The notes below the pieces were generated by a model that saw nothing but the letters and a program-made list of their open reading frames with translations, searched no databases and had not been told where the DNA came from. Below are positions 1 to 64,000 of a stretch of 64,000 nucleotides of DNA, piece by piece. The DNA lies in contig OX597823.1 in the NCBI GenBank assembly GCA_951406725.2, positions 88,970,001 through 89,034,000 of the forward strand, given 5' to 3'. This stretch comes from Octopus vulgaris (taxonomy: Eukaryota). The position numbers and the translations under genes are program-made. The first letter of the stretch is position 1, and each line of letters starts with the position of its first letter.

Positions 1-301
1 ATTTGAATATATATTCTTTCTTAAGAAAAATGTTGTCCATGTTGTGTGTGATGAAATTCACGAGCTAATGAATTCACAAGTAGATAAATAAAGGGGGGTA
101 ATCTGTTGTCGTTATTATTGTTATTGTTGTGGGTAAGGGAGATAACTGTTCAGCTTTCGGTAATGGGAGGGGAATATATATGTGTACAGAGAGAGACAAG
201 TTTCAAAAACCTTGTTTAGTACAGTGATGTAATCGTGAAGTGAAATATGTAAAAAGATAAAAGTTGGTTATGTGTGCATATTAACACGTGTTTTGTATTT
301 T

Positions 302-560
302 TCAATGAAAAATGTTTATTTTATTTAAACATTCTAGTTGAGAGATTGTGTCTTTGCACTGGTAGAAATGGAAGACTGTGAAATTTGGTTTGATGATACC
401 TGCACTTTTTTCTATATGTTCACTGAGAGGAATTTGTCTGTATTGTGGGAAACGGACTTGCTCTTTATGTAGAGTGGTTCTCTTGCTCAAGGTCATACTT
501 GTTTGTCCAATATAGTGGTGTCCGCAACCCGAGCAGGTTATTACATAATTTAGGTTCTCA
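302..560 (-). pseudogene. Penelope-like GIY-YIG endonuclease 3' fragment
   Basis: Translation NLNYVITCSGCGHHYIGQT...RTTLHKEQVR...PLSEHI matches the PLE GIY-YIG pattern and resembles the C-terminus at 56170-56443. Confidence 0.8.
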
Positions 561-594
561 AGGTTATATATATATATATAAGTATATACATATA

Positions 595-1454
595 CGTGGT
601 CTGTCAATATGTATTAGGACTATTGTCAGTGTAACATAGAGAAAATACGTAGAGTGAAGCCGCTTGGCACAGATTGACCTTGAACTCTGTTCTGTATGCG
701 CCTTAAGCTTTAACGTCCTACCTCAATTCCGCTGTTTACAGCACTGCTTGGAATGAAATGATCGTGTGATCGTCGCATTGACCTTGACAGATAATGTTGA
801 GCAGATTATCTCCATCAAATTTTGCCAAAAGCTTGGTGATACATGTTCAGAGGCCTGCGAAAAATTTTCCGAAAGCTTACATCGTTCTCGACACAATCAA
901 TAAGAGTTTGTACAACTGAAAGCCGAGTCAGTTGAAACCAGTTTTGGCACAAACTGAGCAGACACGTGTCACGCGTCTCATACCCAAATCTTCGGTGATA
1001 ATGGACTAAACTGAACCGTAACTAATCTGCACATATTCTGATAACTCACGGATGGTGATTCAGTGATTTCCCCTCAGAGCTGCACGCACATCTGTGATAT
1101 TATTCTCAGTTCTGGTGGTTGCAGGTGTCCCAGAACGTTCGTCAATATCGACAGATTTTCGGCCATCTTGGAAACCTCTGAACCACAGGTACACTTGTGT
1201 GCAGCTCATACACTTCTTGTAATTTTGCGTAGTCTCTAAGAAGGTATCCCCATGACAGCTTTCTCTGTCGTGGTCAATGCGACGATCACACGCTAAACAC
1301 CTTCCTTCCAAGCACTGCTGTAAACAGTGGAAGTGAACTTGAACGTTAAATCTTAGTGCGGAGGCACCGCAGAGTTCAAGGTCAATCTTTGCTAAGCGGC
1401 TTCACTCTGCGTTCTTTAACTTCGTTACTATGGATATTTATTGGCCGGAGCTCG
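595..1454. mobile_element. Internally deleted mariner-type DNA transposon with long imperfect inverted termini
   Basis: TA-flanked ends (tacgtggtctgtcaata / tattggccggagctcgta). Inverted blocks 650-690 vs 1370-1410 and 730-785 vs 1270-1328. Transposase N-terminal remnants on both strands (EQIISIKFCQKLG on +, MSCTQVYLWFRGFQDGRKSVDIDERSG on -). Confidence 0.8.
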
Positions 1455-1465
1455 TATATATACAT

Positions 1466-1467
<2 letters not shown>

Positions 1468-1552
<85 letters not shown>
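1468..1552. repeat. (GATA)n microsatellite
   Basis: Direct reading. Similar tracts at 17489-17607, 40833-40902 and 61059-61144. Confidence 0.95.
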
Positions 1553-1623
1553 TTTATATATATATATATACTTACATACATACATGCACACATATATTTA
1601 TACAGATGGAGAGGGGCAAGAAT

Positions 1624-1662
<39 letters not shown>

Positions 1663-3027
1663 GTGAGATGGAAAGAGGTAGGAAACGAAAGAGAAAAGCG
1701 ATGAAGGATATAAAAAAACTAATAAAACAGGAGATGTAAGATTAGCAAAAACGCTATTAGCGTAACACTTTAATGGGAAAAGAAAGACTTATCCTTTCGG
1801 ATTTAATTTCTTTACCTGAAGACATAGAAGTCAGATAGAGTGAGAAAGAGTAATTGTCAGTGAGAGCAGAAGAATATTCCGGTGAAGGAGTTTGGAATGT
1901 GGTGGGAGTGCGGTTCACTCTGGGAGAAATCAGGGAAGAATTTGGAAGGGAGTGCAATTCCATGTTTGGGAGAGTCTTGAAGCGGGCATATCTGTGAGGT
2001 ATTTATGTGAATTTGTAGGATGCGTATATTTATGTAGGAGTGAGTAATTGCAGAAGTACATTGGGGTAAGTTAGTAGAATGTGTGGTGTGGGATGGAATA
2101 GGTGTATGTGTGCGTGAAGAGGGTATGTGTGGAAGCAGGTTAGAGCGAATGAGTGTGAGGCAAATTGTAAGTTGTGAGGAATGTGGAATGGTGTTAGGTG
2201 TGTATACAAGACTATCAGTATGAATCTCTTTTACACGATAATAATTTGAGCTAAAATAAGAGGAAATTGAAAGGGTAGTTAAGTGTTATGTGAGAGACGA
2301 AATGACAAGGAATAAATTAATGGATATTATTTAAATATTAGAAAGCACTGTGAAGAAATTTGATAGAGCTTCCAAAGGATGATAAGTAACCAATGTGAAA
2401 CCAAAAGCGGAAATAGAAGCCAAAAGCTAAAATAGTTGTTGAGGGACATAAGAAGGGGGAATTTGTATCAGACGTGTGTGAAAGTGAATGAGTGCGAAGC
2501 GTGTTTTGTAGGAGGGAAAGTTGTAACTAAAATAAGCAGAGGAGGTGTAACATATATGGGAGTAGCGAAGCCAATAACAATGGAATTTACTAGAAAACAA
2601 CGAAGGCTCTACATAGCAAAGTTCTAGATACAGCGGAATAAGTTACTGTATATTTCTGCTAAAGGTCCACGAACAAATCCTTGTGTAGAAAGAAGCCATG
2701 GTCACCTTGCTTCCTAGTGTAAGCATTCCATCGTATTGTGAAAATTGATTTCAAATGGAAATTGGGGAAAGCCGCAAAATGTCTAACGTGTTGTACACCA
2801 AACCAAGATACTATACCCAACCAACATTCCTGGAAAATATGACTGAGAAGAAGTAATGCGAATATTAAAATACCTATGTTTGGCCTCCTCCAAACATAAT
2901 CTGTATGAAACCAATCATCACTGGGGAGAAGGTTTATTTCCATGGACATTCCGACTCCCTCCCCGCCCCAGATTATATTTATGATTCTTTATGACTTGTA
3001 GATTCTGATCCTTTCATTTATATTCTA

Positions 3028-3652
3028 CTAGCAGTATTGCCCGGCTCAACGGGGATTTCAGGGGAGAGTTTCAGGGAGTCGCTGGCGATGTATCGTGATG
3101 ATCAAAAATCCGGCCTGCTATAATTTGGTTAAAGTGATTCAAACTGCAGACTCAACGCAAAATGGTTACATTTAATTCAAAGCGTTAAAAATGTTATGAA
3201 AACAATTGTTATGTGTTCACAAAGTCCAAACGAATAATACGAAAAAACCCTCCAGGCTACATCCCGAAAATTCATTTCTTTGTCGAATTTCTACAATGTT
3301 TACGGCGATTCGGTTTTATAACATGATTTTTTATTTTTCACGCAATTTACGCGTACTTGCACGGTTGGTGAACACAGTTCACGTCAAACAGCTGACTGAG
3401 TAAAGTTCACTATTCAATGCATGGGATAAGGCCTAAACAAACACATTATCGATTTTTGCACTTGCGAGATGAATTTCGGAACAGAAGTAGCGCAGTTCAA
3501 TTTTCATTCGCCTAAACTTTAAGTGAACCATTTTTGGTGGTTCTACGATTTGTTGGCCTGGAGGAGATGTGCCGAGAAGTTAAACACACAGACACACACA
3601 CAGACACACAGATACACACACAGACACACAAATTGAGTTTTATATATAGAGA
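3028..3652 (-). mobile_element. Non-autonomous Helitron, complete
   Basis: Minus strand begins A|TCTCTATATATAAAACT and ends CCCGTTGAGCCGGGCAATACTGCTAG|T. This gives 5'-TC, a subterminal hairpin, 3'-CTAG, an A/T target and no TSD. Second copy at 27809-28416. Confidence 0.8.
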
Positions 3653-4286
3653 TTTATAATTGCGAATATATTCACTTATGAAAGGTATATTTTGACTGAC
3701 ATTTAGATTTTTCCCCCTACCCCTTTGTTTTAGACTCAGATCGTATTTATGATTTTTCTTAAAGTAATTCAGATCATATCTGTAATTGAGAAACATTTTC
3801 CTTCACTTAAACGTTTTTAGATTGTATTTAAATCATAACTATACTTACTTAGAACTCATTCTTTCAAAAACATAGCCATACACGGCTAAATCAAGAACAT
3901 ATGGAATTTTAATCCAAAAATTTAACCACATCCATACAACCAATCTCTCTCCCTTACGTTAATGAGTACAAAAGAATTAAAAATATACAAGACCATGAAA
4001 TGTAATTATAATTCTTACTGGAGAAAATCAAAAACAACATATGGTTTTCCAATTGCAAACTTTAACCACTTGAATGCAAAAATTCCTTTACTCACCACCC
4101 TGAAGGTCACTAAGTGGAAAGAAACAACAAATTGAATTCTAAACAAACAAGTCTGACCACAATGACGCAAAAGCCACGCCTCCTTTATCTGTTCCTCTCT
4201 CTCAAGTTTATTTCTTTTTCTTTTCCCTCCCTTCGCAAACCCCAAAGCACACTCCTTCCTTCTTTTCTCTTCTCTATCTCCATTAA

Positions 4287-4326
<40 letters not shown>

Positions 4327-4522
4327 CTCCCTCCCTTTCTAAAACATCATCAGTTTCAATTTTATATAGAAAGGCGAAACAAACTTCCTGTAAACCACTT
4401 TTGTGATAAATCCGACAACGGAAGAAAGGCTAAAAATCTAGATAAAAATATAATCATCCAACATTCTGACTACCTTGATATTCTCTCTTTATACATATGC
4501 GTATATGCACATACATATACAA

Positions 4523-4553
<31 letters not shown>

Positions 4554-4872
4554 TGTATGTATGTATGTATGTATGTATGTATGTATGTATGTATGGAATC
4601 AGAACTGAAGAAGATTTTTAAAAACAGAACAATTCAAATACAAGAGTCAGTGAGAGGTCATAGCTTCGATCACCTATACTGCTAGATATAACACACATCC
4701 TCAATTCTTTCTTCCACAAATTACCTGTTATTCTCTTGAAAACTAAAACTCTAAAGTATCCTTCAACTTGAAACGAAAGGATTATGGTCACAGATGTGGC
4801 CATTATCACATCTGATCGTTAGCCAAGAGAAAAAAGCAACAAATATTCGATAAGATATACATTACAGCTTAA

Positions 4873-5060
4873 GGCGGCGAGCTGGCAGAATCGTCACGTC
4901 GCCGGAAAAATTGTTTAACGATATTTTATTCCGACTTTACGTTCTACGCTAAAGTGTACCCGGAGTCAAGTTTATCTGTCATTCTTTTGAGCACTGGAGC
5001 CGATGCGATAAAATTTACCCCTACCCCGAAACTTCAGGCCTTGGTCCAAAATTTGAAAAT
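4873..5060 (+). mobile_element. Degenerate tRNA-derived SINE (family A, GGCGGCGAGCTGGCAGAA head)
   Basis: Head matches copies at 10661, 29352 and 31859. Confidence 0.65.
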
Positions 5061-5067
5061 TTGAAAA

Positions 5068-5455
5068 GGCGCAGGAGTGGGTGTATGGTAAGTAGCTTGC
5101 CTCCCAAGCACATGGTTCCGGGTTCAGTCCGACTGCGTGGCACTTTGGGCAAATGTCTTCTACTATAGCCTCGGACTGACCAAAGCCTTGTGAGTGGAGT
5201 TGGTAGACGGAAACTGAAAGAAGCACGTCGTACATATATATATGTGTGTGCGTGTGTGTGTTAGTGTGTCTGCGTTTGTCCCTCTCCCCAACATCGCTTG
5301 ACAACCGATGCTGGTGTGTTTACGTCCCAGTCACTTAGCGGTTAGGCAAGAGAATAAGTACTAGGCTTACAAAGAATACGTCCTGGGGTCGACTTGCTCG
5401 ACTAAAGGCGGTGCTCCAGCATGGCCGCAGTCAAATGACTGAAACAAATAAAAGA
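5068..5455 (+). mobile_element. tRNA-derived SINE (family B, with central TA/TG microsatellite)
   Basis: A/B-box-like head GGCGCAGGAGTGG...GGTTCAGTCC and tail GGCGGTGCTCCAGCATGGCCGCAGTCAAATGACTGAAAC. Copies at 50373-50779, 51185-51475 and 57880-58105. Confidence 0.85.
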
Positions 5456-5779
5456 AAGTAAAATAAAGTAAAAAATAAAAGTCAAATTATGTCAAATCAC
5501 AGCAAATTTTTCCAATCTCCTTACAATTTTACTTCTTTAATATTTAGAGCGTTAATATAAGAATTCTCTTCGGTTTGAAGCCTATATCAGAAGTATCGGT
5601 CATAGGTGAGAACACTGAATACTTAAGAGAATACAGGCGGAATCTGCTGACATATTTTCTAAAATAGACTTTGATTATTTAGACTGTGTATTCGATCTTA
5701 AAGTACTGACGTGAGTCATATTCACAAAATTTGATGAAAGAAAGGTAATAAGATGATTAATATTGCTATAATAATATTA

Positions 5780-6080
5780 AGAAGAAGAAGAAAAAAAGAA
5801 GAAACAGAAGAAGAAGAAGAACAACAACAACAACAACAACAACAACAAGGAGGAGGGGAGAAGAAGAAGAAGAAGAAGAAGAAGAAGGAGGAGGAGGAGG
5901 AGGAGGAGAAGAAGAAGAAGAAGAAGAAGAAGAAGAAGAAGAAGAAGAAGAAGAAGAAGAAGAAGAAGAAGAAGAAGAAGAAAAAGAAAAAGAAAAAGAA
6001 AAAGAAAAAGAAGAAGAAGAAGAAAAAGAAGAAGAGGAAGAAGAAAAAGAAGAAGAGAAATGATGGTGGTGGTGGTGATG
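5780..6080. repeat. Compound trinucleotide microsatellite (GAA/CAA/GGA/GGT)n
   Basis: Direct reading. It accounts for the poly-K/poly-F/poly-S ORFs. Confidence 0.95.
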
Positions 6081-6645
6081 ATGGAACGGGTGTTTTGAGG
6101 AGGAAGACAAGAGCAACGACGGCTTCGACGACGGCGACGTGAAAGGAGAATTGCTTGTTTGCGAGAAAGTGTGCCAATATATCCGATAGATAATGGCAAA
6201 AGCAAAGACTTTCCAAGAAACGGTCTCTTACTATCAGTATATATAATATTGGAGTTGATTGAAAATGAACATGATTTACAATATATATGCAATGAATAAA
6301 TAATAGCGAGGGGACATTACGGATGACATAGTAGTGAATATCATGTTTCATCAGGCAGCAACAAGGAAGGCAACGTTACAAAATATTAATAAATCACAAT
6401 TCGGTGATAATTCTCGTGTTCCCAATCGTATAAATATGCAAATATTCATATGGCTCTAGATATAGGTTAACTACATGAAATATAATAATGTGTGGACACT
6501 CGAATTATAAACATTACACTCAAGCATCTGCACACACACACACACACATATATATACATATATATATATACGTTTAAATATTTGTTGTGCAAGATTTTTT
6601 ATGCTAAACTGGCAAAATGACAATTCCGAAATATAACAATATATA

Positions 6646-6688
<43 letters not shown>

Positions 6689-7089
6689 TGGGACCACTAC
6701 TGTTTGTAGTGACTCCCTCAGACATGCCCTCAGTCGTAGCCAGCCAAGATACAAAGGTGCCTCAGGTAATCAAGTACCCTGATGACATAGCAAAAACTGC
6801 AAAATGACCTGCATGCAATATACATAGAGTGTTGAAACTTATCAGTTTCAAGCACTCCTCTATCGGCCCACAAACAGACTACAATCTGGATACATAGGAC
6901 CAGGCGGCAGTGCAATACCAGAGTATTGATAGAAAGATATGTTACCTGGGAATTTGCATGAGTAGTGATGCAACATTCCATGTGCATATAGGCGAGTAGC
7001 TGGATGGGTCCTTAGATCATTCAGAACAAATAAAGATGCTTTGCTACTCCTATGGAGGATATTTGTCCCCAGCCGTATGGATTCCTGCT

Positions 7090-7645
7090 CCCAACTTTGG
7101 TCACCGCAGAGCGTCGAATTGGTGGCAGAACTTGAAGTAATCTAGCACCAATACACAAAGAAGGTTGACTCGGTGAAACAGATGAGCTACTGAGAGAGAG
7201 TACAACAACTGAAACTCTACTCCTTGGAGAGAAGGCGAGAAAGTTATGCAGTGAAGGTCAGGCTCCCAACTGCGGAATCAAAAGCTATTACATCCACCGA
7301 ACTGAACGGCACTGCATACTACCAGAAATACAGTGTTCTTCATCTTAGATAAGGACCCAATATGGCAACAGCCTGGGTTTCAGTGGACCACAACTGCTTA
7401 AAATCCTGTCAAGGAATCTAAGAGATCTCCAAGCTTTAGATGTGGAAGTGTTCAAAAAGCAACTGGTCAAATTTCTATCTGAAATCCTAAATGAATCCAC
7501 ATCGCAGCACAAAGAAGAACACCATCGTCCAATTCGCTTCTTCTTCATTATCAAAAACAGTCCCGAAAGGAAACTCCAAAACACTGAAAGACGGTGCTCC
7601 AACATGGTCCCAGACTCTAGCTGAAACCAATTAAAATGATAATAA
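7090..7645 (+). mobile_element. Decayed CR1/L2-type LINE 3' end
   Basis: Remnant peptide VQQLKLYSLERRRESYA...YGNSLGFSGPQLLKILSRNLRDL...VEVFKKQLVKFLSEI is typical of the RT C-terminal region of these LINEs. It ends in a tail shared with SINE family B. Confidence 0.7.
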
Positions 7646-7776
7646 ACTAGAAAACAAATATATATATATATATATATATGTGTGCGTGTGTGTGTGTGTT
7701 TATGTAGGACTATATATTGTATGTTCTTAATATATTCTTAGCATATTTATATATTCATATTTTATTGCATTTTAAT

Positions 7777-7840
<64 letters not shown>

Positions 7841-7844
<4 letters not shown>

Positions 7845-8030
7845 TAACAAAAGAAAGAAAGATACCTCAATATTATGTAAATTGAGGAAATTTATCTGTA
7901 AAATAATATGTGAGAATTATTCAATAGCCAGGATAAAACTCTGAATTTCGGATGCCGAGGTGAAAATCCACAACACCATCTCTTCGGTTATCTGGCTATT
8001 GAATAATTGTCACATATTATTTTACAGATA
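7841..8030 (-). mobile_element. Short foldback PLE terminus with degenerate hammerhead motif
   Basis: Inverted arms 7893-7936 and 7988-8030. Minus strand reads GATAA-CCGAAGA-GATG...CATCC-GAAA-TTCAGAG-TT-TTATC. Flanked by TA repeats. Confidence 0.5.
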
Positions 8031-10045
8031 TATTGTATGTACGTATGTATGTATATATATTTAGTACGTGATTTTGTGCACATAATAATTTTACAATATA
8101 TTTTAGTAACTTGTCTTTGTCTCTCATCATTAATTTCCCTATTTTCCCAGGGCTCAAATATACTGAGAAACATTTTATTTCTAGAAAATAAATTATATAT
8201 ATATATATATAATTACATATGTGTGTGCGTGCATGACTCTGTGTGTGCGCATGTATTCCATTTTGTTTGGAATATTGACACTTAAACTGTAAATAATAGC
8301 ATGTAAATATTAGGTTGAGAAACTATTATGGATAGAAAATGATGAAGCCTGCCTTCAACTTTTTCTAAGTAAACGGATTTGTCAATCCAATCTTTATATT
8401 CTATTATTTATGGCTTTATGTGATGTTCCTCAACATCTACTATTCCAAAACAGGATTATTTCACGTTGTCTCTAAAATTTATAAATTCTTATACACACGC
8501 ACCCTCATCAGATTGCACAACAGTTTCGATGCGTTCGTATTCAACGTCCATTATGTTGTGCTTTTACTCTACATCACAACGGGTAGAGAAATTTCTTGTC
8601 AGAAAAATATTCTTAAACAGCGCTTACGGTTATCGGCTACCATATGCTATCGTACAGCAATATAACACATTTTACTGGATATATATATGTATATATACGT
8701 ATGTATATTTAGCAGTGTAGAACAACTCTGTTGAACGATTTTTGAGAGATGGCGCTGGGTCTAAGTTTAAATGAAGTACAATTACTCTGTTAATATGAAA
8801 CTGTTTTCGTTATTAGTGAACAAAATATTTTAATTACGATTGCTGAATACATTTCTGCAACACGCTATATTATTGTAAGTCAAATTAACTAACATTAATT
8901 AATTATACTGTGGTACATCTAAGTAATACAGAATTGATATTGCCCTTTTCTGAATTCACATATGCTATTAAATATCAAACTGGTTTCATATATTGCACTT
9001 TTATCACCATATATATCCCTGGTAATTGTCATTTTTGCATTCTTGAAGGTGATCACATGTTAATAGAAACACAGACGTTTCTAAGATTTTTTTGTTGTTC
9101 TTGAAAAGCCAATTGCATATTTAGCGATAATGTTTATAATAAATAATTACAATATTTGGGTCTAATAAATATAAAGCATACACACGCGAGCGAGAGAATA
9201 TACCTATGTTTGTGTGAGAGTCAAGAGTTTATGTGTTTGTGCGTATGTGTATGCGTGCGTGCACAATAGACAGCTTTTATTCTTGACACATTAAACTTAA
9301 ACTTTTGTTTTTTGTTGCATTATTATCAACCCTCTTGGTTGTGTTTCATTCTGTCTCCTTTCCCCTCCCTTTATCTCCCTTTTGTCTCCCTCTCCCTTTA
9401 TCTCTCTCTCTCCCTCTCTCTCTAGCTTTATGTCTCTCGTTCTGTCTCTCCCATATTACTTTTCTTTTACATTTCTTCTGTCTTGTATTCTATATGCATC
9501 ATGCATTGTCCAATGTTCTTCCTTGAAGCATATGAAAACGTATTATTCCGTTATTAACCTGCTAGAAAAGTGACAAACCTCTTTTGAACTATGGGTAATC
9601 ATCGCGTCTTTTATATTCACATATGTTTCTGCTGTGATTGTTAGCCATCTTCGGCTGCCAAAAGACTTTCTCAATTACAGGCACGTTCATATCACTTTAG
9701 TTCTACCATTTCATTTAGAAAAAAGTATCGAGTGCAACATGCTAAACAAAATCATTATTACACATTAGCATCAATCTTAATTATATCTAAACTCCTCGTT
9801 TACTGTTTTCATCACACCTGTCTTCGACCATATTTGTGCAAATAATTATCTTAATAGAATGTTTAGGAGAGCATCTAATGTGCTCTGTGCCAAACCAACG
9901 ATAATGGTATATTTATCCAGAGAAGTCTAATTAGACTGACAGCTATCAACGAGAATCTTAATTATGTTATGTCTTGCTCACCACTCAATGGATCGATGTC
10001 GTTGGAAACAGCTTCCATGTACTACTTTTCATATACGAAGCAACA

Positions 10046-10084
<39 letters not shown>

Positions 10085-10660
10085 AGAGAAATAGAGAGAA
10101 AAAGAGATACAGACATACTTTGCGTCCGTTCGTACCTAGATACATTCATACACATATATACGCATGTATGCTCATACACGCACGCACGTATAACTTACTT
10201 GTCTCGATTATTGGACGTGGTCGTACTGGGGGCACGTCCTTAAAGGGTTTAGCCGAATGAATTAGCTATGTGGAGCATATTCTATCGATATCTTCGATCG
10301 ATCCGCTAGTTTATAAGAACATAAACAAGCCAACACAGGGTGTCAAGGAAACGTGGGATAGAAAGAAGACACAAAGCTACACGCACACACATCTATAACA
10401 ATAGATGTGTGTGTGTGTCTGCCCATGTTTGTCTGATTGATAGATAAATTTCTTCAGTTTCCGTCTACAAAAATGACTGTTATGGCATATGGCATTGGTT
10501 GGTTTCGTGTTATGGTAGAAGACACTTGTTCAAGGCTCCATGCAGTGGGACATGTATCTGCATAACGGAGAAATTGAGTTCTCAGTGAACGTATAAAAAG
10601 TGCGAGAAAATTTATTGCAGCTCTCAAAGCTACAGTTGAAATGCTGGGGACGTCCACACC

Positions 10661-10890
10661 GCCGCCTGAGCTGGCAGAAACGTTAGCACGCCGGTCGAAA
10701 TGCGTAGCCGTATTTCGTCTGCCCTTACGTGTTGAATTCAAATTCCGCCGAGGTCGACTTTGCCTTTCATCCTTTAGGGGTCGATTAAATAAGAACCAGT
10801 TACGCACTGGGGTCGATGTAATCGACTTAATCCGCTTGTCTGTCCTTGTTTGTCCCCTCTGTGTTTAGCCCCTTGTGGGTAATAAAGAAA
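10661..10890 (+). mobile_element. SINE family A
   Basis: Head GAGCTGGCAGAAACGTTAGCACGCC, B-box-like GAATTCAAATTCC, tail TGTTTAGCCCCTTGTGGG. Confidence 0.85.
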
Positions 10891-11071
10891 TATATATCGT
10901 TTTCGGATGTGTAAGGTACATAGCAAATCTCATCGTATATGTACAAGAAAACGTGCCAAAACATGTTTCAACAAAGATATTCAGCATAGAGTATGTTTTT
11001 GAATATGCAAACGCCCCTGATATGTCCATGCTTATACTATACACATACACATAAATAGGTTTTTATGTATG

Positions 11072-11111
<40 letters not shown>

Positions 11112-11114
<3 letters not shown>

Positions 11115-11294
11115 CTTTACTACCCACAAGGGGCTAAACACAGAGGGGACAAACAAGGGCAGACAAAGGGATTAAGTCGATTATATCGACCCCAGTGCGT
11201 AACTGGTACTTATTTAATCGACCCCGAAAGGATGAAAGGCAAAGTCGACCTCGGCAGAATTTGAACCCAGTACGTAGCGGCAGAAGAAATACCG

Positions 11295-11296
<2 letters not shown>
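11112..11296 (-). mobile_element. SINE family A, 5'-truncated
   Basis: Reverse complement of 10705-10890. Confidence 0.85.
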
Positions 11297-11359
<63 letters not shown>

Positions 11360-12144
11360 CATACAGACATGCACACGCGCGTACACATGCACGCGCACAC
11401 ACATATAGCTTCAAGCATGTTATACACAAGTCCGTTTTTATTCATCTCATCTGTCTGTGCACATACAGCTATATTAACCCGTACACTTGTCTATGCGTAC
11501 ACACACACATGAAAACCTGTTAATACTAAAATATACATGCACATACCTATGAATGCAATATAGGATCGTGAAGGCTCCAATTAAAATATTCGCAAAAGCA
11601 AGTGCGCAGTGTAGCCTTCATTAAAATGAAAGAAATCTTTCAATAAACACACACAAGTATTAAAAACTTGAATTTGGACATTTTCGGAGTTTAATTGTGC
11701 CTGCATGAATCATACATAGAATAGATGGAAGTGAAAGAGTCTATAACAGAACAGATTTATCATCGGATGTATTTATGAAAAGGTGCGATTATTAGGCTTA
11801 ATGTATGTAAAATCCTTGGTGTTATCGCTATTTTGCACGATTCTGTTCCCAGTCCTTAAGCATGTAATATATTTTGAGGATATTTACCCAGATGAGTCAG
11901 CATCGAGAGACAGCTAAAGTATATCTATATAATAAAATTATTGTCACATCGCTAGCTTCTTTGAAAACACCAACATTCTATTTCAAACAAGTCTGTTATA
12001 CGTGTATAGTTATTTGGTTACTGGTAAGAGTGATTTGGCCATCGAGGCAAGGTGCTATGTGTGATAATAGAAAGATTGATATCTATTTTAATATTAGCAT
12101 TCGCATTTTCTTCTGCATTATTGCATATATCTGTTTATCTCGGC

Positions 12145-12201
<57 letters not shown>

Positions 12202-12380
12202 TATGTGTGCATATGTATGTACAGTGGGGTCTCTATATATGACTTAATCCGTCGGAGAGCTGTTTGTTCACCAAATTGTCGTTCTTTGAGTAATTAAAAT
12301 ACACTCCATACCCGAACTCCAATGAAAAGCATGAAATGATGTTTTATTTGTCCATCCATCATAGCAAATACATAAACACA

Positions 12381-12426
<46 letters not shown>

Positions 12427-12760
12427 TGTGTGTGTGTATGTGTGTGTGTGTGTGTGCGTTTTCCTATTTGTCTTGTTTTTGGCAATCGATGGATTTTAGC
12501 AAAAAATGTATGTGAAATATTATTTTCTCTAAAATATACCGGAATTTGCATCATACTTGAAATGCTTACAATGATGTGAACGAGTCGTTCCTACACACAC
12601 ACACACATTATCTCCCCCCTCTCGCTATCTCTCCCTCCCAGCCACTTATATGAGTGCTTAGCAACTTGTTCAAATCACAAAATTCATCTTGTTTGCTGAA
12701 TTTAAGTTTCTTCAGAATAACCGTTCGTATACGGGTAACCCTGTAATGTATGTATATGTG

Positions 12761-12819
<59 letters not shown>

Positions 12820-13351
12820 GCACACGCATATATATACATACATATATACATAGGTATAAGTATATATATACATGTGTGTAAATATATATAGATGTAGATA
12901 TATATATATATATATACACTCATGTATGCACATATATATATATACGTGTATGTATATATACATATATATACGTGTGTATATATATATGCATACATATAGA
13001 TTCATATACACACATACATATATATATTTCTCTATATATATATTTGTGTGTGTGTGTGTATGTGTGTGTATGCATATACACACACACAGCATCAAAGCTC
13101 TGGACATTTTGCGTTTGTAATATATAGAGGTACATTGGTGTGATGCGCCAATTTGGCAGTGGATGCAGCCCATTTTCTTCTTAGTAAACTACAAACCTAT
13201 GAAAGGATCACTGTGCTCGTTAACAAAACCCTTTGACCTATTCGGAAATCGAACCCGTGTCCTTCGATCGTGAGTTAAATTGTGTCACCACTAAGCGACG
13301 ATTATTGATACACTCATAGAGACACACATACACATTCTTGTATACACATGC

Positions 13352-13394
<43 letters not shown>

Positions 13395-13446
13395 CGGTGG
13401 CGCCCCAGCATGGCCGCGGCCTTCGGGCTAAAACATTTTTAAGGAA

Positions 13447-13487
<41 letters not shown>

Positions 13488-13497
13488 GTATGTATAT

Positions 13498-13586
<89 letters not shown>

Positions 13587-14557
13587 TACATGTATGTATG
13601 TGTGTGTATGTATATTAATTTATATATGTATATAAATCGCTTTGTGAGTGTATGTGTGTATGCGTCATATATGCATATAGAAAACGATATTGATCTTAAA
13701 TATACTTATAGAAATGATAATCAATGGAGAGATTGATCAAATGTTTGATTGTTGTATTATAGTTTTCTTTTCCCATTTATGTTCCTTGGTTAAATAAACC
13801 ATTTGTTCGTAATAAAAATAACAAATCTCGACTATTATAAGTGTTTGTTCTATGTAATTACATCACACTATCGGCATTCATAAAGGAAGAAGAAACAAAC
13901 AAAAACGATCAGAAATCGAGTCATATAAAAGCGTATAAATAAGTAGATTTCTACATATTTATATAAAATAAATATGAGAGAATGTTTAGTGCCTAGACTA
14001 AACTAACTCCTGATCGATTTTCAGCTCATAACCTCCCGTTTCGTGTCCTCTTGTTTCTAAGTAGTAAAATGCTTTACTTCATTTTGTAACAACGCAATCG
14101 GTTATGAATCGGTAATCGTTGTGATTATACGAAAAATATAGAGAAATCCGTCGAACTATCCGATCAAAGTCGATGGTGAACGATAGACCTTACACTAATG
14201 AATGGGGAAAATAAAAACACTAAAAGATAAGTAAATATTTTATATTCTAGATACATAGGTACGAAATTATTTCAGTATTGATATATTTCAAACATTACTG
14301 CCCCATATAATCAATCAATTAATTTACTATTCCATGATCGGCTATATCCACCAACAAGTAATCCATTTCCTTTATAAAAAAAAAATACAAAAAACAGTGG
14401 AATGGTAATTTGGGACATTTATGATTACTCCCGGAGAATTTTGCTATAGGTTCACCCGAAAGTTGAACGCAGGATATTATTCATGTAAAAGTCATAAAGA
14501 TTGGGCACTTATATATTAACCTGACGCAAGCACACACACACACACACACACACACAC

Positions 14558-14975
14558 GCGTGTCCTGTCCTTTACTGTTTATATTTTGTACTGTCGTTAC
14601 TGTCCTGTTTTTTTACCATTTTTACCCATCCGCAAAAAAATCTCAAATTTTATTTAATTTGATTTTCGCGGGGAGGAAATTTTCATTAAAGTCATGTACC
14701 GCCTTGACCTTCGAAACGTAGAGTAGATGAATCTAAGGCTACTGAAGAAGGGGAATTTTCCTTGTTTCGTATGTCCTGTACTCTATTTTTTCGTTGTTTA
14801 AAAAAATGTCCATTTCCTTGGTTTTGTGTTTATGTTGTCATTTCTCATTGTTTTCGACGTTTTTTTGGTGTCCTGTACCCATATATGCATGTATATATAC
14901 ATGTAGAGGTAGGTACGTACATATATGTATGTATATATGCATATGTTTTATTTATCTATTAATTTATTATATGAC
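14558..14975 (+). repeat. Dispersed non-coding repeat (probable PLE pseudo-LTR family)
   Basis: Homologous to 40905-41245 and 41670-42095, and more loosely to 39760-40560. Flanked by microsatellites. Confidence 0.7.
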
Positions 14976-15036
14976 GGAAGATATATATATATAACTATAA
15001 ATAAGGGTATCTGAGAGACACCACCATGCCGAAATA

Positions 15037-15096
<60 letters not shown>

Positions 15097-16699
15097 TAAT
15101 TATTAATTTAATGTATAAATTCCATCTACCGAATTCCCTTACAATGCATTAACCGTCCTGGGTCTATAGTTCAATGCCCTTGCCCAAGATTCCATGTTGG
15201 AACGTTGGAGCTGATCCAGAGACTTGGTGAATGCGAAACGAATTTCTAAAATGCACAGATATGACTGCTGGAATTTTTGTACAATGTTGATCTAGCTATT
15301 TGAAACGAACGGCTGTGCAATAACAGTCTCCACGTCCCATTGGGTCAACAGGCGTATTATAACATTAACTTCTTCGGAGACAGCAAGATGATAACGTTCA
15401 AAATATGTTGCTCTTTAGAATGAGAAATGCGACGAATTAGCAGATACTATAAAGCATCGAATAATGTGCCTCAGTGCATCTTTCCAAATGCCGCCAAGGT
15501 TAAAATTATATTTTATCCTTACAGCTTCAATAGTTAAAATAACTTATTAATTACTGAAATCAACTCCCTCTCTCTCGCGCGCGCCCTCTCTCCTTCTCTC
15601 TCTCCTTCTGTCTAACTCTTTCCTTTACCCTGTCTTTCTTTCTCATCCTCTCTTTCTCTCTCTCTATCTCTCTATCTCTCTCTGTATCCCTCTTCCATTC
15701 TAGTTACAGAACGTGGAACTTGCTAAGCTATTACGGAAGACATTGTGAAGAAAGAGTGATTTCCATCAACTGTCAAATGCAGGAAATGAAGTGGTTTAGC
15801 AAAGTCATATTTGGTTATTTCACTCTATTTCAAGCAAAAATGGCATACTTGGATAGCACTCTGCTAAACACGTATGGGAGAATGTAGAGCGAGATGGTTA
15901 AGCAATGGAATAAACAAGGAGAAAAAAGTTGGAAATATAAAACTGAATGACGATCAGGAAAGAGTGACGGTGAACGTTCAATCACGTGCACCTGTCTGGA
16001 ATCTATGCATTTTGATTTATTTCAAGTGTTACGAAACATACCTGTGCATAACATTAGTATATGCAGGTTACTTTCCATCAAGTTTTCTCTGAGGCGGTTC
16101 GGTTGCTTATGAGAACTTTAGGAAATATATAGGTATGGGCAAAAGTAGTTATACAGTTGCTAAATATGTGTGTAATGTTCTTTTCATATCTCTTTTTCTT
16201 TTTTAGAATAAGAATGAAAAGAACATTCCACTCATATGAAGCAACAACGTTTACCCACCACTGTATATTAGTTCAACGATATGGCAGGACGCTGGTCTTT
16301 TGAAGAACTGGATTATGGTACAATTTGTACAGCATTTTGTTTCGCAAATACTGACTGGGTGATAACATACCTCACTCAAAATATTACTAAATTAACTGCA
16401 ACATTATTTCGTAGTTTCAACTGAGGTTGAGCTTATCAATATAATTACTTTTTGTCAAAGCTCCATTGAATTTCAGGACATGACATATTTTTAATACCAA
16501 TAGAATGTATTTTCTCAATAGACCAGACAAATATCCAAACACATCTATCCTATTCGTACAAATGCTACAAATACATTGTGGCATATTGTTTTGAATGAGC
16601 CAACGTATTCTTTAAAGTCTGATTTAATATTCTTTGGTCACTCTCTCTCCTTTAAACTGCATGCATTTGTTCACAACATCCTTATGCGATACAGAGTGA

Positions 16700-17265
16700 A
16701 TGACTGATGTTTAACAAGAAACTAAAGACAGAAGCTTATATGCGTGTCCCTCTGGTACCTCACTATGCTGGAAGATTAGATCTAGCCAGTTATCAGTGCT
16801 TGGGAGAGTAGTGAAGAGTTGATTTTCATGCCAAATAGTGCCCCTCCGCATTTTATTCTTGTCGTTGACGAATGGCTGAATGTTCACTTCCCTGGGAGAT
16901 GGATGGATCATTGTGGTCCACATGAGTAGCCAACCAGCAGTCCTGACATGACACCCTGTGATTTCTTTCTTTGGGGTTGGTTAAAGGAACAAATCGACTG
17001 TACTAAGCGAAAGATTTTGGAAGAAATTGAAGGGCTAATATGGGGAGTTATGTCTTCCATCTCACAAGAGTTCCTGATTAAATCAGTTGACGCAATTCCT
17101 AGGTGACTCAAGAAGCTGGTGGCGACATCTGAAGCCCATATTGAATTTTATATAAAACCTCATGCTTTGCACTTTCCTTTTGTATCTATTGCTTTGTAAA
17201 AATTACAATTAATAAATAATTTATAAGTATTTTCAAATCGGGGATTACTTTTCAGTCACCCTGTA
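16700..17265 (+). mobile_element. Tc1/mariner transposase 3' relic with right TIR
   Basis: Decayed motif LPGRW...SPDMTPCDFFLWGWLKEQI...AHIEF, followed by TIR-like ACTTTTCAGTCACCCTG|TA. Confidence 0.8.
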
Positions 17266-17487
17266 TATTCACTTTGTAAGACATTCAAATAGTATAAACA
17301 CTGCTTTTGGCCAAATTCAGTGTGTATTCGGCTGACTGAAAATGTGCTATTAAATACAATTAATATATCCAGCATTATATATATTTCTGAGTTTAAATTA
17401 TTGCATCAGTTCAAAAATGTATGTATATGCTTGTTGTTAAATTTAAATACGCACACAGACAAACACTTACACGCAGAGACTCACAAT

Positions 17488-17524
<37 letters not shown>

Positions 17525-17525
17525 G

Positions 17526-17608
<83 letters not shown>

Positions 17609-17611
17609 TGA

Positions 17612-18060
17612 TAACTTTCTTTATTGGCCACACAGGGCTGAAAACAAAGGGGACAAACACATATGTAGAGCTTTTCTTTTCGAAAATGAAAAAGAAAAAG
17701 GGAAAAATTGAGGAAAAAAAGTAAAATTCCGATCAAAAGGGATCGGGAGAAAAAAAAAGGCGATCAAAAGGGATCGTGTATCACAGAATAATTTTTAAAA
17801 TGTAAAAAGCAAGATTAGGTTTATCCGTGGAAAGAAAAGCCTACGGAAAAGACCACGGTAACCTCAGGCAGGGAGGGAACAACACATGAGAGCAAAGTCC
17901 TCTCTCTCCCTCTTTTTTCGATTTACAGGATCATGCTCAAAGAGGTATCGTCACTCGCACGCACCATCTTTGCTACATTCAACCACCTTTTTTTGAAATT
18001 TTCACGAGACAAAACCTGCCTCTCCATTCTCACCTCTCGGCTAACAACTTGACCAAAAGT
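17612..18060 (-). mobile_element. Tx1/L1-like LINE 3' end abutting (GATA)n
   Basis: Minus-strand peptide VRMERQVLSRENFKKRWLNVAKMVRASDDTSLSMIL*, then a 3' UTR running into a (TATC)n tract. Clade assignment is tentative. Confidence 0.55.
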
Positions 18061-18870
18061 TCTTTGTTTTTCACCTCACAGTCTTCTCCCAGAAGGTTTT
18101 GTATAGTTTTTTGGACAGGTACTTTTGAACTCTCCCAGTGCTATGTGTGTTCTGTGTTATGTGTATGATTTTAATGTGTTGTGGTGGTGTTATGCGTGGG
18201 TAATTCTTTGTTTTGGTATATTTTTCTGTTATGTTGGTGTTTGACCTAATGTATTCCATTAGGTCCGGGTTGTTGGTGTTTATAGCTGTCAACATTGTTG
18301 GGGGGTTTGGTGTGAGTGTGTTTGTGTTGATGCGTTTGTTACCTGCGGGTGTTTTAGTTTCGGGAGTGGTAAATCTCCCTGCTTTGTCTACTTCTCTATT
18401 CTTTTTTTACCCCGTTTTTCTTCTTTCCCCTGTTGCCACTTGCCAATCCTCTGTGTCGTCTTCATCTGACGACATGTGGGAAGGGAAGTGTATTGGGGTC
18501 TATTACTGAGTGTGTTGACTTTGTTGTTGATGTTGGTGCTGGTTGGTGACAGTCGGGGTGTGGTGTATAGGTTTTTGGCTGTAGGGTATGAGTCTTTTTG
18601 GTTTTCTCGTCCTCCTTTGAAGTAGTTGCTGTTATTGTTGTTGTTGTTGTTGGTGATAGTGTTTCTATTCTTGGTGACGCTGGTGGTGGTGTTGTTTGTT
18701 TGGACAGATTTGTTGGTTGCTGATGTTCCTTCATTTGTTTGTAGAGCTGTTTAATTAGTTGTGCATATTGCGGTGTGGGTAGCGGTGCTGGTTTTTTGCG
18801 CGGTGTTTGGTTTTCATGTGGTTGCTGTTGTTTTTCATGATCTTGCTGTCGTTGTTGTTGCTGTTGTTGT
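18061..18870 (-). pseudogene. T/P/Q/N-rich low-complexity coding remnant, probably ORF1 of a retroelement
   Basis: Strong A/C skew on the minus strand with broken ORFs (18071-18295, 18462-18734), directly upstream of the LINE 3' end. Confidence 0.35.
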
Positions 18871-20086
18871 TTCTATGCTAGTGGGCAGTTAATTTGTAAG
18901 TGTGTTTTGGTACCACAAACGTAGCAACGTGGTTTTCTGCCATCGACGGCCGTAGACATGTTATATTATAACGTAATTATATATATCTTTTTTAAAATAC
19001 GTTTGCGTCGTTTTTATGAGTACATGGAGTTATAAGTAAGGATGACGCGAAGTGCTTAGATTTTAGTCTTATTTAAGAAGTATAATGCATTAGCCATTAA
19101 GTGAGGAGGATTTACAAATATGATGAAGGGGCTTAGAGGATGGGGATAATTATATATTACCAAGGTCAGAAAATAACCTTCTGAGGACCAGCATATGTCG
19201 TGGCTGATGCGTGAAAATACAAACCGTTTATGTGTATTATTCATTGAAGAATGTCTGTGAGTGAAAAGTTGCCAATACATATAGCCTTCAATTTTGTTTT
19301 GACTAATATAAGCGCATATCAACTAACAGAACCGTTATTATGTATATGTAATGAACTGTAGCTGTGTCTTTAAAAAGGATATTGGTTGTTTCGTGATTAT
19401 AAGTAGTCATTTGTTATTGATCTTCTCTTCGAATTTCATAAAAATATCGATGCTCGACTTACTAATTGACCATTACTTAAAATTCCCTACGCAGCACCGA
19501 ATAAAGTTGAGTTAAAATTATGAACCATGAGCTTGTAGACTTGCTTTTCTGGTATTCTAGTGAAAACTGTCATATATCTCACCCCGCAATTATATATATA
19601 CACACACACATATACACACAGTGAGAGAAATAAAAAATATATATATATGTGTATGTATGTATATGTATACTTTCAAAAGTGTTCACATTTCAATGCATAA
19701 AGCGGAACACCATTTTCTGTTGAAAAGAATTAATATATCTGTTATTGATTTTTCAAGCAACAATGCGTAATTTTATAATAATGTACAAAAAATTTATATT
19801 CCAAACTCTAAATGTAATGATTAAGCAACGTGCCCCTTATTTGATAGATACAATGTATCATTAACAAGCTTGTTTGTAATGGAGGTCCACACACGCAGAC
19901 ACACACCCATACACACACACACATATATACGTATAAAAACATAGATGCATAAAAATTTATGCATACATACCTATATACAAATTTGTATATATATATACCG
20001 GAGTAAGCACATAAATGTGAAACAAAATGGAAAAAAGAGTACTCAAATACCAGAAGTAGAGTAATGCTTTATTAAAAAGCAGCAGA

Positions 20087-20139
<53 letters not shown>

Positions 20140-20164
20140 CATAAAAATATGTATACACAAACAC

Positions 20165-20262
<98 letters not shown>

Positions 20263-20406
20263 GGTTTATGAGAGGTAATGGTGTTAGTAAGACCTAAAGT
20301 TTTCAGGTAGTACTGGGTAAGTGATATGGATAGACCATAGTTAAACACCAGGTTCGGTGATTATGCGAATGAGGAGTCCAACGTAGGTCATATATCAGCG
20401 TGTGTG

Positions 20407-20457
<51 letters not shown>

Positions 20458-20756
20458 ATATATACACACATCCATACATATATACACATGTATAATTTGT
20501 ATGTATTGTTGCAAATATATATATACTTGTGTGTGTGTGTGTGTGTGTATGTGTGTGTGTGTGTGTGTATGTGTGTGTGTGTGTGTGTGTGTATGTGCGT
20601 GTGTGTGCGCGTGCGTGCGTGTGTAATATGCACTTGTTCATATCTCATCATAATGAAGAAAAATTGTAAGCTTGAAGAGATTCGATATATACGATTTCTC
20701 AGAAGACACAAGACGCCAGATCTGCCTGTTTATCTATCTCTCAATTTATCTATCTG

Positions 20757-20797
<41 letters not shown>

Positions 20798-20854
20798 ACG
20801 TGCGTAAGTGTGAGTATGTGCGTGTGTGTGTGCCTACCAAATCCACTCTATAGG

Positions 20855-20909
<55 letters not shown>

Positions 20910-23580
20910 GTATATACTGACATTGTTAGAAGTCTATACATGCATGTATATTAATGAATTATATACACATTGGTATATGTGAGTGTGTGCGTGTGTGTCA
21001 GTGTGTTTCTCTGTGTGTATATGTATGGTCTTAATTGTTACGACATCAATTGAAATGACATAATTTAAACACATTCTAAGGTTCGATGATACGCACATGA
21101 TTTGAGTTTTAATAATATTTTAGTAGTCATAACAATATCACCAAATCCTTTAACAATGATTGACTGTATTTCCGATATTAAACACCTTTCTATGTGTGTG
21201 TTCGTTTATTTTGTGTATATTTATGGAAAAAAATGTTCAAAATCATTGAAATATATTTATACTTTGAAATAATGTTTGCTATTGTTTTTACCGTTGTTCG
21301 TATTCTTTTGTGCTTGTTTTATTATTCTGTTTGCTTATGTGATTTATACTACCTCAACAGTCTCTTGATGACGACTTTGTATTAGACTTTTAAATTCCAG
21401 AAAACGAGAAAAGATCTCAGGGCAGATTTTACTTCAGATAAGAATCAATGGGGTTTTTCAGCGGATTTTGCCAACGTCTTTCAAATTTTCAGTATCCTTC
21501 ATGTTGTCGTTTCTAGGTAGAAATCCTTTATATCTACACTTAGTTTCCCGTTTTATCTACTTAATCTATCATCTGCAGCGTAAAACGAAGTGTTCAATAT
21601 AGCAACATCTCTCTGATCCATTTGTTGAATCAAACCGGTTTTGTTTAGAACTTAAGTGAAACCTCGTCATTAGCTGTCAGATCATCAAGTTTAGGTAGGT
21701 AACAAGAAGAATTGTTCACAGGAAGCAATACTTTAGCCTTAATGGCTTTGCCCTAACAATATTTTTAACAGTTAAGAAGTAAATCAACGTTGGAACATAC
21801 TTTTTCTGATCCCCTACTTTTTACTTTATTATCATTTTTAAAAAATATAACATTTAGTGTAATCTCCCCTAACTGTTCGTGCCACACTTTGATAAACATC
21901 ATGTTTCTCTAAATTTGGTGCCCTGCAGCACTAAACACATTAACAGATTCATATGAGTTTTGAAACCTGATGCAGTTTTTTTCCCATCTTCAGGAATGTA
22001 AATAGGTTTCCGCATTCATATTCTTCCTTCATGTTTATTTATTTTTTTTGTTAATTTGCTAATTTATTTGTTTGTTCCTTTTCCTTCTTGCTAACTGATA
22101 AATTCATACAGTTAGTCCTATTTTGATCTCGAGCTATATTTTAATATTTGACTACCAACCATTGATTTGCTACGTGCACTAGAAGATAGCATAGCATTTA
22201 AACAATGCATGCCATCAATATTTCTGTTCTTCTCCTTAATTCATTCGTACCAACATTCAAATGATAAGCCTATATAACCTTCTAAATCCAGTAAAAGACG
22301 TAATATCGAGAACAATACTCCCTGCAAATCAATGTCATTTTAACTTAAATGAATGCATTGTTAAATATGTACATTGTTAGAAATCCCTGCTGCTAGGGTC
22401 AACTATACTTTAATGCTTACATAATTGCTTTTATTGATATATTTTATTACATGCAACTACGACTTCGACAAGAATTTGTATAGGAGTACATTTGCGATGG
22501 AAATTTTTCTATTTTTAAATACGTTTAATGTCTTTATGAATAGACATTCTACTCAGTTATGGAACTCAAATTTCACCCCCCACCAAGTTATTTTCAGTGG
22601 GGGAAAAAAATAACCTAAGCTGCGTACTTAAGCAAGTTTAAATATACTTTGGTTAGTCACCTGAGAATCCGGAACTGCTGAAGAACTAACCAATAACCAC
22701 ATACCATTTAACAATTATAATGTAAAAGTGTTATACCCGCACCGAAAATATAACAATTCCATAGCTAAGAATAACAGAAATAAGCCGACGTGTAAGTAAA
22801 ACACAAACGTTACTCATTAATACAAGTATATATTTGATGTGGAGAGTGCGTAATATGGAAAGTGACGCTATTACTTTATATAGAAATAAAGGGAAAAACA
22901 GGCGAAAATATCGCTATTATCCGTTTTATACTTTGGCTACCCGTAGCCGTAAAAGGCCAAAAATACTCACCGAAAATTTTCACGATGGAATAACGACATT
23001 ACAAAACTAGGGGATAATACCCTTAACATCTGTTACAACAGACATCCCTCGTTACAACATCTTTATAAATATGTAGATTTCTAGCAGAGCAAAGAGGTCA
23101 CATCCATGCTGTTTTTAAATGACGAAGAAAGCGATGACATAGTTTGAAATCGTTTTGCAGCCACCGTAAATACATACATACATACATACATACATACATA
23201 CATTCATGCATACATACATACATATATACATACATACATACATACATACATACATACATACATACATACATACATACAAACGTACATACATACATGCATA
23301 TGAGCAGAGGATTATGGGATTATTATTACACGCTCACATACACACATATATATGCACAAATTCCTCTGTTCATTTATTCTCATTTGCGTTTCAGCCTAAA
23401 CGTTGTGATCATGCAGGGGCACACCTAATGTTATCACATTTCAAATAACCATTTCGTTTTCCATGCTTTTGTTTTTTATATTCTCGTTTCTCATTTTGTT
23501 CACGTTTTTTGACGCCCTGTACCCATATACACATATATGCAGGCATGTGTGTACATATGCATGTATATATATTAATTATA

Positions 23581-23766
<186 letters not shown>

Positions 23767-23800
23767 TAGATAGACAGACAGATAGATATGTATGCATATG

Positions 23801-23847
<47 letters not shown>

Positions 23848-23875
23848 GAGAAAGAAGCAACAAGAATGGATTAGT

Positions 23876-23947
23876 TTTTAGTACAATTGTTTCATACAAA
23901 GACAGGCTTTGCAGCAGATAAAAGTGTCCCGTACTCATCAGCTAAAA
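23876..23947 (-). ncRNA. Type I hammerhead ribozyme, canonical core
   Basis: Minus strand: TTTTAG-CTGATGA-GTACGGGACA...TGTCTTTGTAT-GAAA-CAATTG-TA-CTAAAA. 6 bp stem I, long stem II, palindromic stem III, GUA site. Confidence 0.85.
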
Positions 23948-24467
23948 TACATATGAGTTCTCCAAACATCTTAGTGGGTGAGGCTATACTCATGAAGTAT
24001 TGGAGATAATTTCATTAAAAGCAGATATAGGTTGTAAACAGATTTCCGAAGTTCCTTAATGATGATGCACAGTCTTATCACAGAGAAGGTGAATTAATCC
24101 GTAGTGTAGATGTAAATTTCCAGAGATATGAGGAGGAATTTCATACTCACAGACGATGAATTTATCCATGGTTAATCCGCAATGAGGTGGGTATCATTTC
24201 ATATGATAAGGCATTTGCCACATTACTGTTCCTTTCACAAGACTGCTAAGTTATGACTTCTAAAGGCTGAAGGAATTTTTTGTGGAGCAAAGAAAAGAAA
24301 AGAAAGGAAAGAGAAGAAAAGAGACAAGGAAAGGGAAAAAGAAAAAAGAAAAAGAAAAAAGAAAAAAGAAAGAAAAAAGAAAAAAGGAAAAGAAATAACA
24401 AAAACCAAGGCAAGATAACTATCTCGAGCAATTTATAATAATTCAAATAGGGTAAGGTGAATTTGAA

Positions 24468-24544
24468 GTCTTACAGCTGTTTCTGTGATATCCCAAGTGT
24501 TAGGCTAGCGTCTCCGTACAACGTGTATTTCCCTCATCAGAGAC
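24468..24544 (-). ncRNA. Type I hammerhead ribozyme, eroded stem II
   Basis: Minus strand: GTCT-CTGATGA-GGGAAAT...ATATCACA-GAAA-CAGCTG-TA-AGAC. Confidence 0.7.
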
Positions 24545-25707
24545 AAGGTTCTAGACAAGGAAATTCACAGATTATAGAAGAATAAAGATTAAAAGAAGAA
24601 AGAAGTATTCAGACAAGAGCATAATGTTTACAGTTCATCTTTTTCCAGAGGGCATGGAGGTTTGTCAGTACGTCCATGAAGGCTGATGCCCTTAGGTATA
24701 ATCCCAGTTAAATACAGGCATTATTTTGGTAGTATTTTGAATGATACGTTCACGTTGAAGTGGTTAGCTAGTATGCAAATGGTCGGCATGGATATATAGA
24801 GTGAGAAAGACAGACATAAATATATTCAGATGCGGGTTGCGAGTGAGTGGATAGAAAAGAGAGGAGAAAGACAGGGAAAAGAAAGAAAAGACAGGAATGG
24901 GATGGGTGCGGGAACGAATGAAAGAGAGCGAAAGTAAAGTAAAATCAAAAATCAAAATATAAAGTCAAAATTTTAAAAAAATACGAAATACAAATAAAAA
25001 GAAGATGCCAGTATTATTCTTCGTAAGTGTCAGTTCTGGGTAAGTGGTCAGGCATTAAGGTTTTGGTAAAGTGGAAGAGGAAGATATTTATGCCTCTTTG
25101 TTAAATAGACGAAATCTAGGTCACGTGTAGTCAGTGGTCAGTACGGATAGCTAAGAATAGATGCATAGCTTAAGGGGGGTACATAGTGAATAAAACTACA
25201 ATTAAATGGATAATGGAACAAATTAAAGAATTAAAATTTAAGTTAAAAGTTGAATTAAAAATTAAACATTAAAAAATTAAAAATTTAAATTTGAGTAGTT
25301 AAAGCTAGGTAGTTTCTAAGGTATTTATGTTAATAGAGAAGAAAAGGAAAGGAGAAGTGTAGGTACTGAAACGAATGTGGATGCATATAGGCAAGTGTTA
25401 TACGTGGTGATTTTGACGGTATCTCTTGTCTTCCTTTTCCCCCTAATGTATACCAACTTTAAACTTTTCGGTTGCATATTTGTGTGATATAAAATGTTGT
25501 TTTTTTATTGGGGGAGGGGAATAGAAAAAAGTCTATCTTTATTTCTTCTTTTGCTGGTTTCTCAAATTTAGGTTAAATCAATGTTTCTCAAAAGGGAGGC
25601 CCATGGGACGGTCGGACAAGTTGTTTTGAGAAAATTTGGTTTAAATGTTTGACAACTCAGCACCGCCCATTGGACAGGGGGCGTTTTGCTCGTATATATA
25701 TATATAT

Positions 25708-26246
25708 AATCAAAATAAGCAACAAGATATCAAGTATCAAGTAGTGACGCAATACAACCGTTTGAAGCGGCTCCATTTAATTAAACAATGCAATCATTAC
25801 ACCAATTTAGCTGCACATATAAATAAATGGAATTTTAACAAGTAGGACACATTAATATAATCATTCTTAGATATTTTAAAAGAGCAAGAAGATAGAAGAA
25901 ATTCATGTTGTCGCTGTAGCTAAGAATAGACTACACCTTCTAAGAATCATCGCATGGAGCATAGAGTATGGAGCATAGACTATGCTCCATGCGATTCTTA
26001 GAAGTTGTAATCTACTCTTAGCTGCAGTAGCTACAACATGAATATCTTCCAGCTTCTTGGTCTTTTAAAATATTTAATAAAGATTATATTAATGTGTCCA
26101 ACTTGTTAAAATTCCGTTTATTTATTTGTGCAGCTGAAAATGGCACCACATTTAAATTGATGTAATGATTGCATTGTTCAATTAAATGGAACCGCTTGAA
26201 ACGGTCGTACTACATCACAACTTGATATCCTGTTGCTTATTTTGAT
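25708..26246. mobile_element. Foldback PLE terminus with degenerate hammerhead (26129-26214, +)
   Basis: Diverged inverted arms of ~255 bp centred near 25975. Same family as 35137-35507. Motif TGCAG-CTGAAAA...GAAA-CGGTCG-TA-CTACA. Confidence 0.7.
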
Positions 26247-26797
26247 GTTATTCACTTCACTTTGGGAATTACAATTTACAAGTCGTAAACTGAGTCACTA
26301 GCCTCAAGAGGCCTTGTGAAAGATTATGAAATTACATGTTTGATTCTGACTAAAAGATATATTATCAAAAATACATTCTTTGGTTATATGTCTACTCATT
26401 CTGGGTTATCCTGAAGCTAAAAAATAACTTGAATTTCCCAAGCTGAAAACCAGCATTATGCATTTTAAGAAATATCATATATTCTAAATTAATGGAGGAT
26501 GATTTTTTAAACTAAATATTATATGAAATTGAGCTAAGCATTAAATCTTCAGAAAAAGTAATTCACTTGTAACATCTAAGAACAAACATACACATATCTA
26601 TTTTATAAACGCTGATCACAAATGTAAATTTAAGCTATCCTAACATATCTACAGTAAATACTGTCAATATTTGTAAATTGCTAAATAAATATTTTGACAT
26701 ATCCTTGGGCCGAATAACCCTTTGAGTCAAGTTTAATTTGTAAGTTATTTCTTAACAGGGCTTAAACATAACTAGTCGTGGAAATTTTTGATACCAC

Positions 26798-26842
<45 letters not shown>

Positions 26843-26857
26843 GATAAGGAGTTTCAA

Positions 26858-27675
26858 ATCAAATCAAAATAGACAAAATAGATGAACATCTGAATGGAAT
26901 TTGTAAGTTTATGGTTACCAGTGCCTGTGGCATCCAAGAAATCCATAGTGCTGTAGTCAGTGCGGTGGGCACATTCGTATATTTTAACACCATCCGATCG
27001 TCACTTTGATAGCATCTACAGCCTGTGTCGGTGGCACATAACAATAATCCGAAGACCTGGCAAGACATACCATAACCCATGGCACACACACACGTGGGAC
27101 GTAGTCAGTCCACCTGTGCATACCTTCCTTCTTGTGACACTTGTGAAGACCTGTTGAGGCAAGTGATCTCAAATCAAAATAGATGAACATCAATGGAATT
27201 TGTATCTTTGTGGCTACCAGTGCCGGTGTGGCACTACATGAAAACCATCCGAACGTGGCCGTAGCCAGTACCGCATCGACTGGCCTCCGTGCTGTGGGCG
27301 ACGTAACAAGCACCATCCGATCGTGGCCATTTGCCAGCCTCATCTGGCACCTGTGTCGGTGGCACATAAAAACTTGACAATCCATTGCCGTGGCCGTCTG
27401 AACCAGCCTCGTCTGGCACCTGTGTCGGTGGCACATAAATACACCATCCGAGCGTGGCCGTTTGCCAGCCTCGTCTGGCACCTGTGTCGGTGGCACATAA
27501 AATCACCCACTACACTCTCGGAGTGGTGGTTGGCGTTAGGAAGGGCATCCAGCTGTAGAAACACTGCCAGATCTGACTGGACTGGCAGCTTTAATTCCCC
27601 CAGACCCCAGTGAACGTCCAACCCATGCTAGCATGGAAAGCGGACGTTAAATGATGATGATGATGATGATGATGA
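26858..27675 (+). mobile_element. Non-coding retroposon with internal ~60-70 bp repeats and (GAT)n tail
   Basis: Unit CCAGCCTCGTCTGGCACCTGTGTCGGTGGCACATAA recurs at ~27333, 27403 and 27464, and partially at 27022. The head AAATCAAAATAGA is duplicated at 26861 and 27171. Ends GGACGTTAAA(TGA)n, an RTE-like tail. Confidence 0.65.
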
Positions 27676-27808
27676 TATATATACATATATATACATAAAG
27701 TTAATCCAAACATGGAAACTATATATAGAACGCAACCCTCATACATACATACATACATACATATATATATATATTTATATTATTATTATTATATTATATC
27801 ATATTATA

Positions 27809-28416
27809 TCTATATATATAAAACTCAACTTGTGTGTCTGTGTGTGTATATGTGTGTGTGTCTGTGTGTTTAACTTCCAGGCACATCTCCTCCTAGCCAA
27901 CAAATCGTAGAACCACCAAAAATGGGTCACTTAAAGTTTAGGCGAATGAAAATTGAACTGCGCTATTTCTGTTCCGAAATTCATCTCGCAAGTGCAAAAA
28001 TCGATAATGTGTTTGTTTAGGCCTTATCCCATGCATTGAATAGTGAACTTTACTCAGTCAGCTGTTTGACGTGAACTGTGTTCACCACGCGTGCAAGCAT
28101 GCGTAAATTGCATGAAAAATAAAAAATCAAGATATAAAAACGAATCGCCGTAAACATTGTAGAAATTCGGCAAAGAAATGAATTTTCGGGATGTAGCCTG
28201 GAGGGTTTTTTCGTATTAATCGTTTGGACTTTGTGAACACATACCAATTGTTTTCATAACATTTTTAACGCTTTGAATTAAATGTGGCCATTTTGCGTTG
28301 AGTCTGCAGTTTGAATCACTTTAACCAAATTTTAGCAGGCCGGATTTTTGATCATCATGATACATCGCCAGCGACTCCCTGAAACTCTCCCCTGAAATCC
28401 CCGTTGAGAAATACTG
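27809..28416 (+). mobile_element. Non-autonomous Helitron, 3' hairpin/CTAG damaged
   Basis: Inverted homologue of 3028-3652. Starts A|TCTATATATATAAAACT. The 3' end lacks CCGGG and CTAG. Confidence 0.8.
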
Positions 28417-28790
28417 ATCTAAAAGAATAATTCAACAATGCAATTATTTGATCAGCAAAAATTTCTGAAACGCTTCTACGTACTTCCTATTGAGGAAATG
28501 GAACACATAAGTACAAAAATAGAGGGCATTAAATGCTTGATTTTACAACCAAAATATATGCATGTATATAAAAATATATATATATATATATGTATATATA
28601 TATGTATATATGTATGCATATATTATGTAGCAATTGATTCGCTAATGCTCGCTCTTTTTCACAGTCAAAACCTCTTCCAGCACATTATATAATGATATAT
28701 ATGATTGCGCATGTATTTCTATGTTGGAAATATGGGTGTGTATGTGTGTGTGTGTGTGTGTGTCTGTGTGTGCACAAAATTTATATACAC

Positions 28791-28857
<67 letters not shown>

Positions 28858-28899
28858 ATACACATACACACATATATATATATGTATATATATATACAT

Positions 28900-29014
<115 letters not shown>

Positions 29015-29351
29015 CAGTTAATTAATTTTGAAGTACGACATTAGAATCAAATCTTTTTAAGATGTAACAAGACGTATTACCGCAATGAAGCTATTTCTAA
29101 ATACATCATCACATATTCCATAATATCATATCATATCCGAAAGATTAAGTGTTCCAAAGTACATTTTCCAATCAGATAATTTCATAATACATTATTGATC
29201 ATTCCTTAGTACATAATTACAAAATTCTCAATTAACTACTTTTAAGTAAATAATTACGAACAGTTTTCACCTCTGACAGTCGATATTCATTGCAATGTAC
29301 GCGTGTACCGGCTAGCTACTATGGCCTTCATGTAATATATCTGGTGTCTAA

Positions 29352-29680
29352 GGCGGCGAGCTAGCAGAAACGTTAGCACGCCGGGCGGAATGCTTAACGG
29401 CATTTCGTCTACCGCTACGTTCTGTGTTCAAATTCCGCCGAGGTCGACTTTGCCCTTCATCCTTTCGGGGTCGATTAAATAAGTACCAGTTACGCACTGG
29501 GGTCAATATAATCGACCTAATCCGTTTGTCTGTCCTTGTTTGTCCTCTCTTTGTGGGTTGTAAAGAAATAGGTATTTCGTCTGTCTTCATGTTCTGACTT
29601 TGCCTTTCATCCTTTCGGAGTCGATAAATTAAATACCAGTTGCGTACTGGGGTCGATTTAATCGACTGCCCCCTCCCCAA
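29352..29680 (+). mobile_element. SINE family A with partial internal duplication
   Basis: Full head GGCGGCGAGCTAGCAGAAACGTTAGC, with a second core from 29570. Confidence 0.85.
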
Positions 29681-30679
29681 CAGATTCATTCGTTTTATAT
29701 TTTTCACTAAAATGGATTTTTTATTGTTTCTTTTGTCCTCTCATATTTTCTGCACATTGACGGAAACTTATAAGATTCACCGAGTTCCCTTATACCTGTT
29801 GACATGCTCATTGATAGGAATTTTCCTTGCGTTCGAATGATTCATTGGTTATCGGTGCCCCGTCTTCCATTTTCTAAGTAAAGTTTCCTGTTAAACTGTG
29901 AGTCAGTAACAAGGCTAATGGCTACGTACACTATATTTTAAACAAATGCTAGAAGCTATCGTTTACACAGGTTTAATGCAATGAATATAGCCTATAAGAA
30001 TTAAAACCGCTTTGAAATTGTTTTGAAAGCTAAACATGTATTGGAATACCTATTCCAGAAAAGATATGATTGTATTTTTGATATGATTTCATGATTTGAA
30101 ACAGGTAAGTTGTATTTTAAGATAACAAGGTTGTTATAATCTGTTGTAGACTATGTTTTTGCATATTGAAATGATTCCATAGTAATAAAATACTTGGAAA
30201 CTAATCAACTGCAATATACATGTAAGTACATTTTCTCCTTTAGCATATATTTTTATGCATGATAACGTTTGTGCATGCAAAATTTTTGTAGCTCAATAGA
30301 TACACACACACCCATATATATATATATGCACATATTTACATACAGACATACATACACAAAAACACACATACATACATATACGCATGCATGCATACATACA
30401 TACATACATACATACATACATACATACATACATACATACATACATACATGCATACATACATGCATGCATACACATATATACATGTATACATACATGTATT
30501 CTTTGATCGGCAGAAAGTTACAAGATTGATCAAGGGCTGTGTGTTGCATGCCTGCCCTGCATCAAAAGTTTTTAAAATGCAACACACGAAACTCTCGGCC
30601 TTCCAGTGACATTTGTAAGTTTCTATCGTTTAATATGTGTGTGTCTGTGTCTGCATGTAAGTTTATGTATGTATATATG

Positions 30680-30745
<66 letters not shown>

Positions 30746-31304
30746 TACATGTGTGCGTGTGTGTGTGTGCACGTATATATGAGTATGTATGCAAGTGGAT
30801 TTTCTCCTTAACGCTTTACTCTGTTATATCGCCTATGTAACTATGAATATTATTACCAAGTCACAACTTGAAACCAATAAAATCTCATTGGCTCCAACAT
30901 TAACGAGTCGATTTATGCCGCCATGGGATGTTTTTATTGAAATTAATCTTCCTTAAGAAAATCTGATAACAAAGTTTACCCACACGTCCTGCTTATCTCA
31001 CTAACTTTCTCATTCTCTCTCTTTCTCCATCTCTCTTGCATTCGTATCTTGATTTTACAACCAAAATATATGCATGTATATAAAAATATATATATATATA
31101 TATGTATATATATATGTATATATGTATGCATATATTATGTAGCAATTGATTCGCTAATGCTCGCTCTTTTTCACAGTCAAAACCTCTTCCAGCACATTAT
31201 ATAATGATATATATGATTGCGCATGTATTTCTATGTTGGAAATATGGGTGTGTATGTGTGTGTGTGTGTGTGTGTGTCTGTGTGTGCACAAAATTTATAT
31301 ACAC

Positions 31305-31369
<65 letters not shown>

Positions 31370-31417
31370 ATACACATACACACATATATATATATATGTA
31401 TATATATATACATACTG

Positions 31418-31521
<104 letters not shown>

Positions 31522-31858
31522 CAGTTAATTAATTTTGAAGTACGACATTAGAATCAAATCTTTTTAAGATGTAACAAGACGTATTACCGCAATGAAGCTA
31601 TTTCTAAATACATCATCACATATTCCATAATATCATATCATATCCGAAAGATTAAGTGTTCCAAAGTACATTTTCCAATCAGATAATTTCATAATACATT
31701 ATTGATCATTCCTTAGTACATAATTACAAAATTCTCAATTAACTACTTTTAAGTAAATAATTACGAACAGTTTTCACCTCTGACAGTCGATATTCATTGC
31801 AATGTACGCGTGTACCGGCTAGCTACTATGGCCTTCATGTAATATATCTGGTGTCTAA

Positions 31859-32188
31859 GGCGGCGAGCTAGCAGAAACGTTAGCACGCCGGGCGGAATGC
31901 TTAACGGCATTTCGTCTACCGCTACGTTCTGTGTTCAAATTCCGCCGAGGTCGACTTTGCCCTTCATCCTTTCGGGGTCGATTAAATAAGTACCAGTTAC
32001 GCACTGGGGTCAATATAATCGACCTAATCCGTTTGTCTGTCCTTGTTTGTCCTCTCTTTGTGGGTTGTAAAGAAATAGGTATTTCGTCTGTCTTCATGTT
32101 CTGACTTTGCCTTTCATCCTTTCGGAGTCGATAAATTAAATACCAGTTGCGTACTGGGGTCGATTTAATCGACTGCCCCCTCCCCAAC
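31859..32188 (+). mobile_element. SINE family A (copy within the tandem duplication)
   Basis: Matches 29352-29680. Confidence 0.85.
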
Positions 32189-33170
32189 AGATTCATTCGT
32201 TTTATATTTTTCACTAAAATGGATTTTTTATTGTTTCTTTTGTCCTCTCATATTTTCTGCACATTGACGGAAACTTATAAGATTCACCGAGTTCCCTTAT
32301 ACCTGTTGACATGCTCATTGATAGGAATTTTCCTTGCGTTCGAATGATTCATTGGTTATCGGTGCCCCGTCTTCCATTTTCTAAGTAAAGTTTCCTGTTA
32401 AACTGTGAGTCAGTAACAAGGCTAATGGCTACGTACACACTATATTTTAAACAAATGCTAGAAGCTATCGTTTACACAGGTTTAATGCAATGAATATAGC
32501 CTATAAGAATTAAAACCGCTTTGAAATTGTTTTGAAAGCTAAACATGTATTGGAATACCTATTCCAGAAAAGATATGATTGTATTTTTGATATGATTTCA
32601 TGATTTGAAACAGGTAAGTTGTATTTTAAGATAACAGGTTTGTTATAATCTGTTGTAGACTATGTTTTGTGCATATTGAAATGATTCCATAGTAATAAAA
32701 TACTTGGAAACTAATCAACTGCAATATACATGTAAGTACATTTTCTCCCTTTTAGCATATATTTTTATACGTTTGTGCTGAAAATTTTTAAACAGCTCAA
32801 TAATACACACACACCCATATATATATGCACATATTTACATACAGACATACATACACAAAAACACACATACATACATATACGCATGCATGCATACATACAT
32901 ACATACATACATACATACATACATACATACATACATACATACATACATGCATACATACATGCATGCATACATATATACATGTATACATACATGTATTCTT
33001 TGATCGGCAGAAAGTTACAAGATTGATCAAGGGCTGTGTGTTGCATGCCTGCCCTGCATCAAAAGTTTTTAAAATGCAACGCACGAAACTCTCGGCCTTC
33101 CAGTGACATTTGTAAGTTTCTATCGTTTAATATGTGTGTGTCTGTGTCTGCATGTAAGTTTATGTATGTA

Positions 33171-33238
<68 letters not shown>

Positions 33239-34226
33239 TACATGTGTGCGTGTGTGTGTGTGCACGTATATATGAGTATGTATGCAAGTGGATTTTCACT
33301 TAACGCTTTACTCTGTTATATCGCCTATGTAACTATGAATATTATTACCAAGTCACAACTTGAAACCAATAAAATCTCATTGGCTCCAACATTAACGAGT
33401 CGATTTATGCCGCCATGGGATGTTTTTATTGAAATTAATCTTCCTTAAGAAAATCTGATAACAAAGTTTACCCACACGTCCTGCTTATCTCACTAACTTT
33501 CTCATTCTCTCTCTTTCTCCATCTCTTGCATTCGTATCATTCTCCTCTGTCTTCATTTATTCCCTCTCCTCGTCTCTTTCTATTTCTCTCTCTCTCTGTC
33601 TCTCTCTCTCTCTGTCTCCCTCTCTTTCTCTCTCTTGACTATGGAGGTCTGTCTTTATATGTGTCCTTATCTGAAGCAATGTAACATGTATGTTTCTTTT
33701 TAGTATTTTTTCCATCGACTTATTTGAATACTATTGATTGCAGTGTCAGACCTAGCTATGTGTCTGCACGAAAGTTATTTCATTCACGTTATTCCATAGT
33801 ATTATAAAGTCATTACAGTTTAATACGTCCTCTGTCATAATGTCAATGGCTTCTTTTCTACTGACTTATAGCACAGTGTTATTTCATAAGTAATTGCACT
33901 CTATTTTCAATTTCGCTCACACATATATACCTTTTTTTCCCTTTCACATTTGATTTGAGTATGCTCTGTTTCTGCTTCTTTTTCTTATTTTCGTTATTTA
34001 TGTCTTATATTTTTTATATCTTTATGTCAAAGGTAAAAAAAAAAGGTTTAAGATTGTGTTGAAGATAGATATTTTGACGTGAGTCTCATTGAACTATTTA
34101 ATACAAAGTGGCGAGTCTATATTAGAAAAGACGTAGAACGTGATTGGACACATAGCCATATGGTCACACATGCATCAATGCACGCACAAACATACACATA
34201 TATCTGAACGTAAAATACATATATAA

Positions 34227-34293
<67 letters not shown>

Positions 34294-34674
34294 ATTTACA
34301 TGTCTAATAATATATATATATATACATGCATATATATTAAGATTAGTCTTTGTCATGTATGTGTGTGCCTCGGTGTGTGTGTGTGTCTGTCTATCTGTCT
34401 GTCTGTCTGCTTGTGAGTCTGTCGGTGTTTGTGTGTATATATAAATAAAAGCTGGTAGAATCGTTACCGATTTGTGCAAAATGTTTAGCGGCATTTTATG
34501 TTCTGAATTCAAATTCTGCAAACTTCGACATTGCCTTTCATTCATTTGGGGTCGATAAAATAAGTACCAGTCGCGCACTGCCGTTGATATAACCAGTTTA
34601 TTTTCTCCCTCAAAATTAATGGCTTTGTCCGAAAACATATATATATGTGTGTGTATGGATGCCTGTATGTATGA

Positions 34675-34783
<109 letters not shown>

Positions 34784-34931
34784 TGTATGTATGTATGTAT
34801 GTATGCATGTATGTATGTATGTATGTATATATAGTAAATCTCAAAAAGAAGAACTAACAAGAAAAACAACAACGCGAAGAAATGGTACATGCAAAGTATT
34901 AGCAGACGGTCAGGGAAAGAAAGAAAGATGA

Positions 34932-34964
34932 TTTAACGTTTCGAGCAACGCTCTTCTTCAGAAA
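34932..34964 (-). ncRNA. Minimal type I hammerhead with extra A after A9
   Basis: Minus strand: TTT-CTGAAGA-A-GAGC-GTT-GCTC-GAAA-CG-TT-AAA. Stem III is reduced to the palindrome ACGT. Confidence 0.7.
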
Positions 34965-35046
34965 CAGAGGAATGTTCAATAGAAAGGAAGACGGAAGAAG
35001 AAAATCGCCAACGATTCACATGTGGTTACATTTTATATATATATAC

Positions 35047-35136
<90 letters not shown>

Positions 35137-35139
<3 letters not shown>

Positions 35140-35504
35140 TTCAGTAATAATTTAGATTTAGATGAATATAGTACTTAAATTGAGGCACCAGAATTTAGTA
35201 TGATATTATCCATATAATTTCAAATAAGGTGATTATAATCAAAATAAACAACAAGGTTATCCAGAGGTAATACAGTACGATCGTTTCATGCGACTGCATT
35301 TAACTGAACAATTCAAACATTACATCAATTTAAAAGGACACATTAGTATACTAATGTGTTCTTCGAATTTAATTAAATTCTATGTTTTTGTGCAGCTGAG
35401 GATTGCTATACATTTTTAATTGTTGTAATGTTTTCAATGTTTAAATGGAGTCGCATGAAACGGTCATACTGCATTACCTCTAGATATCCTCGTTGCTTAT
35501 TTTG

Positions 35505-35507
<3 letters not shown>
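35137..35507. mobile_element. Foldback PLE terminus between (TA)n tracts
   Basis: Inverted arms 35238-35330 and 35415-35507. The left arm carries ~100 nt extra. Confidence 0.7.
35391..35473 (+). ncRNA. Type I hammerhead with long stem II
   Basis: TGCAG-CTGAGGA-TTGC...GCAT-GAAA-CGGTCA-TA-CTGCA. The mirror arm retains the palindromic stem III CGATCG (35275-35280). Confidence 0.7.
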
Positions 35508-35553
<46 letters not shown>

Positions 35554-35589
35554 ATACATACATATATATGTGTGTATATGTATGTATAT

Positions 35590-36110
35590 ATGTTCGGTTT
35601 TATTTTAAGATTTCTTGCCAATAGAGAAAGAGCCGGTTTCTAACCTAGATCCAAGGTTCTTTCATTAAAAGTTTAACAACAGGGTATTTTTGTATGTATG
35701 TGCGTTTGATTATGTGCAGATTTGTATGTTTTGCTTTATGTATGTATTCTCAGGCATATAATTGCATATCTAGATATGTTCATATATATATTTAAATGAT
35801 AAACTTGTGGAAAATTTTAGAGATTTATACAGTTCCAGTGATGGGTTGGATCTGTAGTCTTAAAATCAGCTTTCTCCTTCCTCGAAATTGGTATTTAGGC
35901 AGTTTGTTACATATCCCAGTGCTCCAATATTTACAGGTATAAAACTGGACTTTTGATCTGGATAGAGTACCTGTAGAATACTCAATAGTTCAGCGAAGGT
36001 ATTTTCTTTTCCCTTGATCTTTGGCTTTATACCAACATCCGCTGGAACGTTGACTTCCACATCTCTACACAGTTTCTCTTCTCTATCCCAGATTTCTATG
36101 TTTAGATTTT
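35590..36110 (-). mobile_element. 3' fragment of a restriction-like-endonuclease LINE (R2/R4/NeSL-type)
   Basis: Peptide IWDREEKLCRDVEVNVPADV...KENTFAEL...FIPVNIGALG matches the C-terminal PD-(D/E)xK region pattern. Confidence 0.7.
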
Positions 36111-38426
36111 ATTGATATTTTCAATGAGTACTCCGTTTTATTATGAGTGGCTATGGCTTCTACTATACTGTAGGTTCTTATTTCTTTGGTCTCAAGGTTA
36201 TCCTTCCGACATATCTCATGATGCAGTGCCCTAGCTACATCATGTATGTATGTAGGTTCGTATGTATGTATGTATGTATGTATGTATGTATGTATGTATG
36301 TATGTATGTACGTATGTATGTATGTATGTATGTGTGTGTGTATGTATGTATGTATGTATGTATCTATGAATGTATGTATATACGTATATACGTATGTATA
36401 TATCTATGTATGTATGTATGTATGTATGTATGTATGCATGTATGTATGTATGTATTTATGTACGTATACATGTATGTATGTATTATGTATGTATTTATGT
36501 ATGTATAATTTATAACACCAAGCGTTTCTATGCGAAAATCCTTCGTAAATAAACAAACATCGAGCATGGATGAATGGAACTATATAGCTTGCGATGTTCG
36601 TTGCTGGTGGCCTGAAACACACACACACACACACACACATCCGTGTTATAGATTTCGGAGATGGAGTAAAGACGCCCGACCGAAACAATTACTGATTTAA
36701 TGTTGTCAGATCTTCCGAAATATAATCCAAGTTTGCTAAATCCGTTTAGTAAAAAGTAGCTTATAATATTGCAGTAGAACTACGAATTCGAAACCAGAGG
36801 CGGATGTTAAGGTCAAGTCAATCAATTCTGGTACTTATTTCATCGATTCCCAGAAGAACGATGCAAAATTAGTTGTTCTGGAATAAATTATCAAACGTAA
36901 AACCAGTAAATGGGATAGCACCTTGCATTTAGTTCACTATATTACCTTTTTGACATTCACCGCCCCATTTAATATTTTCTAATTAATACATGTTTTAATT
37001 CCTACGATAGCATCAACATTGCGTGGAAGATTTATTAACAGTAAATTTATTGGCAGCAAATTATTGAACAGTAAATAGTTCGGTAATCTGCTTTACGATT
37101 TTCATCTGAAAAATATTCTTCTTGATTTGCTCCACAGTTAACCCATTGAACACAAAGTTGGTTATTGAATGACGTTGTTGCAAAGTTGTTGTATTTATAG
37201 TTAGACTGTAATGTTAAACTGTTAAATCACGCTATTTTGCAAAATGAATAGCGTTCGGTTTTAATTGCAATAATAATTAAGATATCTCTATTGTGCATTA
37301 GAGAGGAAGAACTAAAATGCCCTTGGGATGTGAAGACTTTGACGCGCATCCAATTCCCAATTATAGCTATTGCTGTTTCCTTCATGTTACTAATTATTAA
37401 GAAAATTAATGCATGTCACACGGCCAAATTTTAAATAATTCGTCACAGAGATAAAAAGAAAAGAACCAATTATTATCAGAAATTGTATTAGCTCTTTAGA
37501 TTCCTAAAGATGAAATGATAATTTTAGAAAAAAATATTTCTCATCAAATGTGTAATAACTCCTGGAAATAATCAAAACTGAAAATAATATGTTTGACATA
37601 ACTAAGTTTGTATCATGTGTAAATCACATCGAAGACCATATGTAGGCGGCGCCATGCAGCTATTGCAGAAATAGCTGCTAAATTCCTCCTATATCACTCT
37701 ATTTCGTTGCAAAATAACGTAAGGCCATCTGGAACATTTTATCTCTTGATATACCAAATGACAAGATAGCCATGGCTGGAACGATTTTGGCCATAAGTCT
37801 ACTCGATCAAATCTGACATACAACTAAACAACAGCAGCAAACAAAAATTCTTCCATTATATTCGTCAGGCTCTCACTAACAATATGATACGCTGACAAAT
37901 TACGTACATATTTTCGTTACGTTTTTTTATTCACTTTATAATTCCAAGTGGACGACACGGCTGAGCCTTAAAACTTACAAGTAATATGATCTAATGATTC
38001 AAAAATACGATTGACTCCAGACTTATTTAAGCTGAATAATGCACACTGTCGAAATTAATATTCTCCAACATTAAGCCCAACTTTATATTATTTCTCCCAT
38101 TTAGTCCAACTTTATCATTTTTCGCATTTAGTCCATCGTTATAACATTTCCCCATTTATATTCTTAATAACCAAGCAGCTTTCATATATTACTTCATAAA
38201 TATGAAATACTCTCCTTCATTAAATACCTATATTACTTTCTCAGCAAGATCTCGGAGAATCATTAATCATTTTCTAGAAATATATGAAGATTAAATACAT
38301 TAAATACAATGGTAGGACATAAATGCATAAAATCCATTACGAGAAAAGCTTACGAATGAAGGTGAAACGATATTAACACTCTACAAAGTTTGAAGGGAAT
38401 TAAAGTTTGAAAGCCTTTCAAAGTTT

Positions 38427-38472
<46 letters not shown>

Positions 38473-38484
38473 CGTCAATGTATG

Positions 38485-38545
<61 letters not shown>

Positions 38546-38684
38546 CGGAGATGTACTCGCATAGCAAGTGATTTGATCTGAGATCGTGTGCTGGAACGAA
38601 AACAATTGCACCGTGGAAGGTGTTTGTAAGCCATTTAAGAAACACATAAAAGCCGTTCGATTCACTTCAACATTGAAGTTTAAT

Positions 38685-38732
38685 TTGTCAAAATATTTTC
38701 GTCGCTAAAATCCGCGACCTGTTCACTGACAA
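38685..38732 (-). ncRNA. Variant hammerhead, G3-C8 core (mirror copy)
   Basis: Exact reverse complement of 38743-38790. Confidence 0.65.
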
Positions 38733-38742
38733 AAATCCGTGC

Positions 38743-38790
38743 TTGTCAGTGAACAGGTCGCGGATTTTAGCGACGAAAATATTTTGACAA
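38743..38790 (+). ncRNA. Variant hammerhead, G3-C8 core
   Basis: TTGTCA-GTGAACA-G-GTCGC-GGATTTTA-GCGAC-GAAA-ATAT-TT-TGACAA. Confidence 0.65.
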
Positions 38791-39567
38791 ATTAAACTTA
38801 AATGTTGAAGTGAATCGAACGGCTTTTGTGTGTTTCTTAAATGGCTTACAAACACCTACCACGCTGCAATTATATATATATATTTAGATATATATATATA
38901 TATATACGCTCTCTCTTATATGTAAGTACACATTTCTCTTAAATTGGTACGACTCATCAACATAGTCTCTCTCCCTCCTCTCCTACATTACTTTGCCTTT
39001 CTTACTTTGAACTTCACTTTGTTCCTGTCTCTTTTTCTCGCTCTCTCTCTCTTCTCCTCCTCCTTAATTCATTGTTCCTCTTTTTCTCTCTCTTCTCCCC
39101 CTCCTTAATTCCTCTGTCCCTCTTTTCCTCTCTCTTCTCTTCACACGTGACTGACTGACCGACTACTGGTCTTTTGGGTCTGGCAGAGGTCGTGGTAACA
39201 TCAACATCTTTTTTCTCTGCCCCAAGGCACATTCCTAACACGCCAGCTGAGTTTAATACGTCTAAGTCGAAAGACACCTATTTGTGATGTCCTCTTATTG
39301 TTATTATTATTTTTATTATTGTTTTTACGTATTATTTTTGTATTCATATTCGTGTAACATCGTCCGTTTTTCCGTCCTTATTTTGTATACATTCGAAGCT
39401 TTTTTTCCAAGGAATCTAATGCGCTGGCCAGATTAGAGTATTCTCTAGATTAATCAGCTGAAATTGCGAGGATGATTCGGCTCTTGACTGAAAATTGAAT
39501 GCTTCGAATGTCCCGTCCGTGTTTTTTGTACCGTCTTCTAAATGTTTTGAGTTCTTGTCCCAGTTTG

Positions 39568-39664
<97 letters not shown>

Positions 39665-39759
39665 TGTATCTATGTACATATATATATAGTGTAATAAATA
39701 AAATATATGCATACATACATATATGTACGTACCTACATCTACATATATATATAGTGTAA

Positions 39760-40637
39760 TAAATAAAATATATGCATACATACATATATGTACGTACCTA
39801 CATCTACATGTATATATACATGCATATATAAATATATATACGTGAGCACAGGACACCAGAAATAGACGCAGAACTCAACGAGAACGAAAACGTAAAAACA
39901 AGCATGGAACGAACCTTTTTTTTACAAAGAAAAAACAGATTACTAGACAAACTACACAAAGAAAAATCCCCTTCATCGGCTGTCCCTAGATCAACTCCAG
40001 CGTGTTTCGAGGGTGAGGACAGAACACGACTCGTCGAGTACTCTGTTTTTTCTTTGTAAAAAAAAGGTTCGTCCCATGCTTGTTTTTACGTTTTCGTTCT
40101 CGTTGAGTTCTGCGTCTATTTGTGGTGTCCTGTACTCACGTATATATATTTATATCACGTAATCACGTGATATCACGTGACCGACCAGACCATCAGATGT
40201 TGTTACACATCGCTGGTCACAATGCGTTCGCGTTGTTTTAGCCTTCGAATGACGCCACCCCGCTGGCTAAGGGAGCAGGCCAACAGAAGAAAGAGTGGGA
40301 GAAAGAGTGGTGAAAGAGTACAGCAGGGATCACCACCCCCTGCCGGAGCCTCGTGAAGCTTTTAGGTGTTTTCGCTCAATAAACACTCACAACGCCCGGT
40401 CTGGGAATCGAAACCGCGATCCTGCGACCGCGAGTCCGCTGCCCTAACCACTGGGCCATTGCGCCTCCACATATATTTATATATGCATGTATATATACAT
40501 GTAGATGTAGGTACGTACATATATGTATGTATGTATGCATATATTTTATTTATTACACTATTGTATGACTGAGCGCCTTCGCGTCGATTCGATTCGATTC
40601 GTTCCGTTTCATTTCGTTTCTTCTTCTTCTCTCAGTA

Positions 40638-40640
<3 letters not shown>
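39760..40640. mobile_element. Foldback repeat whose right arm is interrupted by a SINE
   Basis: 39760-39940 is inverted against 40042-40155 plus 40471-40560. Confidence 0.75.
40156..40470 (-). mobile_element. Young tRNA-derived SINE (family C) with 12 bp TSD
   Basis: Minus-strand head GTGGAGGCGCAATGGCCCAGTGGTTAGGGCAGCGGACTCGCGG...GGTTTCGATTCC (A and B boxes). TSD ATATATTTATAT at 40144-40155 and 40471-40482. Confidence 0.9.
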
Positions 40641-40677
<37 letters not shown>

Positions 40678-40783
40678 TTACACACACACACATATATGCA
40701 TATAAATATACACATATATACATATATTTACATACATATATATGTGTGTGTGTATGTCTGTGCGTGTGTCGTATATGTATGTA

Positions 40784-40902
<119 letters not shown>

Positions 40903-40904
40903 TA

Positions 40905-42088
40905 AAGATCTCAGAATTTTAATTGATTTGCCTTTCGCAGGAAGGAAAGTTTCTTGTCGAAGATATGTCTCGCTTTTATCCTTCGAAACGTGGTGTAGAT
41001 GAAACCATAACGACTGAAGAAGGGTTTTTTCTTTGTGTTAATTTTCCTGTACTCTATTTTTTGTTGTTTTTTAAAAAATGTCCAGTTCCTTTGGTTTGTG
41101 TCTGTTTTCGTCTCTCATTGTGTTCGACGTCCTTTTGGTGTCCTGTACTCATATATGCGTGTATATGTACATGTAGAGGTAGGTACGTACATATATGTTT
41201 ATATATATGCATATGTTTTATTTCATTTATTAATTTATTATATGACGAAACGCACGCACCCACTTAAGTAAGATTGTTCTGTATATCAAGTTTTGGTCTT
41301 GATATTAACTCTGACGCGCACTCTTCACCTTTCTGTCCCATCCCTTTCTCAGCCTTCATTCTTTGATTTCCTTTTCCTCTACTTAACTTGTCTCTTCCTC
41401 TCTCTCATTCTTCACTCTCTCTCTCCCTCTCACCATTCTTCATGGCTTCCTCGCAGCCATTCCCCTTCTTCTCTCCCTTTGTCTTGCTCCTCCTCCCCCC
41501 TTTCTGTCGTTCACCCGCGACGACACTTCCGCTCTGACTGTCTTTCTGGCCTGGCTTTTCAAGGTAATGGACGACATTCTTTCTGCTCCTCTCGTCGTTC
41601 ACAAAAAAGTCCGCGTTCGCAATACTTGTTTTCGTTCGGCATCAACAGCCCTTCTTATCTTGTTTTTCCCTGTCCTGTCTTTTACTGTTTATATTTTGTA
41701 CTGTCGTTACTGTCCTGTTTTTTTACCATTTAATTTTTTTTACCATTTTTTACCCCTCTGCGAAAAGATCTCAGAATTTTAATTGATTTGCTTTTCGCAG
41801 GAAGGAAAGTTTCTTGTCAAAGATACGTCTCGCTTTTATCCTTCGAAACGTAGAGTAGATGAAACCATAGCGACTGAAGAAGGGTTTTTTTCTTTGTGTT
41901 AATTGTCCTGTACTCTATTTTTTTGTTGTTTTAAAAAAAATGTCCAGTACCTATGGTTTGTGTCTATGTTTTCGTTTCTCATTGTGTTCGACGTCCCTTT
42001 GGTGTCCAGTACTCATATATGCGTGTATATGTACATGTAGAGGTAGGTACGTACATATATGTTTATATATATGCATATGTTTTATTTC

Positions 42089-42095
<7 letters not shown>
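40905..42095 (+). mobile_element. Non-coding element with ~330 bp direct terminal repeats
   Basis: 40905-41235 repeats at 41764-42095. Flanked by (GATA)n and (TA)n. No coding homology inside. Confidence 0.7.
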
Positions 42096-42158
<63 letters not shown>

Positions 42159-42181
42159 GTATGTATGTATGTATGTATATA

Positions 42182-42352
42182 GGTGTTTATAAGCTATTTA
42201 AAAACACACAAGAACCGTTAGATTCATTTCAACATTTCAATGTAATTATTCAAAATATTTCCGTCGCTTTGAAACCGCGACCTATTTACTGACAAAATTT
42301 CATGCTATCACCCGATCTCAGATCAAGTCACTTGCTATGCAAATACATCTCC

Positions 42353-42353
<1 letters not shown>
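42182..42353. mobile_element. Diverged copy of the 38543-38871 PLE terminus family
   Basis: 42182-42300 matches 38618-38740. 42307-42353 is the reverse complement of 38545-38585. Confidence 0.75.
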
Positions 42354-42429
<76 letters not shown>

Positions 42430-43295
42430 AGCGGAAGAGTCAAAGTGCTTGTATTGTAGCAAAAGTAGATGTGTCACTGTATATTTAAATTAAAAGGTTT
42501 TTGGGGCTATTTGATGTTCAAAATTTCATGTAAATATAAGAAAAATAAAATGTTTTGATTATAGGTATGTGAATTATATTGATTGGATGTATTAAAAACA
42601 TGTACAGTTATATTTATATTTATTAAAGAGTTGTAACAACTAAGTGGTTGGAAACGCGTTATAATATCTAACGACTAGTATTTGGAAAATTCGTTTTACT
42701 GGAGTGATAGCTGATAATACAGAATAGGATTCCGGTGAACAGAAGGCAATGATGTTTCGAGTCACAATTGAATGCCTTTCAGTTAGTATTTCTTCTTTAT
42801 GTATTAAAGTATTTTTTTAAATGAACTTCACAACATGATGTCGTCCTATCGGCTGATATAGACCTTGCACTTAATCAATATAAGACAATATTACAAATTG
42901 TTGGAAAAAAGATAATAGATGATAAATGAATTATACTTGAATTGATTTGAAATATTGTACATAAATTTTAGATAGCTATTTCTATTTTTTTTTAACGATT
43001 AAACAATTTAGGAAAATTTATATACGCGACATCAAGAATGTATAAATGTCTTCATCGATAGACTTCTGGGATATTGCCTCCTTATAATAATGATTATAAT
43101 ATCTTTGTGTGTGCTTAAATTCAACATAATATAATCAATTAGAGTAGTGAAGTAACGGCAATACTTTCTTCTCCTTCTTTGCTTTTTTTCCTTTCGGGTG
43201 GCGGGAGCGGGTATAGGATAAGGCTTACATTATTTATATGTTTGGGTATAATTGATTAAAATTTTTCAGCTGCAAATATACAATGGCACTTTAGC

Positions 43296-43328
<33 letters not shown>

Positions 43329-43395
43329 AATTAGTATGGGTATGTATGTGTATACATATACATATATATGTATATATATGTATATGTATATATAT

Positions 43396-43503
<108 letters not shown>

Positions 43504-44433
43504 TCACACACACTCAAACATATACATATGTATGTACATATATATAAACATGTGTGTATACACATATACACATACACACACGCACATACACGTACATACA
43601 TGCATACATACATACATACATACATACATACATACATACATACATACATACGTACGTACATACATACGTACGTACATATATACATATGTGTGTTTGTATG
43701 TGTGCGTGTGTGTGTGCGCGTGTTTGTATATATGTGTACAAAACAGAAAAATCGTTGAAAAAACTAAAGAGACAGAACAGATGTATAAATTGATGTCTAC
43801 GCTGAGAATTAAACTCTTCAATTCAATTGATTTTTTTTCAATTCAATTTAGTTTATTGTCATTCAATTCAAACCTAACAAAAGTGAAGAGTTTTGAAATA
43901 CTAACTCAATGCGATTTATTTGAATTTTGAATACAAACCAAAATACATTAGTATTTTATGAGCAATCTGATAAATTTCGTTGTATTTTCGGTTAGATAAT
44001 ATCGTAATATCTGGGTAGTGGTAGAGGCTAAAATTGGATGCTAAATTAAGAAAGAAATATCTACCACGACTTTTATTACAAAGTTTCTGTCAGACAGCCA
44101 TTGTTCCAAACGATTTTTTTTTCTTATTTCAATATATTGGGAACGGATTTTTTGTTTCGCTTTATTGCAGTTTTTTAGTCAACAATTTCCATATTCTAAT
44201 ATACAACTAAGGCTGTGAATATAAGCCATGTTCTTAGGCCTACGCTAGTGGAGTTAATAATGGTAGATTTATCGCTTCTTTTTATCTTATCAACGAATAA
44301 AATAATATCACCCACAACGACGCTTGCATATTCAATTTATCACTTTCATGACATACAGTAATATCTGAAAAACTTAGAAAGAGATTAGCTATTGCCTCGC
44401 TGCAATCTGGTTAGCTCAATGTGTGTGTATTTG

Positions 44434-44473
<40 letters not shown>

Positions 44474-44621
44474 CGTGTGTGTGTGTATGTGCGAGCGTGT
44501 GCCTGTGTAGGTCTGCGTGTGTATGAGTGAGTGTACATGTATACATAAAATTCTATACATGTATTATACAAATAAGTACACATGTATTTGCATATATGCA
44601 TATACATTTGTATATATATAC

Positions 44622-44663
<42 letters not shown>

Positions 44664-44859
44664 GTATATATATACAAATGTATATGCATATATATATATA
44701 TATTCAGTAAAGAAATATATATATAGATAGATATGTCTTGTATATATATATATATACGCAGGATTTACATATAAGTAAATATGGATTTATATATGTATAT
44801 ATATATATGTATACTGTTTATATATTTGTGTATATATATATATGCATATATACATATGC

Positions 44860-44896
<37 letters not shown>

Positions 44897-45009
44897 TATT
44901 TCGGAATGGTCATATTGCCAGTTTAGCCAATAAAAACACACGCACTATATATTTGGTGTTATTTTGCTTCAGTGATATTTATTTTTTACATTAATCTTAA
45001 TCTTATTTC

Positions 45010-45054
45010 GGCCAAAGTTCTTTCGTCACACTCCTGTGACCGCATCAGTGGTCC
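45010..45054 (-). ncRNA. Mirror copy of the variant hammerhead
   Basis: Reverse complement of 47779-47823. Confidence 0.6.
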
Positions 45055-45599
45055 TTTGTTTTCTTCTCACTTACTTGTGTCTCTACTTACTAACCGTCAG
45101 CCATTTTGTATTTCTATTGTATGTCTTCATTTGCGCATGCTTATATCTCTATGTGCGTCTATGTTTATTTAGTGTGTGTGGGGGGGATGCCTGTAATATT
45201 TGTATCTTCTGGTTATATACATTCTTGTAATTTGTATTTTGTTTTTGTTGTTATTGCTTTTGTTCTAATTTTGTTCATGTGTTTACATCCACCCATTATT
45301 ATCATTACATATGCTTGTATGTATGTATAACAACAATATTAGTAATAATAATAATAAATCTAATCGAAAAAAAAAAATAAATTAAAAAAAAAAAAATAAA
45401 AAAAAATAAGAAAAGAATATACATATACATATATATATATACATACATATACATATACATATACATATATATATATACATACATATACACATACATATAC
45501 ATATATATGCACATATACACACATATATACACATATAGATATTCATTTCTATTTCTTTAATTACCTGTGTATTTATTATGTTTGCAGGATCCACTATTG

Positions 45600-46449
45600 T
45601 CATATGTTGTGGTGTGCGCTATTGCTCCATTCTAGTTTTCTATTCAGGCTAGGTTTATTTTCTATTATATGTGTAGCTTCTGTAATTTGTCTAATTGTTG
45701 CATCTGTTCTATGTGTTGACAATATCTTAATCTCTATGTTATTGATTGATCCCCCGTGTTCTTGTTCGGCGTGTTGGTACAGAATCGATGAGCTTTTACC
45801 TTCCTTGAGTTGTCTCCAATGTTCATTCACCCGCTCACCAATGCTTCTTGCAGTTTACCCTACGTATGTTACTGTCTTGTTACTGCATCGTCCCTCTATA
45901 CATCTTATACTATAGACCACATTTCTGGCTTTACAGTTCGTTTGTGGGCTAAATCTACATACAGTGCAATAGTTATCCGTACAGAGAGTTCTACTAAAAG
46001 GATAGCTTCTACCAATTATAGATCTGATAGGGTTGCCTGGCTTTTCAACAACCTTAATTCTTAGTTTAAGTTTATCTAGGGTCCTTCTAAAGCGGTACGC
46101 TAGTTCACCTCCAGGGGTGGTGTCAACGAACATGACACTCTGGTATTTATGGCTATCATACCAAGAGTTGGCCTTCCCTATTTTCTTTTTTGTCCTTTCT
46201 ATAGTGTTCCATGACTTGTTCCTATAGAGTGGGCAAATCCCATTCCTATCATTACATAATATATTATCAAATTTCTTCATGGCTCCTTTGTATACTCTGA
46301 TCCTTTCTTTATGGCTGTAACCTGAGAACTGCATGCGGTGAATGAAATACTGTATGTGTCTCTTTAATTCTGTAGGCTCGCACATGCGTGACACATTTCT
46401 CATTATTCTGACGAGGTCTGCCATCAAAATATTGAATTTGGCATTGCCC
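45600..46449 (-). pseudogene. Mirror PLE GIY-YIG ORF with a GAA>TAA nonsense change at 45855-45857
   Basis: ORFs 45855-46427 and 45600-45830 are collinear with the right arm. Confidence 0.85.
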
Positions 46450-46496
46450 GCGAGCCTACAGAATTAAAGAGACACATACAGTATTTCATTCACCGC

Positions 46497-47231
46497 ATGC
46501 AGTTCTCAGGTTACAGCCATAAAGAAAGGATCAGAGTATACAAAGGAGCCATGAAGAAATTTGATAATATATTATGTAATGATAGGAATGGGATTTGCCC
46601 ACTCTATAGGAACAAGTCATGGAACACTATAGAAAGGACAAAAAAGAAAATAGGGAAGGCCAACTCTTGGTATGATAGCCATAAATACCAGAGTGTCATG
46701 TTCGTTGACACCACCCCTGGAGGTGAACTAGCGTACCGCTTTAGAAGGACCCTAGATAAACTTAAACTAAGAATTAAGGTTGTTGAAAAGCCAGGCAACC
46801 CTATCAGATCTATAATTGGTAGAAGCTATCCTTTTAGTAGAACTCTCTGTACGGATAACTATTGCACTGTATGTAGATTTAGCCCACAAACGAACTGTAA
46901 AGCCAGAAATGTGGTCTATAGTATAAGATGTATAGAGGGACGATGCAGTAACAAGACAGTAACATACGTAGGGGAAACTGCAAGAAGCATTGGTGAGCGG
47001 GTGAATGAACATTGGAGACAACTCAAGGAAGGTAAAAGCTCATCGATTCTGTACCAACACGCCGAACAAGAACACGGGGGATCAATCAATAACATAGAGA
47101 TTAAGATATTGTCAACACATAGAACAGATGCAACAATTAGACAAATTACAGAAGCTACACATATAATAGAAAATAAACCTAGCCTGAATAGAAAACTAGA
47201 ATGGAGCAATAGCGCACACCACAACATATGA
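46497..47231 (+). CDS. PLE RT-thumb / Zn-finger linker / GIY-YIG endonuclease, 5'-truncated
   Basis: MQFSGY...CPLYR...FVDTTP...CTDNYCTVC...NVVYSIRC...YVGETARSIGERVNEH...RQITEA. Confidence 0.85.
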   Translation: MQFSGYSHKERIRVYKGAMKKFDNILCNDRNGICPLYRNKSWNTIERTKKKIGKANSWYDSHKYQSVMFVDTTPGGELAYRFRRTLDKLKLRIKVVEKPGNPIRSIIGRSYPFSRTLCTDNYCTVCRFSPQTNCKARNVVYSIRCIEGRCSNKTVTYVGETARSIGERVNEHWRQLKEGKSSSILYQHAEQEHGGSINNIEIKILSTHRTDATIRQITEATHIIENKPSLNRKLEWSNSAHHNI

Positions 47232-47778
47232 CAATAGTGGATCCTGCAAACATAATAAATACACAGGTAATTAAAGAAATAGAAATGAATATCTATATGT
47301 GTATATATGTGTGTATATGTGCATATATATGTATATGTATGTGTATATGTATGTATATATATATATGTATATGTATATGTATATGTATGTATATATATAT
47401 ATGTATATGTATATTCTTTTCTTATTTTTTTTTATTTTTTTTTTTTAATTTATTTTTTTTTTTTCGAATAGATTTATTATTATTATTACTAATATTGTTG
47501 TTATACATACATACAAGCATATGTAATGATAATAATGGGTGGATGTAAACACATGAACAAAATTAGAACAAAAGCAATAACAACAAAAACAAAATACAAA
47601 TTACAAGAATGTATATAACCAGAAGATACAAATATTACAGGCATCCCCCCCACACACACACTAAATAAACATAGACGCACATAGAGATATAAGCATGCGC
47701 AAATGAAGACATACAATAGAAATACAAAATGGCTGACGGTTAGTAAGGAGAGACACAAGTAAGTGAGAAGAAAACAAA

Positions 47779-47823
47779 GGACCACTGATGCGGTCACAGG
47801 AGTGTGACGAAAGAACTTTGGCC
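47779..47823 (+). ncRNA. Variant hammerhead in PLE 3' UTR (C at position 9 plus extra G)
   Basis: GGACCA-CTGATGC-G-GTCAC-AGGAGT-GTGAC-GAAA-GAAC-TT-TGGCC, on the sense strand of the element. Confidence 0.6.
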
Positions 47824-47998
47824 GAAATAAGATTAAGATTAACGTAAAAAATAAATATCACTGAAGCAAAATAACACCAAATATATAGTGCGTGTGTTTT
47901 TATTGGCTAAACTGGCAATATGACCATTCCGAAATATAACAATATCTGTTTCAACACACGACTTCACATAAAAAATCTTGCACAACAAATATTTAAAC

Positions 47999-48039
<41 letters not shown>

Positions 48040-49072
48040 CATACATATATGTATGTGTGTACAAGTATATTCTTATATATTTATGTCCGAGTGTACGTGT
48101 ACATATATAACTAACTTTGTGTGACATTGAGTGTCGGAGAGGGACATGTGGGGATAGAAGGGGAGAGGGGGAGAAAGTGGAGAGAGGGGATGGGAGAGAG
48201 AGGGTGAGAGAGAAGGGGAGAGGGGGAGTAAGTGGAGAGAGGGGATGGGAGAGATAGGGCGAGAGAGAAGGGGAGAGAGAGGGCGGGATAGAAGGGGAGA
48301 GAGAGGGTGGGAAGACTTCATGCGTGTGTGTATCGGTATGTATTAAAATCCATCATTAAAATACATTGCTTTGCGTTAACCTAGAAAACGTCGAGCATTT
48401 CAATTATTGGTGCCCTCTAATTTATACGTTGCTATTGATATAATTATCATCACCACCACTGTCATCATCATCATCATCATCATCATCATTACTATCAATT
48501 AGTAGCAGCATCTTCACCACCATCATAATTACTGTTGAGGATATCATCAATCTTATTTTACTTATAAGTTTTCATTACTTACCACAATACACAAAATATA
48601 AAAACATATCTCCGATATTTTCACCTGGAAATTCATATATATATATATATATATCATTGTTATGCTATAGGTCTTCTCTCTGTATTTGGAAGAAAGTCCG
48701 TTGTTAAAAAGTAAAAAAATACAGTTGTATTTATTCTTATATATTATGGAAAGATAACGATACCGTGTACATACAAATTAGCATCAATCTATATATTTCT
48801 ATGCATCCACATACGTATACACAGATAAATACGCAATCCCGCCGAAAACACGTATGTCGCTGTCCGCATACCATTTTATCTTTGCAGCTAATGGGTGTGG
48901 GTATGGTCGGATATGCTAAGTCAATTAGTAACTACATTGTATATTTATATTCACAAACACCACGTTTAGACACACAGAAACACACATACAAACATACACA
49001 CAGAAACACACACACATATATACATATATACGTACACATATTAATGTATATATATATGTATATATATATATA

Positions 49073-49115
49073 CATTTCTGATGAAACTACAGGAGTAGTT
49101 GAAAGCGCTAATATG
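49073..49115 (+). ncRNA. Minimal type I hammerhead, canonical core
   Basis: CATTT-CTGATGA-AACTAC-AGGA-GTAGTT-GAAA-GCGC-TA-ATATG. Perfect 6 bp stem II, palindromic stem III, one stem I mismatch. Confidence 0.8.
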
Positions 49116-49254
49116 AAGAAATAATATGATATGTAAATAAATATATATATTTTACAACCATCCAGCATTCTGAACACCTTTTTTATTTCATATGTATTAA
49201 ATCTGTACATCACCCCCAATACTTGTAACATATATATATAAATATGCCGCACTT

Positions 49255-49393
49255 GCCCCTACCTCTCCAACACCACCATCCTCACAGATACCCATCATCG
49301 TCCCTATCATATCACTGACTCCTTCACCTGCACTTCTGCCAACGTCATTTACTGCATCTCCTGCTCTTTCTGTCCTTCACTGTACATCGGTTA
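49255..49393 (+). pseudogene. PLE GIY-YIG fragment
   Basis: HRPYHITDSFTCTSANVIYCISCSFCPSLYIG*. Same family as 58958-59290. Confidence 0.75.
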
Positions 49394-50372
49394 AAGTGTA
49401 TATAATTATGACCAAATCACAATTACAACGGAGAGGTTTCAGAAACACATGTCTAGAAGTATCAGTGAAAACCGCTATAATGCAATTATAACCACTCATA
49501 TCTTATATCTTCACCATAAAGCTGTCTGCAGGCGACATGACATAGAATTCAAAACATAAATAAAAGCTTAATTCTCTATTGCAATTTCGAAGTTAGGAAC
49601 CAAATGTGGTTCCAACATTCCGTAGGTAGAAATTAACACATCTCATACCTTGGGGCTTACATCTTTCCCGAATGGCAAGAAAAATGTGTCAACCTGTATC
49701 TACACATTCAAATTCTGAATTCCAACGTCATGCACAGCCTTTATAAGGAAAGACCAGTAAATCCAGTCACGGCGATAAACCGGATATGAGTGGAAAATTA
49801 ACTAATTAGAGAGGAATGTAAAAATACATTACGAACGATATATCATAAGCAAACTTAGGAATTCAGTGTTAGATAGTCCTTCTTAAAGAACATTCTACGC
49901 GAGAGAATCACAGTCTGCATGATAGTAGAGATTGCTGTGAAAGACGATATGGTTATAGTCTTGGTATCATTTAAATTTGAGTTAACCTTTTTAGAATTTA
50001 AGGAAATAGATTATTTTATATACGTAGGAGTAGAAATAAACGTTAATTAGGCCAGGATGAATTCCATTCATTGGCCACTCGTAATGATACCATACAAGAT
50101 AAATAGAATAAGATGATTCAAAAGAAAGAGGAAATAAAAAGGAAATTAACAAAAAAAAAAAAAAGTAATGAGGTGTATCGTGAAATTGTTAAAAGCTAAC
50201 AAGCGTAGATCTACGATTATTTGACTAGGATAACTTATGTGTAATCTTGATATTCTAGAATGTACTTCTTTAAAAGTTCGCTTCAGGCACGCAGACGGGT
50301 AAAACCTTGAACAAAGATGCATAAGAATCTCTCCATTGTATTAATCTGTACTGCAACTGAATCAATTAAATA

Positions 50373-50779
50373 CTCTTTTACTCTTTTACTTGTTTTAGTC
50401 ATTTGACTGCGGCCATGCTGGAACACCGCCTTTAGTCGAGCAACTCGACCCCGGGACTTATTCTTTTTGTAAGCCCAGTACTTAATCTATCGGACTCTTT
50501 TTGCCGAACCGCTAAGTGACGGGGACGTAAACACACCAGCATCGGTTGTCAAGCAATGCTAGGGGAACAAACACAGACACACAAACACACACACATACAT
50601 ATATATATATACATATATACGACAGGCTTCTTTCAGTTTCCGTCTACCAAATCCACTCACAAGGCATTGGTCGGCCCGGGGCTATAGCAGAAGACACTTG
50701 CCCAAGATGCCACGCAGTGGGACTGAACCCGGAACCATGAGGTTTGTTAGCAAGCTACTTACCACACAGCCACTCCTGC
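50373..50779 (-). mobile_element. SINE family B
   Basis: Reverse complement of 5068-5455. Confidence 0.9.
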
Positions 50780-51092
50780 ACATAAATGCACATAAATGCT
50801 ATATAAAAAGACACGTGGGTACTTATGCAGCAGAAACACGTGTCGGATTTCAATCGGATGTGAGTTTAACGAGAACAAAACTGCAATATACAAGTTCAGA
50901 AGATAATTCTTCATTCTTCGTCATGATGTCTTGGTTACGTACGCTATACGCTGTATAAAAGTGAGCTCAGGATTTTTCCTACTGTGTGAAATATTGTTTA
51001 TCTTCAACAATGCCATATGCTCCCTGTTATTCCATGTGGTTAACCAGATTTTATCAGAGTGCTACCAAGGTACCTACCCAGCTTTACGTTTA

Positions 51093-51145
<53 letters not shown>

Positions 51146-51184
51146 CATATGCGCACGCACACGCACGCCCATACACATATATCC

Positions 51185-51475
51185 TTTTATTCTTTTACTT
51201 GTTTCAGTCATTTGAGAGCCGCCATGCTGGAGCACCACCGTTAGTCGAACGAATCGAGCCAGGATGTATTCTTTGTAAGCCTAATACTTATTATATCAGT
51301 CTATATACGGAACCGCTAAGTTACGGGGATGTAAACACACCAACATCGGTTGTCAATAGATGGTTGGCCCAAGGCTATAGCGGAAAACACTTGCCTAAGG
51401 TGCCATGCACTGGGACTGAACACGAAACCATGAGGTTGGAAAGCAAGCTTCTTACAGCACAGCCACGCCTGCGCC
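51185..51475 (-). mobile_element. SINE family B, internally deleted
   Basis: Head and tail match 50373-50779. Confidence 0.75.
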
Positions 51476-52374
51476 TATATACATCTTTATTTCAAATTTT
51501 GACTTAAGCCAATCAGTTTCGGGAGAGGAGGAAAATCGATTACATCGCCCCCAGTGATCAACTGGTATTTATTTTATCGACCCGATAGGATGAAACGCAA
51601 TTCGACCTCGGCAGAATTTGAATTTGCTCACCAACCGCATGGTCTGCGTGGCAACTTGGGCAAGTGTCGTTTACTATAGCCTCGGGCCGACCAAAGCCTT
51701 GTGAGTTGATTTCGTAGACAGAAAGAGAAATATATATATATATATTTACGTATATGCGTATGTGTATCTGGATCTCTCTCTCTCTCCTTATATATATTTC
51801 TTCTCCACTTCCTCCCTTATTTTTATTTAGTTTTTATTTATTTTTTTATATATTTTTTTTTATATATTTTTAATTATTTTTTATTTTTATTTTTATATTT
51901 ATTTTTATTTTTATTTTCCCTTTTCTCTTTCTTTCTCTCTCTCCTTCTCCAAACACACAGAGACACACACACACACACGCGCACACAAAAACACACACGG
52001 ACACACACACACACCTCCACAAAACGATCATAGAAAGTGTGACCCCAAATGACATTTGTCCGGCCAGCCTACGCACAACACACACTCAGTGACACGAGAC
52101 TGGACAGAGGGCAGAGCCAAAATTCTTAGAAAACCACAGGAGGTCCAGTAGGCCAACAGAATAATAATACTTCTTCTTCCCTATCAGATACAAACGCACA
52201 CACACACACATACACACACACACATACACACACACACATACACACACACACACACACATACACATACACACATGTTTTCTCTGTCTCACTTCCTCCTCAC
52301 CCTTTTATACTGTCTTATTCCTCCCCACCACTACTACGAAACTATAAAATGTTCAAATTACCCATCAAGGAATT

Positions 52375-52423
52375 GATTTGATTTGAAAACCCCACTCGAT
52401 TGGGAGAAAGCGCTAATCCGAAT
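52375..52423 (+). ncRNA. Variant hammerhead, U3-A8 core, in 5' pseudo-LTR
   Basis: ATTTGAT-TTGAAAA-CCCCA-CTCGAT-TGGGA-GAAA-GCGC-TA-ATCCGAAT. The pair at the base of stem II is a C.A mismatch. Confidence 0.5.
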
Positions 52424-52589
52424 GATATGATCTGAATGATATGATATATATGTAAAAAATGTAATATATAAATAAATATCTATAAATACGAACCATCCGA
52501 TCTGATTACCTCATTTTTTCTAATATATAATACCTGTACATCATCTCCAAACCTTCCAATACATATATTTGGATGTACATGACATCAGA

Positions 52590-54207
52590 ATGGATGGACT
52601 AATATCAGATCCACAAACAGAAGATACCAAAAATACAGAAAATATTGAAAGGAATGGAACAGAACCAGACCCCAAACAGGCTTATACCAAACACGCAGAA
52701 GACCTAACACAAATCTGCAAAATATGCAATGCCGAAATAAACAAGACAGAAACACATCTTCAACAGGGGAATACCAGAAACATGGAAGATCTATTCACAG
52801 AAACCTGTAGTATGTTAAATTCACTTCTCTCAAAAATTGATACGCTCTTTGCAAACATTGCTTTAACAATAAATACAATCCAAACACTAAATAGTCTCTC
52901 TAAAAATAATCAAGCAAACACAACTGACAACACAAACCTTCTGGCGGGACCACCCCAATCACAAAGGACAACAAATGACGAAGAAACAAAAACTGATACA
53001 AACCAAGAAAAACCTTCAAAACCCCAAGACTGGAACAAACTTCTAAACCAACGCAAATATGCTTACTGGAAAAACATACGCTGTAAGAACATAGCCAACA
53101 TATATCAGAACCCAATACTCCCCAGAAAATTTCTTATCAAAGAAATAAGGGGTGAAACACTAGAAGAAACAACAATACGTGCAAACCTAGCCCTCTGCCG
53201 ACTAGAAACGGAAATTTCCCTACTACAAACACGAAGCACACACCAGGAAGATAAGATTAAAACAATCGATACCGTCATAATGGCCGAGATAACAGAAAGG
53301 AACAATAACCAAAACAAAGAAAAACTACAACAATTATGGAAAGAGGATACCGAACGAGAGGAGGAAAGATCCAGAATTATGTGGAGCAAACAACATGAGT
53401 GGTTTTTAAACTACGAAAAGAACTATGGGGAAGAATCAATTATGAAGACAAAAAAACTACCAAAACAAGTGAATAGATACAACAAACCAACACCACAAAC
53501 ATATTGAACTCCCAGACATCAAAATACGCCCTACCAAACACAAACCAAAATCCCGCTCCTTACACTGCCCAATTAACAGATACACAAAATATGAAAGACA
53601 ACCATCAATTAACAGATACACAAAATATGAAAGACAACCATCAACCCAAAACCCTACAAAAATAAATACACCAACAGCAAGACGAGCACAATACATACAA
53701 CCAACAGCCTATAACACTTGGAGAGAACAAATAGAATATGAACAACCACCAACACATAACACTGGACATCCTAAAGGGACACACACATGGAACAATATAC
53801 AAATGGATAGAAATCAACACATAACCTACAACAAACATCGAGGAAATCGAAACCACACAAACACCAACCCCATGCAACCCCACAAATTTACAAGATGGAT
53901 AAAAAACAACTCCCACTATCAATACAATACAAACACAATACATGAACCATCCACCTACCCACAAAGAAACCTGAACCCCAGTAATAAATATTGGCTCAAC
54001 AAACACAGAAGATGGGAAGAAAACAACTACCAAAGACAAAACAACACATACAGACCACGCAGACCACCCCTACTACAAGAAAACCTAAGAACTGAAAATG
54101 GAATTTGGAGACGTAACAACACAACCCATTTTTTAGGGAGAGGATACTTCAACCATACTCCAGACCCAATACACCAAAATTTCCCGATGAACTCCCAAAA
54201 CACATAG
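52590..54207 (+). pseudogene. PLE ORF1 (~540 aa; helical N-half, N/T/P/Q/Y-rich C-half), one frame break near 53470-53505
   Basis: One frame is open 52569-53504 (first ATG 52590) and the next is open 53473-54204. In-frame 36 bp duplication at ~53570-53641. Confidence 0.7.
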
Positions 54208-56443
54208 ACCCCAAAATAATAAACTTATCTAAAAGAGAACTTGACGAATATGAAATGAACCTACTACTAAAAGGCCTCAAATTTACACCTACACCCACTC
54301 CAAACCTCATAGAACTAAAAACTGATATAGACAACTTCAGCCGCAACCTTCGCCTTATGGAATTCTTTGAAAATAAAGAAACAGAAGATAACTCAATCAT
54401 AAGAAAAAAATCTCACTTCACCCCTTACAAGGGAAGTGACAAACACCTTGACACATACATAGAAACAATATCCAAATTCCCTCTCCTCACACACAAATGC
54501 AAACAGAATCTCCGCAGAGAAGAGAAACAAGCCCTACAAAAACTGAAAAATGACAAATCAATCGTTATAAAAGAAGCTGACAAAGGTGGAGCAATAGTAA
54601 TTATGGACACAGATTACTACAAAGAAAAGATACTAGAGTTACTGAACAACCAGACATACTACAAAGAAGAACCAACACCACCGGAGAAAACAACGATATG
54701 AAAAATTAGAACTTTAGTCAATGAATATCAGGACTCCTTTACAGATAAGGAGGAAGACTATCTATGCAACTCACAAACCAAAGAAAGCAACATTTATGGA
54801 TTACCTAAAATTCATAAAAGCTCGGAAATACAGAGAGCCATAAAGGAACAGAGGAATCACTATATAAGAGTACAAAGGCCTGCAGACCTCACAATGAGAC
54901 CAATAGTGGCAGGACCCCAGGCACCAACACAACATCTAAGCCACTTCATAGATATACTCCTCAAACCTTTATGCCCACAGATTCCAAGCTACATAAGGGA
55001 TGACATAGACTTCCTCACACACATTCCAAATACAGTCCCGAAAAGCACCATACTTGCAAGCTTTGATGTCACAAATCTATACACAAACATACCACACACC
55101 CTAGGTCTAGAAGCTATAAAACAATCAATAGAAAAATACAGAGAACTTATAGACGAACGCTTCAAGACAAACTTTATCACCCAAGCCACCCAACTAATAC
55201 TAGAAGAAAACACATTCTCATTCAACAACAAGACATACCGACAGATAAAAGGCACGGCTATGGGTACAAAATTCGCACCTTCATATGCCAACCTGGTGAT
55301 GGGCTTCCTGGAGTAAAAACTATATGACGAAATAGGGAAAGTCTTCGAACACGACTTCAGAGAAGACATCAAGAAAAAGTGGAAACGCTACCTCGATGAC
55401 TGTTTCATCTTTTGGAACAGATCAGAAGAGGACCTACAAACATTCCACAACATCCTCAATACGCTGCACCCATCTATCAATTTCACAATAGATACCAGCC
55501 ACAACGAACTTCCCTTCCTAGACATCAACATCAAAATACACAACTCCATCGTCACAACAGACATCCACTACAAAAAACTGACACACATCAATACTTAAAT
55601 TTCCACTCCTGCCACCCATCCCACACAAAAAGAAACATCCCATATAGTATGGCACGACGAATATGTAGCATAGTAACTGATTCACAAATACGATTAATAA
55701 GACTAGATGAACTCAAAAGCTTCCTCCTAGAGCAAAAATACCCCCTTAAACTAATAGAAAATGGAATCACAAGAGCATTAAAACTAGACATCACACAACT
55801 CAGGACACCCAAAACAAAAAACAAAGAAAACACTATCCCTTTTATAAACACACACAACCCTGGAGTTACCAACATCTTCCAAACCATACATTCAAACCTA
55901 CCAATAGCCTTACAAAGCCCCAAAATGAAAAACATATTAAACAAATATAGCATAAAAAACAGTAGACGACAGGACAAAAACCTAAAAAAACACCTAACAA
56001 GAGCGAAATTCTCTTCAGAAACTAAAACGGAATTCTTTGCAAAAGAGTGCGGAGATGGTAGATGTGGGACCTGCAGCAACCCCACCTACAAATACATAGA
56101 GAGCAACAGAGAGATAAGATTTAAAAATGGTGACATATTCAAAGTAAATGCAGATATGAACTGCAAGACGCAGAACGTCATATACTGCATAACCTGCCCC
56201 ACGTGCAAGGAGAATTACGTAGGTGAAACTGGTAATTCTTTGTGCCAGCGAGCCAGGATCCACCGACAACATATTCGGCAGGAAGAACTACGCAAAATAC
56301 CACTAAGCACACACCTAGCTACATGTGGAGAAGGAAAATTTAAGATATTTCCCTTCTACAAGTGTCCGAAGAACGACACCTCCTTCAGGAGGAATATGGA
56401 AAAACATTTCATAGCTAAGTTCTCCCCCAAATTAAATGGCTGA
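54117..56443 (+). pseudogene. PLE RT + GIY-YIG ORF with two nonsense codons and one frameshift
   Basis: A single frame carries KIINLSKREL...KGLKF through TGA (54699) and TAA (55314) to RYLDD. A 1 nt loss in the A-run near 55572 shifts into ORF 55412-56443. Confidence 0.9.
54129..54138 (+). promoter_or_regulatory. Putative -1 ribosomal frameshift site T TTT TTA GGG
   Basis: X XXY YYZ heptamer in phase with ORF1. The -1 frame is open from 54117 and runs into the RT. Confidence 0.6.
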
Positions 56444-56458
56444 AACTTTACTCAACAT

Positions 56459-57055
56459 ACATTGAAGGACAAATTTTTCGATTTACAATGTGATACAGTG
56501 GAACATTTAATATATGTTTGTATATATATAGGTGTGTGTGTGTATGTTACCTGTTATATACGTTATATTGTTTTTGCGATTTACTTCATCTTTACTTGCC
56601 AATTGTCATTCTAATTTTAACCTTCCTATGATATACAATTTTCAAGATGGTGTAACTTGATTATTCATTTTGATTCGATAGAAGGTGGATTTTTCTCTAA
56701 TATTTCATGTGTAAGCATGTATATATATATATATATAGTGACATTGAAGGACACATCTTTCGATTTACAATCTAATATAGTAGAACATTTAGGATATGTC
56801 TGTATGTGTATATATGTATATATATATATATATCTGTGTGTGTATAGATATGTGTATTGCCTGTTATATACATTATATTATATTATTATCTTTATAATTT
56901 ACTTCCATCTTTACCTTTTAATTGTCACTTTAATTTTAACTTTCCTATGATATACAATTTTCAAGATGGTGTAATTTGGTTATTCATTTTGAACCGATAA
57001 AAAGGTTTTTTTCAAATATTTTATGTATAAGTCTGTGTGTATATATATATATATG
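56459..57055 (+). repeat. Imperfect ~290 bp tandem duplication in PLE 3' UTR
   Basis: CATTGAAGGACA...TTTTCAAGATGGTGTAA at 56460 and 56742. Confidence 0.8.
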
Positions 57056-57673
57056 TATTGGTATAAATATCAACACACAAAAGTATTTTTTTCTTCTCCA
57101 CTTCCTCCCTTATTTTTATTTATTTTTTTATTTATTTTTTTATATTTTAATTTTTATTTTTTCATTTTTTATTTTTTATATATTTTTTATTATTTTTTAT
57201 TTTTATTTTTATATTTATATTTATTTTTATTTTCCCTTTTCTCTTTCTGTCTCTCTCTCCTTCTCCAAACACACAGACACACACACACACACGCACACAA
57301 AAACACACACGCACACACACACACACACCTCCACAAAACGATCATAGAAAGTGTGACCCCAAATGACATTTGTCCGGCCAGCCTACGCACAACACACACT
57401 CAGTGACACGAGACTGGACAGAGAGCAGAGCCAAAATTCTTAGAAAACCACAGGAGGTCCAGTAGGCCAACAGAATAATAATACTTCTTCTTCCCTATCA
57501 GATACAAACGCACACACACACACACACATACACACACACATACACACACACACACACACATACACATACACATGTTTTCTCTGTCTCACTTCCTCCTCAC
57601 CCTTTTATACTGTCTTATTCCTCCCCACCACTACTACGAAACTATAAAATGTTCAAATTACCCACAAGGAATT

Positions 57674-57722
57674 GATTTGATTTGAAAACCCCACTCGAAT
57701 GGGAGAAAGCGCTAATCCGAAT
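57674..57722 (+). ncRNA. Variant hammerhead, U3-A8 core, in 3' pseudo-LTR
   Basis: Same as 52375-52423 except for one change in loop II. Confidence 0.5.
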
Positions 57723-57814
57723 GATATGATCTGAATGATATGATATATATGTAAAAAATGTAATATATAAATAAATATCTATAAATACGAACCATCCGAT
57801 CTGATTACCTCATT

Positions 57815-57879
<65 letters not shown>

Positions 57880-58105
57880 GTGTGTGTGTATGTTTTTGTG
57901 TCTGCGTTTGTCCCCCCACCCAACATCGCTTGACAACCGATGTCTGTTTAGGTCCCCGTAACTTAGCGGTTCAGCAAAAGATACCGATAGAATAAGTACT
58001 AGGCTTACAAAGAATAAGTCCTGGGGTCGATTTGCTCGACTAAAGGCGGTGCTCCAGCATGGCCACAGTCAAATGACTGAAACAAGTAAAAAAGTAAAAG
58101 AGTAA
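57880..58105 (+). mobile_element. 3' half of a SINE family B copy (5' half at 51625-51725)
   Basis: Matches 5260-5455. The complementary head portion lies immediately upstream of the PLE. Confidence 0.8.
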
Positions 58106-58110
58106 AAGAG

Positions 58111-58152
<42 letters not shown>

Positions 58153-58310
58153 GTAGATATATATACATACATTCACAGACTCTCTCACATATATATGCAC
58201 AGGTATAATGTTATGTATGTATGTATGTATGTATGTAATAATACTCAATATATTATATATATATATATTTACATATATGCGTATGTGTATCTGGATCTCT
58301 CTCTCTCTCC

Positions 58311-58355
<45 letters not shown>

Positions 58356-58922
58356 AAAGAGGACGAGAAAATACAAGTGAGGGCGAGAAAGAAAGAGAGA
58401 AAGAGAGAGATGGTTGCATATATCATGTTACGCTAAACCAAACATCATTTTATGATGCAAGTGATGACGCACTCGCCATTTCTGTTGTAACTTCAAAGAC
58501 AATATTTACGGTATCAGTCCTGCTGCCATGATGATAACAGATGTGAGATTTGATAGAAGACAGTATTCCATTAATAGGTCAAAACGTATGTAATATACCG
58601 ATTCTGATGACGTAGAACGGATCCCATTAGCAGCGAAAATATACAACGTATGCATAAATTTATGGACAACATATATATAGCTTCTACATTTTCGTAAAAA
58701 GTTATTATATTACTATTATTAATATACATTGGTAATCTATTTCCAATCAAAACTTCATGTATATTATGCAATAGACTAACCGCGCTTTCGATCTCTGCAG
58801 TTCCACTGTCTGTTAAAACATGTGTGTTTGTGTGTGTGTATGTGTGTGCATGCGTGTGTATACGTGCGTGCGTGTGTGTGTATGTATTTGCGCACTTGTG
58901 TAACTGTACGTATCCGTCTGAC

Positions 58923-58956
<34 letters not shown>

Positions 58957-58957
58957 C

Positions 58958-60134
58958 CCATCATCGACCCTATCGCATCATCAACTCCTTCACCTGCACC
59001 TCCAGCAATATTATCTATTGCGTCTCTTGCTCTCTCTCTGCCATTCCCTGTACATCGGACAAACGGGACGCCGCTTGCCTGACCGGTTCGCGGAACACCT
59101 CCGTGACATCCGCCTTGCCAACGACACACCTGTCTCACGTCATTTCCGCTCCACCGGTTACTCCTTGCAACACCTGTCTGTGTTCGGTTTGTCCTTGCAC
59201 AGAGGCCATCCGGATTCCCGTTTGCGCCGTGAATAGGAATTAATCTTCTCTCTTCGCTCTTTTACGCCATTTGGCCTCAACTCTCCCCCTCCTCATCTAA
59301 CCCCCTCTCTCCCCTCCTCATCTAACCTCCCCCCGACCCCTACTTCTCTTCAGTCCTTCATCCTTTCACCCCTACTCCTCTTCCCTTCTTCCCACTTTCT
59401 TCTTCCCTCTTCCCCTTCCCTCTTTCTCTCTGCTTCCTCACTCCCCTTCTCTCTCTCTCCCCCTCTCCCTCTATCCTCTCCCCTCCTCTTCTCCTCTCCT
59501 TCCTTCTCCCCCTTCTCTCCTCTCCTCTTCTCCTCTCCTTCCTTCTCCCCTTCCCCCTTCTCTTCTCCCCTTTCCTCCCCCCTTACCCTCACCCCTCATC
59601 TCATCTCCCCCTCATCTCTCCTCTCTCTCCCCCTTACCTCCCCCTTTTCCCCTCTCCCCTCATCTCCTCTTTCTACACTACACCATACGACTTTACTAAT
59701 CACCCCTCATCCTCCCCTCCCCCCTCATCTCCTCTCTCTACACTACACCATACGACTTTACACATCACATCATATATACATACACACGTCCAGACCTCTC
59801 ATACGCACTAATACTCTCTCATACACACACTCACTCTTATGTTAGGGCGAGGTCATTTAACCCTATTATCTCCCCTAATTTCGTTCTTGCGTCTCACGTT
59901 TGATCTTTGACTTCTGGCCGAAATCAGATCGCCATGTTGATTCGCTAGCCTCTGCACGCATTTTTTTTCTCTCCTTCTTTCTGTGTTTCTTCTCTGTGTA
60001 TCTTTCTGTTGAAGAGCGTAGGCTCGAAACGTAAAAGACTTGTTTTATTTATATTCCCGAGCGCCATACTAATAAAATTGTTTGTTTGTATTCCACCTGC
60101 CTTCGTCTTTTGTTTATTTTCATAAAACTTCCCG

Positions 60135-60135
<1 letters not shown>
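58958..60135 (+). mobile_element. 5'-truncated PLE: GIY-YIG remnant plus CT-rich 3' UTR
   Basis: SFTCTSSNIIYCVSCSL / LYIGQTGRRLPDRFAEHLRDI...PVSRHF...RLRRE. Bounded by (TA)n. Confidence 0.85.
60001..60038 (+). ncRNA. Minimal hammerhead variant (U at position 6, extra A)
   Basis: TCTTT-CTGTTGA-A-GAGC-GTAG-GCTC-GAAA-CG-TA-AAAGA in the PLE 3' UTR. Confidence 0.6.
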
Positions 60136-60209
<74 letters not shown>

Positions 60210-60371
60210 TGTATGTATGTATATAAATGAAGTATAAGTTTATATAACTACATTTATATATTTTTTTCTAGTTTTGAATATCTGGCGTTCTTGTTATCTT
60301 TCATTTATTTGTTTATGTCTGGGCTACGAAAGGTCTTTGCATATTTTTGTTGGTCGTGATTATTCGTAGCA

Positions 60372-60458
60372 GTATCCTGATGAGGAATCTAATTTGTATT
60401 TCAAGAAGAGTTTTTCGTGTCTTTGGAATGAATTAGACGCAGAAACAATTTGTAGAAT
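60372..60458 (+). ncRNA. Eroded type I hammerhead with long stem II
   Basis: GTATC-CTGATGA-GGAATCTAATT...AATTAGACGCA-GAAA-CAATTTG-TA-GAAT. Confidence 0.5.
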
Positions 60459-60655
60459 GAATATTGGTTCTTTACCAACTTGGATTTGAATTAAATTAAA
60501 GTTCGTCTACACTTATAATTTTTTTCCTTTCCTTATAGTTCATATACTGGTTTTGCACATACAGAATATGTATTTTTTTAAATATATATTCATTATTTAG
60601 AATGTCCCGGCGGACTTGGATGTTTGACAGCCCCTTGAAGGATTTCGGTCCTCAC

Positions 60656-60689
<34 letters not shown>

Positions 60690-60900
60690 ATCTTTCTATA
60701 ATATGTAATTCTCTAGATGGTATAATTTAATTTTTTTCATTATTAAATGGATAAAAAGTGCTTTTTTTTCTAATTTATACATATATATTATATTTTGTGA
60801 AATTTGATTTAGTATTTCTAAATTGAATTATTCTTTCTTCTTCTTCTTCTTCTTCTTCTTCTTCTTCTTCTTCTTCTTCTTCTTCTTCTTCTTCTTCTTC

Positions 60901-61144
<244 letters not shown>

Positions 61145-61299
61145 TTATATGTATTTGTATAGGTAGAGATATACTTATGGTCGTATATATTGACGTAGCA
61201 TAACCTCTTTGCATGACCGCATCCATGCATGTATGGACCACAATGTGAATATATGTTGCCATTTATGTATCTATGACAGAATGTACGAATGCAGGCATA

Positions 61300-61480
61300 C
61301 ATGATAGAAACGTATCAGGTATCTTTCGCAGATTGGTCAGAATAAACTGGAAAGACAGGGTGACAAACGCAACAGTACTAGAAAAGTTGAAAGCCCAAAG
61401 ACACCTATTTACGAGGATCAAGTTCACAGAGCTATCATATTTTAGACAAACAATACGCTACGAATCATTTCTCCACACAA
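61300..61480 (+). pseudogene. RTE-clade LINE C-terminal fragment
   Basis: RRLVRINWKDRVTNATVLEK...LSYFRQTIR matches the RTE RRILxIxWxDxVTNxEVL...LxYFGHIxR pattern. Confidence 0.7.
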
Positions 61481-63587
61481 TCTTGACTTGCTGTATTCTC
61501 TCTATATATCTATAGCTTTTATTCAGCTGACTGCATGCATATTTTCGTTCTCGGAAATTGAAACTGTGCGACTTTACAGGTTAATCGGGCCTTCAAAGTT
61601 TTAGCTTACTTATCGTTACCAGGGAGTAAAGGGCAAGTGAGCCGAAGCTTCGATGTCACTGCTAGACTTCTGGTTCTAAATATATGCGCAATCTACTGAA
61701 ACTTTTGGTTCTAAATATATGCGTAATCTACTGAAATGTATTGAGCAATGCTTCAATTTAATGTTCAAATGTCCATATACAACTTTTACTTGAAACAAAC
61801 ATCTATATGTGAGTGTGTGTGTGTATGTGTGCGTGTGTGTGTGCGTGCGTGTGTGTGTGTACTGATCCTGTTTTTTTAGCGACAGACATAGTCTTAATAA
61901 TCATCCATTTTTGTCGACCTTTGTATCTTTTAGCAATTCACCGTAAGTTTCCATCATGTGATTCTTTCTATAACAGTCACATCCATGACCAAAGAGTTAC
62001 ATACATACCACCATTTTGTGTTTTTATATATCAGAGGTTACATTCTCTCCTTATCCGCTATATCCTTCTTTAATGATTATAGTAAGCTACGTTTCTGCCA
62101 ATATTGACCCAGTGGTATTTGAGGTTATTCTACTGTTACTTCTACCACCATGTCGAGCAATTACGTAGAGGCTATTTTGTTAACATTGTTATTGTGACAA
62201 ACTGCGCAGTGTAAAATTCAGGTTATTCACAGGCAAAAATAGATTTTGATATTAAAAAATTCTTGATTTTAAGACAATTTCATTTTAATGACGTCACAAA
62301 GACACATGCAATGTAAAACTCATCTCTGCTGCGTGAAATAAAAACTATAATCCTCTTTGTTTCTTTGTTACTGTTTGCAATCGGAAAATAACCGTTTTGC
62401 TCGTCAGCTTTCACACTGCTACAATTCTGTTGTCGATTTTTGCTCTTGCAAATGTCAATTTTTACGTCAAATATGCACAGAATATTCAAATGTCATTTTT
62501 CAAACAGAAACATAGGAAATGAAATCCAGTATTATACATGAAAAATGTATAAATAAAATCAATAAAATATCAGATGGATACAAATTAAAAATAAACAGTA
62601 ATACTGCAGTGTTGCATAAAAGTAGTGTTATGCCTGTTACTGGCAGAAAAATACGCTGTGACAATCGATAGAAACACAGAATACATCATGCGCCATTAAA
62701 AATCTTATTATTAAATGTAGAGAGTTCAAATGCAAAGGAGATAACCTTTGAATATCCACAAAATTAAACTGTGCAAGTACAGACTCGGTAGGTGTGGGAC
62801 AAAATCCATTGCCGATGTATCTCGTTCCTCCATGTTCCAATCAGGTAAGTGTGAGAATCAAGAAAGTCAACTCAAATGGGTATTTTTCTCGAGCCACAAG
62901 ACTCATAAGGCTTGTTACTCGGTTTCCTGAATAGGTACCAAACGGTAGATATAGTGTACTCCCTGAATGAGACGCTGGTCCGTTGTAGGCTTCAGGGCCA
63001 GTAATTTTGAAGGGAGGGAGAAAATCTGTTACATCGATCCCAATACTTGGCCAATCTATTTTATTGACCCTGATGAAAGGCAAACATGACCATCGTTGGA
63101 TTTCAACTCAGGATATAAACTACCGGAAGAAATGCCGCTAGACATTCTGTCCGACGTGATAACAAATCTGGCATCTCGCTACCATACTTAATAGTGGTTT
63201 TGAAACTGGCACAAGGTCAGCACTTTTAGGTAGTGATGAGGTCTTAGTTGAATTCTTTGCTCCACTAGTGTTTATTTTATCATTCCCGAAATGTTGAATG
63301 GCAAAGATGACCTGGGCAGGAATTGAACATAGAACATAAAGAAACAGAGGAAACGTCGCTAAGCATTTTGTGCGGCGAGGTAATGATTTTGCCATCATGC
63401 CGCTTTAGAATTAATTGTTCTCTGCGCTTAAATGGACGGTCGACGAACTAATTTAGACATCATTTTTAATCTTACAGAGTAAGGCGATGAGCTGGCAAAA
63501 TTATTAGCACGCCGAACAATACGCTCAATTTCGTCCGAGTTACGTTCTGAGTTGAAATTTCGGCACTACTTAAATACAGAGGTCCCA

Positions 63588-63990
63588 ATGCATCTACGTA
63601 TCGATATGAAGGGCACGTAATCTAGTTTTACAAGCACTACTGTTAATGATGTAAGGGGCCCCACAATGTCGTCTGTTTTTACTCCGATCTTTTTCCCCAC
63701 AATATCATGTTTTAAATTTGATGTTTTTCCAGTGCACACTCGTTAGGGTTTTTGTTTTAGGGTTAGGGTTAGGGTTTAAAGTTAGTTTTAATGTTAAGAT
63801 TACGGTTAAGGGTTAGTTTTAGGGTTAGTGTTTAGTGTTAGGATTAGGGTTAGGGTTAGTGTTTAGATTCAGGTTTAGAGTTAGGGTTTAGGATTAGTTT
63901 TAGTTTTTAGTTTCGACTTACACATGGGCCGCTTATGTGAAGTCTCAGTAGTTTTGGTAAAACTAGATTACCTCCCCTTTAGATGCGTAT
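63588..63990. mobile_element. MITE-like element with internal degenerate (TTAGGG)n
   Basis: Imperfect TIRs GTAATCTAGTTTTAC...ACTACTG (63617-63642) and CAGTAGT...GTAAAACTAGATTAC (63946-63971). TTAGGG variants at 63742-63900. Confidence 0.6.
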
Positions 63991-64000
63991 TTAATTAGTA

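Follow-up and report, generated by a model that had tools for sequence, protein, structure and literature searches.

A conserved ORF1 family and a candidate -1 frameshift site upstream of the reverse transcriptase of a Penelope-like element in Octopus vulgaris

Penelope-like elements (PLEs) are the retroelement group sister to telomerase, and their canonical endonuclease-bearing (EN+) members are described as single-ORF elements in the accessible sections of two accounts (PMC8557442; PMC6515669). Since a lone RT-EN ORF is all that is described for the canonical elements, how PLEs form RNPs has stayed an open question. Neptune and Nematis, which carry the endonuclease at the C-terminus, share with the element studied here direct pseudo-LTRs (pLTRs), the GLKF and DKGG RT motifs, a (TA)n junction, a CX2-5CxxC linker finger and a GIY-YIG with two internal cysteines (as defined in the available part of PMC8557442). 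Unlike these canonical elements, the octopus element is not single-ORF: its ORF1 overlaps the RT frame at -1. This was seen both in the window, by which we mean the whole 64,000-nucleotide stretch of Octopus vulgaris DNA analysed, and in a second, independent contig (L001).

ORF1s and frameshifts have been described elsewhere among PLEs. According to one figure legend, a frameshift with a pseudoknot can set ORF1 apart, and a coiled coil is listed (PMC8557442, Fig. 1 legend); another account describes two-ORF PLEs as being without an endonuclease and reports coiled-coil ORFs in Terminons (PMC6431247). The frameshift is reportedly that of the endonuclease-deficient Athena elements. Athena elements and Terminons would share with the octopus element a coiled-coil ORF1 and a probable frameshift. 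However, Athena is endonuclease-deficient, telomeric and rotifer-specific, whereas the octopus element carries a GIY-YIG fused to its RT, lies in interstitial DNA and is found in molluscs; no stable downstream hairpin is evident at the window site. Chlamys-2 and -5_cBra of Chara braunii are EN+ PLEs with an upstream ORF1 that is described as gag-like in the part of PMC8557442 available. Their ORF1 has a CCHC knuckle and their endonuclease is N-terminal, whereas the endonuclease of the octopus-type element is C-terminal and the CX2CX4HX4C zinc knuckle is absent from all 165 ORF1 homologues, which come from the best 150 of 842 clusters.

Outside the PLEs, the arrangement invites comparison with gag-pol and with LINE-1. 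The HIV-1 gag-pol slippery site reads U UUU UUA. The octopus element shares with retroviral and LTR gag-pol a heptamer identical to that of HIV-1, a -1 overlap and a downstream enzyme frame without its own start, but it has no recognisable motif of a capsid, knuckle, protease, RNase H or integrase, and a stable stem-loop is lacking after the window site. LINE-1 ORF1p consists of a coiled coil, an RRM and a CTD, and L1 ORF2p is a separate protein with no frameshift fusion. The upstream position, N-terminal coiled coil and basic character of the octopus ORF1 are shared with LINE-1 ORF1p, but its model is all-helical and contains no RRM.

Other accessory features of PLEs do not coincide with this ORF1. 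Esterases are reported for Neptune-like PLEs of fish and molluscs in the accessible part of PMC5408684; no esterase domain was found by Pfam in the window pieces of ORF1 or in 34 homologues. The N-rich inserts inside rotifer Penelope ORFs (PMC3846280, accessible part) sit at a different position from the ORF1 tail. The portions available of PMC6515669, PMC7140322, PMC5718144 and 10.64898/2026.07.22.740005 hold nothing contrary. In the literature covered, which did not extend to Repbase, Dfam and key Athena papers, there was no account of this ORF1 family or of an ORF1 with a frameshift in C-terminal EN+ PLEs, and individual two-ORF families may possibly have been annotated earlier. What is already known is an ORF1 and a frameshift in some PLEs; what is apparently new is a conserved ORF1 with a probable frameshift in the C-terminal EN+ lineage.

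Positions 51791-57828 of the window are a PLE, the features of which are collected in Table 1. Its two pLTRs are in direct orientation and 92.9% identical over 764 columns (blastn), with 710 of 720 aligned bases identical and the remaining differences being gaps. The copy is dead, since ORF2 is broken by stops at 54699 and 55314 and by a frame change near 55575. It is flanked by interstitial DNA rich in microsatellites. A 67-bp stretch just 5′ of the 5′ pLTR (51731-51797) has a second copy (94%) at 58254-58323, ~430 bp beyond the 3′ pLTR and separated from it by a SINE-like repeat; it is possibly a long target duplication or a copied flank. The 3′ untranslated region contains a diverged tandem duplication of ~300 bp (56459-56737 and 56741-57053, 74%). 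Elsewhere in the window, a near-perfect palindrome of 2.2 kb (45301-47530, 98.1%) consists of 3′ fragments from another PLE, two of them in inverted arrangement, and contains a GIY-YIG-like ORF at 46392-47231, and short GIY-YIG-like fragments of other PLEs lie at 335-556 (-) and 58922-59236 (+). Rfam searches of 51500-58500 and of five PLE loci from other assemblies (L001-L005) yielded no hammerhead and nothing that reached the gathering score, the matches being weak or driven by microsatellites. A minimal hammerhead-like core (CTGAnGA..GAAA) with a hairpin is present in L001 at 3660-3690, 150 nt past ORF2, and the window pLTR has a degenerate look-alike of this core at ~52375-52410 and nothing better.

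Table 1. Coordinates of the features of the octopus element, numbered within the window
Feature	Position	Strand	Remarks
5′ pseudo-LTR, repeats the 3′ end of the element in direct orientation	51791..52529	+	blastn vs 57084-57828
ORF1, 5′ part, 305 aa	52590..53507	+	ATG 52590, premature stop TGA 53505
N-terminal amphipathic helix, about four coiled-coil heptads (predicted)	52785..52922	+	Model helix 2-47, pLDDT 94-97 (residues 1-40)
Conserved all-helical core, three long helices (predicted)	53031..53420	+	Helices 84-108, 127-173, 176-213, pLDDT mostly >93
ORF1 tail, +1 frame, N/T/P/R/Q-rich, ends ...HFLG...	53473..54207	+	244 open codons, predicted disordered
ORF2: RT, CX4CX2C linker finger and C-terminal GIY-YIG	54117..56443	+	Pfam, motifs, L001 alignment
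Candidate -1 slippery heptamer T TTT TTA, ORF1 phase	54129..54135	+	Inside the ORF1/ORF2 overlap
3′ pseudo-LTR	57084..57828	+	(TA)n microsatellite directly after

ORF2 is 40% identical along its length to the intact 771-aa ORF2 of L001, and Pfam recognises a GIY-YIG at its C-terminus above the cut-off (E=2.5e-6) and RVT_1 below it (E=2e-4). The finger linking RT and endonuclease, C-X4-C-X2-C at 56048-56074, is of the CX2-5CxxC type of Neptune and Nematis. The CCHH residues of the endonuclease comprise two cysteines between the equivalents of GIY and YIG (56186-56206) and histidines at 56261 and further downstream. Motif inspection against the supplement rows available from PMC8557442 suggests a Neptune-like RT with a Nematis-like insertion site. 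An insertion of ~22 residues between KIHK and the next RP/RF motif (window ~54820-54890) also occurs in L001-L005 and in a gene model with ORF1 and RT (P0029); it is absent from three Neptune rows of that supplement and longer than in the Nematis rows (PMC8557442, part), and could possibly be diagnostic of the clade.

ORF1 in this copy is real but broken. The preliminary description had proposed an upstream ORF of ~540 codons, which holds only across the break: the span 52590-54204 is 1615 nt (538.3 codons), but the frame that opens with the ATG stops after 305 aa and the tail lies in the +1 frame, a net +1 shift. That this is the true tail frame follows from the alignment of the window tail with the tail of an intact relative (P0002, E=1e-19) and from the 15 and 9 stops in the remaining two frames of the tail DNA. 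The break is located between 53473 and ~53573, and comparison with P0002 and a second relative (P0001) suggests more than one small indel there. In addition, six core residues found in relatives are missing in the window (gap between 53108 and 53109), and 36 nt of the tail are duplicated in tandem (53571-53642). An A7 run (53450) was considered as the site of a second programmed shift and rejected, since the -1 frame there stops at 53474.

The ORF1 protein (ORF1p) belongs to a large conserved family without a name in Pfam. The protein closest to its 5′ part is Octopus sinensis LOC118766197, with 91% identity; three further proteins reach 44-50%. A single-sequence search returned four proteins and a five-row profile 20, while a full scan of 1.84 billion representatives yielded 842 clusters (50% identity) at E<=1e-3, of which 414 reached E<=1e-10 and 62 reached E<=1e-30, with 165 proteins in all from the best 150 of the 842. 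Named relatives come from O. sinensis, Mytilus edulis, M. coruscus and Ostrea edulis; another is on a 4-kb contig of a Solemya symbiont assembly, which is probably host DNA. The 113 of these 165 proteins in which the core end is present with at least 80 aa of tail have a median length of 383 aa, so that a typical member falls short of the ~540 codons spanned in the window. In a 142-row alignment, where the rows are 19-59% identical to the window protein (P0001 excepted), seven near-invariant core columns (W, R, P, K, E, D and W) show 90% conservation or more. Neither the two ORF1 pieces of the window nor 34 homologues match any Pfam family at its cut-off. Two weak PHROGs matches with no passing stretch were obtained among six proteins, and 85 stretches with ORF1 sequence patterns in prokaryotic genome contigs included none that was confirmed.

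Linkage to the RT was seen outside the window as well. An RT scan of prokaryotic genome contigs yielded 22 PLE loci (L001-L022), which are probably eukaryotic PLE contigs present in bacterial or archaeal assemblies through host contamination. In L001 an ORF1 homologue (E=1e-49, one internal stop) overlaps the intact 771-aa RT-EN frame at -1. In gene model P0029 the ORF1 core continues through HFLG into an RT with 40-48% identity to the window RT. ORF1 is therefore found upstream of a related RT in two independent cases, one a DNA sequence and the other a gene model. The other 21 loci gave no ORF1 match: in four close relatives the upstream sequence is too short to tell, and the remaining 17 belong to distant lineages, five of them with 6 kb of upstream sequence and still no match. 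The distant loci indicate that ORF1 is not general to PLEs. Over 196 aligned codons, the window and L001 cores show identities of 0.48, 0.58 and 0.35 at codon positions 1, 2 and 3, and 38 of 67 identical residues use different codons; this pattern, from one saturated pair and not a dN/dS estimate, indicates purifying selection. Purifying selection and homologues upstream of other PLE RTs, the two observations on which the preliminary description had staked its ORF1 beforehand, were both seen, and the ORF1 upstream of a PLE RT that it described is borne out as conserved and element-encoded by the L001 DNA, the P0029 gene model and the codon-position pattern. That ORF1 is a real protein of the element is, in our view, virtually certain. 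The idea that it is a chance ORF in A-rich, stop-poor DNA, or a host gene fragment captured in this copy only, could draw on the strong A skew of the + strand (AT skew up to 0.52) and on the broken state of the copy, but it is refuted by hundreds of diverged homologues, by the confident fold, by the same neighbour in L001 and P0029 and by the stops in the other tail frames, and its chance of being right is negligible.

Structure models predict three parts of ORF1p: a coiled coil at the N-terminus, a conserved core made up of helices only, and a basic tail that is disordered. The AlphaFold2 model of the window core is all-helical with a mean pLDDT of 88.2 and a pTM of 0.65, and the model of P0002 has the same core and a tail of ~210 residues with pLDDT mostly 35-50, in keeping with the disordered-looking tail anticipated at first sight. 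Helices were likewise anticipated as amphipathic or coiled-coil; they appear in the model, and a strict heptad was tested and seen for the N-terminal helix only, where positions 5, 8, 12, 15, 19, 22, 26 and 29 are hydrophobic in 82-99% of the 142 rows. All of the peptides singled out in the preliminary description are present (LFTETCSMLNSLLSKIDTLF at 52791-52850, WNKLLNQRKYAYWKNIR at 53031-53081, PILPRKF at 53112-53132, RANLALCRLETEISLLQ at 53178-53228 and LQQLWKEDTEREEERSR at 53325-53375), and the aromatic/basic block stands with its PILPRKF, but two of the quoted helices intervene before the tail that was said to follow it. Neither a gag zinc knuckle nor an RRM had been recognised by eye, and both absences persist: to the missing knuckle are added confident window and P0002 models without beta strands, from which the lack of an RRM follows, and Pfam scans without an RRM. 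Family medians of tail composition are 19% R+K, 9% D+E and 23% N+Q; 10 of 99 tails have four or more RG and 50 of 99 a short [TS][YF]A-type motif.

Foldseek, which had been suggested as a check on the predicted structure, was run with the confident helical core and returned nothing at E<=0.001 in PDB or BFVD, the N-terminal helix being barely covered by the fold searches. The best VIA results, Z 8.9 (rmsd 6.0, 121 aligned) and 8.7 (rmsd 6.5, 124 aligned), fell on a syntaxin-Habc-derived bundle, which was rejected as a fold identity since such Z values lie within the range of common helical arrangements. Searches for a capsid fold gave generic helical bundles only, and the PDB sequence profile gave only low-complexity and coiled-coil matches. 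Leads from the ESM Atlas were dropped, the best for the window protein (0.83) being a weak GCR1_C with low recognition and P0003 having no usable match. A homotrimer prediction for the P0002 core, run without an alignment, gave no verdict either way (score 0.01). As judged from these models, the fold searches demonstrate neither a known fold nor a new one.

Within the 3,854 nt of coding DNA (52590-56443) a run of six T occurs just once, in the T TTT TTA at the junction. This heptamer reads Phe-Leu in ORF1 phase, and the RT frame, which is -1 relative to the ORF1 tail, opens four codons upstream of it and runs into the RT, with no ATG or Met ahead of the first conserved motif of ORF2 (IINLS). 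L001 has T TTT TTG in ORF1 phase; its -1 frame contains a stop two codons before the run, and ORF2 has no Met until residue 140, past the NLS and GLKF motifs. An X XXY YYZ heptamer in phase with an open -1 frame is present in both of the elements whose junction was read as DNA, the other homologues having been read from protein. G is a non-canonical last base of a slippery heptamer. FL (94) or FF (4) occurs in the last 45 aa of 98 of the 113 homologues counted, compared with 4 of 108 in the neighbouring stretch; 500 shuffles gave 8.5 on average and 17 at most. As the original search profile included the FL/FF columns, a recount was made with a core-only profile, which gave 99 of 115 (50 of 57 high scorers and 49 of 58 low scorers). 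Of the 15 proteins among the 113 without a terminal FL/FF, P0001 is a decayed copy and P0029 and P0138 have FL further inside; the other twelve are unexplained.

The residue before FL/FF adds a further observation. K, E, Q, M and W are the only residues without an NNU codon. None of them precedes FL/FF in the 98 homologues, where 21.7% would be expected (binomial p=4e-11, a value inflated by the relatedness of the homologues; p=0.0036 when only the 12 distinct residues seen are counted). Such an exclusion is expected from a conserved U-UUU-UUN nucleotide run and not from a protein motif. His is over-represented at this position (32 of 98), which may reflect ancestry. Stimulatory RNA structure was sought as stem-loops, pseudoknots lying outside the model: none was found 3′ of the window heptamer (z -0.4 to +1.3 in 16 windows), and a modest hairpin follows that of L001 (best z -2.5 of 16 windows, uncorrected). 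ORF1-RT fusion proteins of 794-2265 aa were absent among 6203 candidates, which is weak evidence but consistent with separate frames. A stop falls exactly ten codons past FL/FF in 26 of the 98 homologues, a spacing that may reflect an overlapping RT motif or an RNA element, and a subgroup has GGG residues shortly past FL, which hints at a G-rich stimulator. The ORF layout and the conserved U-UUU-UU(A/G/U) run in ORF1 phase at the overlap are observed; slippage itself is inferred, and on the strength of these sequence comparisons a programmed -1 frameshift very probably joins ORF1 to RT-EN.

The conserved Phe-Leu codons can be read in other ways. The main rival for the signal takes the TTTTTTAG run as a 3′ splice acceptor, with the RT made from a spliced RNA that skips ORF1 and ORF1 as a separate product. 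The window does read TTTTTTAG directly followed by G, a good acceptor, a residue with a G-starting codon follows FL/FF in 71 of 98 homologues against a 19% background, which permits AG, and PLE introns are known (PMC8557442, accessible part). In L001, however, the sequence is TTTTTTGTTCC and AG is absent at the run, the next residue cannot begin with G in 27 of the 98 homologues, and an acceptor provides no reason for a constant ORF1 phase across tails very variable in length and sequence; we regard splicing as improbable. Slightly less probable still is that FL is a protein motif for binding or cleavage near the ORF1p C-terminus, ORF2 being reached by reinitiation or a non-AUG start as in LINE ORF2. 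The recurrence of FLG and HFL (LG in 47 and HF in 36 of 115) and the lack of a strong RNA stimulator among the structures found would suit such a motif, but that precisely K, E, Q, M and W are missing before FL tracks codon structure and not chemistry, and in the two elements read as DNA the -1 frame has been open for no more than 2-4 codons when it reaches the run and contains no Met ahead of the conserved RT motifs.

A different rival accepts the frameshift and concerns the function of the protein: ORF1p would act as an adaptor for host interaction or targeting (a membrane, chromatin or anti-silencing factor), carried on the RT fusion and made in excess. No known RNA-binding domain was recognised in ORF1p, its long amphipathic helices are compatible with adaptor roles, and other PLEs have accessory esterase, exonuclease and coiled-coil ORFs of unproven role (PMC5408684 and PMC6431247, each in part). 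Nevertheless, the basic disordered tail, the gag-like position and an excess set by frameshifting would, by analogy, fit a structural RNP protein, and we consider the adaptor role unlikely, if the main rival for function.

The reading we prefer, and hold to be probable, is that this is the ORF1 of a two-ORF EN+ PLE lineage whose proteins are expressed like gag and gag-pol. A single RNA starting in the 5′ pLTR would be translated mostly to ORF1p, and a minority of ribosomes would slip -1 at the U run to give an ORF1-RT-EN fusion. ORF1p would oligomerise via its coiled coil and bind the element RNA via its basic/aromatic core and R/K/N/Q-rich tail, and the fusion would co-assemble into the particle via its ORF1 part, setting the scaffold-to-enzyme ratio. 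The RT would thereby stay with the RNA that encodes it, ready for target-primed reverse transcription from a GIY-YIG nick, here at (TA)n. The role of ORF1p as an RNP scaffold, for which the predicted structure speaks, is somewhat less assured, though we favour it; RNA binding, oligomerisation and condensate formation are inferred from anatomy. The conserved -1 slippery site, overlooked in the preliminary description, places the arrangement closer to gag/gag-pol than to LINE ORF1/ORF2 and is the strongest support for the Gag analogy. By that analogy ORF1 would work like gag/gag-pol, but it has neither the knuckle of Gag nor the RRM of LINE ORF1p. A more speculative possibility, which we put forward only tentatively, is that a widespread, unrecognised EN+ PLE clade of marine invertebrates has arrived independently at a Gag/Gag-Pol strategy with a new all-helical family, which would build defined particles from the element RNA and a minor share of frameshifted RT-EN fusion, with no known capsid, RRM or zinc-knuckle fold involved.

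The analysis defines a protein family of several hundred clusters without a Pfam name, and it accounts for a class of mollusc gene models labelled 'uncharacterised', which are ORF1s of transposons. Consensus sequences of these elements that start at the RT miss more than 1 kb of coding sequence. For the retroelement group itself, a scaffold-like ORF1 combined with a frameshift signal is a directly testable system, using a reporter assay and the recombinant 25-kDa core.
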